Origin: a bacterium
GTDB taxonomy: Bacteria > UBA8248
Direction: 5' to 3'
Assembly: GCA_965200245.1 (NCBI GenBank)
Contig: CBDATS010000004.1
Span: 256,001-320,000, forward strand
Length of the DNA: 64,000 nucleotides
Made by a program: the position numbers and the translations under genes. Shown here piece after piece: positions 1 through 64,000 of this stretch (position 1 is its first letter; the number at the start of each line of letters is the position of its first letter). The notes beneath the pieces were generated by a model that saw nothing but the letters and a program-made list of their open reading frames with translations, was not told the DNA's origin and made no database searches.

Positions 1-119
1 ATCGTAAAGATTTATTGTAACAAATTCCGCCTGTATTTGCGCGACCGGAGGGAATCAAACTGACCCACTACCAACCTTGTGGGAGTGTCTCACTTAGAAA
101 AGAATCAAACAGTTACGCA

Positions 120-270
120 GGGCTCATCATGCGGAAGTGCATTCGCCACTCCACGCGTCTTACGAATACACCCTCAAAGCGCCTGGAGAATCAGATGCAC
201 ATACAATCTTTTGAATGGCTTGGACTTACGGTTTCTTTCTGTACCGGACGTGATCAATCTTGCAGAAGAC
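120..270 (+). pseudogene. Eroded IS1-family-like transposase C-terminal remnant
   Basis: Manual translation gives GLIMRKCIRHSTRLTNTPSKRLENQMH and, in another frame, GLDLRFLSVPDVINLAE. This resembles the NLTMRMxMRRFTRLTNAFSKKLENH...GLTDxxWSV C-terminus of IS1-like DDE transposases. AT-richer than the flanks. Confidence 0.45.
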
Positions 271-382
271 TCCGAAATCCTGGCAGATATTCTCATTCCG
301 GCGGGTGATTGGCCTCTCCCCCCTTGGGCGTCAAATACTACAGTTCGCTCCGCCGAACACTCCCCGGTTGATCATGTTCGAT

Positions 383-1684
383 TTACAACTCGATCACGTC
401 CATCGCGTCGGGGTTGAGGATGCGGGGGCCATTCTCCTCCACGATCACCTGTGGCCCGAAGACCATGAACATCCTGTCTTCGTGCGCGGCCTTGACCTCC
501 ACGGCGAGGGCCATGCCCGCCTGCACCTCGAAATCCTCCAAGAAGCCGTAGCGCCCGCCCGCCAGTTCGCACCATTCGGGGTTCTCGGAAAGACTCCCCT
601 CAACGAATGGCTCGCGCCACGGGAAGTTCCGGGGAATATCGCCTGCGCATATCGTCGTCATGGGCGGCTCAATGCCGTCGAGCCCCACCCCGTGCACCTG
701 GGGAATCTCGTGATAATACCCGTTCCGCAAAACCGCCTCGTTCGAGGCACGGTCCACCTCGGACCAGGGCGTGCCCGGCTTCAAGGCGTCGAGCGCGGCG
801 TGGAGGCTTTCGAGCACTGCTTCTCGAATCGGTTTGTAGTCATCATCCATCGGCCCCAGCGACATCGAGGTGTGGGGGTGGCTGTAGTAACCCCCGTAGC
901 GCGAATAATAGCCGATGCACAGCATGTCGCCTGTATGGAGAATCCTGTCCGTGGGCCTTCTGTTCACCGGATAGCCCTTTCCCGAGCACATGATAAGCCA
1001 ACTATCGCGGCCGGGCTCCGCGCCTGCGCGCAGGCTCGCGCTGAAAAGTTCCGCATACACCTCGCTCTCCCGCACGCCTGGGCGGCAGCATCGGAGCACG
1101 GCGTCTATCTCAATGTTCACCATCTCGGCGGCTTTCTCCATCATCGCGACCTCTTCGGCGCTCTTCTTGATCCGCAGACGCGTGAGAATGTCCGAGGCGT
1201 CGGCAAACTCCGCATCTGGCAGAAGCCTTTTCAGGTTCTGATACGTCATGTAGGGAATTGCCCCCTCCGCGCCGTATCCTCCGCCGATCAGGCCGACGAT
1301 ACCGATTTTTCCGCTTTCATACCCCAGTTCCTTGATGGCGTCTGTGGCCACGACGCTCACCTTCCCCTCGTGCCCCCGGTAGCGCACTCCCTCGAAACAC
1401 GACTCGGTGTACCACTTGCCCCAGTTCTGAAGTAACCAGAATGTTACGGGCGCACCTTTTCGGGGAAATACCATGCTGCGCTCCCCGTAATCGCTTCCAT
1501 CAAGCCAGCGGGTGTTGCCGTTGCCGTTCGAGCCGCGCCCGATGACGATGAGACAATCGAGCCCGCGCTCGTCCATGGCGGCGCGCACTGCGTCCCACCG
1601 CCTGTCGCGTTCCTCGCTGGAAAACGAAGCCGCCGCATCGCCAGTGCGGCTGTCTCTTGGGAAAAACCTGGGATCCGTTACCAT
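383..1684 (-). CDS. Xaa-Pro peptidase (M24)/creatinase-like family protein
   Basis: N-terminal FSSEERDRRW...MDERGLDCL creatinase-N domain, LRIKKSAEEV linker, HGVGL motif; AGGAG RBS before ATG at 1684. Confidence 0.85.
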   Translation of the reverse strand: MVTDPRFFPRDSRTGDAAASFSSEERDRRWDAVRAAMDERGLDCLIVIGRGSNGNGNTRWLDGSDYGERSMVFPRKGAPVTFWLLQNWGKWYTESCFEGVRYRGHEGKVSVVATDAIKELGYESGKIGIVGLIGGGYGAEGAIPYMTYQNLKRLLPDAEFADASDILTRLRIKKSAEEVAMMEKAAEMVNIEIDAVLRCCRPGVRESEVYAELFSASLRAGAEPGRDSWLIMCSGKGYPVNRRPTDRILHTGDMLCIGYYSRYGGYYSHPHTSMSLGPMDDDYKPIREAVLESLHAALDALKPGTPWSEVDRASNEAVLRNGYYHEIPQVHGVGLDGIEPPMTTICAGDIPRNFPWREPFVEGSLSENPEWCELAGGRYGFLEDFEVQAGMALAVEVKAAHEDRMFMVFGPQVIVEENGPRILNPDAMDVIEL

Positions 1685-1804
1685 TGGGCTCTCCTGAGTT
1701 TTCGAGTCGAATCTCTTCCGCACGACTGGACGCAGACACGCGGAATCATTTAGCCTCAAGTAGCACTATATCCGCACTATAACAAATGGGCCGGACGCCT
1801 AAAA

Positions 1805-2938
1805 ATGAGTGAAGCACAATTCGTCTGTATCGACTGCGGGGAGGAATATCTCACCGACCTCCCCCGCTGGCGGTGCGACTGCGGCGGCCCTCTGGAATTG
1901 ACACCGAACGGCGTCTTTGCGCGCGAATCCCTGGCTTCCCGTCCTGCCACATTGTGGCGCTACAGGGAGGCGATTCCCGTCAAATCGGATGCGAACATCG
2001 TCAGCATGAACGAGGGCATGACACCGCTCGTCCCCTTCGCTTTCTCGGGTGCAGAAATTCTCTGCAAACTCGATTTTCTCTTCCCCACCGGCTCGTTCAA
2101 GGATCGCGGAGCCACCGTGCTATTGAGCAAGCTGAAGGAGTGGGGACTCGGCCAAGTCCTCATGGATTCTTCGGGCAACGCTGCCGCCGCCGTCTCTGCC
2201 TACGCCGCGCGCGCGGGGATCGAATGCGATGTCTACGTTCCCGCTTCCACCTCTTCGGCCAAGTGCGCGCAAATCGCTGCCTACGGTGCGAGTCTCAGGA
2301 AAATCGAAGACCCTCGATCCGCCGCAACAGCCGCGGCTATCAAAGCGGCGGAAAAACGCTTCTACGCCTCTCATTTCTGGAACCCCTGGTTCAATCACGG
2401 CACCAAGACCTGGGCGTTCGAGGTGTGGGAACAATCGGGCTTTACGGCGCCCGACGCCGTGGTCGTCCCCGCCGGACATGGATCTGCGCTCATCGGCGCC
2501 TACCTGGGCTTTTCGGAACTCCTCCGGGCGGGTCATATCGACGAACTCCCGAGAATCTTCGCGGCCCAGGCGGCGAAGTGCGCGCCGATGGTGAAGATGT
2601 GGGAGGAGAACCTGGAAGTCGTACCCGAAATAGCACCCGAGAACACGCTGGCCGAGGGCATCTCCATCACTGCGCCCGTGCGCTGGAAGCAAATGCGCGA
2701 TGCGGTGCTTGAAAGCGGAGGCAGCTTTGTCGCGGTAGAAGACGAAAAGTTGCCTCCTCTCCTCCGGGAGTTCGGCGCGAAGGGCCTGCTGATGGAACCG
2801 ACGAGCGCCGTCGCCTTCGCAGCTGTCGAGTCATTGAGAGAACACGGCAAGATTACACCGTCCGACGCCGTGGTCGTTCCGGTAACAGGTCATGGCCTCA
2901 AGGCCGCCGATAAGCTCGAAAAGATCATGAGTGTCTGA
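1805..2938 (+). CDS. Threonine synthase-like PLP enzyme (fold type II)
   Basis: N-terminal CxxC...CxCGG, FPTGSFKDRG PLP lysine motif, DSSGNA, EPTSA, TGHGLK. Confidence 0.88.
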   Translation: MSEAQFVCIDCGEEYLTDLPRWRCDCGGPLELTPNGVFARESLASRPATLWRYREAIPVKSDANIVSMNEGMTPLVPFAFSGAEILCKLDFLFPTGSFKDRGATVLLSKLKEWGLGQVLMDSSGNAAAAVSAYAARAGIECDVYVPASTSSAKCAQIAAYGASLRKIEDPRSAATAAAIKAAEKRFYASHFWNPWFNHGTKTWAFEVWEQSGFTAPDAVVVPAGHGSALIGAYLGFSELLRAGHIDELPRIFAAQAAKCAPMVKMWEENLEVVPEIAPENTLAEGISITAPVRWKQMRDAVLESGGSFVAVEDEKLPPLLREFGAKGLLMEPTSAVAFAAVESLREHGKITPSDAVVVPVTGHGLKAADKLEKIMSV

Positions 2939-3663
2939 TGGATTTTCGCCGCACCGAACGGACGAGGGGCGCCTATTTCCGCAAAGGGATGAAACATTGC
3001 GTTCAGGCACCCGGTATCGGACTTTTCGCCGCCATGTCGGGCTTCGGCGCGCTCGCCAGGGACAGCGGTGTCTCGCTCCTCATCGCGTTGGGCATGACAG
3101 GTGGCATGTGGAGCACGCCGGGCCAGGTGGCCTTCGTGGAACTTTTCGGCGCCAGCGTCGGTGGATTCGCGCTCATAGCCTCGGTCACCATTGCCAACGT
3201 GCGGATGTTTCCCCTCACAATCGCCACCATACCCTTGCTGAGGACTCGAACGGGCGTTGAACCCGTACATTTCTGGATGGCCCACATCAACTCGGTCACT
3301 TCGTTCGTTCAGGTCGTAGAGATGAGCCAACACATCCCGGACAAGAGCCTGCGGACCGCCTATTTTTTCGGCTTCACGACCGCCTGCATGTCATTGGGCC
3401 TGCTCGGCACTGCGTCCGGTTACACGATGGCCTCCAGGATGCCCGGCCTCATCGCGCGGACACTCATGCTCATCACGCCGCTCTTCATGCTGTTGCTGGC
3501 CGCCCAGAGCAGCCGGCGCTCTGTCCTGATGTCGGTGGTGCTTGGCTGCGCGCTCGTGCCACTGGGGTATCTCCTCTCCACGAACTGGGGTCTCCTCACG
3601 GGCGGCGTTCTGGCCGGAACACTCGCCTTTGGGGTCGAGAGAATGAGGAAGAACGATGCCTGA
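2938..3663 (+). CDS. AzlC-family amino acid exporter permease
   Basis: Hydrophobic; FGALA...PGQ...ANVRMFP pattern; paired with AzlD-like gene. Confidence 0.8.
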   Translation: MDFRRTERTRGAYFRKGMKHCVQAPGIGLFAAMSGFGALARDSGVSLLIALGMTGGMWSTPGQVAFVELFGASVGGFALIASVTIANVRMFPLTIATIPLLRTRTGVEPVHFWMAHINSVTSFVQVVEMSQHIPDKSLRTAYFFGFTTACMSLGLLGTASGYTMASRMPGLIARTLMLITPLFMLLLAAQSSRRSVLMSVVLGCALVPLGYLLSTNWGLLTGGVLAGTLAFGVERMRKNDA

Positions 3664-3988
3664 TGCCGCGAGCCTTTTGGGAATCGCCATCGTCTGCACC
3701 TATTCCTGGCGGTGGATGGGCGTGCTCGTCGCGGGTCGAATAGAGGACGACAGCCCCGTCTTCGAGTGGGTGACCTGCGTGGCCTACGCCATCGCCACAG
3801 GACTGATGATGAAGATCATCCTTCTGCCCGGTGGCGCGCTTGCCCAGACGAATCTCATCGACCGCCTCGCGGGGCTGGCGGTCTGTATAGGCGTCTTCTA
3901 TGCTGCGGGGAAAAACCTGCTTGCAGGCCTCGGCGCGGGCGTATGTATATTTATGTTGTTGCCGGGCTTGCGGCACCTTTTGCTTTAG
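3656..3988 (+). CDS. AzlD-family small membrane protein
   Basis: TYSWRWMGV motif, 110 aa hydrophobic, overlaps azlC-like gene. Confidence 0.78.
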   Translation: MPDAASLLGIAIVCTYSWRWMGVLVAGRIEDDSPVFEWVTCVAYAIATGLMMKIILLPGGALAQTNLIDRLAGLAVCIGVFYAAGKNLLAGLGAGVCIFMLLPGLRHLLL

Positions 3989-4017
3989 GGGCCGAATCCA
4001 CAGAGAGGAGAAAAACC

Positions 4018-4857
4018 ATGGGCATCACCGAAACCCCCTGGGCCCACGAGAAAAGCTGGCGTGAGGTACGCGAATATCTCGATTCGGGCCAGGATATTGT
4101 CCTCCTGCCCGTGGGGAGCGTGGAACAGCACGGCCCGCATATGCCCATGGGTCACGACGCGCTCGCCGCGCACAACGTCGCTCAAGATGCGGGACAGCGG
4201 GCAGGCGTTCTGGTCTACCCCACACTCTGGTACGGCTGGAGCAATAACCACATGGCGCTTGCGGGCACGATTACGCTGAGACCAGAAACACTCACCGCCG
4301 TCGTGACCGACATCATGAGTAGTCTCCTCTACCACGGCTTCAATCGGGTGGTCCTGGTGAACGGACACCGGAGGGCCAACCTCGCGCCGCTCGAAATCGC
4401 CGTCAACCAGATGCGCCAGAAGACAGGGGCTGTACTCGCCATCGTGGATGTAGGCATCATCGCCTTCGACAGGATTCCTGAAATCAGAACCACGTCCCCC
4501 GGCGGGCAGGGCCACGCGTGCGAACTGGAAACCTCGCATGCTCTTCATATGTATCCTCATCTGGTGGAAATGGAAAAAAGCGCGCCCAATTACTCGAACC
4601 CGAATCCAGATTGGATGACTGCGCACCACATTTCGGATCCGGCGGTGGATGCGCCGCGCTTTTTCTACCCCAAGACGGTCGCCGAATACCGGGCCGAAAT
4701 CGGCGATCAGGGACAATCGGGCGACCCGACGGCGGCAACTGCCGAAAAAGGACACGCCTTCCACGAGGTCGTGGTGGAAAGGCTCATTGGCGTCATCGAG
4801 TATCTGAAAGCCAGAGAGGTGAACATCCAACACCGCCCCGCGCCATTCGATGACTAA
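4018..4857 (+). CDS. Creatininase (creatinine amidohydrolase) family protein
   Basis: PVGSVEQHGPHMPMGHD, VNGH, HACELETS motifs; GAGGAG RBS before ATG 4018. Confidence 0.9.
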   Translation: MGITETPWAHEKSWREVREYLDSGQDIVLLPVGSVEQHGPHMPMGHDALAAHNVAQDAGQRAGVLVYPTLWYGWSNNHMALAGTITLRPETLTAVVTDIMSSLLYHGFNRVVLVNGHRRANLAPLEIAVNQMRQKTGAVLAIVDVGIIAFDRIPEIRTTSPGGQGHACELETSHALHMYPHLVEMEKSAPNYSNPNPDWMTAHHISDPAVDAPRFFYPKTVAEYRAEIGDQGQSGDPTAATAEKGHAFHEVVVERLIGVIEYLKAREVNIQHRPAPFDD

Positions 4858-4895
4858 GGGCGAGCAGCGCAGGTTTTTCGCACCGAAACGGGAGA

Positions 4896-6080
4896 TTGAG
4901 ATTGCCGAAAAGAAAGCCAAGCAGCTATTTCATGGGCTACAAAAGGCCGAGTGGGCCGCCCGGGGCGAGGAATCACCTCGTCGTCGTAAGCGCGATGGAC
5001 AATGCCAATCCCCTGGCGCGGCGGATCGGGAAACTCGTGCGCGAGGCAGTCATCGTGAACACGACATTCGGCAGAAACCTTTTCGGTGAGGATGAGAAGC
5101 AGCACTACCGGGTGATGGGCCGTACGGCGGGTCACCCGAACGTGGGTGCGGCCATCGTCGTGAGCCTGGAGCCCAAAAGCGCACAGGACGTCGCCGACGT
5201 CGCGGCGGAAACCTCACCCTGGATGCCCATCGAAACCCTCACCATCCACGAAACAGGCGGCACACTCCAGACGGCGAACCGGGGGGTGGAGATAGCCCAG
5301 AAACTTTACCGGCACCTGAGCGTTGCGAGGCGCAGGCGATGCCAATTGTCCGAGATCACCATGGGAACAGAATGCGGCGGATCGGACACCACGAGCGGGC
5401 TGGTGGCGAACCCGGTTACCGGGGTGCTTTCGGACAGGATCGTGGACGCAGGGGGCGTCGTCCTTTTTTCGGAAACCATGGAAATCGTCGGCGCCGAGCA
5501 TCTTCTGGCAAAACGCGCGGCGAACAAGAAAGTGCGGGCGAAATTGCTCGGAGCGGTAAAACGCACGATGGACTACGCCCACGAGATGGGGATGGATATC
5601 ATCGGTTGCAACCCGACGGAAGACAACATTCAGGGCGGGCTCTCCTCGATCGAGGAGAAAAGCCTGGGCGCCGTAAAAAAAGCGGGCACGCGGGAGGTCG
5701 TGGATGTTATCGTTCCAGGTGAGCGGACAAGCCGGCGGGGCTGTGTATTTCTGGACGCGCCCAGCGCGGGTGTTGAGAACGTCACGGCTCTGGCGGCGTG
5801 CGGGTCGCAGGCCATCATCTTCAACACGGGAAACGGAAATCCCATCGGTCACCCCGTCTCACCGACCATCAAGGTGACGGCAAACCCCCGCACGGCGGCA
5901 CGCATGGCGGAGAACACCGAGCTTGACATCAGCGGCGTCATGCGTGGTGAACTCTCACGGGATGAAGCCGTAAACCTCCTGCACAAGGAGTTGACGGCCG
6001 TTTTGAGCGGAAAGAGAACACGGGCGGAAATTTTGGATGATACCGAAATCACCGTGAGCCGTTTGGCGCTGAATTTATGA
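4896..6080 (+). CDS. UxaA-family dehydratase large subunit (altronate dehydratase / sulfolactate sulfo-lyase beta-like)
   Basis: GARNHL, HPNVGA, ECGGSDTTSG, GGLSSIEEKSLG, FNTGNG motifs; lacks N-terminal SAF domain. Confidence 0.88.
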   Translation: MRLPKRKPSSYFMGYKRPSGPPGARNHLVVVSAMDNANPLARRIGKLVREAVIVNTTFGRNLFGEDEKQHYRVMGRTAGHPNVGAAIVVSLEPKSAQDVADVAAETSPWMPIETLTIHETGGTLQTANRGVEIAQKLYRHLSVARRRRCQLSEITMGTECGGSDTTSGLVANPVTGVLSDRIVDAGGVVLFSETMEIVGAEHLLAKRAANKKVRAKLLGAVKRTMDYAHEMGMDIIGCNPTEDNIQGGLSSIEEKSLGAVKKAGTREVVDVIVPGERTSRRGCVFLDAPSAGVENVTALAACGSQAIIFNTGNGNPIGHPVSPTIKVTANPRTAARMAENTELDISGVMRGELSRDEAVNLLHKELTAVLSGKRTRAEILDDTEITVSRLALNL

Positions 6081-6152
6081 TTCACAACCGGGCGATTCGT
6101 CCCTTCGCCCAGGATATTATAGATTGATGTATCGATTGGAAAGGAGTTTTTC

Positions 6153-7358
6153 ATGAACAACGCAATCACCCCCGTTCCCGTGGATGGGGACTACGTCGTC
6201 GGCCTCGCGCAGGAATTGATTCGTATTCCGGCGGAAAATCCGCCGGGCGACTGCTCCGAGGTGGCCGAGCGCATTCTCGCGGAACTAAAATCCATCGGCG
6301 TCGATCAAATCACAACTCACGAATACGAGCCGGGAATGCCCAACTTCATCATTCAAGCGGGCGACGGCGGTCCGGGAGGGCACTTCGTTATCGGCGGCCA
6401 CATGGACACCGTGCCCGTCCACCCCGAAGAAACAGACGCCTGGCAAGTCCCCCCCTTCAGCGGCGAACTCAGGGACGGCGAAATCTGGGGACGCGGCGCC
6501 GCCGACATGAAAGGTGCTCTGGCGTCCACCATCGGCGCGTTCAAGGCCCTGAAGGATGAGAAAATCACCATAAACGGAACGCTCACCTGGGTCCTGCTCT
6601 CAGACGGCGAGAAAGGGGATTACTACGGTGCGCAGTCGCTGGTCAACAACGGCGTCTTGAAGGAATTGGACGGCGACATGGTGCTCTACACCGAATCGAC
6701 GGGTAACAACATCATCCGCTCCTTCAAGGGCCGTGTGTTCTTCGAGGTCAAGGTACGCGGCCACTCGGTGCACGTGAGCGTACCCGACAAGGGAATCAAC
6801 GCCATCGAGAAGATGGCGAAGATCATCGACGCATTCAGGGCGGAGCGCATTGCGCCTCCGCCGCATCCCTTCCTGGGGCCGGGCACCCTGGCCTTCTCGA
6901 CCATCAAGGGCGGCTCCGCCGTGAACGTCGTGGGTGGTCGGTGCAGTGCCACCTTCGATGTACGTATGCTGCCGGGGCAGACCTCCGCCGGCGTCAAGGA
7001 GAAGCTCGAAGGCATCCTGGCAGAACTCGCGCTGGGCGATCCCGAGTTCGACGCTTCGGTGGAGATAATGCCGAGCGGAGCGCGCGAGGTCACCGAAATC
7101 GCGGAAGAAGAACCCGTCGTGCAACTCATGGAGCGAGTAGTGCCCGCCGTGCGGGGAACACCGAACGAGTACCTGCCCGGCATCGAGTCTCCGGGCGCAC
7201 TCAGGCTCTTCATCGAGAACGGGATCCCGGGCGTCTTCTTCGGGCCGGGCGAATTCATCTCCGAAGCCCACCTGCCGAACGAGCGCGTACCCGCGCAAAA
7301 TCTCATCGACGCCGCCGGCATGTTCGCCACCGCCGCCAGGGCACATTGCAACGAGTGA
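6153..7358 (+). CDS. M20 family metallopeptidase/deacylase (ArgE/DapE-like)
   Basis: GHMDTVP, GRGAADMKG, NAIEKM, AHLPNE motifs. Confidence 0.9.
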   Translation: MNNAITPVPVDGDYVVGLAQELIRIPAENPPGDCSEVAERILAELKSIGVDQITTHEYEPGMPNFIIQAGDGGPGGHFVIGGHMDTVPVHPEETDAWQVPPFSGELRDGEIWGRGAADMKGALASTIGAFKALKDEKITINGTLTWVLLSDGEKGDYYGAQSLVNNGVLKELDGDMVLYTESTGNNIIRSFKGRVFFEVKVRGHSVHVSVPDKGINAIEKMAKIIDAFRAERIAPPPHPFLGPGTLAFSTIKGGSAVNVVGGRCSATFDVRMLPGQTSAGVKEKLEGILAELALGDPEFDASVEIMPSGAREVTEIAEEEPVVQLMERVVPAVRGTPNEYLPGIESPGALRLFIENGIPGVFFGPGEFISEAHLPNERVPAQNLIDAAGMFATAARAHCNE

Positions 7359-7766
7359 GGAGGGTCCCGAAGCGGCGAAGTCTCTCTCCAGAAACGTCGT
7401 CCTATGTAAATCAAGAAGGCTATAGGCGGAAACACCGTTGTTCCGACATATCGATATATCAGGCTAAATCGTCGTTCCTGAATTCTTTGAAATTTGCTGA
7501 AATTATTAAAATTATTTGTCTTTTAAAATCCTGAGCAGGAATTGCATTCCATAACATGTAAAAGCGAAAGCGGATTCACTACAACCATTGCGCATCCTAT
7601 CGCGTCCCTAGCTGACGTTTACGCAGTTCCCCCGCAAAGTCCAACTTGCAATAGCCTCTTCTCATTTTTCACCGCGATCTTCTACACTCGCTTTGCGCTC
7701 TATAACTTTGTTTCAATACACTTGAATTCGCATGCGTCAGGGACCCTGTATCAGAATCGGGTTGCG

Positions 7767-8054
7767 ATGCAGTTGCAAAACAAGGGAACCTGGCTGAGGA
7801 GCACCCTGCTCGCCGCCGCACTCCTGTTCGGTGCGGCGGCGTTGCGCCGGCCGGGGCCTTTCCCATGCTGGAGTGCGTACATCGTCACCGTCGGCGGGGT
7901 TCCCGGTATCGCGGGGAGCCTGACGCCGTTCTTTCCCACGCTGAGTCCGGTGCGCCAGTTCGCACTGACCGCATTCAGCGTCCGGGCACTGGCCGTCGGC
8001 TTCCTGCTGCTGCGCGGCGCACGCGGATCGGCCGGAGGGTCCACCGCCGGATAG
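7767..8054 (+). pseudogene. Possible membrane-protein gene fragment
   Basis: GC-rich hydrophobic stretch (LLAAALLFG...ALAVGFLLLRG) inside AT-richer DNA; no clear family. Confidence 0.25.
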
Positions 8055-8585
8055 TCAGTGGAATCGTATCTCTCCCTGATTGATACAGTCCATACACACC
8101 GGAACTGTCAAAAAGGGATAGTTGCAAAAACAAATTTGTATTCCTGACTTATCGTAGATGGGTGACCTCAATGCCGCCCCAGTGATCTTTAGGTACTCTG
8201 CCACGAGTCGACGGTGGCGATGATGTGGCTGGTCCTCGCTGCAGAGAAGGCATCCATCATCTATGACATCCTTCGGGGTAGTTTCCTCAATTCGCCGATC
8301 ACGCATCAGTTCGATAAATCGGGGTTCATAGGCCTTCCAGTCCATAGTCCCTGAGCGATACTCACGCAACAATTCTTTCGTGGGGGCGATATCCGGCAAA
8401 TGAATATAGTCTATCCCGCAAATCTCGTCGAGAAAGTATGCGAGATCGTTCTTCTTGGCGAAACCGGCGAGTTGCGAGCCGTTGTTGATTCGGACATCTA
8501 CTACCCGTTTCACACCCGAATTGCGGAGCAGGCTGAAGAAACGGGGTGCCGATTTCTTGGTAAACCCGATGGTGGACAGCTTCAT
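8055..8585 (-). pseudogene. DUF488-family protein, frameshifted near C-terminus
   Basis: TIGFTKKSA...VDVR...LLCSE motifs. One added A near 8189 restores KDHWGGIEVTHLR-stop (~8149). The expected CHR motif reads RHR. Confidence 0.8.
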
Positions 8586-9211
8586 TGGACTGCTCCGGTG
8601 GAAGTGTTGATCAGATTTTCGTCCACGAAGGCAACGCGCCTTGCATGGCGTTCCACTGCTTGGACAACGAGATCCGCCCGGGACATGAACAGTTCGCCTT
8701 CGGGTCGCAGGTTGAAGCGTTCAAGCAAGCGATCCATCGCCTCGCCATGAGTTTCCAACTAGCCGCCGGCGTGGATATGGGCAACTTCGAGGCCACGTTC
8801 ATCAAGTGCCTGCGAGACAAGGAGTGTCCGGTGGCAGTCGAGTGGTTCCTTTTCCGCACACATGAGTGCGATGCAGTGTCTGTCACTCCCGTGAATTATG
8901 CTTTCGAGCCCGCATTGAAACAACTCGGTTGTAGCAACCCGATCATAACGGATGCGTCCGTCTTCGTAGCACTCAGGATTGGTGGAGCGACCACCTGGTT
9001 CGCGACCGAGATATACATACTCGATTCCGCCAGCCTTGTTGAGAGCATCGGCGAGCAAATCGCGATTAAACTGGACGTTAAAGCGACTGTAGGCTACTGA
9101 CCGGACATCGGCCAGGGCAGAGACTTGATGTTGCTGCAGAAGAGAACAGAAAGCCTCCAGGGTATGGGTGGAATGCCCGATGGTGAATATGGGATTGTCG
9201 GTTTTAGCCAT
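8582..9211 (-). pseudogene. DUF488-family protein with in-frame TAG at 8759-8761
   Basis: IFTIGHS, DVRS, ALMCAEKEPLDCHR motifs. The frame continues past TAG (LETHGEAMDRLL...) to TGA overlapping the next ATG (ATGA). Confidence 0.82.
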
Positions 9212-9218
9212 GACTGTG

Positions 9219-9889
9219 TTATTCGGCTTCGATGACTGTTGCGATCAGCTTGTAGCAATAGGCCCCGAATAGTTCCCCGAGGCTGATGGAGAGGTAGCAG
9301 TTATGAAGCTCATAGATACCGTTTGGTTTATTCAGGTACTTTTCCTCATATATGGGATCGGTGAGTGATAGTTTGTATTCCACACTCGCATGCAAAAATT
9401 TGACCGATTACCTTAGGCCTATCCCCAAAACCTGAATGCTCGGATAACCCTAACTTATCGACATGGATTAGTCTCAATGAGTTTGAGACCTTTGCTATCT
9501 GTGAGCGAGGAATCCTGTCGTTCAACTTTCCGGATGCCGCCCAGAGTCGATCCATAGAGAAGCAACAGGATCCACGAGTTCAGAGAACCGATTCCGGGGA
9601 AAAATCCCATCCTTTGTCCAACGAGAGTCAGGATCAAGCAGCCAGTTTTCGGTTTGATGCTTTTCGGGCTGGTGCTTCAGGACCGGGATGGCAATGATGT
9701 CCAGTACCTGTGGGTCCTGGCCATTCCCATATAATCGTTCCTCCTCAGATATTTCCTGCCCCTCTCTTGCACTGACAGGCCGAACCCAGTTCCCTGCTTC
9801 CTGATTTTTGCTCCATTCCCGGCAGCGATGCATCGCCCTCCCGGCTTACGAGAATTGGCCAGGCAAACAATGCGCTTCAACCCGGACAT
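9219..9889 (-). pseudogene. Dual-OB-domain-like protein (DUF488 partner), ~3 frameshifts
   Basis: Pieces in successive frames: KRIVCLANSRKPGGRCIA / WVRPVS...HQTENWL / NDRIP..SLRLI / YKLSLTDP...SISLGE...CYKLIA-stop; shifts near 9823, 9540 and 9400. Confidence 0.75.
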
Positions 9890-10125
9890 GATTGCTATGA
9901 TATTCCTGTTTGTCTTATGAGATGCTCCGACAACCCTGCTGGGCTTAATTTAATGCATAGGTGTACATGGTCAAATAAATCACGAATACTACTGGCTCGC
10001 TGTGATCGGGTTTTTGACGGAACAATTCGATTTATTTTAAATTGTTCACTGTCATTTCGGTAAATGCTGGGATTCAGAACCGGGTTGGGGACAACGCTTC
10101 GACTGATAGGAAACAGAAACGACAA

Positions 10126-10151
10126 AGGGACAAGTCATGGCCTGTCCCTAC
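10126..10151 (-). repeat. Single GTAG-type REP-like palindrome
   Basis: Minus strand reads GTAG-GGACAGG-CCATGA-CTTGTCC-CT: GTAG followed by an imperfect palindrome. Confidence 0.4.
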
Positions 10152-10183
10152 GGAATCGCCAGGCATCTCTCATACTCGTATTC

Positions 10184-10215
10184 AAAAAAACGGGGGAGCG
10201 TCGCACACTCCCCCG
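10184..10215 (-). terminator. Rho-independent terminator of the LLM/AhpD operon
   Basis: CGGGGGAG/CTCCCCCG stem with a T7 tract on the minus strand, just after the stop at 10240. Confidence 0.8.
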
Positions 10216-10239
10216 GTCACATCACGCAAGGCTTTCGAG

Positions 10240-10617
10240 CTAATACCCTTCGTCTATCACCTCTTTGAGTTGCGTGCAGCCCGCCACGAGTGCAGTCATC
10301 CCGCATGGGGGAAGCATGCACTCCAAGGCCTCGGTCGCCTCCTCGACGGTCGCGCCAAGTTGCAAGGCTTTCTTCAGGTGGTTCTTTATGCCCTCGGTGT
10401 CGGAAGGGTCCCGCGAGGCACTCGCCACAGCGATGAAGAGTTCCTTGTATTTCTCGTGAAAGGGACCCTGTTTCTTCATGATGTGGTTCTTCAGGTTTTC
10501 GTAGTTCTCAAGAAGTTCCGGGTCCACCTCGCAGAGGAGTTCATACGCCGGATAGATAAATCCCCGTGCCGCCTTCATCTCCTCGTACAAGGCCCTGCCC
10601 CGCTCGCTCATCGCCAT
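10240..10617 (-). CDS. Carboxymuconolactone decarboxylase (CMD/AhpD-like) family protein
   Basis: KYKELFIA...HLKKALQLGATVEE motif; GAGGA RBS. Confidence 0.85.
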   Translation of the reverse strand: MAMSERGRALYEEMKAARGFIYPAYELLCEVDPELLENYENLKNHIMKKQGPFHEKYKELFIAVASASRDPSDTEGIKNHLKKALQLGATVEEATEALECMLPPCGMTALVAGCTQLKEVIDEGY

Positions 10618-10661
10618 CGTGAATCCTCCTCAAGCCAACCCCCGTCTCGGGCACAAAACTC

Positions 10662-11432
10662 CTATGGATACACTTCCTTCTCGAGCACGGAAACCTCGTG
10701 CCCGGGCAGGATGTATTCCTCTTTCGTGGCGCGTTCGATGCACTTCCAGATGGAGTCCATCGCGTCGCGCATACTCGACATCTGTCCTGCGGGAACACGA
10801 CGTTCAAGTCCTTCATTTATCTGGATGACGTCGGCGGCGATGACGTAGGTGCCCACGCGCGTCTCGACGGCGACCGAACAATGCCCCGGAGTATGGCCCG
10901 GCGTGTGGAAATAGGTTACGCCCGGCACGATCTCGTAATTGTCCTTCCAGATCGGCTCGAAGATGATTCCCTGCTGCGCGATCACGGGCCAGCGGGTGTT
11001 GGGGTGAATCGGCGCGTCGTAGGGCTTCGACTGCAGCGCGACCGGGCAGATGGAGTATTGAAGCTCCTCGGCCCACACGTACTTGATGGCGTTGGTGAAC
11101 AAGTCACAGTTCTGGGAGTGATCCCAGTGGAGGTGCGTAAGGATGAGGATATCGACTTCCTCGGGCTTCCAGCCCGCGCCTTCGAGTTGCTCGCGTACGC
11201 CCTGGCCGGGTTCCCTGCTCGCGGGCCATGGGGCACCGCCGCGCTCGGGGTCCAGGAAACTGGTATCGACCACAACCTTCACATCTTTGCCGTCGTGGTC
11301 TTTCGCCCCTTCGATCATATAGATGAACGAGGGAATGGCGAGCTTCTTCCCGAAATTCGTCCAATACACCATATTGGAGTAATCCGTGTGAATGGTGCCG
11401 CAGTTCAGCGGACGGATGGTGAGGTCTGGCAT
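10662..11432 (-). CDS. Metallo-beta-lactamase-fold hydrolase (N-acyl homoserine lactonase-like)
   Basis: THLHWDH, TPGHTPGH, ILPGHE motifs. Confidence 0.9.
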   Translation of the reverse strand: MPDLTIRPLNCGTIHTDYSNMVYWTNFGKKLAIPSFIYMIEGAKDHDGKDVKVVVDTSFLDPERGGAPWPASREPGQGVREQLEGAGWKPEEVDILILTHLHWDHSQNCDLFTNAIKYVWAEELQYSICPVALQSKPYDAPIHPNTRWPVIAQQGIIFEPIWKDNYEIVPGVTYFHTPGHTPGHCSVAVETRVGTYVIAADVIQINEGLERRVPAGQMSSMRDAMDSIWKCIERATKEEYILPGHEVSVLEKEVYP

Positions 11433-11549
11433 GGAAACTCTTCCTTTCTGCTTTGTTTCGCGGCCGTGGCGGACCGCAAACCTATGATGGCGAATACGCC
11501 GGATAATCACCGACCGGACGCCCCAAGGCCGGCGAACGGATGTTCGTGC

Positions 11550-12149
11550 TCAGGCCCGCGCGGTTCTCGCGTAGCGCACCACCTCCATCAACTCCTCGGG
11601 GCCTTCGGATTCGACCGCGTCGAGACCGAGAGCGAGGTTCAGCCGGTTGCTCATGTTCCGGTACGACACCGATCCGATAATGTCCAAAATGTTCTCGTCG
11701 CTGAAGCCCGCCCCGCGCAGCGAGTCGAGATCCTCCTCGCTCATGGCGTAGTGGTCGAACGTGAGTTTTTCGGCGAATTCGAGCATCGCCTTGTCGGCAT
11801 CGTCGAGAACCGGGGAATTGTTCCTGTCCATCACCACGGTGGCCACATCGGCCAGTGTTACGTCATCACCGCTTTCTGCACGGAAAGCCTGGCCATGGTT
11901 CATCGTTCAGCCATAGCACCCGCCGATGGTGGCCACATAGTAGGAAAGCAACTCCTCGCGTCTCTGGCCCAGCGTCGAATTGCCGCCGTGAACAGCCATG
12001 TTCATGGTCTGGCGTCCGTTCAGCACCTCAGGCCTGCGCGCCATCGTGAGCAGCAGCTTGGGCACCGCGCCTCTTTTCGCCCTGATGCCCTCAAGTATTC
12101 CGTGCGCGGGTTCCTGGGCGTCATTCAGCCTCAATGGGGATATCCACAT
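11550..12149 (-). CDS. AhpD-like peroxidase-related selenoprotein (CxxU; UGA at 11907-11909)
   Basis: Two in-frame ORFs joined by TGA give GG-C-Y-G-U-TMNHG; C-terminal LEFAEKLT...LRGAGFSDENI...NMSNRL; hairpin downstream of the UGA. Confidence 0.82.
11864..11897 (-). promoter_or_regulatory. Putative bacterial SECIS element
   Basis: GCTTTC-CGTGCA-GAAAGC stem-loop starting 19 nt after UGA, with G at loop position 2; lower pairing CATGGCC/GGTGATG. Confidence 0.6.
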
Positions 12150-12182
12150 TCTCCGTTCTCCTCCATACCGATACCGGTTGCT

Positions 12183-13229
12183 TTACGTCACCGCACGCTC
12201 CTCCTGGAACGCGGGCATCACCTCTTTCGCAAACCTCTCTATTGATTGAATCGCCTCGTCTTGGGCAATGCCGCGCAGAACGAAGATCATGATGTGATCC
12301 ACCCTGAATTCCGCCTGGAGTCGCTTGAGGTCGGCAATCACCTTCTCCGGCGGGCCTATGACGCCGCCGCCCTCGATGACCTCGCGGATGTCGACCTCGT
12401 AGCTCCAATTTCGCTTGAGCGCCTCTTTCTCCTCAAGCGGCATCTCGATGGCGTTCACCGCACTGCGATAGGAGAGATACCAAGATTCGGAGGGTTCGAT
12501 TTGCCTCCAAGCATGTTCCGGGTCGTCACACACGTGGACATGGTGCGCCATGAGGGAGGGATAATCGTTCGGGTCGCCCCCCCGGTTGCGCACAGTCTCC
12601 TGGAAAAGCGCCATCTTTTCCAGAAATACGTCGGGGCCCTTGAAAGTGCCCGAAGCCATTATATTGTAGCCCTTCTGTCCGGCGAAGACATAGGTCTCGG
12701 GACTCGTGCCCGCCAGCCATATGGGAGGACGAGGCTTCTGGATGGGCTTCGGGAAAATTTCTGCATCAATGCAGCTGTAATACTTCCCGTGGAAGGTGAG
12801 GCATTCTCCCTCCAGCAGGCGGGTAATCACCTCAAGACCTTCCTGCATCTTCTCCCTGCTTTCGGTGGGGGAGATGTTGAAACCCTGAAACTCTTTGGGC
12901 TGGGAACCGCGCCCGACACCAAGCTCCAGACGTCCGCCGCTCAGCACGTCAACGAGGGCCGCCTGTTCGGCGAGGCGCACCGGATTGTGGAAGGGTACGA
13001 TGCAGATAGCGGTGCCGATTCGTATCTTCCTGGTTCTTTGCGCGATGGCGAGCGCGACCATCAGGGCGTCGGGGCACATGCCCACGCGGGAGAAATGGTG
13101 CTCAGCCAGAAATACCGTGTCGTAGCCGAGTTCGTCCGCCACCTCGCACTGTTCGATCAGTTGCTCGAACTCGTGGCAATAGGTCTCCCCTTCCTGGCAG
13201 GCAGGAATATAAAAAAGCGAAAATTTCAT
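12183..13229 (-). CDS. LLM-class flavin-dependent oxidoreductase
   Basis: AEHHFS, HNPVRLAEQAALVDVLSGGRLELGVGRG, PKPIQKPRPPIW. Confidence 0.92.
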   Translation of the reverse strand: MKFSLFYIPACQEGETYCHEFEQLIEQCEVADELGYDTVFLAEHHFSRVGMCPDALMVALAIAQRTRKIRIGTAICIVPFHNPVRLAEQAALVDVLSGGRLELGVGRGSQPKEFQGFNISPTESREKMQEGLEVITRLLEGECLTFHGKYYSCIDAEIFPKPIQKPRPPIWLAGTSPETYVFAGQKGYNIMASGTFKGPDVFLEKMALFQETVRNRGGDPNDYPSLMAHHVHVCDDPEHAWRQIEPSESWYLSYRSAVNAIEMPLEEKEALKRNWSYEVDIREVIEGGGVIGPPEKVIADLKRLQAEFRVDHIMIFVLRGIAQDEAIQSIERFAKEVMPAFQEERAVT

Positions 13230-13277
13230 CTTTCATGCCTCCATGCCGTTCATGAAATGCCCGCGCGCATGGGCGGC

Positions 13278-13676
13278 TTACGCGCCCATCGTGAAGACCT
13301 TGTCCGCCCGGATACGGTAGATGACGCGCACCTGGCCCTCCTGGCGGTTGGGATAGCTCTCCACCCCCAGGTACTTCTGCGCAAGAGAATCAATGTGTTC
13401 TTCCGCCCCGTTCTCGGTAATCTCGACGACCGTGCCCTGAATTCCCACCCACCTGTAGGCATTTTCGGGGTCAACGATGGCGATCGACACCTTCGGCCTT
13501 GCGCGCATGTTCAGGTCCTTCAGGCGGTTCTTCGCAGAATTGATCTCAATGATGTCCCCGTTGGTATTGAACCACACGGGAGAGACCTGCGGAGAGCCGT
13601 CCTTGTTCTGGGTACCCAGATACAGGAGGGCCTTGGTGTCGAGAATACCGGCATGAGATTCGGGTATCAGCGCCAT
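13278..13676 (-). CDS. PPOX-class (probable F420-binding) split-barrel oxidoreductase
   Basis: DGSPQVSPVW, K..NMRARPKVS, HIDSLAQKYLG..YP, RVIYRI. Confidence 0.88.
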   Translation of the reverse strand: MALIPESHAGILDTKALLYLGTQNKDGSPQVSPVWFNTNGDIIEINSAKNRLKDLNMRARPKVSIAIVDPENAYRWVGIQGTVVEITENGAEEHIDSLAQKYLGVESYPNRQEGQVRVIYRIRADKVFTMGA

Positions 13677-13724
13677 GTTGGATTCCTTATATGAAAAAGA
13701 TTCTCGATTGCGTCCCGGGTACGA

Positions 13725-14699
13725 TCAGACGCACTTGGGCAAAACCTCTTCGGTGAACATTCTGAGAGATTCGTCGAAATCCTGGACTGGCGGATCGATC
13801 ATGATACTCTTGACGCCGTAGGACTCTACTTCCTTGATGCGCTCGACGCACTGTTCGGGTGTTCCCGTGATGGTGAAGCGGTCCAGAATATAGTCGGTGA
13901 TGAGGGGCACGTGCTTGGGATCCCGCCAGTTGCTCACGTCGAAATTGTCAAGAAGGTTCTGAATCTCGGGCTTGTACGGGTCAGGCACCGAATCGAGCGT
14001 CATGCGGAAGTTGTGATGCGCGCGGTTCGCCACTCGCGCCCGTACCTTCTCTCTAGCACGCACACCGTCGGTATCCACAGAGACGACCGCACCGAAAATG
14101 ACATCCATTTCCCCAAGAGAGGGGTCGCGATTCGCCATTCCCTCGTTCAGGTATTTCATCACCCAGTCCACCGTCTCCTGGTAGACGCCCGAACCCACGA
14201 TGACGCCGTCTGCGACTTCGGCCGACATGGAAAGCGTCCTGGGACCCTCGGCGGAAGTGTAGATGGGGATTTCCCGTTCACACCACATCTTCACGTTCAC
14301 GTCCTCTGCATATTCCACCGTCTCGCCGCGTGTAAACGCGCGAATGGCAGCGATGGACTCGCGCATCCGGGCGAGCCGGGCCATCTTCTTGCCCAGCGTG
14401 TAGACAGGCGTGTCGCCCGAACCAATACCGAACAGCACGCGGCCTCCCGAGAGTTCATCGAGCGTCGCGATCGTGCTCGCTGCCACGCTGTCGTCATGCA
14501 GCACCGGGTTCGTTACGCCGGGGCCGATTTTCACGTGCGAAGTATTCTCAATCGCCAGAGCGAGTGCGACGTTGTGATCCCGGCAGGTGAGGTGGCTCTC
14601 CGCAATCCAGACCTGCTCGAAGCCGTTGTCCTCGGCGTATTTCGAACGCTGCGCCACAAGCCGGATGTCATCCGGCACCAGGTGAAGACTGAAACTCAT
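13725..14699 (-). CDS. LLM-class oxidoreductase, Mer-like
   Basis: WIAESH, IGPGVTNP, ATLDELSGGRVLFGIGSGD, AEGPRTL..AEVADGV. Confidence 0.88.
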   Translation of the reverse strand: MSFSLHLVPDDIRLVAQRSKYAEDNGFEQVWIAESHLTCRDHNVALALAIENTSHVKIGPGVTNPVLHDDSVAASTIATLDELSGGRVLFGIGSGDTPVYTLGKKMARLARMRESIAAIRAFTRGETVEYAEDVNVKMWCEREIPIYTSAEGPRTLSMSAEVADGVIVGSGVYQETVDWVMKYLNEGMANRDPSLGEMDVIFGAVVSVDTDGVRAREKVRARVANRAHHNFRMTLDSVPDPYKPEIQNLLDNFDVSNWRDPKHVPLITDYILDRFTITGTPEQCVERIKEVESYGVKSIMIDPPVQDFDESLRMFTEEVLPKCV

Positions 14700-14751
14700 A
14701 CCCACGAAAAGCGCCTCCTGAACTTTGAAAGGAAAAGATGCCTTCAGGGCA

Positions 14752-15822
14752 TCAGGATTGACTTCCATTAGAGCCAGCGGGCACGGCGGCGTGCACCAGC
14801 GGCATGACATCGTTTGCGAAACTTTCTATCGAGCGCATCACCGAGGCATGGTCCGGCCCACGCCAAGGTGCCAGGATAAGGTGATTTACTCCGTAATCGT
14901 CGCGCAGTCTACAGATATCCGCCGCAACGGCCTGAGGATCGGCGATAATGCCGCCTCCCTTGACGATCTCGGCGACGTTCAGTTCATAGCTCCAATTGCG
15001 TTTCAAGTGCCTGGCTTCTTCCTCGGGCATTTCCACCTCATTTACCCTCGCACGGTAGCGCAGGTACTCGCCCTCGCCATCCACCGTGAGCCGGAAGCAT
15101 TCATCGACATCCTCCGCGTCGCACACGTGGATGTGGTGAACGAGTGGCCTCTCGATTCCAGCGGGGTCGACGCCTGATTTCCGGATGGCGTCCTCATACA
15201 ACCCGAACTTCTGCCTGTAGACATCCGGACCCGTAAATCCCGCCGAGGCCGTCACTTTGAAGCCGTTCTCGCCGGCGTAGGTGTAGGTTTCGGGACTCGT
15301 GCCCGCCAGCCAGATGGAGGGTCTCGGCTTCTGCAGGGGCTTGGGAAAGATTTCCACACCCTCGCAGTTATGATACCGCCCCTGGAACGTCACCTTCCGC
15401 CCTTCAAGCAGGCGGGAGAGAATGTAAAGTCCTTCCTTGAGGCGTTCCCGGCTTTCAGAAGGTCTCGCGCTGAACCCCTGGAACTCCTTGGGCTGAGAAC
15501 CTCGTCCCACGCCCAACTCCAGCCTGCCACCGCTAATGAGATCCACCATGGCAGCCTGCTCGGCCAGCCGGATGGGATCGTGGAACGACATGATGGAAAT
15601 GGCCGTCCCCAAATGTATTCTTTTCGTCTTTTGCGCGACTGCGGCACAGATGAGGAGAGGATCGGGAATCATCCCGACGCGGGAGAAGTGATGCTCGGCG
15701 TACCAGACGCACGAATAGCCCAATTCATCCGCCAGCGCGCTCTCTTCGATCATCTCCTCATGTACCAGAGCCTCCGTCATGTCTTCGGGACGGTATAGAA
15801 TGTAGAACAGCGAATATTCCAT
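14752..15822 (-). CDS. LLM-class flavin-dependent oxidoreductase (paralog of 12183-13229)
   Basis: AEHHFSRVGM, GRLELGVGRGSQPKEFQGF, WLAGTSPETY shared with the paralog. Confidence 0.92.
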   Translation of the reverse strand: MEYSLFYILYRPEDMTEALVHEEMIEESALADELGYSCVWYAEHHFSRVGMIPDPLLICAAVAQKTKRIHLGTAISIMSFHDPIRLAEQAAMVDLISGGRLELGVGRGSQPKEFQGFSARPSESRERLKEGLYILSRLLEGRKVTFQGRYHNCEGVEIFPKPLQKPRPSIWLAGTSPETYTYAGENGFKVTASAGFTGPDVYRQKFGLYEDAIRKSGVDPAGIERPLVHHIHVCDAEDVDECFRLTVDGEGEYLRYRARVNEVEMPEEEARHLKRNWSYELNVAEIVKGGGIIADPQAVAADICRLRDDYGVNHLILAPWRGPDHASVMRSIESFANDVMPLVHAAVPAGSNGSQS

Positions 15823-16078
15823 AAAACTATTCCCGGTATCGCAGCGTGAACCTCGATTGGGTGAGTTTCTCTTGTCCTGCCCGGAAGACGGTCCTCGCGA
15901 CGAGTAAAACGCGACCTTCAGGTTTCCCGTATTCGGAATTGGGAGTCATAATGCCGATACCGTCGCTGGCGCGTCAAGGTTGCCCGCCGAATTTACAAAT
16001 TTCGGGTTATCAAATATGCTTGGCCGCTGCTTGAATCATATTGAACGATGAAATACAGGTTTTCCAAGCGGAGGCACC

Positions 16079-16837
16079 TTGAGTTCACTCGCCTTGATTC
16101 TGGCTTTCTGCGCCGCGTTCGTCGGCTCGGGCCTCAAAGCCGTAGGCGGATTCGGCTTCGCCACCCTCACGACACCCACCGTGGCCATTTTCTGGGATTT
16201 GCCCACGGCCATCGCCGTCATTTCCATCCCCACCCTGTGCACGAGCCTCATGAACGCCTGGCGAACGCGTGCCGCCGTCCACGAGGGTTTGAGACCCTTC
16301 GTGCCCTTCTTTTCCATGAGCCTCGTGGGCCTGGCCGCCGGCCTGACGATTCTTCTGAACACCGACCCGCGCCTCATGAAATTCATCCTAGGCGCCTTTT
16401 TGATCTGCCAGATCGTCTGGCAATGGTTCCAGCCCGAAAAACCAGCGCCTGAAAAGTCCCTGAAGCGATCACTGGGCATGGGTGCGGTCGCGGGGCTGAT
16501 GCTTGGCACCATAAACATCCCTTCCCACGTCATTGCCTCATACCTCACCGGAATGAAGATATCCAAAGAGCGCTATCTCTTCGTACTGAGCGCAAGCCAG
16601 GTGGTACTCAGAGTCGCGGCCATTGCTTCCATCGCGGCGGCGGGCTACATCGGCGAGACGGCCCTGTGGCTCATACTCATTCTCTCGACGCCCGTGCTGC
16701 TCGGCTTTTTCGTGGGCACGAAGATATACAACATCTTCACGGATCAGGCGTTCTTCCGTATCGTAACTGCTGTTCTGTTCCTGATGGGCGTTATACTCCT
16801 TGTCATGAACTACGAGGGAATCGCCGCTTTTTTCTGA
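16079..16837 (+). CDS. Sulfite exporter TauE/SafE family protein
   Basis: GGFGFA motif, multiple TM helices, GGAGG RBS before TTG. Confidence 0.82.
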   Translation: MSSLALILAFCAAFVGSGLKAVGGFGFATLTTPTVAIFWDLPTAIAVISIPTLCTSLMNAWRTRAAVHEGLRPFVPFFSMSLVGLAAGLTILLNTDPRLMKFILGAFLICQIVWQWFQPEKPAPEKSLKRSLGMGAVAGLMLGTINIPSHVIASYLTGMKISKERYLFVLSASQVVLRVAAIASIAAAGYIGETALWLILILSTPVLLGFFVGTKIYNIFTDQAFFRIVTAVLFLMGVILLVMNYEGIAAFF

Positions 16838-16968
16838 TTTTCTGGAATTACATCGCAAACCCTGACGGAATTGACGGGGACGAATCATCCGCGCTATTTT
16901 CAGATTCATCGCAAAAACAAAAAAAGCAAAATCATGTTCCGACAGACATTGCATAAGGACCGAACAAC

Positions 16969-17721
16969 ATGCCGGCGAAAGTAAGTATCAAGAATCTGCA
17001 TATGGAATACTACCTGAAGGACAGAAAGGTGCACGCCTTAGAGGACATCAATCTCGATATCCAGGATGGCGAGTTCCTCTGTGTCGTGGGACTGTCCGGT
17101 TGCGGGAAGACCACGCTTCTCAACATCCTGGCCGGATTCCTGAGCCATACGGCGGGTTCCATTCTCCTGGACGGCAACCCCATCTCGGCCGCGGGCCGCA
17201 TGAACCGTGGCGTCGTGTTTCAGGAATACGCGCTCTTTCCGTGGCGTACGGCGCTCAGGAACGTCGAGTTCGGCCTCGAGATGAAGGGTTTCACCAAGGA
17301 AGAACGCAGGCAAAAGGCGCAGGAATACCTGGAACTCGTTCATCTCGAGAAATTCACCCATCTCTACCCCCACAACCTCTCCGGCGGCATGAAGCAGCGC
17401 GTCGCCGTGGCACGGGCTTACGCGTACGAACCCCAGTTCATGCTGATGGACGAGCCTTTCGGCGCGCTCGACGCGCAGACGCGCGAGAACCTCCAGTCAC
17501 TGACGGTCGAGGTCTGGGAAAAAACGAAAAAGACCATCTTCTACGTCACGCACAACCTGAGCGAGGCGGTATACCTCGCCGACAGGATCATCGTTCTCGC
17601 AGGTCAGCCGGGGCAGATTCACAAGGAGATTATCGTGGACGTTCCACGTCCCCGGGACCCCTTCGACCCGAGGGTGATTGAACTCGAACATATGGCGACG
17701 GAAGCCGTACGCGGCAACTAG
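16969..17721 (+). CDS. ABC ATP-binding protein, nitrate/sulfonate/taurine (TauB/SsuB) type
   Basis: GLSGCGKTT, VFQEYALFPW, LSGGMKQR, DEPFGALDAQTR. Confidence 0.92.
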   Translation: MPAKVSIKNLHMEYYLKDRKVHALEDINLDIQDGEFLCVVGLSGCGKTTLLNILAGFLSHTAGSILLDGNPISAAGRMNRGVVFQEYALFPWRTALRNVEFGLEMKGFTKEERRQKAQEYLELVHLEKFTHLYPHNLSGGMKQRVAVARAYAYEPQFMLMDEPFGALDAQTRENLQSLTVEVWEKTKKTIFYVTHNLSEAVYLADRIIVLAGQPGQIHKEIIVDVPRPRDPFDPRVIELEHMATEAVRGN

Positions 17722-17744
17722 CGCAACCCCGAAAAAGAATCACA

Positions 17745-17787
17745 AACGAGAAAGGCCAACTCCACTCGGGAGTTGGCCTTTCTCGTT
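17745..17787. terminator. Long hairpin between convergent ABC genes (likely bidirectional terminator)
   Basis: 19-bp perfect stem AACGAGAAAGGCCAACTCC / GGAGTTGGCCTTTCTCGTT with a 5-nt loop. Confidence 0.75.
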
Positions 17788-17804
17788 CCTGTCGGAATAA
17801 TCAG

Positions 17805-18674
17805 TTATTTGCGCTGACCGCCGACCTCTTCCATCATGCCCCACTTGATGACGGTCACTTTCTCGAACTTCTCGAAGATAAACTTCTCCATCACGAACCC
17901 GACCAGAGCGATGGCCGCGATGCCGACCAGCATGAAGGCGGTGTCCAGATCCTCGCGGCTGTCGAAGATGGCGTAGCCGAGACCCCAGTCGCTCGCGGCC
18001 ACCATCTCGCCCGCGATGCCAGCACGCCAAGCGCGTGCGAGGCCGATACGGATGCCCGAGAGGATGAAAGGCAGCGAACCGGGGAAGACAACCTTCCAGA
18101 ACAGGGTCATTCCCTCGGCATTCATCGATTGCGCCGCACGTATCCACACCGGATTGATGGTCTTCACCCCCGTCCAGGTAGAGGAGATGGCCGGGAGCGC
18201 GGCGGCGAACGCGGTGATGAAGATCATCGTCGTGTTGCCGAGGCCGAACCACAGGACGAGAATCGGGCTCCACGCCAAGGCCGGTATGGGCAGCAGCATG
18301 CTCAGGATGGGGATCATGAACTTCTCGAACCAGCCAACGCGTCCCATAGCGATGCCGATCGCTATCCCCACGAAGCCCGCGATGATCATTCCCACCATGA
18401 TCCGCCAAGCAGTGTGGTAAGAGTGAACGCACAAGACGCACAAAGTCTCACCGGACCTCAGGAAAGTAACTTCGTAGAAGCGATGCAGAATGGGGAATAC
18501 ACGCGGGAACAGCGCGGGTTCACCCACAAACCAGGCGATACTCTCCCAAATCACGAGCACTGCGATAAAGCTCGGGATGTTGTCCCGAATCCACATCCAG
18601 AACTTCTCCTGCGTGGTGTACTCGGTTGGAAGTTTTACGTCATCTCTTCTGACCTCATCCGTCGCCGTCGCCAT
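17805..18674 (-). CDS. ABC permease, TauC/SsuC type
   Basis: PIPALAWSPILVLWFGLG, IRAAQSMNA (EAA-like), AGEM...GLG. Confidence 0.9.
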   Translation of the reverse strand: MATATDEVRRDDVKLPTEYTTQEKFWMWIRDNIPSFIAVLVIWESIAWFVGEPALFPRVFPILHRFYEVTFLRSGETLCVLCVHSYHTAWRIMVGMIIAGFVGIAIGIAMGRVGWFEKFMIPILSMLLPIPALAWSPILVLWFGLGNTTMIFITAFAAALPAISSTWTGVKTINPVWIRAAQSMNAEGMTLFWKVVFPGSLPFILSGIRIGLARAWRAGIAGEMVAASDWGLGYAIFDSREDLDTAFMLVGIAAIALVGFVMEKFIFEKFEKVTVIKWGMMEEVGGQRK

Positions 18675-18894
18675 CAACAGCCTCCTAAATCACGCGAATT
18701 TCAAATCATTTCGTATGGAATGCGTCCATGAGCTAAGTCACGAAATCATTCATCTGCTCTGGATGATTCATTGCGGGCGCATTCCGATTTGCTCAATTTC
18801 AGACTATTGTTGCAAAATTGAAACTCCAAGTCAAAATCATCGGGCAAAGATTTCATCGCTTTCGAATCATGGAATTTCGTGCGGGATCATCGCT

Positions 18895-19329
18895 TTATCC
18901 AGAACCTTTTTCGGCAATATCACGAAACCGCGCGGCCACGCTCTCGTCCGCCCCCTCGCCGATATAGGCACCGTAGGTCGAATCGTCCTCGGCGACTCCC
19001 TCGATCTGCCAGGTCGTATCCTTCGCCACGATGAATATGACGTCCTCATCGTCTGTGGCCACCATACTGTGTAGCGAATTGGCCGGTATGTGGATGATCC
19101 CCCCTTTGCCGACCGTCTTGTGCTCGCCGTCGATCATCGCCTGCAGGCGGCCCTGCTGCACGAATATGAACTGTTCGTTGGGGTGACGATGCGGCCTGCT
19201 GCCAGTCCCTGCGGGCTTGTTGATGACGCCGAATATCACGCGTTCCCCATCGACCCAGGCACCCTCGGAGGTGCTGTAGCTTGCCCCCGCCAGTTTTTGC
19301 TCCATCGTATCGGGATCGTAAAAAGGCAT
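18895..19329 (-). CDS. Cupin domain protein
   Basis: PHRHPNEQ...G..IHIPANSLH cupin motifs. Confidence 0.85.
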   Translation of the reverse strand: MPFYDPDTMEQKLAGASYSTSEGAWVDGERVIFGVINKPAGTGSRPHRHPNEQFIFVQQGRLQAMIDGEHKTVGKGGIIHIPANSLHSMVATDDEDVIFIVAKDTTWQIEGVAEDDSTYGAYIGEGADESVAARFRDIAEKGSG

Positions 19330-19396
19330 TGTCTTCCCTTTCCTCCAATCAGTTGCTCAAGGATTCATGGATACTTTCTGCTTTATACGCGATTGG

Positions 19397-20419
19397 TCAT
19401 ATTTCGCGGTACTCTGTGGCGATGGCGAACCCCTTGTTCCCCACCTCGAACGGCCCGCTGCACCTGCTGAAGAAAAGCACGCCGTCGGCCGGGCTGCGCA
19501 ATTCCTCCACCACCTCCAGGCGATAGGGGTCCAGCATTTCCCCCAAAAGCTCCCCTTCCCTCACCTTTTCACCCAGATCGGTAAAGTGCGTTTTGCGCGA
19601 GACGAGATATCCTCCGTTCGATGGGTTAACCTCAGCGCGATGGGCGACATCAAAATAGGTAATCCTCATTCTCTTCTCCTCCCCAAGGAGCATTCCGAGG
19701 TGAACGAGGAGGTTCAGGAAACCTTTTTCGAGATCGGTACGGTAGAGGTTCTCCTCGAATTCGGGCAGATAGGCACCGCCAATCTCAACGCTGACAGCGG
19801 GTATCCCCTGCGCGAGCGCATGACCCGAGGCGCTCGATTTGCTGAAGGGCACGCCGTGCACCAACCTGGCACCTCCGCTCGCGAAGGCGATTGCCATTCC
19901 GCGCGATTTTTCAGCGGGGGCACCCTGGGCGTCCGAATCCATATCCACACGCCTTTGGATTCGTCCCGCCGTCCCGCCCGAGTGAAACTCCACGAGATAG
20001 TCCGCGCCTTCAATCAAGGTTTCACGAATCTTTTGCGCGTAGCGTTGCGTGAGTGTCCCCTTGGCAGAACCTGGAAACACCCCCCAAAGGTTCGTATGTT
20101 CGTGCTGGTCCGGTGATTGCCGCGAGAAATTCGAAAAAGCGAATGGATTCGCCACCGGCACGAGTTGCAAGGCACCGCTCAACCGCGCGCGATCGATTTG
20201 CACCAATACGTTCTGAAATGCGCGAATCGGCTGCGGCTCATCCCCGTGGACGCACGCCAGAACGGAGAGGGTGGGGCCGGGCTTCGCTCCCCGCACGCAA
20301 TGAAGGGGCAGACCCGTCTCAGAACCCGTGAGCATCCGCGCCACCGGGATATTCACGTATTCATAGTCTCCGGGGGCTATCGTAGCGCCTTCGATTTCCC
20401 AGACGTCCGCTCCGTTCAA
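19397..20419 (-). CDS. Succinylglutamate desuccinylase/aspartoacylase family (M14-like)
   Basis: GPTL...HGDE, PVANP, FPG...GT, EFHSGG, C-terminal lipoyl-like hybrid motif. Confidence 0.88.
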   Translation of the reverse strand: MNGADVWEIEGATIAPGDYEYVNIPVARMLTGSETGLPLHCVRGAKPGPTLSVLACVHGDEPQPIRAFQNVLVQIDRARLSGALQLVPVANPFAFSNFSRQSPDQHEHTNLWGVFPGSAKGTLTQRYAQKIRETLIEGADYLVEFHSGGTAGRIQRRVDMDSDAQGAPAEKSRGMAIAFASGGARLVHGVPFSKSSASGHALAQGIPAVSVEIGGAYLPEFEENLYRTDLEKGFLNLLVHLGMLLGEEKRMRITYFDVAHRAEVNPSNGGYLVSRKTHFTDLGEKVREGELLGEMLDPYRLEVVEELRSPADGVLFFSRCSGPFEVGNKGFAIATEYREI

Positions 20420-20420
20420 A

Positions 20421-21422
20421 CTAATGCCCCCTGATCTCGGAAACCTCCACTACGCGCCCGCTTTTCGCGCTTTCGATGATCGCCTCCAAGACGGCCACCA
20501 CTTCGCGCGCGGCCTTGCCGTCCGTCTCAGGCGTAGTTTCGCCGCGGATGCACTTGCCGAATTCCTGGATTTCCTCTGCGAGTGCATCGCCGCCGTCCAC
20601 GGAGATCTCGCTCCTTTGGGTTTCGTCTTTTTTCTGCAAATAGAGTCGCTCGCCCTCGTCTTCACTCCATGCGGAGCCTTCGGTACCGTGAGCCAAGGTC
20701 GTGCATTGCTTGGAGGTGACATAGCATGTGGTGATGTAGCCGAGCGGACCGCTCTCGTATTCCAGGATGATGTTCGTCACGTCATCGAGATTGCCCTTGC
20801 CAAGCAGCGGCTTGCTGAACGCACTCACCCGTTTCGCCGGACCTGCGAGGTACTGCAGGTTGTCCACCATGTGGACGCCCAGCCCCGTCATACCCCCCGC
20901 CGGGCATTCCGCTGGGTCATTTCGCCAACCGCCCCTAGGGTTCTGTCCGTTCGGATTGGAGAGGTTCGCCTCCAGGACGTGGATCATCCCGAGCGTGTCC
21001 TCGTCTATCATCCCGCGTATCCTGCGGTTCGCGCCCTGCCGTCTCCTGTGGTGCCCGACGAGGAGCGTGACGCCTGCGCTCTCGGTGGCATCGATACACT
21101 TGTCCGCCTCGGCCACCGTCAGGGTGAGCGGCTTCTCGACGAAAACATGCTTGCCCGCCGATGCGGCCTGCGTTATCAAGTCCGTATGCGTGGAATGAGG
21201 CGTGGCGATGAGAATCCCCTCCACCTCGCTGTCCTTCAGGACTTCATCGTAAGACGCCGCTGGACGGCAACCGAATTTCTCTGCGAATTCCTGGCGCGCC
21301 GATTCGGTTCTCGTGAAACACCGGATAATTTCCACGTTTCCCGCCCTTTTCGCTGCATTCGCCAGCATGTTCCCCCAATTGGCCAGCCCTATCGACGCCA
21401 ACCGTACTTTACCGTTCGCCAT
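20421..21422 (-). CDS. Gfo/Idh/MocA family oxidoreductase
   Basis: ATPHSTH, GKHVFVEKP, GVHMVD. Confidence 0.9.
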   Translation of the reverse strand: MANGKVRLASIGLANWGNMLANAAKRAGNVEIIRCFTRTESARQEFAEKFGCRPAASYDEVLKDSEVEGILIATPHSTHTDLITQAASAGKHVFVEKPLTLTVAEADKCIDATESAGVTLLVGHHRRRQGANRRIRGMIDEDTLGMIHVLEANLSNPNGQNPRGGWRNDPAECPAGGMTGLGVHMVDNLQYLAGPAKRVSAFSKPLLGKGNLDDVTNIILEYESGPLGYITTCYVTSKQCTTLAHGTEGSAWSEDEGERLYLQKKDETQRSEISVDGGDALAEEIQEFGKCIRGETTPETDGKAAREVVAVLEAIIESAKSGRVVEVSEIRGH

Positions 21423-21648
21423 AACAACCCCCATTTCGTTAAACAAGTGCCGAAGAAAGTTCTGCGCTCATTGCCCGGAAAATGCCGGAGTGCGCCTCAT
21501 ATTTTGCTGAACATAATTTGTCAGAAGCGACGGGAAAGAGTAACATTCATGACTTGGGTTCAACAAACCTGACAACAAAATTTTTCGATCCGTGGTGACT
21601 CACCAATAACTCTACGTGGGTAGTTTAGTCAAAAAAGGAGTGTATCGG

Positions 21649-22476
21649 ATGCCGTTTCATCGTTTCGAAGAAATTGAGAAAAAAGCCGTTTCTCCCCACC
21701 TCTCCTCCGGCCAGGGAGCCATCGTGGAGGGGGAATACATGTACTTCTGCCAGGTAAGCAAGGTGGCTGGCACGGGTTCCCAAATTCATTATCACCCCAA
21801 TGAACTCATGATTTTCCCCGTCAGAGGGAAAATTAACGCCCTCGTCGGCAAGGACAGGAGGGTCGTCACGCTAGGCACCTTCGTGCACGTACCCGCGTAC
21901 GCCCAACATCAGATGATCGCCACCGAGGACGGTGACATGGACTACCTCTATGTGAAGGACCGTTCCTGGACTGTCGTGGGGCTCGACAGGGACCAGGTCG
22001 TGCCGGACAAGGCGCTCACCGTCGATGAAATCAACGAGCAATATGAAGACGGCACTGCCGACGACGTAGAAAGAGACGCCGAAAAGGCGCAAATCATCGT
22101 CGATGGCCTGAACAATTCCTACTACCCCATCCTCCCCTCCCTCGATGCACCCGCATCTTCGGGACGTCATACCGTATGGATCGAAGGCGAGCGCCTCGCG
22201 TTCGGCTACGGGGAAATACCCGCAGGCTTCTCTGGGGAAACCGCCGAGAACGCGCACGAACAATTCGTTTACGTCCTGATGGGAGTCATTGACGCCCAGG
22301 TGGACGACGACCACCAGCAGGCGGGTCCCGGCTCCATCATTCACATCCCGAAAGGATCGAAGCAGAACCTCTCCACCCAGAGCGGGCAACACGCACGCTA
22401 TGCGTCGGTGCGGGCCATGCCGAAACTCGAAGAGATGCTGAGAGAAAAAGCGGTGGCCGTGGCAGCGGAAAACTAG
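21649..22476 (+). CDS. Bicupin (two cupin domains)
   Basis: GTGSQIHYHPNE..HVPAYAQH and a second HEQF..IHIPKG domain; AAGGAG RBS. Confidence 0.82.
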   Translation: MPFHRFEEIEKKAVSPHLSSGQGAIVEGEYMYFCQVSKVAGTGSQIHYHPNELMIFPVRGKINALVGKDRRVVTLGTFVHVPAYAQHQMIATEDGDMDYLYVKDRSWTVVGLDRDQVVPDKALTVDEINEQYEDGTADDVERDAEKAQIIVDGLNNSYYPILPSLDAPASSGRHTVWIEGERLAFGYGEIPAGFSGETAENAHEQFVYVLMGVIDAQVDDDHQQAGPGSIIHIPKGSKQNLSTQSGQHARYASVRAMPKLEEMLREKAVAVAAEN

Positions 22477-22493
22477 GTCGGGGCGAATCACGT

Positions 22494-22892
22494 ATGGCGA
22501 AATACCTGGTTTGCAAAATAACGGAACTTCCCCCCGGCGCACGCAAGATAGTCGAGGTTGCGGGCCGATCCATCGGCGTGTTCAACATCAAGAACTCCCT
22601 CTATGCGGTCAGGAATTCCTGCCCGCACCAAGGCGCACCGCTGTGTCTCGGCAAGGTCAAAGGGACGATGAAATCCTCCAGGCCGCATTCTTACGAATAC
22701 GTGATGGACGAGCAGGTTCTCGTGTGCCCCTGGCACTGCTGGGAGTTCGACATCACGAACGGGCGTTCTGTCTTTAACCCCCACAGGATGCGCGTCAAGA
22801 CCTACGAAGTCACGCTCGAAGCAGAAGAAGACCCCTCTATCGAGACCTACGAAGTCACGATCGAAAAGGATCTGGTGATGGTGTACGTGTGA
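22494..22892 (+). CDS. Rieske [2Fe-2S] ferredoxin-like protein
   Basis: CPHQGAPLC ... CPWHCWEFD. Confidence 0.92.
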   Translation: MAKYLVCKITELPPGARKIVEVAGRSIGVFNIKNSLYAVRNSCPHQGAPLCLGKVKGTMKSSRPHSYEYVMDEQVLVCPWHCWEFDITNGRSVFNPHRMRVKTYEVTLEAEEDPSIETYEVTIEKDLVMVYV

Positions 22893-22920
22893 TCCCGACT
22901 CACAGAAGACGAGGGCGCAA

Positions 22921-24018
22921 ATGAGAAAAATCGAGAAAATAGAACTCTTCCCTGTCGCCATACCGCTCAACCATCCCTACAAGAGCGCCACGCGGACCGC
23001 GACGCATTCAGAAGACATCGTCGTGAAAATCACCTGCGAGGGCCTTTCGGGCTGGGGAGGAGCACCGCTTCGTTCATTTCCGACCGGAGAGACACTCAAG
23101 AGCGCTTACCAGATACTTGATGAATACCTGGTTCCCGCGATCGCCGAATGCAATCCATTCGATCGCGAACTCATCGTCCACAGGATGGACAAGGCCATGC
23201 CCTTCCACCATTCGCCGAAAGCGGCTATCGATTGCGCGGTGCACGACCTTATCGGGCGTATGCTGGGTTGTCCGGTCTACGATCTGCTGGGCGGAAAAAT
23301 CCGGGACGAGATGCCCGCTTTCGACATCCTGCCCCTTGAATCGCCCGAAAGAACCGCCGAGTTAGCAGCGGAATCCATGGCCTTGGGAATCACCTCGTTC
23401 AAGGTGAAGATGAACCGCGACACGAAGACGAGTATCGCGCGCGTGGCGGCGGCCAGAGAAGCGGCCGGGGACGAGGCGCACATCGTCGTCGACGCGAACA
23501 TGAGCTGGACACCCAAGCTCGCCGTGCAGATGTGCGCGCGCATCGAGGACTACGGCGTCACCATGGTCGAACAGCCCGTGCCCGGCAACGACCTCGACGG
23601 TCTGGAATTCGTTACCAGGAACACGCGCATCCCCATCTGTGCGGACGAGTCGTTCCGCCCCGATTATCTAGCCCAAATCGCCCGCAGGCGCGCCGCCGAC
23701 ATCGTGAACCTGAAGGTGAACCGTGAGGGCGGGCTGCTTCACGCGAAAAAGGCCGCCGCCCTCATCGAAATTCACGGCATCGAGGGCATCTGCGGCAGCG
23801 TGATCCACAGCGCACTGAACGATGCCGCCTGCGCGCACCTTTTCGCCTCGACCCCTTCCATCGTCTACAACGAATCCGGCAAGTCCCCCGCCTGGCATAA
23901 CGAGGACATCGTAACGGGCTTCGAGGCGCAAGGCGGTACAGTCAAGGTTCCCGAAGGTCCCGGCCTGGGGGTGGAAGTGAACGAGGAGGCGGTGCAAAAA
24001 TTCCGCCTCGATCTGTAA
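22921..24018 (+). CDS. Mandelate racemase/muconate lactonizing enzyme (enolase superfamily)
   Basis: PVYDLLGG, KVK, DAN, EQP, DES, NLK, PGLG. Confidence 0.9.
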   Translation: MRKIEKIELFPVAIPLNHPYKSATRTATHSEDIVVKITCEGLSGWGGAPLRSFPTGETLKSAYQILDEYLVPAIAECNPFDRELIVHRMDKAMPFHHSPKAAIDCAVHDLIGRMLGCPVYDLLGGKIRDEMPAFDILPLESPERTAELAAESMALGITSFKVKMNRDTKTSIARVAAAREAAGDEAHIVVDANMSWTPKLAVQMCARIEDYGVTMVEQPVPGNDLDGLEFVTRNTRIPICADESFRPDYLAQIARRRAADIVNLKVNREGGLLHAKKAAALIEIHGIEGICGSVIHSALNDAACAHLFASTPSIVYNESGKSPAWHNEDIVTGFEAQGGTVKVPEGPGLGVEVNEEAVQKFRLDL

Positions 24019-24094
24019 CAGGCAAACCTTTCCGGCCGTTCGACACAGACGTAGCCAACCCCGGAAGCAACCCTGCCTTTTTGTGATCTCCGGC

Positions 24095-25240
24095 TCAGAG
24101 CTTGTGGCCGTAGAGTTCCTCGGCGCTTTCGTGATAGATGCGGTGCCTCATGTCGTCCGATACCTCCTGAAACACCTGTCTGGGGTTGTCGAAATCCCAA
24201 TGCGGATAATCGGACGCGAATAGCAGCGTCTTCTCCGCTCTCGCCATCCTGAGAATCTGGCGATGATCCTCATTCGTGGGCGGCTCGGCGATGGGCTGCG
24301 TCGTCAGCCGGACATGGTCGACGATGTATTCGCTCGGTGGACGCTCCAGCCAGGGAACCTCCGCACGCAGCGAGCGCCACTCCTGATCGAAGCGCCACAT
24401 GATGCTCGGCAGCCAGGCGTAGCCCATCTCCTGAAAGACGACCTTGAGCTTCGGGAAGCGCACGAATACACCCTCGCACACCATGCTGATGACCTGCGCC
24501 TGGGCTATCGTCACCGCGCCCGTGTGCACCTCGATGTAGTAGGCGGGAATTCCACCCGGGTTCATGGGCGTGTTGACGCCCGCCGCTTCTCCCGCGCCGT
24601 GCATCCCGACAGGCAGGCCCATGGCTTCGGCGGCCTCGTAGATGGGATAATAGTGGCGGTTTCCCATCAACACGTCTATCTGTGGAATCTGTACTTGCAC
24701 CACATCGGGATGAGAACCAATCCTCTCGATTTCCCTGGCTGCGAGCCCCGGGTCGCGCGGGCCGACGTGTATCGCTAGCTTCAGGCGGGGTTCCGGCTCG
24801 CACCACTCGTGCAGCAGCCAGTCGTTGTTCGCGGAAATAAAGGCGGCCGCCATGTCGGCGTCTGGCAATCCGCCGATGCCGAACAGATCGCCTGCGATGA
24901 GGATGCCGACGTCGATACCGTATTTGTCCAGATGGTGGGAGCGCAGCATGTCGAGACTCGATCCCGGCCTCCCGCCGTCGGGCGGCAGGGCGTCGGGACG
25001 TTCGGCCCCGTGGGGATGGTAGTACCAGCGCTTGGGTATGGAGAAGACGTTTCGCGCGGTGTTGGGATCCTTGGCGGAACTGAGCGGTGCCACGCCCATG
25101 CGCTTGCGCCACGATTCGGACAGGTACGGGTGCAGCTGGTGCATGCCGTTCATTCTCGGATGGATGTCCGCATCGATGATCTTGAACTTCACCGCATCCG
25201 CCGATTCCGGCGCCATCGCTTCAAGTCCGAGCTCGCTCAT
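24095..25240 (-). CDS. Amidohydrolase-2 fold protein, possible dinuclear oxygenase
   Basis: IIDADIH, VGMH, CEGVFVRFPKLKVVFQEMGYAW, FASDYPHWDFD. Confidence 0.85.
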   Translation of the reverse strand: MSELGLEAMAPESADAVKFKIIDADIHPRMNGMHQLHPYLSESWRKRMGVAPLSSAKDPNTARNVFSIPKRWYYHPHGAERPDALPPDGGRPGSSLDMLRSHHLDKYGIDVGILIAGDLFGIGGLPDADMAAAFISANNDWLLHEWCEPEPRLKLAIHVGPRDPGLAAREIERIGSHPDVVQVQIPQIDVLMGNRHYYPIYEAAEAMGLPVGMHGAGEAAGVNTPMNPGGIPAYYIEVHTGAVTIAQAQVISMVCEGVFVRFPKLKVVFQEMGYAWLPSIMWRFDQEWRSLRAEVPWLERPPSEYIVDHVRLTTQPIAEPPTNEDHRQILRMARAEKTLLFASDYPHWDFDNPRQVFQEVSDDMRHRIYHESAEELYGHKL

Positions 25241-25283
25241 TTCAGGCCCCTCTTGGGTCAAAAACTCGAAAATCTGTGTCGCC

Positions 25284-26627
25284 CTAAAGATCGGGAAATG
25301 CCGCCTGCCAGCCCATTTCCTCCTCGAACCACCTCGCCATAGCCAGGAGTTTCTCCTCTCCACAACGCATCGCGCCGAACTGGATGCCCAACGGGAGGTT
25401 CATACCCCCGCGCCCCAGAGGCAGGGTGATAGCGGGTTGCCCCGAAAAGGTGAGCGGCTGCAAAAAGGCGGGCGATCCGGTGGATTCCGCCCAGGGCAGC
25501 GGTCCCGCTTCGAAACTCGGCAGGACGAACAGATCATATCGTTCCATGAGAGCGTCCATTTTCCGCATAAAACTCGCCCGAACACGCAGCGCCTTCGCGT
25601 AGTGAACCGCGGGCGTCATGTACCCGATTGTGAGGCTCCTTCGCACGTAAGGCGGGAGTTCGTGCCTGTGCGCCTCATATAATTCCTGGTGGTAAGCGGC
25701 GGAATCCACGCACCTGGCGATGAAATGCGCCGCGTTTATCTCATCCATGCTCAAAGGAAGCTCAATCTCGTGGACTTCGACGCCCCTGGATGTAATCTGT
25801 CCTACTGCCCGCTCGGTCCACTCGGCGACTTCTTCGCTCGCCAGCGCGAGCAAATGCTTAAAGTACGCGATTTTCCCGGGCTTTCCAGGCGTAATGTTCG
25901 CAAGAGGCGGCGGAGCGTTCACAGCACCGTGATCCGCGCCGTCGGGACCCGCCGCCACCTCCAGAATCCTTGCGATGTCCTCGACGGTGCGCGCGATGAT
26001 TCCTACATGATCGAAATTCCACGATACGGCAATGACGCCCGTCCTGGGAATGCGCCCGTAGGTGGGTTTCAAACCCGGCACCCCGCAATACGCGGCGGGA
26101 CGCAGGGTGGAACCCGTCGTTTGGCTGCCGAGTGCTGCGGGAACCATACCTGCGCCCACGGCGGCAGCGGAACCGCTGCTCGAACCACCCGGGCTTCGTT
26201 CAAGATTCCAGGGATTGCGGGTGATGGAGGGATCCCCTTGCGCAAAGGGCGTCGTTACCGCCTTGCCGAGGGCAATTGCGCCCGCGTTCCTCAAGCGTGC
26301 CACACAGCTGGCGTCCTCGGCGGTAGTTCGTCCCTCGAAAATATGCGTTCCGGCTTCAAGTTTCAGTCCCCGAATGGCGAAAATATCCTTCGCGGCATAC
26401 GGCGCGCCGGCCAGAGGCCCCAACACTCCCCCGGCGTTTCTGGCGTCGTCTACCGCATTCGCCGCCAGAAGAGCGCCCTCCCTGTCCACCTGCACCCACG
26501 CCTTCACCTGCCCTTCACAAGCGTCAATGCGTAACAGCAGAGAACACACCCACTCCGTCGCGGTAAGGGCACCCTCCTCCATCCTGCTTAAGCCCTCGCT
26601 CAGCGATAGACGCCAGTGTTCACTCAT
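25284..26627 (-). CDS. Amidase signature family protein
   Basis: AKD, PGGSSSGSAAAV, GSQTTGSTLRPAAYCG. Confidence 0.9.
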   Translation of the reverse strand: MSEHWRLSLSEGLSRMEEGALTATEWVCSLLLRIDACEGQVKAWVQVDREGALLAANAVDDARNAGGVLGPLAGAPYAAKDIFAIRGLKLEAGTHIFEGRTTAEDASCVARLRNAGAIALGKAVTTPFAQGDPSITRNPWNLERSPGGSSSGSAAAVGAGMVPAALGSQTTGSTLRPAAYCGVPGLKPTYGRIPRTGVIAVSWNFDHVGIIARTVEDIARILEVAAGPDGADHGAVNAPPPLANITPGKPGKIAYFKHLLALASEEVAEWTERAVGQITSRGVEVHEIELPLSMDEINAAHFIARCVDSAAYHQELYEAHRHELPPYVRRSLTIGYMTPAVHYAKALRVRASFMRKMDALMERYDLFVLPSFEAGPLPWAESTGSPAFLQPLTFSGQPAITLPLGRGGMNLPLGIQFGAMRCGEEKLLAMARWFEEEMGWQAAFPDL

Positions 26628-26833
26628 TCCGCACCTTCATCGGCATTCTGGTTTTTCAGAGTGGGGATAAACGGTTCATCCGTGTTTTCCACGGGTATAT
26701 CGGAGAGAATCCGGATCATCTGCGCGCAATCGTCTGCCGTCTTGAGGCCGAGCTCATCCTGGGGCACGCCGAAGATGGAGAGGGCCATCTCACCGATTTG
26801 CGCCGCTAGTTTCTCTTGCCGTTCCGGCGACAT
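26624..26833 (-). CDS. Small acidic protein coupled to amidase (GatC/AtzG-like helper?)
   Basis: 69 aa, GAGGGGAG RBS, ATGA overlap with amidase, C-terminal DEPF. Confidence 0.6.
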   Translation of the reverse strand: MSPERQEKLAAQIGEMALSIFGVPQDELGLKTADDCAQMIRILSDIPVENTDEPFIPTLKNQNADEGAE

Positions 26834-26951
26834 CTTCTCCCCTCGTCACACAAACTCAAGTCTCATGAGCATCACGAATTGGGCATCTCGAATAAAATGC
26901 ATCATACTATAAAGGAGTTGCCGGGACGAAGGGGGATGAGAGGGAAAACAC

Positions 26952-27404
26952 ATGAAAATCTGGGTGGATGCGGACGCATGCCCGCAAGAGGTCAAGGAAA
27001 TTCTCTACAAGACCGCAGATCGTCTCGACATCCCCACCGTGCTCGTGGCGAACATGAAGCTCAGGACGCCGGAAATCCCCTCGGTTTCCATGATTCAGGT
27101 TCCCGGCGGAGCGGACGCCGCTGATAAGCACATCGTCGAGCACTTGAGCGCGGGCGATTTCGTCATCACAGCGGATGTTCCTTTCACGGCGAAGGCGGTG
27201 GAAAAAGGCGCGCTGGCCATCGATCCCAGAGGCGAGGTCTATACCGAGGAAAACGTGGGCGAGCGGCTTTCCTTGAGAAACTTCATGATGGATATGCGCT
27301 CGGGCGGGCTCGTACAGGGCGGACCGCCGCCCATGGCCGTAGCGGATCGCCACAAATTTGCAGCGGCCCTCGACAGGGAATTGACGAGAAGAAGAAACGC
27401 CTAG
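26952..27404 (+). CDS. YaiI/YqxD (DUF188) family protein
   Basis: IWVDADACP, DAAD, VITADVP, PRGEVYT..NV.ERL. Confidence 0.92.
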   Translation: MKIWVDADACPQEVKEILYKTADRLDIPTVLVANMKLRTPEIPSVSMIQVPGGADAADKHIVEHLSAGDFVITADVPFTAKAVEKGALAIDPRGEVYTEENVGERLSLRNFMMDMRSGGLVQGGPPPMAVADRHKFAAALDRELTRRRNA

Positions 27405-28387
27405 GCGTTCACGTCTACTACCACGCGGCCCCGCACCCGCCCTTTCAGTATCTCGCCACCCAAGCCGGACAGATCGGACAGCGTCGCTTCGGCAATCATC
27501 GACTCGAGTTTGTCCTGCGGCATCTCCTCCCCAAGCCGTGTCCACGCCTTACTGCGGGGTTCATAGGGGCACATGACGGAATCGATGCCAAGCAGGTTCA
27601 CGCCCCGAAGGAGAAAAGGGATCACCGTCGTCTCGAGCGCGCTCCCGCCGGCCAGACCCACCGCCGCCACCGAACTTCCATATTTCATTTGCGTGAGCAG
27701 GCGAGCCAGCGTCGTACCGCCCACCGAATCGATGCAGCCCGCCCAGCGCTCGCTCTCGAGCGGGCGTTTTGTGGTTTCGGCGAGTTCGCTCCGGTCGATG
27801 ATTTTCGATGCACCGAGCGATCCGAGATATTCGTGGGTTTCCTCCCTGCCAGTCGAGGCGGTGACGGAATAGCCCAGATGCGCAAGAACAGCCACTGCGA
27901 CCGAGCCGACTCCTCCTGCAGCGCCCGTTACCAGAACTTCCCCGTCATCCACACCCAGACCGTGGTCCTCCAGCGCCTGAACGGAGAGCATCGCGGTGAA
28001 ACCCGCCGTGCCGAGTGCCATCGCCTGTCTCGTCGAGAGGTTCTCGGGCAGATGGACCAGCCAGTCCCCCTTGACGCGCGCTTTCTGGGAATATCCGCCC
28101 CAGTGCGACTCACCGACCCGCCAGCCAGTGAGAATCACCTTGTCCCCGGGGCTGTAACCTGAGTGCGTACTCTCTTCCACGGTACCCGCGAAGTCGATGC
28201 CCCCGATGTGAGGGTAATTCCGCACCAGCCGCCCGATGCCGCCCAGAACCATCCCGTCCTTGTAATTGAGCGTCGAATAATCTATCGCGACCGTCACGTC
28301 GCCGTCCGGCAGGCTCGCCTCGTCGAGTTCCTGAATCGACGAGGTGACTTTCCCGTCCGCTTCCTCCAAAACCAGAGCACGAAACAT
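27401..28387 (-). CDS. acuI: Acryloyl-CoA reductase AcuI/YhdH (MDR family)
   Basis: STLNYKD, GTAGFTAML, VTGAAGGVGS, PFLLRGVNLLGIDSV. Confidence 0.85.
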   Translation of the reverse strand: MFRALVLEEADGKVTSSIQELDEASLPDGDVTVAIDYSTLNYKDGMVLGGIGRLVRNYPHIGGIDFAGTVEESTHSGYSPGDKVILTGWRVGESHWGGYSQKARVKGDWLVHLPENLSTRQAMALGTAGFTAMLSVQALEDHGLGVDDGEVLVTGAAGGVGSVAVAVLAHLGYSVTASTGREETHEYLGSLGASKIIDRSELAETTKRPLESERWAGCIDSVGGTTLARLLTQMKYGSSVAAVGLAGGSALETTVIPFLLRGVNLLGIDSVMCPYEPRSKAWTRLGEEMPQDKLESMIAEATLSDLSGLGGEILKGRVRGRVVVDVNA

Positions 28388-28407
28388 AATGCATCATCTC
28401 CATATAG

Positions 28408-28893
28408 TCAGCTTTGTTCTATCGCCTCCTTGAACAGGCCGAGCGTCGCTTCGGCGAACGCCCACATATTCGCCTCCCTGTTCGCATCGCCCGTCTCAAG
28501 CGTCATTACCTTTTCCACCGGACCGGATACTGCCATGCACGAATGTCCGGGTGCATCCCCGTACCTGTTGCCCGAAGGGCCCGCCGCCCCGGTTTCAGAG
28601 AGGCCCCATGTCGAACCCAGCCTGTCCTTGATCGCCGCAGCCAACTTCGCCGCGTAAGGCTCCGTGCTCGGCCTCATTCCCTCGAAGGTCTCTTCGGGCA
28701 GTCCCAAGAGGATACTCCTCGAATCGTAGGTGTAGAGCACCCCGCCACCCATGTAGTAGGCCGAAGCTCCCGGAACCGCGAGAAGTGCAGAGGAAACCAG
28801 ACCGCCCGCGGAGGTTTCCGCAACGGTGACCGTTTGCTCCCTATCCTTCAGCATTTGCCCGATTTCACCGGCCATTCGCGTGAGTAGATCCAT
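28408..28893 (-). CDS. CinA C-terminal (PncC-like) protein
   Basis: VAETSAGGL..PGAS, ETGAAGPSG. Confidence 0.85.
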   Translation of the reverse strand: MDLLTRMAGEIGQMLKDREQTVTVAETSAGGLVSSALLAVPGASAYYMGGGVLYTYDSRSILLGLPEETFEGMRPSTEPYAAKLAAAIKDRLGSTWGLSETGAAGPSGNRYGDAPGHSCMAVSGPVEKVMTLETGDANREANMWAFAEATLGLFKEAIEQS

Positions 28894-29082
28894 GTACGTC
28901 TCCAGATGTAAAAAACGCAAACCCAGAAGTTGGAACAATGGCACAATCTCGCCCGAAAATCATCCGTCGCCGATTCCGGTACACATAAAGGACGCGAGGG
29001 GAAGATATTTTCTTCTCGTGATATATTGCGAAAAACGCACGCCATGATTTGAGTATGTCCGATTTCACGGAGGAAACATCTT

Positions 29083-31410
29083 ATGCCCGATGGGAGGGAC
29101 GGGGTCGAGAAACGCCATCACAGTTCCCACTGGGGGGCTTTCCGGGCGCACGTACGCGATGGCCGCATGGTGGGCTTCGAGCCCTTCTCCCATGATCCAG
29201 CGCCCTCCCCCATCCTAGAGTCCATCCAGGATGCCATATATGACGAAACCCGCATCTCCCGGCCCATGATCCGCGCGGGCTGGCTCGAGCACGGCCCCGG
29301 CAAACACACCGAAGGACGCGGCGGCGAACCCTTCGTGCCAGTTTCCTGGGAGACGGTCCTCGGGATGGTCTCTGACGAGATAGAGCGAATCAGGACCGAA
29401 CACGGCAACGAATCCATTTTCGCCGGTTCATACGGCTGGGCGAGCGCGGGCCGCTTCCACCATGCCAATACTTTACTCAAGAGATTCTTCAATTGCTACG
29501 GCGGCTTTACGGATCAGGTGACCACTTACAGCATCGCCGCGGGATACGTCATCCTCCCCCATGTCCTGGGGGACAATGTCGCCTGCTCGGGTCCTATCAC
29601 GACGTGGGACAGTATCGAGCAGGAGGGCGGGCTTTTCGTCATGTTCGGCGGCATACCGGTCAAGAACACGCAGGTCGCTGCGGGAGGTACGGGAGAACAC
29701 ACTCTCGAGCTTTGGCTCGAAAGGGCGAAGGCGAACGGGGTGGAATTCGTGAACGTAAGCCCCTTGAAAGACGATGTGCCCGATTTCCTGGAGGCCCAGT
29801 GGCTCGCCGTACGCCCCAATACGGACGTGGCGCTCATGCTCGGCCTCGCTCATACGCTTTGGGAGGAGAACCTGCATGACAAGGAGTTCCTCGCGCGCTA
29901 TTGCGTGGGTTTCGAGAGGTTCGAAGCCTATCTGACGGGTGAAACCGACGGCTGGCCCAAAACCGCGGACTGGGCGGCTCCCATCACGGGAATCGGGGCG
30001 GACGTCATTCGAAGCCTCGCCCGGCGCATGGCGGGCGTGCGAACCATGCTCAACACGAACTGGTCGCTTCAGCGCGGGGACCACGGTGAGCAGACGTTCT
30101 GGATGACTACCACGCTCGCCGCCATGCTCGGGCAAATCGGGCTGCCCGCCGGCGGGTTCGGCTTCGGCTACGGGAGCATGGGCGGGCGCGGAACGCCGCG
30201 CGAGGACATTCCCTCCGTCAAGATGAATTTCGGAAAAAACCCGACGGGCAGCTTCATCCCCGTCGCCCGTATCGCGGACATGATGCTCCAGCCCGGTGGG
30301 GAATACGACTTCAACGGCGAGCGCCGCACTTACCCCGATATCCGCATGGTGTACTGGTGCGGCGGCAATCCCTTCCACCACCATCAGGATCTGAACCGGC
30401 TGGTGAAGGCGTGGCGGCGGCCTGAAACCATTGTCGTCCACGACCCCTGGTGGACATCCACCGCGCGTCATGCGGATATCGTGCTGCCCGCCACAACGAC
30501 GCTCGAGCGTAACGACATCGGCTCGAGTTCGAGGGATCGCTTCATCCTTGCAATGCACAAGGTCATCGAGCCAGTAGGTGATGCCCGACACGATTTCGAC
30601 ATCTTCTCAGATTTGTCCGAGCGCCTCGGCTTCAAGCGTGCGTTCACCGAAGACCGTAACGAGATGGAATGGCTCCGGCACATCTACGAAGAGGCACGCC
30701 AGAAGGCCGCTTCCAAAGGCGTAGTTCTCGACACGTTCGATCATTTCTGGGAGACGGGGCACACAGAAGTCGCCCCGCCGGAGACGCCCTACGTCTACCT
30801 GGCCGATTTCCGGGAAGACCCGGAAAAACACGCGCTCAAAACGCCTTCGGGGAAGATAGAGATATTTTCCGAGCGCATCGAGAGCTTCGGTTATGACGAT
30901 TGTCCGCCCCACCCCGCCTGGCTTGAACCCATAGAATGGCTTGGAAGCGAACTGGCGGAGAAATTTCCGCTGCACCTGATCTCGAACCAGCCGCGCACGA
31001 GACTCCATGGCCAGATGGACAGCGGTTCCACCAGCATCAAGAGCAAGATTCAGGGCAGAGAGCCGGTGTGGATTCATCCCGAAGACGCCACCGCGCGGGG
31101 AATCCGAGGCGGAGACGTCGTGCGAATCTTCAACGAACGGGGTGCGATCCTGGCCGGTGCCGTCATCACTGACGGGCTGCTGCCGGGCGTCATCCAGCTC
31201 TCAACGGGTGCATGGTACGACCCGCAGGAGCCGGGCAGAATCGGCGCGCTCGACAAACACGGAAATCCCAACGTCTTGACACCCGACAAGGGAACCTCGA
31301 GCCTCGGACAGGGCCCTAGCGCGCACAGCGCGCTGGTGGAGATGGAACGCTACGAGGAGGAGCTTCCCGAGGTTACGGCGTTTCAACCCCCATCCCTAAT
31401 CGAGGCGTAG
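29083..31410 (+). CDS. DMSO/TMAO reductase-family bis-MGD enzyme, cytoplasmic BisC-like
   Basis: SHWG, GSYGWASAGRFHHA, YS, GGNPFHHHQDLN, ADIVLPATT.LER, TGAWYDP, HGNPNVLT; no Tat signal. Confidence 0.92.
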   Translation: MPDGRDGVEKRHHSSHWGAFRAHVRDGRMVGFEPFSHDPAPSPILESIQDAIYDETRISRPMIRAGWLEHGPGKHTEGRGGEPFVPVSWETVLGMVSDEIERIRTEHGNESIFAGSYGWASAGRFHHANTLLKRFFNCYGGFTDQVTTYSIAAGYVILPHVLGDNVACSGPITTWDSIEQEGGLFVMFGGIPVKNTQVAAGGTGEHTLELWLERAKANGVEFVNVSPLKDDVPDFLEAQWLAVRPNTDVALMLGLAHTLWEENLHDKEFLARYCVGFERFEAYLTGETDGWPKTADWAAPITGIGADVIRSLARRMAGVRTMLNTNWSLQRGDHGEQTFWMTTTLAAMLGQIGLPAGGFGFGYGSMGGRGTPREDIPSVKMNFGKNPTGSFIPVARIADMMLQPGGEYDFNGERRTYPDIRMVYWCGGNPFHHHQDLNRLVKAWRRPETIVVHDPWWTSTARHADIVLPATTTLERNDIGSSSRDRFILAMHKVIEPVGDARHDFDIFSDLSERLGFKRAFTEDRNEMEWLRHIYEEARQKAASKGVVLDTFDHFWETGHTEVAPPETPYVYLADFREDPEKHALKTPSGKIEIFSERIESFGYDDCPPHPAWLEPIEWLGSELAEKFPLHLISNQPRTRLHGQMDSGSTSIKSKIQGREPVWIHPEDATARGIRGGDVVRIFNERGAILAGAVITDGLLPGVIQLSTGAWYDPQEPGRIGALDKHGNPNVLTPDKGTSSLGQGPSAHSALVEMERYEEELPEVTAFQPPSLIEA

Positions 31411-32802
31411 ATGTCCAAAAAATTCTTCTCGGATCATGCAAAGTGGCCCCGGTGCGTTTCGGGAGGGCCTTTTCTGTTCTTCAGCGGGCGGATGGGGATG
31501 CATCCGAAAACGGGGAACATTTGCACCAGGTACACCGACATCGGCGAGAAGGGGCCTGCCCGGACGAAAAACTATCCCTGGGTCGACAGGATAGAAGCGC
31601 CCATCGGCGCTCAAGCCATCGCCACTTATGAAGGTGTGGGAGAAACGCTTGAAGCGAAAGACGGGGGGCTTGAGAACCTGCTCAGGTTCCATCTCTATCA
31701 GCTCGACAAGCGCTTTTTCCCGGTATTCGACAGCATCCGGCGTCACTATGAACCGAAAGCACCGACGCCGAGCACCGCCGTGGGCATGGGCGCGTTCGAC
31801 CCGGAAAGATCCGTGCGCTTCAACATCGACGGCATCGCCTTGAACCCGGAAGCCGCGAGAACCCTGGGTAAAAGAATGGTGCATGAAGGCTCCAGGGCGC
31901 ATTCAGCCGCGGCTCATTTCTCCCACGTCGTGGGAGCGGGACCGTACCTTTTCGTCGCCGGACAGATTCCGACGGATACCTCGAAACCCGGATCCCCCCT
32001 CATTCGCAACTACCCCGACATCCCCAAAAGAGGGAGATTCCTCTCCGTCAGCCAGAGCCACGAGGACAGCCGGAACGGCCCCATCGCCGCGCAATCGTGG
32101 TTCGTCTACGATCTCATCCGCAAACACTTGGAGGGTTCGGGGTCTTCTCTTGAAAATATCCTGAACCTCACCGTCTATCTCCAGGACATGCGGGATTTCC
32201 CCACCTTCCACCGCATTCACGAGCGATTTTTCCCGAAAGACCCGCCCGCCCTCACGGTAATGCAGGTAGCAGAAGTCGGCCACAAGGGGGAGAAGATCGA
32301 AATCGAACCCACGGCGCTGATGAACAAAGGCAAAATCAAGCGTGAGGTCCTTCAGGGAGAAAATCCGCTCGGTGCACAGATGAGTCTGGGCATCACGGCA
32401 GGCGGTCTGTTGTTCCTCTCGAACCTTGTCGGGCTGAACGAGGACGGCAATCCGATCAGCAAGAGAACCGAACTTAAGGGAGCACTCCGCAGGAAACTGC
32501 CGAAAGCGTCTTCGCCAGCTACGAGAAACGCCGTACTACAAGGGCTTGCGATTCTGGATCACATGGAAAGCGCGATGCATGCCACAGACTCCGACATGAG
32601 CCGGGTGACACACCTGACGCTGTTTCTCAGGAACATCGCGCATCTCTCGGCGATCGAACCTTTGTTCAAAAAGTATTTTCCGAAGCGAAGACCGGCCTTC
32701 ACCGCCATTCAGATACCCGAGACCTCGCCCGTGGCGAGCACAGAAGTCTCGATGACGGCCATCGGCTGGATTGGGGACGGCGAACCGGAGATCATCGCGT
32801 AA
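31411..32802 (+). CDS. Three-domain RidA/YjgF-family protein
   Basis: Three repeats of (G)xxLFxSG...Q..........LENx...xxYL/FL...P-T pattern. Confidence 0.75.
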   Translation: MSKKFFSDHAKWPRCVSGGPFLFFSGRMGMHPKTGNICTRYTDIGEKGPARTKNYPWVDRIEAPIGAQAIATYEGVGETLEAKDGGLENLLRFHLYQLDKRFFPVFDSIRRHYEPKAPTPSTAVGMGAFDPERSVRFNIDGIALNPEAARTLGKRMVHEGSRAHSAAAHFSHVVGAGPYLFVAGQIPTDTSKPGSPLIRNYPDIPKRGRFLSVSQSHEDSRNGPIAAQSWFVYDLIRKHLEGSGSSLENILNLTVYLQDMRDFPTFHRIHERFFPKDPPALTVMQVAEVGHKGEKIEIEPTALMNKGKIKREVLQGENPLGAQMSLGITAGGLLFLSNLVGLNEDGNPISKRTELKGALRRKLPKASSPATRNAVLQGLAILDHMESAMHATDSDMSRVTHLTLFLRNIAHLSAIEPLFKKYFPKRRPAFTAIQIPETSPVASTEVSMTAIGWIGDGEPEIIA

Positions 32803-33016
32803 GACTAGTTCGTGTCGCAGACCCTGTCCCGACGAGGTCTTCGATGAGTGTGGCGAAACCGTTGTAGTCCAACTCTCCACGATCCGCCGTCGCGCCGTCC
32901 ACCATGATGGAGAGCGTTCCCTCCTTTCGCCTCAAAGTCCCCGCTACCTTGGGCGAAACGACGGAACCCGAAGATGTCGCCCAGGCATGATCGGGTGATG
33001 ACGGCACCGAAATCAT
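32792..33016 (-). pseudogene. Internally deleted beta-hydroxyacid dehydrogenase remnant
   Basis: Motifs MISVPSSPD, EGTLSIMVDG and RGELDYNGFATLIEDL in correct order but compressed into 74 codons. Confidence 0.45.
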
Positions 33017-33165
33017 GTATCGCCCGCCTGAGAATGACAAGGCGGTTGGTCCCTTGAACGCCGTATCTGCAGAATAAAGCAACAAGGGAAAAATTTGTAG
33101 ACCGACGTCTCTGGTGTAATCGTGCAGGTCAGGTTGACCGGGGCGCGCTTTCGCGTCCTGGCGGA

Positions 33166-34503
33166 TTACCCGCCGAACCGTGATTCCAGCCACTTTGCCG
33201 TCCTCAGCAGTCTGGCGTCGTCCCCCTTGGGTCCCACGAGTTGCACGCCGATCGGCATCCCGTCCGCTCCCTTGAGCAGAGGAACCGTGACGGCCGGCGT
33301 TCCGCACAAGGTCCAGATAGTGCAAAAAACGGGATTGCCCGTGGCCCCCAGCCCAAGCGGCGCCTGTCCCGGCGCAGGCGGGGTAAGGAGCGCGTCGAAG
33401 CGCTCGAAAACCTTTCCCAGCAAAGCGTTCAGCACGGACACACGCTCCACCGCCCGTGTGTAATCCACTGCGAGATAAGCTTTGCCGCGTTCCATCATTT
33501 GGCGAAGAAGATCGCTCAGTCCGTCCTTTCCGCGTTCGTATTCCGCTTCGAAGTTCCGCGCAAGGTTCGATTCCAGGATGATTTGGTGCCATTCGATCGC
33601 GCTTTGGAAAGGTTCTGGTAGTTCTACTTCTTCCACTGTCTCCTCACCCAGACTCTTCGCCAATCCCTCAAAGGCCACCTGCGCGTCTTGATCGGCCTGA
33701 TCCCAAACGTGTGTTTTCACGAACGCGAAACGCGGGGTGACGGGAGGCTCCAAAGAAACAGTCTCCAGCAGTCCCGATGCCCTGCCAGGCCGCATATCCG
33801 GGTCGCGCCCGTCGAATACCATCACCTGATCGCCCAGGAAAGCGAGGTCTTCGATCGAGCGCGCGAAAAGTCCCACGTGATCGATCGGTCTCGACTGCGG
33901 CAGCATGCCGTAGCGCGAAATCGACCCGAATGTGGGCTTGAAGCCGCAGACGCCGCAAAAAGAGGCGGGTCGTATGGTCGACCCGTTCGTCTGGCTCCCC
34001 ACCGCCACAGGAACCATGTACGAAGCGACGGCGGCAGCGGAACCGCTCGACGAACCGCCGGGCGTCCGGTCTGGATCGTGGGGGTTTTTCGTCTTGCCGG
34101 GAGAATAGACGGCGAACTCCGTCGTTACGGTCTTGCCCAGGATGACGGCACCCGCACTCTTGAGCAGGGATACGACGGCGGCGTCCTCGTTAGGTTGGCG
34201 GCCCGCGTGAAGTATGGAACCATTTTCGGTAGGCAATCCGGCGGTGTCAATGATGTCCTTGATTCCGACGGGAACCCCGTGCAAAGGCCCGAGGGCTTTC
34301 TTTTCCTCCCTGGCAATGTCGGCCTCTCTGGCCTGCCTGAGGGCGAATTCCTCATCAAGGTGCTCCCAGGCACCGATTTCCTCCTCGCACTCCGCGATGC
34401 GGGTCAGGCACGCTCTTACGAGTTCCTCGGAAGTTAATTCGCCTTCGCGTATCGCCCGTGCTGCGCGAAGAGCACTCCAATGAACGGGATTCGTCGTTTC
34501 CAT
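33166..34503 (-). CDS. Amidase signature family protein
   Basis: GPLHGVPVGIKD, TPGGSSSGSAAAV, GSQTNGSTIRPASFCG. Confidence 0.92.
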   Translation of the reverse strand: METTNPVHWSALRAARAIREGELTSEELVRACLTRIAECEEEIGAWEHLDEEFALRQAREADIAREEKKALGPLHGVPVGIKDIIDTAGLPTENGSILHAGRQPNEDAAVVSLLKSAGAVILGKTVTTEFAVYSPGKTKNPHDPDRTPGGSSSGSAAAVASYMVPVAVGSQTNGSTIRPASFCGVCGFKPTFGSISRYGMLPQSRPIDHVGLFARSIEDLAFLGDQVMVFDGRDPDMRPGRASGLLETVSLEPPVTPRFAFVKTHVWDQADQDAQVAFEGLAKSLGEETVEEVELPEPFQSAIEWHQIILESNLARNFEAEYERGKDGLSDLLRQMMERGKAYLAVDYTRAVERVSVLNALLGKVFERFDALLTPPAPGQAPLGLGATGNPVFCTIWTLCGTPAVTVPLLKGADGMPIGVQLVGPKGDDARLLRTAKWLESRFGG

Positions 34504-34563
34504 TAGACTTTCCTCCAATCTGCACGTTTCACCGTCAGGCGCATATCTCCAGTATTGTGCTCA

Positions 34564-35460
34564 TCAGGGACGCTCCGCCAAGCCCAGAAGCATTCCCACT
34601 GCAGCGAAATCCAGGTGTCCCAAACCCTCGCGCGAAGCCATGCGGTAGACCTGGTTCGCCGCCGCGCCCGAGGGACACGGAATCCCAAGTGCCATCAAAG
34701 CGGAAACAGCCAGGGACATGTCCTTGAGCATCAAGTCCACCGTAAATCCGGCTTCGAAATTCTTGCTCGAAGGCGCACCCTCGATGAGGTTGGCACACGG
34801 TGGGTCTTTTTCCATCACCCAGCTTCCGCCGCTGCTCGTGCGAATCACCTCGTGCAGAATCTTGGTGTCCACACCCGAGGCCTGGCCCATGGCGAACGCC
34901 TCCGCCGCCGCCACCATGGTGACGCCCGCGATGAGATTGTTGCAGAGTTTCGCGACCTGCCCCGCGCCATGTTCCCCTACGTGAATGATGTTTTTCCCCA
35001 GCAACTCCAGCACGGGCTGCGCCGTCTCGAAAGCCTCTTTCGGCCCGCCAACCATGATGGTAAGGCTCGCCGCCTCCGCCCCCATCACCCCGCCTGAGAC
35101 GGGCGCGTCAATCGCCACCCCGCCGCGTTCCGCCGCCGAGGCGGCGAGCTTGCGGCTCTGCGCGGGCTCTATGGTGGAGAGATCGACCAACAAGCCGCCC
35201 TCGCCTACGGCTTCCAAGAGACCACCCTCGCCCATGAATACCTCTTCCACCTCAGTTCCCGTGGGAAGGGACGTGAGCACGATCTCGCACGTAGCTGCGA
35301 GTTCCGCCGGGCTCGACGCCTCGAAGGCGCCATGAGACACAGCGCGTTCCACGGACTCGCGAACGACGTCCACAACGCCCACTTCATGGCCCGCCTTTAT
35401 AAGGTGCGGCACCATGCGGCCACCCATCGCTCCCACGCCGACAAAACCTAATCGCTTCAT
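34564..35460 (-). CDS. 3-hydroxyisobutyrate dehydrogenase family (beta-hydroxyacid dehydrogenase)
   Basis: GFVGVGAMG, DAPVSGG, LTIMVGG, KLCNN, LMLKD. Confidence 0.9.
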   Translation of the reverse strand: MKRLGFVGVGAMGGRMVPHLIKAGHEVGVVDVVRESVERAVSHGAFEASSPAELAATCEIVLTSLPTGTEVEEVFMGEGGLLEAVGEGGLLVDLSTIEPAQSRKLAASAAERGGVAIDAPVSGGVMGAEAASLTIMVGGPKEAFETAQPVLELLGKNIIHVGEHGAGQVAKLCNNLIAGVTMVAAAEAFAMGQASGVDTKILHEVIRTSSGGSWVMEKDPPCANLIEGAPSSKNFEAGFTVDLMLKDMSLAVSALMALGIPCPSGAAANQVYRMASREGLGHLDFAAVGMLLGLAERP

Positions 35461-35483
35461 GAGTTATCCTCCACGAAAACTTG

Positions 35484-36876
35484 TCACGTCCTCATTTGTC
35501 CTGCTCTGGATAGAAATTTCCCCGCCACCGCGCACAGGAACCCTTCCCTGAAGGCGGGCGCAAGCAAAGTCATCCCAATGGGCAATCCGTTCGAGTAAAA
35601 ACCGTTCGGGACGGCGATGGCACATAAGTCCAGCAAATTCACAAAGTTCGTATAAATCCCCAGGTTCGTGTTCAAAGCGACGGGGTCGGCTCTTATCTTC
35701 TCAATCGTGTAGGCCGTGGGTGTCGTAGGAACCAAAATATATTCAATATCTTTCCAGAGGTTTTTTGTTTCGCGTTTCAACTCCTCCTGGCGATAGAAGG
35801 CCCGGAAAACATCGACCGCCGAATACCGGGCGGCGCCGGCAATCAACTCCCTCGTTACGGGATGCAGGGCATCGGGTTTCTCCTCGAAAAAATCCTCGAT
35901 CGCCGCCAGACGCTCCACCATCCATGGACCATCGTAGAGGAGTGTCGCTGCCTCGAATAAAGGCGAGAAATCGACTTGCCGAACTGTCGTGCCCATTTGC
36001 TCGATGCACTCAATTCCCTTTTCATAGGCGCTTTGCGCTTCAGCGTCTCCCAGAAAATCTCTTTGTCCGGGGAGAGGAACACCGGCCTGAAGACTTTCCG
36101 GCAAGTCGACCATCTTCAAAGACGACCCTGGAGGAAGCGCGCGGCTGTACGGGTCCACATCGGGCGTAGCCATCACATCGAGCACGCAAAGCGCATCCGA
36201 TGTCTCGAGAGCAAAGACAGATACACAATCGAGCGTGCGGCAAGCGGGAACCACGCCCCGCGTGCTCACCAGTCCCCGAGAAGGCTTGAGACCGATAATA
36301 TTGTTGAAGCCCGCGGGAACCCGGCCCGAGCCCGCCGTGTCCGTGCCGAGAGCGAAACTCACCAGACCTGCCGCGACGGCCACTGCCGAGCCCGAACTCG
36401 AGCCCCCCGGAACGTAATCCGCATGAAACGGATTCCCGGGCCACACCATAGGGGCTGCGCATGCCGACGAGACCCAGCGCAAACTGATCCAGGTTCGTCT
36501 TGCCGACGAAAACGGCCCCGGCGTCAATCAAAAGCGTCACGCATGGAGCGCTTTCCCTGGGTGTATAGGCGTATTCGGGACACGCTGCCGTCGTCGGAAC
36601 CCCCGCGACGTCGATGTTGTCTTTCACCGCGAAGGGAACGCCGTACAAGAGAAGTTTCTCCGCATCCGCGCTGCGGGCCTCCAACTCTCGCGCGCGAGCC
36701 AGCAAATTCTCCTCGGGTTCGACATGAATCCACACGCCATCCTCACCGCGCGCTGCGATCTGCTCACAAACCCTATGCACCACATCCTTAAGCGTCAGTT
36801 CGCCCGAGATATACGCTGTCTTGAGGCGCGAGAATCTCATCTCATCCACGCTTGGCACCGCGCCCGACTCAATCAT
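35484..36876 (-). pseudogene. atzF: Allophanate hydrolase (AtzF-like amidase domain), +1 frameshift at ~36437
   Basis: KDNIDVAG.PTTAACP, GKTNLDQFA.GLVG.RSPYG, then frame change to NPF..YVPGGSSSGS, GTDTAGSGRVPA, YTNFVNLLD. Confidence 0.85.
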
Positions 36877-38420
36877 CCACTACTATCACGGGAATCGCGC
36901 TCCACCATCTCGCGAAGCGCCGTCTTGAGAACTTTTCCGTAGTTGTTCTTTGGCAAGGCTTCGATGAAACAGCACGCGCGGGGACGCTTGAAACGCGCGA
37001 TGTGTTCGAGACACAAGCCGTCGAGTTCTTCCTCGCTAACCTGTTGCCCATCCTTGCGCACCACGAAAGCCATCACCTCCTCTCCCCAATCAGGATGTGG
37101 ACGCCCGATGACGGAGACCTCCAGAACACCCTCGTGGCGCAGCAGTACTTCCTCCACCTCGCGTGGATAGATGTTGCTGCCACCGCTGATGATGAGATCC
37201 TTGGAGCGATCCTTCAGGGTAAGAAAACCATCCTCATCCATTACGCCTACATCGCCCGTGTGAAGCCAGCCTCCCTTGAGCGCGCTCGCCGTGGCCTCGG
37301 GGTTGTCCCAATAACCTTTCATGACAACGTCACCGCGTACAAGCACCTCTCCTGTCTCGCCGGGCGGCAGGGTGTTGTCCTCGGCGTCCACCACGCGCAC
37401 TTCGACCACGGTGTGCGGCACCCCGACAGACGCAAGCCGCTCCTCGAAGCGCGGATGCTGCGTATCGACGTGCCGATCCTTGGAGACAACCGTGATGGTC
37501 ATGGGGCTTTCCCCCTGTCCGTATACCTGAACAAGTTTTTTACCCAGAGCCTCCATCGCCTTTTTGAGATCTTCCACGTACATTGGCCCACCGCCATAGG
37601 CGATGGTCTTGAGGTTCTGCGTATCCGCTCCCTTGATCGCCTCACTCTGAACGAGGCGCGTCACCATGGTGGGTGCCGCAAACATGGTGAGACCCGTGTA
37701 AGCCTCGATAAGCCGAAAAATCTCCGGTGGATCGAAGCCTCCGCTCTCGGGAACAATGTTGTTTGCCGCCTTGTAGATGTGCGGTATCGCATAAAGACCT
37801 GAGCCGTGGGACATGGGGGCGGCGTGGAGGATGCAATCGTTTTCAGAGACCGGATCGACATCGGCGAAATAACTCAAGGACATGCTGTGGAGGTTTTGGT
37901 GTGTAAGCATGGCGCCTTTCGGCCTGCACGTCGTGCCGCTCGTATAGAAGAGCCAAGCCAAGTCATCCGGTCTCTGGGGTTCGACAGGAACAGCTTCGCG
38001 CGACTGAATCGCCAGGTAATCGGAGGTATCAACCTCCATCACGCTCTCCAAAGTCCTGATTTCATCGACTAGCGGCGCGACCGTCTCCATCAAGTCGGAG
38101 GTGGCGAAGCAACACCGCGCACCCGCGTTTTCAAGGATGAAGGCCATTTCCCTTGGATGGAGTTTCGCGTTGATCGGCAACGCACAGCAACCCGCGTGCC
38201 ATATGGCGTAGAGAACCTCCAGAAACGCCGGGCAGTTCTTCATGGTGATGGCTGCGCGATCCCCGGGTCTCAGCCCAAGTTCGTCATTGAGATAACCCGC
38301 CATGGCGGCCGCCCTACGGGCGAGCGTCTCATACGTGCAATGAACCGACTCGCCATGAGATATAGCGGGCCGCTCTCCACAGGCTCTCGCAGCCCGTGCC
38401 AAATACTCCGCTATGTTCAT
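36873..38420 (-). CDS. Acyl-CoA synthetase / AMP-binding ligase
   Basis: YTSGTTCRPKG, YGQGE, TGD, RSKDLIISGGSNIYPREVE, LPKNNYGK. Confidence 0.9.
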   Translation of the reverse strand: MNIAEYLARAARACGERPAISHGESVHCTYETLARRAAAMAGYLNDELGLRPGDRAAITMKNCPAFLEVLYAIWHAGCCALPINAKLHPREMAFILENAGARCCFATSDLMETVAPLVDEIRTLESVMEVDTSDYLAIQSREAVPVEPQRPDDLAWLFYTSGTTCRPKGAMLTHQNLHSMSLSYFADVDPVSENDCILHAAPMSHGSGLYAIPHIYKAANNIVPESGGFDPPEIFRLIEAYTGLTMFAAPTMVTRLVQSEAIKGADTQNLKTIAYGGGPMYVEDLKKAMEALGKKLVQVYGQGESPMTITVVSKDRHVDTQHPRFEERLASVGVPHTVVEVRVVDAEDNTLPPGETGEVLVRGDVVMKGYWDNPEATASALKGGWLHTGDVGVMDEDGFLTLKDRSKDLIISGGSNIYPREVEEVLLRHEGVLEVSVIGRPHPDWGEEVMAFVVRKDGQQVSEEELDGLCLEHIARFKRPRACCFIEALPKNNYGKVLKTALREMVERDSRDSSG

Positions 38421-38656
38421 CTGAAGCCGCCCTCCCGGAAGTTATGCCCATGACTCGCGAAACTGCACAATTTCATGAGCGCCTTATCGATGGAAGATTT
38501 TCGCCTCATCCATGGATCGTACGCCATATCCGGAACCATGAATATGCGCTAGTATTAAAGCACATATCAGCATTTCTTGGACCGCAACCCCGGCCGGGAA
38601 AATCGTATCGGCGAGAGGAGCGAGCGTTTCCGGTTGCAGCCCATGGAGGCAAATCC

Positions 38657-39973
38657 ATGCGAAGCGAAAAAGACCTGCTCGATTCGGCGAAAAAATACAG
38701 CTTTCGGGGCCGGGTGGACAAATCCGTATTTTCGGGTCCAGTCTTCGTTCGCGGCGAGGGTTCTATCGTCGAGGACGTAAACGGCAAACAATACATCGAC
38801 TTCAACTCAGGCCAGATGTGCTCAGCCCTCGGACACAACCACCCCATCGTGACCGACGCCATCAAGAAAAGCTGCGATGAGATGATCCATGCGCACAGCA
38901 GTTTCTTCAACGAGCAGGAAATCATCCTTGCCGAACGCCTGGGCGCGCTGCTGCCACCACCATTGGAGAAAAGCCTGTTTCTGGGTTCCGGTGCAGACGC
39001 CAACGAGGCGGCGGTGACTATCGCCCGCAAATTCACTGACGGCTTCGAGGTCGCGAGTCCCCACATAAGCTTTCACGGCCTCTCCGACACGGCGCGCTCG
39101 CTCACCTTCGCAGGCTGGCACAGCGGGCACGGGCCCCTTTCGCCCGGGAGCATGGCCATGGTCGCACCCTATTGCTACCGCTGCCCCTTGAGCCAGAAAT
39201 TTCCCGATTGCGAGATCGCCTGTCTCGACACAAGTTTCGAACTCATCGACGCGCAAACGAGAAGCACGCCCGCCGCCGTCATCACCGAACCCCTGTTCAG
39301 CGCGGGCGGAGTGGTAGAGCCGCCGCCCGGGTGGCTCAGGAAGCTCAAGGAAAACTACGAGGAGCGGGACATGCTCCTCATCGTGGACGATGAGCAGACA
39401 GGACTCGGAAAGCTAGGCACGATGTTCGGCTTCGAGAAGGATGAGGTGGTACCCGATATCGTCACGCTCGCGAAACACTTTGGCGGTGGCGTGAGCATCA
39501 GTTCGGTCTCGACGAGCACCGAGGTCGAGGACAAGGTGGCCTCTACCGAGTTTGTCGTCACCCACTCACACACCAACGATCCACTAGCCTGCGCCGCGGG
39601 TGTGGCGAGCCTCGATGTCATCGAGGGAGAGGATGTGCCTGCCAAGGCCAGAAAAATCGGCGCTCACCTGAGAGAGCGCCTCACATGGCTGGGCGAGCAG
39701 TATGAAATGGTGGGTGACATCAGGGGCCGGGGTCTCCTTCAGGGGATAGAACTCGTTGAAAACAGGCGCACAAAAACACCCGCTACCAGACAGGGAAGCG
39801 AGATCAACCGCATATGCCTCGAGAACGGTCTCATATTCAGCCAGCGGCGCGGGGGGAGCGTCCTTCGCTTCGTGCCGCCGGCCACGACGACGGAAGGACA
39901 GATGGATCAGGCGATAGACATCCTCACCGACGCGATAGACAAGGCGAGCATTCGCGGCGGTGTTTCGGAATGA
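38657..39973 (+). CDS. Class III PLP aminotransferase, 2,2-dialkylglycine decarboxylase-like
   Basis: DFNSGQM..LGHNHP, EP, DDEQTGLGK, LAKHFGGG, GDIRGRGLLQG; GGAGG RBS. Confidence 0.85.
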   Translation: MRSEKDLLDSAKKYSFRGRVDKSVFSGPVFVRGEGSIVEDVNGKQYIDFNSGQMCSALGHNHPIVTDAIKKSCDEMIHAHSSFFNEQEIILAERLGALLPPPLEKSLFLGSGADANEAAVTIARKFTDGFEVASPHISFHGLSDTARSLTFAGWHSGHGPLSPGSMAMVAPYCYRCPLSQKFPDCEIACLDTSFELIDAQTRSTPAAVITEPLFSAGGVVEPPPGWLRKLKENYEERDMLLIVDDEQTGLGKLGTMFGFEKDEVVPDIVTLAKHFGGGVSISSVSTSTEVEDKVASTEFVVTHSHTNDPLACAAGVASLDVIEGEDVPAKARKIGAHLRERLTWLGEQYEMVGDIRGRGLLQGIELVENRRTKTPATRQGSEINRICLENGLIFSQRRGGSVLRFVPPATTTEGQMDQAIDILTDAIDKASIRGGVSE

Positions 39974-40010
39974 CGGCTGGTTTCTCCTTCCATGCTTTCG
40001 ATTCGGTCAA

Positions 40011-40502
40011 ATGATCCACGTCGCCATTTATCATCCGGGAATTCCGCAGAACACCGGAAACATAGGCCGCTTGTGCGTGGGGATGGATGCACATCTGCAC
40101 ATCATCGGACCTGCGAAATTCGATTTTTCGGACAGTTCCCTTAAAAGAGCGGGCCTTGATTACTGGGCCGACGTAAAACTCACGATACACGAAGACGAAA
40201 ACCTCTTTTTCGAGTGGCTGGGCCAGAGAACGCCCTGGCTCATCACGAAATTCGGTGCATCACGATTCGACAGGGTCTCATATCAAGACGAGGATATACT
40301 TCTACTTGGGAACGAAAACACCGGCTTGCCCGATGCGTGGCACGCGCGCTGGCCCGATCGGCGGATTTACGTGCCCATGCCCGGGCCGATCCGCTCATAC
40401 AACCTCGCCAATACCGCTGCCATCGTCCTCGCGCAGACGTTCGTTCAACTGAATGATGCGGACGTCACGAACCATGGTGGCGGGCATGACCCCATCAACT
40501 GA
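40011..40502 (+). CDS. trmL: tRNA (cytidine/uridine(34)-2'-O)-methyltransferase
   Basis: PGIPQNTGNIGR, LKRAGLDYW, GNENTGLP, RSYNLAN. Confidence 0.9.
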   Translation: MIHVAIYHPGIPQNTGNIGRLCVGMDAHLHIIGPAKFDFSDSSLKRAGLDYWADVKLTIHEDENLFFEWLGQRTPWLITKFGASRFDRVSYQDEDILLLGNENTGLPDAWHARWPDRRIYVPMPGPIRSYNLANTAAIVLAQTFVQLNDADVTNHGGGHDPIN

Positions 40503-40642
40503 AACTCGATGCTTCCGTTTTCCATAAACAAACACTCACCTGCAAAACAGAAAGTACCGTTGGGCGGGTAAAACTTGCAAAACCTGCAAACACCACAAAA
40601 ATGTGTTCAAATTGTGGACGAAACCGAGATATTATGAGATAG
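40502..40642 (+). pseudogene. IS200/IS605 TnpB fragment (RuvC/zinc-ribbon region)
   Basis: KLDASVFHKQTLTCKTESTVGRVKLAKPANTTKMCSNCG resembles TnpB ILDAxW..F...L.YKAE..G..V..V.P..TS..CS.CG. Confidence 0.6.
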
Positions 40643-40664
40643 CCAAAAACAGGACTTCGACTGG

Positions 40665-41597
40665 ATGAGTCCCTGGATTACATCGACCGGAAATACATAA
40701 ATGTTATTGGCATCCGGTTGGACAAGCTCAGGAAAACAGATTCGAGTCCAGAGGGTACATATTCGTATATGGAGCATCTGCATTCTGCAAGTGTCACAAC
40801 TGCGATGTGTCTCTGAATTTCAAAGGATTTCTACAAAAAATGGACCCCTCTCTCTATGTAGACAGCACCCCCTTGAAAAATGGAAGGGAAAGAAAGACAT
40901 AATGTATACAGAGAACCCCGAACCCCGGCCGGAAATCGACCATATGGTTGCCCTGGAAAAATCGGGGGATAAAACTGCCATGGAATTTGTCCTTCGCAGA
41001 AGGATTCCCATGGATAGAATAAAGGAGTTGTTTTATACCCCCAACACGAACAAACTGATGAGGTCACATCCAAAATATCGCGATGGTTCGTATGGAGATT
41101 CGCCAAGGATAATCATACCTTATTACAACACAGCCAACGAACTGGTAGGAGTCCAAGGCAGAGCACTCACACACAATGAAGCGAGATACGTTTCCATGAA
41201 GATCATCGAAGACGAACCCATGATCTATAACCGGAACAGGATAAAATACAACGAGAGGCTATATGTCACTGAAGGAAGCTTTGATTCCATGTTTTTCCCC
41301 AATGCAATAGCCGCCTGCGGTATTGCCCTGAATTCATTGGATATAAAACACGAGGATGTGGTGTATATCCTGGATAATGAACCCAAGAACACCAATGTCA
41401 TCAACGAAGCGAGGAAACTACAGAAATCCGGCAAGCGAATGTTTATATGGCCTCCATCCATCAGACACAAGGACATTAACGACACGATAGTCAAGGAAGG
41501 GTTCAGCCAACGCGAGATGATCGATATCATCGAAAACAATATTTACGATGGGCTGTCCTTGCTAATGAAAATTTCAACCTGGCAGAATAGAAATTAG
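40665..41597 (+). pseudogene. T4-like phage DNA primase (gp61), N-terminus deleted and frameshifted
   Basis: DYIDRKYIN...LDK / RGY...KCHNC..FLQKMDP in broken frames; intact PRIIIPYY...QGRAL, YVTEGSFDS, LDNEPKN, IWP...KDIND TOPRIM motifs. Confidence 0.82.
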
Positions 41598-41601
41598 TCA
41601 A

Positions 41602-42040
41602 TTGCACGAACTGCCCAGCCTGTATCAAACCTTCACATACAATAGCAAATACACCAGATTGCCCGAATCCGAACATCGCAGGGAACATTGGAAAGAAACT
41701 GTGAAAAGGTATCTCGATTTTTCGGTGACCACTTGAAAAACATCGGATATGAGTTGAGTGAACAAGAAAGAAATATGAAAAAGAAATCCTGGAATTCAAT
41801 GCAATGCCATCAATGCGGTGCATGATGGCTGCCGGTAAAGCCTTGGACAAGAATTATGTAGCCGGATACCACTGCTCATTTCGTCTGGGATGGGACTCGC
41901 TGCCAAGAACCCTGCCAGGCCTCTTCTTCATGGACGAGATTGCCCATGAGGCGAAAACCGCACTTTGCTCGGAAATATCCGTACTCGAAAGTACCGCCAA
42001 CCCCATAACATATCTGACGCAGATATCCAGTCAACGATGA
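41602..42040 (+). pseudogene. Class II (B12-dependent) ribonucleotide reductase fragment, phage type
   Basis: LPSLYQTF..SKYTR....RREHWKETVKRYLDF then, after a frameshift, MPSMRCMMAAGKALDKNYVAGYHCSF. Confidence 0.7.
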
Positions 42041-42052
42041 CCATCCCAACTC

Positions 42053-43210
42053 TCACGCCCTCATCTCTACCCAACCGCGTGCCTGTGCACTTTGAAGACA
42101 GATTTCGGCAAGCTGAACGTCGCGTAATCCGGCAGAAAGATCGGCATAGAAAGGCTCATCGCCCGCCACGTGACGGATGAAGCGCTCCCAGCCGTGGCGG
42201 TAGGGGTTCTTGTAGGTATCCGTGTCGGGTTCTTCTTGCCAGTTTTCACGGTAATCCACTGAGACATCCATGGTGTCCGCGTCGCGGCCCATCAGGAAAC
42301 CGCGCACCAAAGGCGTAGTGCCCGCTGCCTGCTTCCAGCATTTTCTTAATCCCGCCACCGCGGAGCCACCGGTTCCATCTATCTGGAAGGTCACCAGGTC
42401 CTCGCGCCTGACCCTTGTGGACCACGAACTCAGAATAGCACCGCGCGCCCCGCTTTCGAGTTCTAGCAGAGTGTGCGCGTTATCCTCTACGTCGACGCGG
42501 AAGCACTCCCCCCCTTCATCGGCGCGCTCGGTCTGTCCCGTCCAAGAGAGCACCGCCACGCGCGCAATCGGCCCGAGAACCCCCTCGACAACGTAACGCC
42601 AGTGCGGGTGCATGTCCGATACGAGGCCTCCGCCGCCCGCCTTTCGATAGTTCCAGCTCGGACGCTGGCATTCCGCCTCAATGCCGTCGAACACCCACCA
42701 GCCGAATTGAATCTGAAAACCGATGATCCGGCCCAGAAAACCACTCTCTACCACCCGCCTGAGTTTCAGAAACCCAGGCAGGAAGAGCTTGTCTTCCACT
42801 GCGCCGTGCTTGAGTCCCTTGGCTTGCGCCGCACGCAAAAGCTCCATTCCCTCCTGAACGCCGGGCGCGACGGGCTTTTCAGCATAGATGTGTTTCCCTG
42901 CGTCAATGGCTTGCTTAAGGACTTCCACCCGCAAATGTGTGGACGCGGCATCGAAGAAGACGGGATAGGCCGCGTTTCCGAGGGCCGCCCCCAGGTCCGT
43001 CGTCCAAGCAAGGCCGCCGTGTTCGGCCGCCAGCCTCGCTAGACGATCTTCATTCCTGCCAACAAGCAATAGCTTCGGCAGGATTCTCTCACCGCCAACT
43101 TCGAGGCCGCCCTCATGGATAATGGGCATGAGAGAGTTTCTTAGATGCTGGAAGGAGCAGATGCCGCCCGTCGCCCCGTGCAGAATGATTCCCAACTCCC
43201 GTGTCGCCAT
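42053..43210 (-). CDS. Gfo/Idh/MocA family oxidoreductase
   Basis: GKHIYAEKP, DKLFLPG, QRPSWNYR, HWRYV. Confidence 0.88.
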   Translation of the reverse strand: MATRELGIILHGATGGICSFQHLRNSLMPIIHEGGLEVGGERILPKLLLVGRNEDRLARLAAEHGGLAWTTDLGAALGNAAYPVFFDAASTHLRVEVLKQAIDAGKHIYAEKPVAPGVQEGMELLRAAQAKGLKHGAVEDKLFLPGFLKLRRVVESGFLGRIIGFQIQFGWWVFDGIEAECQRPSWNYRKAGGGGLVSDMHPHWRYVVEGVLGPIARVAVLSWTGQTERADEGGECFRVDVEDNAHTLLELESGARGAILSSWSTRVRREDLVTFQIDGTGGSAVAGLRKCWKQAAGTTPLVRGFLMGRDADTMDVSVDYRENWQEEPDTDTYKNPYRHGWERFIRHVAGDEPFYADLSAGLRDVQLAEICLQSAQARGWVEMRA

Positions 43211-43249
43211 GTGTCAGCCCTGATCCACGCTCAAGATTTCTGAAATCTC

Positions 43250-44380
43250 CTACCCCTCGAGGCCCGCCATCAACTCCGCAGGATCGATTGGCAGTTTCAA
43301 CTCCTCACCACGCTTGGCCGAGAGGTCCATAGCCATGGTGAGTACCAAGTTGCGGTGCCCATCGGCGGCAGTCGCATGGGGAGTGCGTTTGCCCGAATAA
43401 ATCCGCTGGAACCAGGAGTTCGTCTCCTCGCGCATCGGCCCCCAGAGTTCTCCGTCATACATGTCTCCCGGGGGGAAACTTGTCAGGAAATCGACGTTGC
43501 GCCGCGCTTCCAAGTCGAAATCTTCAGGGTTGTATGCGGGTCCCTGCGAAAACTCAGACGCCATCACTACGTCGCGGTGCGTATCCTCGATGTCCACCAC
43601 CCCTTTCGTACCCACAATGCCAATTTCGAGTCCATACACTGCGCCAGGCCACTCTTTGGGCAGTGCCCAGCATATATTCATACTCCAGATAGCGCCGCTG
43701 TCCATCGTGAAAACCCCGAAGGTGGCGTCCTTCGTACCGAGTTCACTCAAAATCCCCTCGGTCGAGCGCGCAAAAATGGAAACCGGCTTGGCATCGCCCA
43801 TCAGCCACAGGCACATATCCAGACTGTGAGTGCCGGAGACGACCATGGGCGTCAGGAACCGGCGGTCTTGAGAGAGCCTCACCTCTCCGGTCGGCGCCAT
43901 ACGGTTCATGAAAGCACGCGTAACCGCCGCCGTGACGTCGCCTATCTGGCCATTCTCGACTCGATCCTTCACAGCGAGAAAACGCCTGCGAAACCGCTGT
44001 GTATAGCCCACAACGGCGTCCACGCCGGCCGATTCTATCGCCGCGAGCACAGAGGCCGACTCGCGCGCATCTGTGGCGAGTGGTTTTTCTATCAGCATGG
44101 GAAGGCCGCGCTCCGCCGCGGCGAGCGTGGGTTCTACATGCGCCCAGGTCGAGGTAGCGATGATTGCCGCATCCACCTCGGGCCGAGTGATGAGTTCGTG
44201 AAAATCGGTTGTGAAAAAATCGGCCTTGATGTCTTCCTTGAGTTTCTGCCCCACTCTCTCGTTCATATCGGAGAGGCCAATCCACCCGATTCCGGGAAAA
44301 TCATTCGCCAGCGTACCTCGCATGCGTCCTACGACCCCGCAGCCGACGATAGCCAACCCCAGTTCTTTTTTCTCCGCCAT
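43250..44380 (-). CDS. Gfo/Idh/MocA family oxidoreductase
   Basis: IVGCGVVG, IEKPLA, VGYTQRFRR, GTHSLD. Confidence 0.88.
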   Translation of the reverse strand: MAEKKELGLAIVGCGVVGRMRGTLANDFPGIGWIGLSDMNERVGQKLKEDIKADFFTTDFHELITRPEVDAAIIATSTWAHVEPTLAAAERGLPMLIEKPLATDARESASVLAAIESAGVDAVVGYTQRFRRRFLAVKDRVENGQIGDVTAAVTRAFMNRMAPTGEVRLSQDRRFLTPMVVSGTHSLDMCLWLMGDAKPVSIFARSTEGILSELGTKDATFGVFTMDSGAIWSMNICWALPKEWPGAVYGLEIGIVGTKGVVDIEDTHRDVVMASEFSQGPAYNPEDFDLEARRNVDFLTSFPPGDMYDGELWGPMREETNSWFQRIYSGKRTPHATAADGHRNLVLTMAMDLSAKRGEELKLPIDPAELMAGLEG

Positions 44381-44441
44381 CCTTCTTCCTTTCATGATTG
44401 AACGATTCGTCTCCTGGACTTCGTGTACATAGCAAGCAAGG

Positions 44442-44465
44442 AAAAAGCCGCGGAGAGCCCGCGGC
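44442..44465 (-). terminator. Rho-independent terminator after tRNA
   Basis: GCCGCGG/CCGCGGC stem followed by TTTTT on the minus strand. Confidence 0.75.
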
Positions 44466-44476
44466 CGTTTTTCTCA

Positions 44477-44553
<77 letters not shown>

Positions 44554-44564
44554 TCAATATATTT

Positions 44565-44593
44565 TATCTACTCCGGTGTGGACGTTCTGTCAA
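44565..44593 (-). promoter_or_regulatory. Sigma70-type promoter of tRNA-fMet
   Basis: TTGACA-17 nt-TAGATA(AAAT) on the minus strand immediately upstream of the tRNA. Confidence 0.6.
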
Positions 44594-44704
44594 GGAGAGG
44601 GAGAATTCCGGGTAGTGTCTTATTTTGAAATTTTCTTGTGTTTCCCGCGCCTTTCAGGCTTCGGCTCGCAGGTTTTCAATCCATTCCATACCGCGAAGTC
44701 TGGT

Positions 44705-44899
44705 ATCGATTCCAGCGGACTTGCGAGGCGTCATTATGCCGCCTTATGGGGCAAGATTTCTTGCCCTTATGTAGACGCCCTTGCGGGCATTTACCTGGCC
44801 TTCCGTTTGAATTTCCAATACTTCACCTGTTGCAATCCGGGCAACACGAACGGCACACCCGATAACATCTCCGGGTCTTTTCTCTCCCCGTGGGCCAAT
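44705..44899 (-). pseudogene. Remnant of a small basic IS-associated protein (GPKGEKRPADVIG-type)
   Basis: IGPRGEKRPGDVIGCAVRVARIATGE...RARNLAP-stop, with ..VRW in a shifted frame; no start codon. Confidence 0.5.
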
Positions 44900-44900
44900 A

Positions 44901-45149
44901 TTATCCTCCCGTTCGCTCAATCAAGGCCCGAAGGGCAACCATAGACTCCTCGTGCTTTTTCATGAATTCCTCATGTCTCTTGGCGGAAGCATCCATGTAT
45001 TCCTCATGTCTTCTGATGGACCCTTCTGCCTGACGAGCAGACAGTTCTGCCCTTTTTTTACCCTCACTTTTCATGACGGAAATCCCGTGCCATATACCGA
45101 TAGCCACAATATACGACGGGATCAGGCTTAGAATCTGAAACCAATCCAT
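44901..45149 (-). CDS. Small membrane-anchored coiled-coil protein with (R/K)HEE repeats
   Basis: Hydrophobic N-terminus, then RRHEE/KRHEE/KKHEE and ALRALIERT; AGGAAG RBS. Confidence 0.65.
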   Translation of the reverse strand: MDWFQILSLIPSYIVAIGIWHGISVMKSEGKKRAELSARQAEGSIRRHEEYMDASAKRHEEFMKKHEESMVALRALIERTGG

Positions 45150-45317
45150 TTTGGATTCTTCCTATTCATGATTATTATATTTACGCAAAAAACATACAGA
45201 CAGTTTGACAGGAAAACAAGCATAATCAACTTTGGAATTTTTCAGAATGAGACGCTTCCGGATTTCGGAGGATGCAGCGGAAAGCATACTTCTTATCCAG
45301 AAAACGAAACCCGGGAT

Positions 45318-45650
45318 TCATTTTTTCGACGGAATGAACTCGTAGACGACTTCCCCTTTCTTGACCAGTCCCAGGTCTTCACGCGCAATTTCCTCGATCG
45401 CCCGCTCGTCGGAACGCAAGGATCGAATCTCCGAACGCAATTTCTTGTTTTTCGTCTTGATTTCCGATATCTCTTTTTTGAGTTCGGAAACGCGCTCCTT
45501 GTTCACGATGACGGCAAGGTACCCGTCTCGGCCCAACAATGCGGAACCGAGCAGCAAGACGATGACACCCGCGCACATCCAGAAGAATAGTCTGGCTTTG
45601 GGAGATTGGCCCCTGGTGGATGATGGTCCTGCTTTTCGCATCGTGCCCAT
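45318..45650 (-). CDS. ftsB: Septum formation initiator FtsB/DivIC
   Basis: TM + coiled coil + IEEIAREDLGLVKKGE. Confidence 0.85.
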   Translation of the reverse strand: MGTMRKAGPSSTRGQSPKARLFFWMCAGVIVLLLGSALLGRDGYLAVIVNKERVSELKKEISEIKTKNKKLRSEIRSLRSDERAIEEIAREDLGLVKKGEVVYEFIPSKK

Positions 45651-45676
45651 GCTCCGAGGCGCGCAAGCATAACCTG

Positions 45677-46960
45677 CTACAGTTCGGCGAACGACTCTCG
45701 CGCGGCGGCCAGCGTGGTCTCCACGCTCTCATCCGTATGGGCGGAAGACATAAACCCCACTTCGAACTGACTCGGGGCGAATGCCACACCCCATTTTAAC
45801 ATAGAATGAAAAAAATTGGCATAGCGCATCGTATCGGAACGCAAGGCGTCTGTGAAATTTCGGACGGGGCCTTCCTGAAAAAACGCGCCGAACATCGACC
45901 CGCACCGAGCGCCGGTAAGCGGAACACCCGCCGCGTGCGCCGCACTTGCAAGGCCGTCCGAGAGCGCCTCGACCTTCATTTCGAGCGCTTCGGGCAGACC
46001 GTGTTCCTCCATGATTCTGAGCGTCTCAATCCCGGCCGTCATGGCCAAGGGATTCCCGGAAAGCGTGCCCGCTTGATAGACCGAGCCAAGAGGAGCGACG
46101 CATTCCATCACGTCGCGTCTGCCCCCGTAAGCGCCCACCGGCATGCCCCCGCCGATCACCTTTCCGAGAGTCGTCAAATCAGGGTTGATTCCAAAAAGGG
46201 CCTGCGCACCTCCTCTGGCAACCCGAAATCCCGTCATCACCTCGTCGAAAATCAACAAGGCACCAGCTTTTTCGGTTTCCTCCCGCAAGACCTTCAGGAA
46301 CCCGGCCTCGGGCAGTATCAGCCCCATGTTGCCGGCGACGGGTTCGACGATGAGAGCGGCCACGTCTGCGCCACATGCTGCGAAGAAATTTCTGACCGCT
46401 TCCGCGTCGTTGAAAGGGAGCGTCGCCGTGTTTCTCGCGTACTCCTCCGGAACGCCTCCGCTATCTGGCACGCCGAGAGTTGCGCCGCCGCTGCCTGCCT
46501 TGACGAGCAGCCCGTCGGCGTGGCCGTGGTAGCAGCCCTCGAACTTGACGATCACGTCGCGGCCCGTGAAACCGCGCGCGAGGCGGATGGCCGACATCGT
46601 CGCCTCCGTGCCTGAGTTCACGAAGCGCAGCAACTCCATGGAAGGGTATGCCGCGTTCACCAGGTCCGCCAATTCGGTCTCAAGGGCGGTGGGCGTGCCG
46701 AAACTCGTGCCGCGCGCTGCCGCCTCTTGAATGGCGCGCACTACGCGCGGATGGGCATGGCCCAGAATCAGCGGTCCCCAAGAGAGCACGTAGTCGATGT
46801 AGGCGTTGCCGTCAGCGTCCCAGATTCGGTCGCCTTCGCCCTTCTCGACGAAGAAGGGCACATCGCCGACACTTCGGAATGCGCGGACAGGGGAATCTAC
46901 GCCTCCGGGAATGCGTTTCTGCGCAAGCGCAAAGAGCACCTCGGATTTGGGCCGGTTCAC
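45677..46960 (-). CDS. hemL: Glutamate-1-semialdehyde 2,1-aminomutase
   Basis: [45 protein letters not shown]; GTG start overlapping the mtnP stop. Confidence 0.95.
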
Positions 46961-47814
46961 GAGATATATTTCCCGATCAGTTGATGCAGGCGTTCTTTCG
47001 TCTTCTGCGGGACACGGTCTGGATCGGACATAAGTGTCGTCGCCAGGGAACCAGCGCAAGGACTGTCGCCATCGACTTCAGGCGCGGCTTCCATGATTAT
47101 CTTCTGCGCGAGCACCGCGTTGCTCCTGACCCGAGCGATCACGGCCTCCACGCTTACCGCCTCTTCCTCCTCGTGCCAGCAATCATAATCCGTCGCCAGC
47201 GCGATGGTGGCGTAGCTCATCTCCGCCTCGCGCGCGAGCTTGGCCTCGGGCATGTTCGTCATCCCGATGATAGAAGCGCCCCAGGCGCGGTAGCGGAAAC
47301 TCTCCGCCCGGCTGCTGAACTGGGGACCCTCCATGCACACGTACGTTCCGCCCGCGTGCGTCGTTGCGCCCGCCCGAACGGCCGCGCCCATCAGTATCTC
47401 GCTCAGCACCCCGCATACGGGATCCGCCATCGAAACGTGGGCGACGATGCCGTCGCCGAAAAACGTGCTTACTCGCATCTTGGTGAGGTCGATGAACTGG
47501 TCGGGAACCACGATGTGACCCGGATGAATCTCTTCTTTCAGACTGCCAACCGCGCTGACGGATATGAGCCACTCCACACCCAACTGCTTGAATCCGTGGA
47601 TGTTGGCGCGGTAGGGAATTTCATGAGGCAAAAAAACATGCCCGATTCCGTGCCGGGGCAAAAACGCGAGCCGCTTGCCGGAAAGCGTTCCCAAAACGTA
47701 GGGGGCCGAAGGCGCGCCGTAGGGCGTGTCGAGCGCACGTTCTTCCACATCGTCTAGTTCCGCCATCTCGTAGAGGCCACTGCCTCCGATTACTCCGATT
47801 TTCGCTTCAGTCAT
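46957..47814 (-). CDS. mtnP: S-methyl-5'-thioadenosine phosphorylase
   Basis: [45 protein letters not shown]. Confidence 0.93.
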
Positions 47815-47844
47815 ACGCACACTCTCCTTCCATCGCTATTTCAC

Positions 47845-48846
47845 CTAGGCCGCCCGAAGCATTCCCTTCTCAATCAGTATCTCGGCGATTTGCACCGCGT
47901 TCAACGCGGCGCCTTTCCTGAGGTTATCCGCCACCACCCACAGATTGAGGGTATTTTCCCGGGAATCATCACGGCGGATGCGGCCAACATATACCGGGTC
48001 TTCCCCGTCCGCATCCTTCGGCATAGGATAGGAAAATGACTCTACGTCATCCACTACCTCAACGCCCGGCGCGTGCGAGAGCAGTTTCCGTGCCTCATCG
48101 GGCGAAATGAACTCCTCGAACTCCACGTTCACCGATTCTGAATGCGCGTTGAAAACGGCAACCCGCACGCAGGTGGCGCTGACGGCAAGATGAGGCGCTC
48201 CCATGATCTTTCGCGTCTCATCGACCATCTTCTGCTCTTCTTTCGTTTGCCCGCCATCCAGAAAAACGTCGATGTGGGGCAGACAGTTGAATGCGATCTC
48301 ATGTGGCATCTTCCCGGGAACAGACGCATCCCCCTTGATTTGCGCCCGCATCTCGTCTATCGCGGCCTGCCCCGCCCCGCTCACCGCCTGATAGGTGCTC
48401 ACCACGACTCGCCTGATGCGGGCGGCGTCGTGAAGGGGTTTGAGCGCCACCACAAGCTGAATGGTGGAGCAGTTCGGGTTCGCAATGACTCCCTGGTGCG
48501 CCTCCAGCGCATCCGGGTTCACCTCCGGCACGACGAGAGGCACTCTCTCATCCATTCGGAAGGCGCTGGAATTATCCACCACTACCGCGCCGGACTTGAC
48601 GGCGACGGGCGCAAACTCCAAAGAGCGCGAAGCGCCGCAGGAGAACAGCGCGAGGTCTGCGCCAAAGAACGCATCCTCAGTCAGTTGGCTTACCGTGAGT
48701 TCGTCGTCTCGAAAGGGGATTTTCCGCCCCACACTGCGCTCGCTCGCGAGCAAGACGACCTCATCAGCGGGAAAATTCCGCTCCTCAAGAATCTTGAGCA
48801 TCTCCCGTCCCACAGCGCCGGTGGCGCCTGCGATGGCAACGCGCAT
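47845..48846 (-). CDS. asd: Aspartate-semialdehyde dehydrogenase
   Basis: GATGAVG, ANPNCST, STYQAVSGAG, DNLRKGAALNAVQIAE. Confidence 0.95.
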   Translation of the reverse strand: MRVAIAGATGAVGREMLKILEERNFPADEVVLLASERSVGRKIPFRDDELTVSQLTEDAFFGADLALFSCGASRSLEFAPVAVKSGAVVVDNSSAFRMDERVPLVVPEVNPDALEAHQGVIANPNCSTIQLVVALKPLHDAARIRRVVVSTYQAVSGAGQAAIDEMRAQIKGDASVPGKMPHEIAFNCLPHIDVFLDGGQTKEEQKMVDETRKIMGAPHLAVSATCVRVAVFNAHSESVNVEFEEFISPDEARKLLSHAPGVEVVDDVESFSYPMPKDADGEDPVYVGRIRRDDSRENTLNLWVVADNLRKGAALNAVQIAEILIEKGMLRAA

Positions 48847-49940
48847 CACGAGTCGCCTCCCGCCAGAGCAGCAATTCGCGTGCCCATTTCGGCGCAACCC
48901 ACCGCCACAGTGCCCAGCGTATGAATGTCGGACGTTCTAAAACCCTCATCCAGCGTAGCGAAGACAGCCGCCTCTATGGCTTCCGCCACGTCCACGCGCT
49001 TTAACGAGTAGCGGCATAGCATGGCCGCCGACATGATGGCCGCAATCGGATTTGCCTTGTCCTGGCCGGTAATGTCGGGTGCGGTGCCGTGCACAGGCTC
49101 GTACAAGCCGAAACCGGTCTCGTTCAGGTTTGCCGAAGCGAGCATACCAATGGAACCCGTGAGCATGGAGGCGCAATCACTCAGGATATCGCCGAACATG
49201 TTGCCGGTAACGATAACGTCGAATTGCAGCGGATCACGAACCAGCTGCATCGCTGCGTTATCGACATACATGTGACTGGTCTCGATTTCGGGGAATTCTT
49301 CAGCGACTTCTCCCGCGACCCTGCGCCACAGGCGGCTGTTGTCGAGTACGTTCTCCTTGTCCACAGAGCAGAGTTTTTTCCCGCGCACGGAAGCCAACTC
49401 GAACGCGAGACGAACGATCTGGCGTATCTCGCCAGTGGTGTAGGTCATCGTGTCGACTGCCTTTTCCTCATCGGCAGAGATCCGCTCGATGCCCCTGGGC
49501 TGGCCGAAATAAATTCCGCTCACGCCCTCACGCACGACGAGGAGGTCTAGTCCGCGCACGACTTCCGGCTTCAGGGATGAGGCTTCCAACAGAGGATTGA
49601 ACATGACGGCAGGCCTTAAATTGGCGAAGAGGTTCAACTCCTTGCGCAAGCCCAGGATGGCCTGTTCGGGACGTTTCTCACGAGGCAGTGCATCCCACAC
49701 CGGGCCTCCCACGGCGCCGAACAACCCGGCGTCGCTGCGCTTGCAAAGTGAGATGGTTTCATCGGGCAATGGTTCGCCCGTTGCGTCATAGGCCGAGCCA
49801 CCGCAAAGTCCTTCCTCGAACTCGAAAACCACGCCGTAGCGAGCGCCCGCAACCTCCAGCACCGAGCGAGCCTGCGCCACCACCTCCTGGCCGATGCCGT
49901 CGCCCGGCAAAACGGCTATCCGATAACTGCTCACCGACAA
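48846..49940 (-). CDS. leuB: 3-isopropylmalate dehydrogenase
   Basis: LPGDGIG, VDKENVL, NMFGDILSD, EPVHGTAPDI. Confidence 0.95.
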   Translation of the reverse strand: MSVSSYRIAVLPGDGIGQEVVAQARSVLEVAGARYGVVFEFEEGLCGGSAYDATGEPLPDETISLCKRSDAGLFGAVGGPVWDALPREKRPEQAILGLRKELNLFANLRPAVMFNPLLEASSLKPEVVRGLDLLVVREGVSGIYFGQPRGIERISADEEKAVDTMTYTTGEIRQIVRLAFELASVRGKKLCSVDKENVLDNSRLWRRVAGEVAEEFPEIETSHMYVDNAAMQLVRDPLQFDVIVTGNMFGDILSDCASMLTGSIGMLASANLNETGFGLYEPVHGTAPDITGQDKANPIAAIMSAAMLCRYSLKRVDVAEAIEAAVFATLDEGFRTSDIHTLGTVAVGCAEMGTRIAALAGGDS

Positions 49941-49948
49941 ATCCCCTT

Positions 49949-50557
49949 CTATTGCACTTCGCTATCAAAATTCGTGACATAGGGCAGGCGCTGCGCCACT
50001 TTCCCGGCCTGGGGTAGATTGCCTCGCAAATTGGCGAGCATGTCCCAGGTGCCCGCCAGAAAGGCAGCCTTGCGCGTCTCCTGGATTCCGATGGATATGA
50101 CGCGGTCGCCGTAACTGATCGTCGCATTCCCGATGTCTACGGTGAAGCGCGTCTCCGGTTCATCCTGGGCCAGTCGAGTCAGTTCATTCACGTCCTCCGC
50201 CGACGCCGTGCCGAGCGGTACGCCGATGGCGAAACAGTTACCCGCAAAAATCTCGGCGAACGACACCCCGATGAGTACGTCGATCCCGAAACGCTTGAGC
50301 GCCTGGGGAGCGTGCTCGCGCGAGGAGCCCGAACCGAAGTTCTTGCCCACGAACATCATGTTCGCCCCTTTGTGGGCGGGGTTGTCGACGGGGTGATCGG
50401 GCGTGTTCTCGCGCTCATCGCAGAACAGCGCCTTCTCGATGCCCTCGAAGGTGATGGACTTGAGAAAGCGGGCCGGTGTAATCCTGTCCGTATCAATGTC
50501 GTCGCGCGGCATGGGAATGGCCTTGCCGACGATTTTTTCGATTCTTTTCGTGCTCAT
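49949..50557 (-). CDS. leuD: 3-isopropylmalate dehydratase small subunit
   Basis: DIDTDRI, NFGSGSSREHAPQAL, SFAEIF. Confidence 0.95.
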   Translation of the reverse strand: MSTKRIEKIVGKAIPMPRDDIDTDRITPARFLKSITFEGIEKALFCDERENTPDHPVDNPAHKGANMMFVGKNFGSGSSREHAPQALKRFGIDVLIGVSFAEIFAGNCFAIGVPLGTASAEDVNELTRLAQDEPETRFTVDIGNATISYGDRVISIGIQETRKAAFLAGTWDMLANLRGNLPQAGKVAQRLPYVTNFDSEVQ

Positions 50558-51966
50558 ACTTTTTCTCCCATCTCTCTGGGGTCGGCGATACAGCCCGCAA
50601 TCGCCGAGGAGACGACGACGGACGGGCTGCCCAGGTGGGTCCTTCCGCGTGGGCTGCCCTGACGCCCGATGAAATTTCGATTCGAGGTGGAGATGCTCCT
50701 CTCCGCACCCACGAGCTTGTCCGGGTTCATGCCGAGACACATGGAACACCCCGCTTCGCGCCACTCGGCACCTGCTTCGGTGAAAATTTCGTGCAACCCC
50801 TCTTCTTCGGCCTGCTGCTTCACCTGCTGGGAGCCGGGCACCACCAGCATCCTGACACCCGGGTGCACCTTGTTGCCCTTCATCAGACGCGCGCCTTCAC
50901 GCAAGTCGGAGATTCTCGAATTCGTGCACGAGCCCAGGAATGCGACGTCGACCCTCGTACCCAGAATCGAATCACCAGGCCTCAAGTCCATGAAATCATA
51001 GCCTTGTTCCGCTGTCTTCCTGTCCTCGCCTGCGAAGCTGTTCACATCGGGAAGCGGCTGTGAAATCCCGACCGATTGCCCGGGATTGATACCCCATGTA
51101 ACCATTGGCTCGATAGATTCGCCCGCAATCTCGTAGATGTCGTCATACTCCGCCTCATCGCCCGAGGCGATTTCGCGCCAGTACGCTACGCCCCGTTCCC
51201 AGGCATCTCCCTCGGGGCTGAATTCGCGGCCCTCGAGATAATCGAATGTCGTCTGGTCCGGGTTCACGTAACCGATGCGGGCTCCGCCCTCGATGCTCAT
51301 GTTGCAAACCGTCATGCGTCCTTCCATCGACATGGCGTCGAAAACATCGCCGCCGTATTCGTAGGCGAATCCCAGGCCACCCTTGATACCCAGATCGTGA
51401 ATGACGCGCAACGTAACGTCCTTGGGCGTCACACCGGAGTTGAGAACACCTGTCACCTCGATTCGCTTCACCTTCAGGCGGTTCAACCCCAAGGACTGCG
51501 TCGCCAGCACGTGGCCCACCTCGGTCGTACCGATGCCAAACCCCAGAGAACCCATCGCACCGTGTGTACTTGTGTGGCTGTCGCCACAGGCGATGGTCAT
51601 TCCGGGCTGGCTGAGTCCCAACTCCGGCCCGATCACATGAACGATGCCCTGTTTGCCGGACCCCAGGTGCAGAAAGCGAACGCCGAACTCGTTCACGTTC
51701 TGCTCCAGAGCGGCCATCATCTTCTCGGCCTGCTCATCCTCGTAGGGCCTGATCTGGCTCAGTGTAGGGATGATGTGATCCACCGTCCCTATCGTGCGAT
51801 CGGGAAAAGCGACGCCCGCACCGATTTCCTTGAGCACCGCGAACGCCTGGGGCGTCGTAACCTCATGGATAAGGTGCAGGCCGATGAAAATCTGGTCCTG
51901 CCCCGAATCGAGCTTCGCCACGGTATGGGAATCCCAAACCTTATCGTAGAGCGTGTTTTTCGACAT
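50554..51966 (-). CDS. leuC: 3-isopropylmalate dehydratase large subunit
   Basis: HEVTTPQAF, CGDSHTSTHGA, GSCTNSR, CSMCLGMN, STSNRNF. Confidence 0.96.
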   Translation of the reverse strand: MSKNTLYDKVWDSHTVAKLDSGQDQIFIGLHLIHEVTTPQAFAVLKEIGAGVAFPDRTIGTVDHIIPTLSQIRPYEDEQAEKMMAALEQNVNEFGVRFLHLGSGKQGIVHVIGPELGLSQPGMTIACGDSHTSTHGAMGSLGFGIGTTEVGHVLATQSLGLNRLKVKRIEVTGVLNSGVTPKDVTLRVIHDLGIKGGLGFAYEYGGDVFDAMSMEGRMTVCNMSIEGGARIGYVNPDQTTFDYLEGREFSPEGDAWERGVAYWREIASGDEAEYDDIYEIAGESIEPMVTWGINPGQSVGISQPLPDVNSFAGEDRKTAEQGYDFMDLRPGDSILGTRVDVAFLGSCTNSRISDLREGARLMKGNKVHPGVRMLVVPGSQQVKQQAEEEGLHEIFTEAGAEWREAGCSMCLGMNPDKLVGAERSISTSNRNFIGRQGSPRGRTHLGSPSVVVSSAIAGCIADPREMGEKV

Positions 51967-52021
51967 GGTATTACCCTCGAAGTAATCTACAGATTCTTGC
52001 GCATCATGTGGAAATTGTTCG

Positions 52022-52840
52022 TCAGGAAACCGCCTTCGAGCGATCGAGACCTTCCCGCAAGGATGCAATGTAATCACGCGCCGCTCGCATTTTGCTCTCT
52101 CGCGACACCTCCGCTTCCATTACGTCGATAAGCGCGCTGCCAACGATGACGCCCTCGGCGTGCCTGGCCACCTCCACAGCCTGTTCGGGTGTCTTGATGC
52201 CAAACCCCACGAGGACGGGGCGGTTCTTTACGCGGTTGATGCGAGCCAATGTAGCACCCAAATCGGTATCCAGCGCGTCACGCGCGCCTGTGACTCCCAT
52301 CTGCCCCACATAGTAGATGAAACCGCCGCCCGCATCGTTCACCAGTTCGATGCGCTCCTGCGTGCTCGTGGGCGCGAGCATGAAGACGGGTTCGAGCGGA
52401 TAATCGTTCATGATGTCGAGAAGAGCGTCCGCTTCTTCGGGTGGAAGATCCGGTACGATAACGGCGTCGGCCCCCACCTGCGATGCACCGCGCACGAATT
52501 CCGCAAGGCCCATGGCGATGATGGGGTTGAAATACGTCATCAGGACAAGGGGCGTATCAGGTATATCCGCCCGGACTTCGCCCACCATCTCCAGCACGTC
52601 GCTCAGGCGCGTTCCAACCGCCAGCGAGCGCATGCTCGAACGCTGGATGGTGGGACCGTCCGCCAGGGGGTCGCTAAAGGGAACCCCCACCTCGAAGCCG
52701 TCCGCCCCCGCTTCGGCCATGAGGGGCAGGAGTTCGCGGGTGAAGTCCAGGTCCGGATCACCCGCCGTGACGAAGGGGAACAGGCCTGTCTGGCCCTGCG
52801 CGCGCAAACGCTCGAAACACGCCTCCAGCCTGCCTCCCAT
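52022..52840 (-). CDS. trpA: Tryptophan synthase alpha subunit
   Basis: TAGDP, PFSDPLADGPTIQ, GVTG, VGFGI, IVGSA. Confidence 0.95.
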   Translation of the reverse strand: MGGRLEACFERLRAQGQTGLFPFVTAGDPDLDFTRELLPLMAEAGADGFEVGVPFSDPLADGPTIQRSSMRSLAVGTRLSDVLEMVGEVRADIPDTPLVLMTYFNPIIAMGLAEFVRGASQVGADAVIVPDLPPEEADALLDIMNDYPLEPVFMLAPTSTQERIELVNDAGGGFIYYVGQMGVTGARDALDTDLGATLARINRVKNRPVLVGFGIKTPEQAVEVARHAEGVIVGSALIDVMEAEVSRESKMRAARDYIASLREGLDRSKAVS

Positions 52841-54057
52841 CAGTGCGCTTCCTCGTCATCGAGCATTTCTGACAATAATCCCTCCGCCTGATGCACATCC
52901 TTGTCTCCCCGACCCGAGAGGCATACCACCACGGTCTTGATCTCACCCGCCTCCCTCACCTCCCTAGCCAGTCGATCCAGACAGGAAATCGCATGGGCAC
53001 TCTCGAAGGCGGGAATGATACCCTCCAGCAAGGAGAGTTTCTGGAACGCCTTGAGTGCGTCGTGGTCTTCGACGGTCACGTAGCGCGCCCGCCCGGAATC
53101 CTTCAAATGGGAGTGTTCGGGACCCACACCCGGATAATCGAGACCCGCGGATACCGAATGGGCGGGTATGATCTGCCCGTCATCGTCATAGAGCAGGAAT
53201 GTCTCACAGCCATGCAAGACGCCCACGCGCCCGGCCGTCAAGGACGCGCCGTGTTCTTCGGTATCCAGACCTCTGCCGCCTGCTTCCACGCCAATGAGTT
53301 CGACGCCCTCATCATCCACAAATGGATGGAACAGGCCAATGGAGTTACTGCCACCCCCCACGCAGGCCACACATGCGTCGGGAAGCCTGCCTTCGGCTTC
53401 CAAAATTTGCGCGCGCGCCTCACGCCCGATGACGGACTGGAAATCGCGTATCATCCTGGGAAACGGATGCGGTCCCACCACCGACCCTATGATGTAGTGG
53501 GTCGTCCGCACCGAGGCCGTCCAGTCTCGAAGCGTCTCGTTCGTGGCGTCCTTAAGGGTCTTGCTGCCCGAGGTGACCGGAATCACCCTCGCGCCCAGGA
53601 GGCGCATGCGGAACACGTTGAGCGATTGCCTGCCGATGTCCTCCTCTCCCATGTAGATGTCGCAATCGAGGCCGAACAGCGCCGCCGCCGTCGCGGTGGC
53701 GACACCGTGCTGGCCCGCGCCCGTCTCCGCGATGATGCGCGTTTTCCCCAGCCTCCTGGCCAGAAGGACCTGGGCGAGCGTGTTGTTTATCTTGTGTGCG
53801 CCCGTGTGGCAGAGGTCCTCGCGCTTGAGATAGACCCTGAGCGCACCCAGGTCGTCGGAGAGACGCTCCGCCAGATAGAGCGGTGTGGGCCTGCCCACGA
53901 ATTTTTGAAGATAATCGGCGAGTTCCTCGTGATAGGCCGGATCGTCGCGGACCTCCTCGTAAGAGACTTCGAGTTCTTCCAGTGCGGGCATGAGCGTTTC
54001 GGGGACGTAGCGCCCCCCGAAGCGACCAAACCTTCCTTTCGAGATCAGTTCGCTCAT
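52840..54057 (-). CDS. trpB: Tryptophan synthase beta subunit
   Basis: [39 protein letters not shown]. Confidence 0.97.
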
Positions 54058-54704
54058 ATCCTCGTTTCCTTGAGTTCCGATATCGCAGCGCGCGTGTTTT
54101 GAATGAAATCCAGGACCCGCTTCGGGTCCTTGCGGGCCAAAACCGCGCCCTCCAGTCCGCTGCTCGCATCCACTCCGTAGGGCTGAACTCTCCTCACGGC
54201 CTCAGCCACGTTTTCGGGTTTCAGGCCGCCGGACAGAATGATGGGTCTCGCCTCCGCTGCCTGACTGGCCAATTCCCAATCAAAGGTCTCGCCGGTGCCT
54301 CCGAGTGCACCCTTCACATAGGCGTCGAGCAAAATGGCGCATCCGGTGAAGTCGTCTATCTGCGCTATCGTTTCGGGTCCTTTCACCCTCAAACCCCGAA
54401 TCACGCGCAAACCCTGTTCCACGAGCCTGCGGCAATCCTCCGGTGACTCGTCGCCATGAAGCTGCGCCACGTCCAAGCCGACTCGACGCGCGATTTCCAT
54501 CACGCGTTCCGGCGCCTCGTTCACGAAGACACCGACTCGCGCCCCGAAAGGAGGCAGCGCCTCGGCCATCTTCCTCGCCTGCTCCACCTCCAGACACCTT
54601 GGAGTACCCGGAACGAAATTCATTCCCAGCGCGTCGGCACCCGCCGCCAAGGCGAATTCCGCGTCCTCGGCAGTCGTGACTCCACAGACCTTCACGCGGA
54701 TCAT
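54054..54704 (-). CDS. trpF: Phosphoribosylanthranilate isomerase
   Basis: [32 protein letters not shown]. Confidence 0.95.
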
Positions 54705-54876
54705 CCGGTGTTCCCCTTCCCGGCGGAGCGAGCATTTATAGCACAGAGTCGAAGCGCAAGCCTAGCGCGCAGGATGCCATGCGGGGGATATGGAGCAACG
54801 AGACGGGAAGATCCCATGGGATGGAGAGAGTGCGACGTGCAGGGTCTGAGGGTAAGGCTGCGAAGGGTAAGGGCCG

Positions 54877-55590
54877 CTAGCCGCCGCCCAGATACATCAT
54901 CTTGACTTCCTGATTGTTCAGGAGTTCGTGGCCGCCGCCCTCATAGCGGTTCCTGCCGAGTTCAAGCACATAGCCCCGGTCTGAAATTTCAAGGGCACGC
55001 GCGGCGTTCTGCTCAACGAGCATGATGGTAAGCCCCTCCTTGGCGAGCCCCACGATTTTCTCGAACACTTCCGTCACGAAGCGGGGACTGAGACCCAAAG
55101 ACGGCTCGTCCAGCATGATCATCGTGGGCCTCGTCATCAGGGCACGGCCCATGGCCAGCATCTGCTGCTCACCACCGCTCATCGTGCCCGCCAACTGCTT
55201 CTGCCGCTCGCCGAGGCGCGGGAATAACGTGAAGACATAGTCCATGGCGTCGTCGATTTTCTTCTGATCGCGCTCGATGTAAGCCCCCATCTCGAGGTTT
55301 TCCTGTACCGTCATCTGGTTGAAGACGATGCGCCCCTGCGGCACGTAGCCCAGACCGCGGCCCAGAATCTGGTCGGGGCGGTAGCCCACGATATTCTGCC
55401 CCTCGAACTCGATTTCGCCGCCGAGGTAGTTGATGAAACCCATGATGATCTTGAAGGTAGTGGATTTTCCCGCGCCGTTGGGCCCGATGACGGCCACCAC
55501 CTCGTCTTCGTTCACATGGAGCGACACGTCATGGAGTATCTGGATTCGGCCATAAGCCGCGTTTACATCCTTGAGTTCTAATAGCGCCAT
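54877..55590 (-). CDS. Branched-chain amino acid ABC ATPase (LivF-like)
   Basis: GPNGAGKST, MSGGEQQML, DEPSLGL, VEQNA. Confidence 0.92.
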   Translation of the reverse strand: MALLELKDVNAAYGRIQILHDVSLHVNEDEVVAVIGPNGAGKSTTFKIIMGFINYLGGEIEFEGQNIVGYRPDQILGRGLGYVPQGRIVFNQMTVQENLEMGAYIERDQKKIDDAMDYVFTLFPRLGERQKQLAGTMSGGEQQMLAMGRALMTRPTMIMLDEPSLGLSPRFVTEVFEKIVGLAKEGLTIMLVEQNAARALEISDRGYVLELGRNRYEGGGHELLNNQEVKMMYLGGG

Positions 55591-56316
55591 TTATCTGTGT
55601 CCAAAATATGCTTCGATAACATCTTCATTCTTCTGAATGTCCTCGGGCAGACCCTCGGCGATTTTAACGCCATAGTCAAGCACGAAGACCTTTTCGCAGT
55701 GGTTCATGATGACGTTCATGTCGTGCTCGACAATGAGAATTGTCTTGCCCTGATCTTCCTGAAGGTGATGAATATGGTCTAACAGGTTGTTGAGCAGCGT
55801 TCTGTTGACGCCGGCGGCCGGCTCATCAAGGAGAATGAGGTCCGGGTCCGTCATCAGTGCGCGGGCGAATTCGAGGAGTTTTTGCTGGCCGTAAGAGAGG
55901 TTCCCGCCATATTCGCCGCGAAGTTTCGTGAGCGTGACGAACTCCATCAACTCCTCCGCCCGCTCGCGCGCCTCGCGCACGGGCATCTTCATGCTCGAGG
56001 CAGAGAGCATGTTCTCGAACACCGTCATCTCACGGTAGATGCGGGTAATCTGGAAGGTGCGGCTGATACCCCTGTTGAAGACTTCATAGGGTTTGAAGCC
56101 GACGATGTTCTCTCCGTTGTAGAACACCTCGCCACTGTCCGCCTCGAGAACACCCGTGAGCAGGTTGAACGTGGTAGTCTTGCCGGAACCGTTCGGTCCG
56201 ATCAGGCCAGATATCTGGCCCTTGGGCACCTGGAACGTGCATCCGTCCACCGCCTTGATTCCCCCGAAATACTTTTTCAGGTTCTGAATGTCGAGGGCAA
56301 TTTCCGTGTCGGCCAT
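55591..56316 (-). CDS. Branched-chain amino acid ABC ATPase (LivG-like)
   Basis: GPNGSGKTT, RTFQ, LSYGQQK, DEPAAG, EHDM. Confidence 0.92.
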   Translation of the reverse strand: MADTEIALDIQNLKKYFGGIKAVDGCTFQVPKGQISGLIGPNGSGKTTTFNLLTGVLEADSGEVFYNGENIVGFKPYEVFNRGISRTFQITRIYREMTVFENMLSASSMKMPVREARERAEELMEFVTLTKLRGEYGGNLSYGQQKLLEFARALMTDPDLILLDEPAAGVNRTLLNNLLDHIHHLQEDQGKTILIVEHDMNVIMNHCEKVFVLDYGVKIAEGLPEDIQKNEDVIEAYFGHR

Positions 56317-56337
56317 TTTCTTGCGTTGCTCCGTTTC

Positions 56338-57276
56338 TTAGTGAACCATGCCCTTTCGCGCCCAGCCCTTGTCGATAGCAAATCCCATCAGACCACGAGG
56401 CATGAAGCGGGCCACGAGGACGATAAAGATGCCGAAGGCAATGAGATGCGCCGTCGGGAACTTCACCCAGGTGATTTCCTGAACAATATACAGGACAAAC
56501 GTGCCCAGAATGGGGCCGATCACCGTTCCCTTGCCGCCAAACATGGCGAAGAGTTTCATGTAGATGGTAACGAGGATGAAAAACTCGGTTTCGGGGTCGA
56601 TGTAGAGAACCTTGTACGCCTGAATGCCGCCAGCCGCCGCCGGGAAAATGGCGGAGAGCGCGAAGGCGGAGAGCTTGTAGAACGTGGTGTTGATACCCAG
56701 ACTCTCCGCGGCAATTTCGTCCTCGCGTATGGCGTTCAGGCGGATCCCGAACCTCGAATGTCCTACCCAATAAGACACGACAATGGTAATGACCATGACC
56801 ACCAGCATGGCGAAATATGTTTCGAAGGAATTCTCCACGTTGGGCAGCCCGATCCCCTCGCCGCCGTGCGTGAGATCCTCCCACACCGTGGCCACCACGC
56901 GCGTGCCCTCCGCAGCACCAAGCATGGCAATGGCGAAATACGGGCCTTTCAGACGCAGAACCGGAAAACCGATTACCAACGAGATCACGAAGGAGACGAA
57001 TACACCCGCGAAAAGGGTCGGAATCCAGTGCCAGCCGTAGTCGACCACCAGAATGGCCGTGGCGTAGGCACCGATGCCATAGAACATGACGTGGCCGAAA
57101 GAAACGTAGCCCGTGTAACCGCTGATGATGTTCCAACTCAAGGAGAGAACGACGTACATCATCGTGAACATCATGACGGAGCGCAGATACAGATTGATTT
57201 GCGAGGGCAACGCACACAGGATGACTGTGAATATGGCCAGCATCCCGAAGTTGCGGAGGTGTTCTTTTTGGGCCAT
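56338..57276 (-). CDS. Branched-chain amino acid ABC permease (LivM-like)
   Basis: WNIISGYTGYVSFGH, LRLKGPYFAI, AIREDEIAA. Confidence 0.92.
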   Translation of the reverse strand: MAQKEHLRNFGMLAIFTVILCALPSQINLYLRSVMMFTMMYVVLSLSWNIISGYTGYVSFGHVMFYGIGAYATAILVVDYGWHWIPTLFAGVFVSFVISLVIGFPVLRLKGPYFAIAMLGAAEGTRVVATVWEDLTHGGEGIGLPNVENSFETYFAMLVVMVITIVVSYWVGHSRFGIRLNAIREDEIAAESLGINTTFYKLSAFALSAIFPAAAGGIQAYKVLYIDPETEFFILVTIYMKLFAMFGGKGTVIGPILGTFVLYIVQEITWVKFPTAHLIAFGIFIVLVARFMPRGLMGFAIDKGWARKGMVH

Positions 57277-57287
57277 TCAAAGCTCTC

Positions 57288-58277
57288 CTAGATTTCTTTC
57301 GGCCCCATCAGGCCGCGAGGCCTGATCAGCAGCACGAAAACCATCATCCCGTAAGATGCAATTTCCACCATGGCAGTGCCGTTGGGAATCATGAAGGAGA
57401 TGAGGCTCTCGATTACCGCGAGCATCACCCCTCCAATGAGCGCACCGATATAGTGGCCCCTGCCTCCGAGTACGATGATGGCGAAGGCTTGCAGTGTATA
57501 CAAGACGCCCGTTTCCGGGTTGAAGCCGAATTGAATCGACACCAAGGCGCCGCCTGCCACCGCAAGCGCCGCGGCAAGGCCTGAGGTAATCATGTAGATA
57601 TGGAAAATGTTGATGCCGCAGACCATGGCAACATCCGCGTTTTGCGCCGTCGCGCGGATTGCCTTGCCGATACGATGCAGTTTCAGAAAAACGAAAACAC
57701 TGATGGAGATGAAGGCGGCCATCACGAAGCTGATGATCTTGCTCTTGCTCACCGCGATGGATTCCGTGACTTGCAGCGCGTCGGGCGCGTAGGGGATGGT
57801 GCGGTAATCGGTGGTGAAGATTGCCTCCACGATATGGATGATCGTGAGACCCAGACCGAAAGTGATCAGCAGGGGCGTCAGTTCCGGTCCGCCGACCACG
57901 GCGTTCAACAAAAGCTTCTGGATAAGGAGTCCGATGACGAAAGCGATGGGGAGCGTAAGGAACAATGCGAGGAGCGGGTCGATCCCCACGAAGAAAAAGA
58001 ACATCCAAGTCAGATAGGCGCCCAGCATCACCAGTTCACCATGCGCCACGTTGATGATGCGCATGACGCCGAAGATGAGAGTGAGCCCCACGGCGAACAT
58101 GGCGTAAACGCCGCCCTGCATGATGCCGTTCAGAATGACGGTGGTCAGATCCGCCAGCCACTGAAGGTCGAAAAAGACGTTTTCCGTATAGATACCGACG
58201 GCAAAGGGAATCGTGTAGGCCGCGACCAAAAACACCGCCAGCCAGTATTTGCTACGGATTTCCGCTCTTTCCTGCAT
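57288..58277 (-). CDS. Branched-chain amino acid ABC permease (LivH-like)
   Basis: GLTLIFGVMRIINVAHGE, GKAIRATAQN, VLGG. Confidence 0.92.
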   Translation of the reverse strand: MQERAEIRSKYWLAVFLVAAYTIPFAVGIYTENVFFDLQWLADLTTVILNGIMQGGVYAMFAVGLTLIFGVMRIINVAHGELVMLGAYLTWMFFFFVGIDPLLALFLTLPIAFVIGLLIQKLLLNAVVGGPELTPLLITFGLGLTIIHIVEAIFTTDYRTIPYAPDALQVTESIAVSKSKIISFVMAAFISISVFVFLKLHRIGKAIRATAQNADVAMVCGINIFHIYMITSGLAAALAVAGGALVSIQFGFNPETGVLYTLQAFAIIVLGGRGHYIGALIGGVMLAVIESLISFMIPNGTAMVEIASYGMMVFVLLIRPRGLMGPKEI

Positions 58278-58329
58278 GAGAAATTATTTCCCCGAAATAC
58301 TATTGCACAAAAAATCGGATACTTTCGCC

Positions 58330-58366
58330 TTCGCGCCGGGACCGTGTTCAACAGCCCCGGCGCGAA
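58330..58366 (-). terminator. Intercistronic hairpin after the binding-protein gene
   Basis: TTCGCGCCGGG / CCCGGCGCGAA 11-bp inverted repeat. Confidence 0.55.
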
Positions 58367-58410
58367 AGTTCAAGAGTGTGTATTGCATTTTCACGTTTAA
58401 CGCAACCCAC

Positions 58411-59607
58411 CTAGTTCTTGCCCCTCTCTTTCCACTTGGGCATCGGCAGCTTGTAGGGAACTTCCGATATCTTCTTGGGCCATACTATCTTGCGCTTGCC
58501 GTCGAGAATCTGGAAGGTCAATCCCTCATGCTGGTTCAGGTTGGTGTCGTCCACTTTCCAGGGACCGATGATGGTAGTGGTCTTCATCGTGCGCAGCGTC
58601 TTCCACACCTTGTCCCGATCCGCAGAGCCGGCTTTCGCAACCGCGTCACCGAAAATCTGCAGGGAGGCGTAGGACTGACCCGCGTGGTAGTTCGGCTTCA
58701 CGCCGTAGCGTTTTTCATAAGCGTCGATGAACTCCTTCATGCCGGGCCTCTTGAGGATGTCCGGTTTCGGTTCCCACTGGCTGAAGCCGAGAACGTACTC
58801 GGCCGTGTCGCCGAGTTGTTTGGCGAACTTCGGAAGACCGGGACCGACGGTTCCGGCAAAAATCTTGAGGTTGATGTTGAGTTCGCGAAGCTGGCGAATC
58901 TGCGCCGCGGCGTCCGCGAAGTAACTGTTCGAGATAAGCGCTTCCGCGCGACGTGCCTTGATTTTCTGCAGCAACGCAGTGAAATCGGTCTGTTTCCGGG
59001 GATAGTTCTCGTTCAGCACTACCTTGAGGCCGAGCTTTTTCGCCCAGTCCACGGCGCCTTCCGCCGACTGGCGCGGGAAGAGGCTGTCTTCTCCGACGAT
59101 GGCGATTCGCTTTACGCCGATGTCCTTGGCGATGTGAATCGCGCCCTTCTGGTAGTCCTGCGCGACGGCGATGATGTTGAACAGATACTTGCGGCCCTTC
59201 TTCCAGATGATGCCCGAAGACGCGCCCGGCGCCATCGTGGGATACTTGTACCTTTCCAGCACGTTGGCCACGGCGTCGGTGATGCCGCTTGAGTAGGGGC
59301 CGATGGTCAGATTGACCTTATCCTGCGTGATCAGTTTCTCATAGAGCTTGATGCTGGTCTGTTTGTCCGATTTGTCGTCCAGGATGGTGAAGTCGATTTT
59401 CTTGCCGTTCCAGCCTTTACCAGCGTTCACCTGATCCACGTACAGCTTGTAGGAGTTCACCATACGTCCGGCGGGCTCGGCGTAACGACCCGTCTGCGAA
59501 ATGGCGATTCCCAAGGTGACCTTGTCCATCGCGTAGCCTTTCTCCACAAAGGGAGCAGCCGTGAGTGCGAGAACAAAGCCGAGTCCCAATACAAGGCTTT
59601 TCTTCAT
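58411..59607 (-). CDS. Amino acid ABC substrate-binding protein (LivJ/K-like)
   Basis: Signal peptide, SQTGRYA, DDKSD, GPYSS. Confidence 0.9.
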   Translation of the reverse strand: MKKSLVLGLGFVLALTAAPFVEKGYAMDKVTLGIAISQTGRYAEPAGRMVNSYKLYVDQVNAGKGWNGKKIDFTILDDKSDKQTSIKLYEKLITQDKVNLTIGPYSSGITDAVANVLERYKYPTMAPGASSGIIWKKGRKYLFNIIAVAQDYQKGAIHIAKDIGVKRIAIVGEDSLFPRQSAEGAVDWAKKLGLKVVLNENYPRKQTDFTALLQKIKARRAEALISNSYFADAAAQIRQLRELNINLKIFAGTVGPGLPKFAKQLGDTAEYVLGFSQWEPKPDILKRPGMKEFIDAYEKRYGVKPNYHAGQSYASLQIFGDAVAKAGSADRDKVWKTLRTMKTTTIIGPWKVDDTNLNQHEGLTFQILDGKRKIVWPKKISEVPYKLPMPKWKERGKN

Positions 59608-59870
59608 TTCTTTTACACTCCTCTAGAAATAGAAACCAAAAAATCCTTTCGTGCTGCGGTCAAACAAAATGGAATTGCCATAGGTGCAGTAACGAACAAA
59701 TACACTCAATCCGACTGATTTCACATTCCCGAAAATTCAGTCTCTAGAAGTTCCGATTCCGCACCCAATCCCTTAATGGGTGCATCATGATACGAATATT
59801 GGTTCATATGTCAAAGGGGGTTTTTCGATAAATCGGGAGTGCCATTCCTGAGGGTATATCTCCCCCTACG

Positions 59871-59907
59871 AAATCCCGCCCCGCGCTCAGCCAGGCGCGG
59901 GGCGGGA
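59871..59907 (-). terminator. GC-rich hairpin after the upstream binding-protein gene
   Basis: TCCCGCCCCGCGC / GCGCGGGGCGGGA 13-bp stem followed by TTT on the minus strand. Confidence 0.6.
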
Positions 59908-59954
59908 ATGAAAGCGTCACGCTTTGATGATACTGGCTTCTTGCGTTCCCCTCC

Positions 59955-61148
59955 CTAGTTCTTCGCCCTGTCTTTCCACTTGGGCATGGGCAGCTTGTAG
60001 GGGACTTCTGCAATCTTCTTCGGCCATACGATCTTGCGCTGGCCGTCGAGGATCTGGAAAGTCAGGCCGTCATGATCGTTGAGATTGTTCTCATCCACTT
60101 TCCATTTTCCCATGATGGTCTGGAACTGTGAGGTGCGCAGCGTCTTCCAGACCTTCTGGCGATCATACGAACCCGCCTTTTGAATCGCCTGCGTTTTAAT
60201 CTGCAGTGCCACCCAGGCGATGCCGGCGTGATAGTTCGGCTTCACGCCATGGCGCTTCACATACGAGTCGATGAAATGTTTCATGCCCGGGAACTTCAGG
60301 ATGTCGGGGCGCGGTTCCCACTGACTGAAGCCCAGCACGTATTCCGCCGTGGCGCCGAGTTGCTTGGCGAACTTGGGCAAACCCGGGCCGACGGTTCCGG
60401 CAAAAATCTTGAGGTTGATGTTGAGTTCGCGAAGCTGGCGAATCTGGGCTACGGAATCCGCGAAATAACTGTTCGAAATAAGCGCCTCCGCGCGACGCGC
60501 CTTGATTTTCTGGAGCAGTGCGGTGAAATCGGTCTGCTTGCGCGGATAGTTTTCGTTCAGCACTACCTTGATGCCGAGTTTCTTCGCCCACTCGACAGCA
60601 CCCTCGGCCGACTGCCTGGGGAACAGGCTGTCTTCGCCCACGATGGCGATTCGCTTCACCCCGATGTCTTTGGCGAGAAAAACCGCGCCCCTCTGATAGT
60701 TCTGGGCGATGGCGTTCTGGTTGAATAGGTACTTTCTGCCTTTCTTCCAGATGATACCCGAAGACGCGCCCGGGGCCAGCGTGGGATACTTGTACCTTTC
60801 CAGAATGTTGGCCACGGCGTCAGTGATACCGCTCGAATAGGGGCCGAGCGTATGGTCGACCTTGTCCTGCGTGATGAGTTTCTCGAAGAGCTTGATACTG
60901 GTCTGCTTGTCCGATTTGTCATCCAGAAGAGTAGCTTTAATCTTCTTGCCCAGCAGGCCGCCCTTGGCGTTTTGCTGATCGATGAACAGCTTGTAGGCAT
61001 TTACGAACCTGCCGGCGGGCTCTGCATAGCGACCCGTCTGGGAGATGGCCCCGCCGAAGTGAATCTCGTTCGCCGCCAGGGCCGGACTGGCGAGGAGCAC
61101 CGTCGTCACCCCAAATGCGATTGTGATGAAGATGCGAGCCACTTTCAT
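59955..61148 (-). CDS. Amino acid ABC substrate-binding protein (tandem paralog)
   Basis: Signal peptide ending ALA; long blocks identical to 58411-59607. Confidence 0.9.
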   Translation of the reverse strand: MKVARIFITIAFGVTTVLLASPALAANEIHFGGAISQTGRYAEPAGRFVNAYKLFIDQQNAKGGLLGKKIKATLLDDKSDKQTSIKLFEKLITQDKVDHTLGPYSSGITDAVANILERYKYPTLAPGASSGIIWKKGRKYLFNQNAIAQNYQRGAVFLAKDIGVKRIAIVGEDSLFPRQSAEGAVEWAKKLGIKVVLNENYPRKQTDFTALLQKIKARRAEALISNSYFADSVAQIRQLRELNINLKIFAGTVGPGLPKFAKQLGATAEYVLGFSQWEPRPDILKFPGMKHFIDSYVKRHGVKPNYHAGIAWVALQIKTQAIQKAGSYDRQKVWKTLRTSQFQTIMGKWKVDENNLNDHDGLTFQILDGQRKIVWPKKIAEVPYKLPMPKWKDRAKN

Positions 61149-61357
61149 TGTCTATCCTCCTTTCTGGTGGGAAAAACATCGAATCTCATGGCGGAAAATC
61201 CGCCCTTTCTCCAAATGTTTCCAAAGCAGGACGAAACGAAACTCTGTATGTGCGAATCAAAACCCACGAAACAGATATGCGTCAAAAACATCAAACGCCG
61301 TCTTCAGGCGTGATTCTCTGGTGGAATAGACAAATTCTAGCCGGAAGGGGAAAAATG

Positions 61358-61819
61358 TCAAACGTGCTGATTTTGCGCCTTTTGAGATTCGGCCGTCTCG
61401 GCGTCCACCGCGCAGCCCTCAACCCAGGCCACGCCGTTCTCGCCGTATTCCTTTTTCCATATCGGAACGATCTGCTTGATGCGGTCGATCGCGTAGCGGC
61501 ACGCCTTGAATGCCGCGTCCCGGTGTGCGGAGGCCGCCGCAATGCCCACCGCAATATCGCCGATTGCAAGAGTTCCCACCCGATGGGCCATCGCCAGATG
61601 CGCGACGCCGTAGCGCTCCTCGATCTCCTCAGCCACCTGGCGCATCTTCTTCTCTGCCATCTCGGGATAGGCGTGATATTCGAGATGCGTCACTCCCTGC
61701 CCCGCGCTGTGGTTGCGTACCTTGCCAACGAACGTACAGAACCCGCCCAACTCGGGGAAATCGAGACTGTCCGTCAACTCGTCCATGTCGACGGGAGATT
61801 CTGTGATGCGGCAAATCAT
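61358..61819 (-). CDS. moaE: Molybdopterin synthase catalytic subunit
   Basis: FVGKVRNH, LEYHAYPEMA, HRVG, ASAHR, VPIWKKE. Confidence 0.95.
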   Translation of the reverse strand: MICRITESPVDMDELTDSLDFPELGGFCTFVGKVRNHSAGQGVTHLEYHAYPEMAEKKMRQVAEEIEERYGVAHLAMAHRVGTLAIGDIAVGIAAASAHRDAAFKACRYAIDRIKQIVPIWKKEYGENGVAWVEGCAVDAETAESQKAQNQHV

Positions 61820-62067
61820 GCGCAACCTCCGCTGATGGGTGGAATCAGCGCCAGTTCGTCGCCCGCATCCACTGGTGTGCCTTCGCCCGCAAACTCCTGG
61901 TTCACGGAGACGGCGATGGATTCCATGCGCCCGGAAAAAACCGGATATCGCTCGGCGAGACTCTCCCTCAAGTCGGCCACCGTGGCGCTTTCAGGCACTT
62001 CAAGGTCGATTTCATCCTCGCCCGTCACCTCGCGCGCCCAGGCGAAGCACTTGACACGGATTTTCAT
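61816..62067 (-). CDS. moaD: Molybdopterin synthase sulfur carrier subunit with C-terminal GG-CA
   Basis: FA..RE, SVNQEF, GDELALIPPISGG followed by C-A-stop. Confidence 0.9.
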   Translation of the reverse strand: MKIRVKCFAWAREVTGEDEIDLEVPESATVADLRESLAERYPVFSGRMESIAVSVNQEFAGEGTPVDAGDELALIPPISGGCA

Positions 62068-62200
62068 GCGCTACCTCTCTCTGGATTCTGCGTATCTTGG
62101 TCTCAACCCGGGATGATAGATATTCCAACCGGCGGAATCAAGGGGGCGCTACCCATGACCGTTCTTCTTGTCCATCATTTTGGGGTGTATACTCCACTCC

Positions 62201-63361
62201 ATGAAAATCACCTCCCATCCAGAACTCTCCCAGGCCCTGGCGGATGCGCTCGAAGACGGCCCCATCCCCTTTCGTCGCTTCATGGAACTCGCCCTCTATC
62301 ACCCCCAAGGCGGTTACTATTGCCAGGAAAACCCGCGCATCGGCCCGGACGGGGATTTCTACACCTCTCCCCACCAAAGCCCCTGGATCGGGCGAATGAT
62401 TGCACCGCTGCACGAATCAATCCGCCGCCGTATGGGAGAACCGCCAGCGCTTCACGTTTGGGAATACGGCCCCGGCGAGGGGTGGCTCGCCTTCGACATC
62501 CTGGAGGGGGTTCGCCCATCCCCGGCAGACCCCCACCGGTCGTTTTCCTATACGTTCGCAGAACAAAGCCCGAAGGCCAGGACACGATTGCGGGAGAAAT
62601 TCCGGGACTCGGACGATGTTCGATTCGCCGACGCCTCCCGATATCCGCCCGAAGGCTTCGAGGGCGTCGTGCTCGCCCATGAGTTTCTGGATGCCCTGCC
62701 CGTGCACGCGCTCGTCCAGAAAGAAGGACACCTCAGGGAGAGGTACGTGATGCAGCGCAACGAGGAGTTCGTCTTCTGCGAGGGCACACTCTCAGATGAA
62801 CGCTTAAGCGGCTGGTTCCCGAATCTGGGCGTCCGGATTGCACCCGGCCATATGGTGGAGGTGAACCTTTGCGCCTTCGAATGGATGAACGAAACGGCGC
62901 GTCGAATGAAGCGGGGTGCCGTTTTGCTTTTCGACTACGGGTTTTCCGCACACGTCCTTTACGGTCCCGACCGACCGGACGGATCGCTGCGCGGCTACAG
63001 AAACCACACCCTCGTGACTGCCGTGCTCTCCCGGCCGGGGGAAACGGACCTCACCACTCACGTCGACTTCACCTCCATCCTCCGGGCAGCCGTCTCGCAG
63101 GGTATGGAGCTTGCCGGCTTCACCGATCAGACGCACTTTCTTCTGGGCGCGGGTCTTCCCCAGGCGGTGGAAAACATGGAGGGCGTGGACGATGAGAAGG
63201 CGAGGCGCGAGCGCCGGTCCATCATGGGTATCATGGACCCCACTGGTCTTGGCGGAGCTATCAAGGTGATGCTGCTTTCCAAGAATCTGGACCTGAGTGG
63301 TCTGAACGAATTCTCTATGAAGCCCGACGACAGGAAGTCTCTCGATACTCTCTTCGGCTAG
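62201..63361 (+). CDS. SAM-dependent methyltransferase (MidA/NDUFAF7, DUF185)
   Basis: FMELALYHPQGGYY, GDFYTSP, EYGPGEG, EFLDALP, DYG, DLTTHVDF. Confidence 0.88.
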   Translation: MKITSHPELSQALADALEDGPIPFRRFMELALYHPQGGYYCQENPRIGPDGDFYTSPHQSPWIGRMIAPLHESIRRRMGEPPALHVWEYGPGEGWLAFDILEGVRPSPADPHRSFSYTFAEQSPKARTRLREKFRDSDDVRFADASRYPPEGFEGVVLAHEFLDALPVHALVQKEGHLRERYVMQRNEEFVFCEGTLSDERLSGWFPNLGVRIAPGHMVEVNLCAFEWMNETARRMKRGAVLLFDYGFSAHVLYGPDRPDGSLRGYRNHTLVTAVLSRPGETDLTTHVDFTSILRAAVSQGMELAGFTDQTHFLLGAGLPQAVENMEGVDDEKARRERRSIMGIMDPTGLGGAIKVMLLSKNLDLSGLNEFSMKPDDRKSLDTLFG

Positions 63362-64000
63362 ACTTGCACCGGGCGAATGGCGCGCAGTTCAAGCTGCACC
63401 GTGGTCTTGCCGCGCCAGCGGTTCAGGGCGGGAGAGAATGCGACATCCAGCCAACCCTTCAAACGCTCTGGCTCCTCGAGCAGTCCCCCCATGCCGAAGC
63501 CGATGGCCTCTCGCTGTGCGCGGAACTGTCGCAGGTTCAGTTTCAAGTGCCCGCCCTTGCGCCCCACGGAGCCCGGGCTTCCCGTTACCTCGACTCGGGA
63601 AGCGAAGAAGACAGGTCTCGGGTTCTCCTCCCCGAATGGCGCCATGTTCTCAAGTTGTTCCAGGAGCGGCACGTCCATGTCAGAGAGATCGACGCGGGCG
63701 TCGAGCATAAGTTCACGCTCATCCGCCCCAGATCTGCGCATCCCGCGAACCACCTCCCGGAAACGTTCCCTGAAGGCGTCTATCTTCTCCTCCGCCACCT
63801 TAAGGCCTGCGGCGCCCTTGTGTCCGCCAAACTGGATCAAGAGATCCGAACAATGCGCGAGCGCATCATATACGTGAAGATCCATGGCGGAGCGAACCGA
63901 TCCCTTGCCCACCCCGTCCTTTAGATGGATGAGAACCGAGGACCGGTGATACTTCTCCACGAGTTTCGCGGCCACGATGCCCACCACACCGGGATGCCAT
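63358..64000 (-). CDS. recJ: ssDNA exonuclease RecJ (C-terminal part; truncated by window edge)
   Basis: WHPGVVGIVA, GSVRS, FGGHKGAAG, PFGEENP, HLK, N.WRG. Confidence 0.92.
   Translation of the reverse strand, partial: WHPGVVGIVAAKLVEKYHRSSVLIHLKDGVGKGSVRSAMDLHVYDALAHCSDLLIQFGGHKGAAGLKVAEEKIDAFRERFREVVRGMRRSGADERELMLDARVDLSDMDVPLLEQLENMAPFGEENPRPVFFASRVEVTGSPGSVGRKGGHLKLNLRQFRAQREAIGFGMGGLLEEPERLKGWLDVAFSPALNRWRGKTTVQLELRAIRPVQV

What the first reader, a model, noticed from the sequence alone, without database searches (positions are those of the whole stretch)
40665..42040. Chromosomal fossil of a T4-like lytic phage: gp61 primase + class II RNR, no integrase
Seen: a ~1.4 kb AT-rich insert between trmL and a Gfo/Idh/MocA gene. 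The primase retains a long open frame covering the catalytic/TOPRIM part, while its zinc-ribbon N-terminus is deleted (first CxxC missing) and frameshifted. A fragmented NrdJ-type RNR follows. No integrase, att repeat or structural genes are visible. Known: gp61-type primases and primase-RNR adjacency typify T4-like myophages, which are considered strictly lytic. Inference: illegitimate capture of lytic phage DNA that records an otherwise unknown phage of this host. The preserved ~230-codon TOPRIM frame (ATG near 40902) could be a co-opted or dominant-negative antiviral fragment.
Basis: partly seen in the sequence, partly recalled or inferred. Interest (0 to 1): 0.8.

Follow-up and report, generated by a model that had tools for sequence, protein, structure and literature searches.

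The report
Decayed T4-like phage fragment in chromosome
A sponge-associated bacterium carries a broken 1.4 kb piece of an unknown T4-like virus (a primase gene and the start of a ribonucleotide reductase gene) that overwrote most of a small regulator gene at a variable spot in its chromosome; it is a real but most likely dead molecular fossil.

Summary
An AT-rich island (window 40503-42052, GC 0.43 against 0.55-0.60 in the flanks) lies between trmL and a Gfo/Idh/MocA gene. It encodes a gp61-type primase. The first zinc knuckle is deleted, the second lies in another frame, and an intact 231-codon catalytic frame spans 40902-41597. The first ~92 codons of a class II RNR follow, with two frameshifts. 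The closest relatives found in each collection are 35-41% identical, so the source phage is unsampled. A primase followed by an RNR gene is the usual order in viral contigs of this family (75 of 81). One such contig carries the T4 capsid and portal genes. An independent study's contig spans both junctions with no differences, so this is not a chimera.

Two points are new. The last ~160 nt are not RNR but the C-terminal remnant of a lineage-specific Cro/C1-type HTH gene. That gene fills this same site in 4 of 22 sister species; others have an empty site.

Best reading: a phage fragment was captured by illegitimate recombination, replaced most of the resident gene, and is now decaying. I found no support for co-option. 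The fragment occurs in no sister genome and the RNA evidence is weak. Interest is modest.

The parts
39960..40502 (+). trmL-like SpoU methyltransferase, left flank (host backbone)
   Evidence: PF00588 at 4.5e-26. It is 75-85% identical in DNA in the 13 sister loci with a full-length match.
40503..40678 (.). AT-rich spacer of undetermined origin (phage upstream DNA or old intergenic DNA). The left junction lies somewhere in it.
   Evidence: GC is 0.41. There is no similarity to sister inserts or to 81 viral loci (tblastx best E 0.29).
40679..40744 (+). Probable primase N-terminal segment ('YIDRKYINVIGIRLDKLRK', frame of 40502). It ends at a deletion of about 16-17 codons that removed the first CxxC knuckle.
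   Evidence: Weak tblastn match to P0002 residues 3-24 (E 0.17). It fits the family consensus 'DxKY...L..FKxK'. The deletion is inferred from the spacing to 'RGY'.
40720..40863 (+). Second half of the primase zinc ribbon (RGY...CKCHNC...FL...D..LY), in the frame of 40501
   Evidence: gp61-family profile positions 36-83, E 1.5e-10. tblastn 4e-8 to 5e-9.
40860..40875 (+). Frameshift between the zinc ribbon and the catalytic part (near a C5 run)
   Evidence: Change of homologous frame seen. The exact base is not determinable because the linker is poorly conserved.
40902..41597 (+). Intact 231-codon frame for the primase catalytic (TOPRIM) part, from ATG to TAG. The mechanical ORF runs from 40701 through out-of-frame zinc-ribbon DNA.
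   Evidence: phrog_47 at 8e-37. Profile positions 118-336 at 5.3e-84. It keeps 25 of 27 columns that are at least 90% conserved; true family members keep 22-27 of 27-29.
41602..41715 (+). Class II RNR (NrdJ-like) N-terminus, piece 1 (residues ~3-38)
   Evidence: PF17975 at 1.3e-5, 26.1 bits against a cut-off of 26.4. phrog_367 at 5e-6. tblastn to roseophage CRP-13 NrdJ, 43% identity.
41716..41776 (+). RNR piece 2, in a third frame ('FFGDHLKNIGYELSEQE'). It is bounded by frameshifts at a T5 run (~41714-41718) and in an A-rich stretch (~41765-41772).
   Evidence: Three-frame reading against the CRP-13 and Watermoore N-termini printed. The assignment is by eye; this piece has no significant score of its own.
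41777..41881 (+). RNR piece 3 (residues ~58-92, 'MPSMR...AGYHCSF'). Homology stops here, which marks the right end of the phage DNA.
   Evidence: tblastn 57-66% identity to phage class II RNRs. The matches end at query residue 40 of 42.
41882..42040 (+). C-terminal remnant of a resident, lineage-specific Cro/C1-type HTH gene, read in frame with RNR piece 3. Stop codon at 42038-42040.
   Evidence: Family HMM positions 153-182 of 185 match 41915-42004 (conditional E 9.6e-5; rank 2 of 81,011 genome segments). Six family members match at their C-terminal ends at E 1e-4 to 4e-3. DNA at 41923-41957 aligns to the homologous place in the G022 gene, and 0 of 300 shuffles reach the score. GC rises to 0.53.
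42053..43210 (-). Gfo/Idh/MocA oxidoreductase, right flank (host backbone)
   Evidence: PF22725 at 1e-21. It is 77-85% identical in DNA in 14 sister loci.

Best explanation
This is a dead fragment of the replication-gene module of an unsampled T4-like phage. It holds a complete gp61-type primase gene plus the first ~92 codons of the class II ribonucleotide reductase gene that followed it.

The fragment entered the chromosome of a sponge-associated bacterium by illegitimate (non-site-specific) recombination. It landed at a polymorphic intergenic locus and replaced roughly the first three quarters of a resident Cro/C1-type HTH gene. Only the last ~45 codons of that gene remain.

The capture is recent. 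The fragment occurs in no sister species, its GC is still 0.43 in a ~0.58 genome, and there are no nonsense substitutions. It is decaying by indels: one ~50-nt deletion and three frameshifts. The 231-codon TOPRIM frame is most likely open only because the fragment is young.

Shown: the homologies, the boundaries on the right side, the polymorphic site, and the reality of the junctions. Inferred: the recombination mechanism, that the DNA came from an infection of this host, and the lack of function.
For: 1. Phage identity.
- The primase is 34-37% identical to T4-like phage primases. 2372 phage records match, and 2337 of them cover at least 80% of the query.
- The family profile matches PDB 8dvf 'DNA primase' at 1e-87. 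Bacterial DnaG chains score only 6e-10 or worse.
- RNR pieces are 57-66% identical to phage class II RNRs.
- The host genome has no other copy of either gene.

2. One source molecule. The primase stop and the RNR start are 4 nt apart.
- In S-CREM2 the primase is followed directly by nrdA.
- Of 81 IMG/VR primase loci, 75 have an RNR gene downstream on the same strand: 54 class I-like and 21 class II.
- 35 of these are within 150 nt, and 3 of the 35 are class II.
- One class-II-type contig (G042) also has T4 Gp23 (3.7e-132) and the T4 portal (7e-180).

3. Replacement at a hotspot.
- The trmL|Gfo gap is 24-184 bp in 8 sister loci.
- It is 0.8-0.9 kb at normal GC in 2 loci.
- It is AT-rich, with 1-3 HTH genes, in 4 loci.
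- The window keeps only the tail of such a gene.

4. Not an artefact. A 36.5 kb contig from a different study spans 40300-42300 with 0 differences and 0 gaps at word depth 14.8. Five runs hold at least 0.84 of the sampled words.

5. No mobility genes. No Ku in the genome.

6. Unsampled source. The best identity is 41% in 1.84 billion representative proteins, 41% in IMG/VR and 35% in JGI metagenome contigs.
Against: - The catalytic frame is intact over 231 codons and keeps 25 of 27 highly conserved positions, whereas all 4 lesions fall in the 519 nt of flanking phage coding DNA. If lesions fell at random over 1215 nt, the chance of that is about (519/1215)^4 = 0.03. This is my own post hoc arithmetic.
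- RNA-library contigs cover 40990-41257 and 41241-41657 at depth 2.7-3.7, similar to trmL at 2.1-3.2. The DNA may therefore be transcribed.
- The left junction could not be located.
- No microhomology or pre-insertion allele of the same species is available, so the recombination mechanism is untested.
- The window primase sits on a very long branch (1.62 against a median of 0.24, quick tree only). That fits an unsampled lineage but could also reflect post-capture drift.
- Infection of this host, as opposed to uptake of free DNA, is not shown.
Confidence: 0.8

Rival explanations
1. The zinc-ribbon-less TOPRIM frame (40902-41597) has been co-opted. It would be expressed as a truncated primase that poisons the primosome of related phages, acting as a dominant-negative decoy defence.
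For: - The frame is intact and its catalytic residues are kept.
- The lesions cluster outside it (post hoc p about 0.03).
- RNA-library contigs lie on it.
- Methionine-initiated ORFs of 228-248 aa that lack the zinc ribbon exist in public data (P0055, P0045, P0132, P0074).
Against: - It occurs in 0 of 22 sister species and 0 of 50 other genomes of the phylum, so retention by selection cannot be shown.
- No promoter-like excess was found (4 sites found, 3.1 expected).
- PADLOC gave only one marginal, partial match (RT_UG29, 1.9e-4, 16.9 bits).
- DNA carry-over in the RNA libraries is not excluded, and depth is under 4.
- The only variant seen (X6) has one non-synonymous and one synonymous change (codon reading is mine).
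- The short database ORFs may be partial gene calls.
Confidence: 0.07
2. The island is a chimeric assembly or binning artefact: phage reads joined into a bacterial contig of a metagenome-assembled genome.
For: The genome looks like a MAG (15 contigs, contamination 8.1%). There is an abrupt GC change. All three frameshifts lie near short homopolymers.
Against: - The island is 1.4-1.55 kb, deep inside a contig, with host genes on both sides.
- An independently assembled 36.5 kb contig from another study reproduces both junctions and every frameshift exactly. The tool warns that a near-identical contig may share its source with this DNA.
- Five runs in two studies hold the stretch.
- The right junction fuses to a remnant of the gene expected at that site.
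Confidence: 0.02
3. The DNA is real and foreign, but it does not record a lytic infection of this host. It came from a temperate or other mobile relative that carries a gp61-like primase, or it was taken up as free environmental DNA from a phage of another sponge bacterium.
For: - The closest relatives are only 35-41% identical, so the lifestyle and host of the source are unknown.
- Sponge tissue concentrates many microbes and phages (abstract of PMC12284385, from the search listing only).
- A CinA gene lies in the window, though that is not evidence of competence.
Against: - Every identified relative in the phage collection is from large T4-like groups.
- IMG/VR relatives have CheckV-implied sizes of ~100-220 kb (my division of length by completeness).
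- No integrase or other element gene is nearby.
- That T4-like phages are strictly virulent is textbook knowledge and was not tested here.
Confidence: 0.12

Closest known systems
T4 gp61-type DNA primase (phrog_47; PDB 8dvf/8gao 'DNA primase')
   Same: Same family. The profile matches end to end. The second zinc knuckle, the TOPRIM acidic residues and the C-terminal 'W-K/R' end are present, and relatives are 330-345 aa long.
   Different: Only 34-41% identical. The first CxxC knuckle is deleted and the gene is split over three frames. It sits in a bacterial chromosome with no other phage genes.
Primase-RNR gene pair of T4-like cyanophages and uncultured marine myophages (e.g. Synechococcus phage S-CREM2 gp162-gp163; IMG/VR loci L072, L077, L081)
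   Same: Same order and strand, with a tight junction of 4 nt here. The junction is a 4-nt overlap in S-CREM2 and 9-62 nt in the three class II loci.
   Different: Here the RNR is cut after about residue 92. The class II type is the minority partner (21 of 75 loci).
Small variable segments and polymorphic loci generated by illegitimate recombination (Touzain et al. 2010, PMC2884548; abstract, outline and section 14 read)
   Same: A short segment at a fixed backbone position differs between related genomes. An ancestral segment has been replaced by incoming DNA without site-specific machinery.
   Different: That study compared strains of E. coli and two other species. Here the comparison is between species of one genus, and the incoming DNA can be identified as coming from a virulent-type phage.
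Cryptic or defective prophages
   Same: Phage-derived genes decaying in a chromosome.
   Different: There is no integrase, att site, repressor module or structural gene. The source family has no known lysogenic cycle (textbook knowledge). The piece is only 1.4 kb.

Membership tests
gp61-type phage primase | Significant full-length similarity to the gp61 family profile | tested here: met
   Two pieces match: profile positions 118-336 (5.3e-84) and 36-83 (1.5e-10). The family profile matches PDB 8dvf at 1e-87.
gp61-type phage primase | N-terminal four-cysteine zinc ribbon (CxxC...CxxC) | tested here: not met
   The second knuckle (CHNC) is present in another frame. The segment with the first CxxC (about 16-17 codons) is absent.
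gp61-type phage primase | TOPRIM catalytic core with conserved acidic residues | tested here: met
   All 13 invariant columns, including E124, D128, D158 and D191, are kept. 25 of 27 columns that are at least 90% conserved are kept.
gp61-type phage primase | Single uninterrupted gene of ~330-345 codons | tested here: not met
   Homology is spread over three frames, with one deletion and one further frameshift.
Class II (adenosylcobalamin-dependent, NrdJ-like) ribonucleotide reductase | N-terminal RNR_Alpha domain and similarity to annotated class II enzymes | tested here: inconclusive
   PF17975 scores 26.1 bits against a cut-off of 26.4. tblastn to CRP-13 'adenosylcobalamin-dependent ribonucleoside-triphosphate reductase' gives 2e-13 over two pieces. 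No similarity to S-CREM2 class Ia NrdA was found.
Class II (adenosylcobalamin-dependent, NrdJ-like) ribonucleotide reductase | Catalytic barrel and cofactor-binding part (~540 further residues) | tested here: not met
   Homology ends at window 41881, about residue 92 of ~635.
Prophage or integrative element | Integrase or recombinase, att direct repeats, structural or lysis genes | tested here: not met
   21 ORFs between 27.4 and 54.1 kb are all metabolic or housekeeping, or have no match. The longest exact direct repeats are 10-12 nt; by my estimate about 3 ten-mers are expected by chance. There is no Gp23 in the genome.
Lineage-specific Cro/C1-type HTH family of the trmL|Gfo locus | N-terminal HTH (HTH_3 / HTH_26) plus a conserved C-terminal helix region ending '...F(I/V)D(E/Q)I..(K/E)AK' | tested here: not met
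   Only the C-terminal ~45 codons are present in the window. No HTH part was found anywhere in G000 by the family profile.

The most novel reading that the evidence does not exclude
The open TOPRIM frame is not merely young. It may be kept as a truncated, zinc-ribbon-less primase that binds the helicase of related T4-like phages and blocks priming. That would be a defence built from a captured gene of a virulent phage. The trmL|Gfo locus would then be a hotspot where such anti-phage or regulatory cassettes are swapped.
Probability: 0.07. Interest if true: 0.7.

Novelty: new member of a known kind. Interest (0 to 1): 0.33.

Why it matters
Fragments of virulent phage DNA fixed in a bacterial chromosome are seldom documented, because such phages have no integration route. 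This one is clean: both genes are identifiable, their order matches the phage family, and the overwritten resident gene can be named.

It gives physical evidence that DNA of an otherwise unsampled T4-like lineage reached the cytoplasm of an uncultured sponge-associated bacterium. That bacterium belongs to a small phylum, with only 51 species-level genomes held. The fragment is therefore a possible host link for sponge viromes.

It also illustrates how polymorphic small loci turn over by replacement. It does not reveal a new mechanism or a new functional system.

Tried and rejected
1. Search for the source phage. No relative above 41% identity was found in any collection:
- INPHARED phages
- the 5.8-billion-cluster protein search (2 relatives)
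- 1.84 billion representatives
- IMG/VR
- JGI metagenome contigs

2. Profile scan of genome contigs with A3 and of viral contigs with the HTH alignment A2. I used the genome search on the phylum, a tblastn of phages (no match) and the protein search instead.

3. Left junction. Alignments of the first 260 nt after trmL across sisters and tblastx against viral loci gave nothing.

4. Att-like repeats. Only 10-12 nt exact repeats were found, at chance level.

5. Promoter and terminator scan: not above shuffles.

6. Ku-dependent end joining as the mechanism: no Ku was found in a 95.8%-complete genome.

7. Raw-read run X9: only 3 reads were laid, 2 of them only partly. It is uninformative.

9. Primase tree, to place the window with class-II-linked primases. 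The window is an unresolved long branch, and only the quick tree finished.

10. Earlier notes of this scan: none bear on this locus.

11. Literature searches for documented captures of virulent-phage fragments. No directly comparable case appeared in the listings. This is not a claim that none is in print.

Full report
**What is there**

The window is G000:C4:256001-320000, from a 3.68 Mb genome in 15 contigs (completeness 95.8%, contamination 8.1%).

Between a SpoU/TrmL methyltransferase gene (39960-40502, +; PF00588, 4.5e-26) and a convergent Gfo/Idh/MocA gene (42053-43210, -) lies a stretch with GC 0.41-0.44. The two flanking genes have GC 0.545 and 0.60. The stretch occurs once in the genome.

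Among 21 ORFs tested on either side (27.4-54.1 kb), those with a Pfam match are ordinary metabolic or housekeeping genes: amidases, aminotransferases, an AMP-binding enzyme, DivIC, aconitase family and Trp synthase. There is no integrase and no phage structural gene. A tRNA-Met lies 2.4 kb away but does not abut the island.

**The primase**

- The mechanical ORF 40701-41597 (298 aa) matches phrog_47 'DNA primase' at 8e-37.
- tblastn against 50,697 phage records gives 2372 matching records, all below 60% identity. The best is Synechococcus phage S-CREM2 (37%), followed by T2, RB14 and similar phages at 34-35%.
- A profile of 21 relatives plus the window (A3) matches the 342-residue 'DNA primase' of PDB 8dvf/8gao end to end at 1e-87. 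Bacterial DnaG chains reach only 6e-10 or worse. That 8dvf is the T4 primosome is my recollection.
- In the genome the profile finds two pieces. Window 40929-41588 matches positions 118-336 (5.3e-84). Window 40720-40863 matches positions 36-83 in another frame (1.5e-10).
- The second piece is the second half of the zinc ribbon (RGY...CKCHNC...FL..D..LY).
- Upstream, in the third frame, 'YIDRKYINVIGIRLDKLRK' weakly resembles the family's N-terminal helix (E 0.17).
- Between it and 'SRGY' about 5 residues stand where the family has about 21, including the 'FRCPxCGDS' knuckle.
- A second shift, near 40860-40875, separates the ribbon from the catalytic part.
- From the ATG at 40902 to the stop at 41597 the frame is open. 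It keeps all 13 invariant columns and 25 of 27 columns that are at least 90% conserved. Genuine family members keep 22-27 of 27-29 by the same count.

**The RNR**

Four nucleotides after the primase stop, 41602-41736 matches PF17975 RNR_Alpha (1.3e-5; 26.1 bits against a cut-off of 26.4) and phrog_367.

Two annotated phage class II enzymes align to this region. They are roseophage CRP-13 'adenosylcobalamin-dependent ribonucleoside-triphosphate reductase' and the Streptomyces phage Watermoore RNR.
- Residues ~3-38 align to 41605-41715.
- Residues ~58-92 align to 41777-41881, in a different frame.

The intervening ~20 codons read sensibly only in the third frame. So there are two frameshifts, one at a T5 run and one in an A-rich stretch. 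Homology stops at '...AGYHCSF' (41881), which is about residue 92 of ~635. The class Ia NrdA of S-CREM2 does not match.

**The last 160 nt are something else**

No sister genome holds the island. With the 3.4 kb region as query, 21 of 22 genomes of the genus matched the flanks only. The island as a blastn query hit 0 of 14 fetched sister loci.

The trmL|Gfo gap is highly variable among these sisters:
- 24-73 bp in six loci (G002, G014, G005, G018, G006, G004), and 105-184 bp of GC-rich DNA in the two most distant (G001, G007).
- 819-894 bp of normal-GC repetitive DNA in G016 and G010.
- AT-rich DNA (GC 0.44-0.47) of 0.9-3.4 kb in G011, G022, G003 and G021.

The AT-rich inserts encode one (G011, G022) or three tandem (G003, G021) proteins of about 180-245 residues. 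These proteins share 20-32% identity. They have a weak Cro/C1-type HTH (HTH_3 1.9e-5; HTH_26 1.4e-4) and a conserved C-terminal part.

The family profile finds these genes at full strength only at this locus (4 genomes). Two weak HTH-only matches occur elsewhere, and none in G000. Only 11 protein clusters in the 5.8-billion-cluster collection match, and no phage record does.

Window 41915-42004 ('PGLFFMDEIAHEAKTALCSEISVLEST...') matches the C-terminal end of this family by four measures:
- HMM positions 153-182 of 185, conditional E 9.6e-5. This ranks second of 81,011 six-frame segments of the genome, although the genome-wide E is only 0.67 (0.22 with the 18-sequence model).
- Six members match by blastp at E 1e-4 to 4e-3, each at its own C-terminal end.
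- DNA at 41923-41957 aligns to the homologous place in the G022 gene with a score that 0 of 300 shuffles reach. The other comparisons were weaker: L016 12 of 300, L015 48, L019 137, L014 182 and L017 185.
- GC rises to 0.53 in 41882-42040.

The remnant has the position and orientation of the sister genes, so I take it as established. The phage DNA replaced the 5' three quarters of a resident HTH gene. The right junction lies between 41882 and 41914.

The left junction lies somewhere in 40503-40678. That stretch resembles neither the sisters nor the viral loci.

**One phage molecule of T4-like type**

- In S-CREM2 (Kyanoviridae) the primase gene is followed directly by nrdA.
- Of 81 IMG/VR loci with a gp61-like primase (31-41% identical to the window), 75 have an RNR large-subunit gene downstream on the same strand within 3.5 kb.
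- 54 of the 75 are class I-like. Of those, 34 are above 45% identical to S-CREM2 NrdA, and 20 are only 21-25% identical and could belong to another class.
- 21 of the 75 are class II.
- 35 start within 150 nt of the primase stop, and 3 of those are class II (L072, L077, L081).
- 6 loci have no RNR gene, and one of them has under 1.5 kb of downstream sequence.
- Of five class-II-linked contigs tested, one (G042: 67 kb, CheckV completeness 37%) carries the T4 Gp23 capsid (3.7e-132) and the T4 portal (7e-180). The other four are fragments of 15-46% completeness without these genes.
- On a quick primase tree the RNR class changes at least 10 times. The window is an unresolved long branch, 1.62 against a median of 0.24. 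The careful tree did not finish.

**The source is unsampled**

The best identities are:
- 37% in cultured-phage records.
- 41% in IMG/VR.
- 35% in JGI metagenome contigs.
- 41% among the best 150 of 2468 matches in 1.84 billion representative proteins.

**Is it real?**

Five runs from two studies hold 0.84-1.00 of the sampled words of 40300-42300, which is 69% island. One of these runs is flagged as a possible source of this DNA. The record labels point to sponge metagenomes.

A 36.5 kb contig from a study other than the flagged source spans the whole stretch with 0 differences and 0 gaps, at word depth 14.8. The tool cautions that a near-identical contig may share a source with this DNA. Both junctions and all frameshifts are thus reproduced, so a chimera or a private assembly error is very unlikely.

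Two RNA-library runs give short contigs on 40990-41257, 41241-41657 and 41889-42170 at depth 2.7-3.7, comparable with trmL at 2.1-3.2. DNA carry-over was not controlled for, so this is only a hint of transcription. One of those contigs differs at two sites, one non-synonymous (V to A) and one synonymous by my reading of the codons.

**Mechanism**

There is no site-specific machinery. No Ku was found, although the genome is 95.8% complete. The locus is polymorphic, and the event was a replacement rather than a simple insertion.

This is the pattern that Touzain et al. 2010 (PMC2884548; abstract, outline and section 14 read) attribute to illegitimate recombination. In their account such recombination is sometimes assisted by one-sided homology, or occurs at fragile sites. 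I infer the following sequence of events:
1. A fragment of phage DNA was produced during an aborted infection, or taken up as free DNA.
2. It was joined into a break at this dispensable locus.
3. It has since been accumulating indels.

Its recency is inferred from three things: absence in all sister species, unameliorated GC, and the presence of indels without nonsense substitutions.

**Co-option?**

All four lesions lie in the 519 nt of phage coding DNA outside the 696-nt frame. The chance of that under uniform placement is about 0.03. This figure is post hoc and marginal.

Methionine-initiated relatives of 228-248 aa that lack the ribbon exist in public data, but they may be partial gene calls. 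There is no conservation data, no promoter signal and no meaningful defence-library match. I put co-option at about 7%.

**Verdict**

This is a genuine, well-delimited fossil of an unsampled T4-like phage in a sponge-associated bacterium. It sits at a polymorphic locus and is most likely non-functional. It is a new example of a known kind of event. It is of modest interest, mainly as a possible phage-host link.

Noticed in passing
Sister loci L015:1706-2254(-), L018:1285-1860(+), L016:1793-4427(-), L019:1711-3860(-): The trmL|Gfo gap is a hotspot in this genus. It holds a lineage-specific, AT-rich family of Cro/C1-type HTH proteins (~180-245 aa) in one or three tandem, highly diverged copies (20-32% identity). 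Only 11 protein clusters match in the 5.8-billion-cluster collection, and no phage record matches. Function unknown.
   Followed up: partly
L014 (G010) gap 1608-2501 and L017 (G016) gap 929-1747: At the same site two other sister genomes carry 0.8-0.9 kb of normal-GC DNA. The two share 85-89% identical blocks, and some blocks are repeated or inverted within the insert. This may be a small repetitive or MITE-like element.
   Followed up: no
IMG/VR loci L030-L109: Downstream of gp61-like primases, the RNR gene switches between class Ia-like, a distant class and class II at least 10 times on the primase tree. This suggests cassette-like replacement at a fixed genome position. L072 has a homing-endonuclease-like ORF (phrog_7363) just after nrdJ.
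   Followed up: partly
Library proteins P0055, P0045, P0132, P0074 (228-248 aa): These are methionine-initiated gp61-like proteins without a zinc ribbon. They are either partial gene calls or naturally split primases in uncultured phages.
   Followed up: no
window 44550-45300: A second low-GC patch (0.41-0.52) lies beside tRNA-Met (44477-44553, -). It has small ORFs with no Pfam match (e.g. 44901-45149) and sits upstream of a DivIC-like gene (45318-45650, -).
   Followed up: no
window 40526 (run X6): An RNA-library contig covering the 3' end of trmL ends 24 nt after the stop codon. It has a 17-nt A-rich loose end that is not in the genome. This could be a polyadenylated 3' end or an assembly chimera.
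   Followed up: no
whole genome G000: tblastn with a cyanophage class Ia NrdA and two phage monomeric class II RNRs found no host RNR at E <= 1e-3 other than the fragment itself. The host's own RNR must be of a type too distant for these queries, or unassembled.
   Followed up: no
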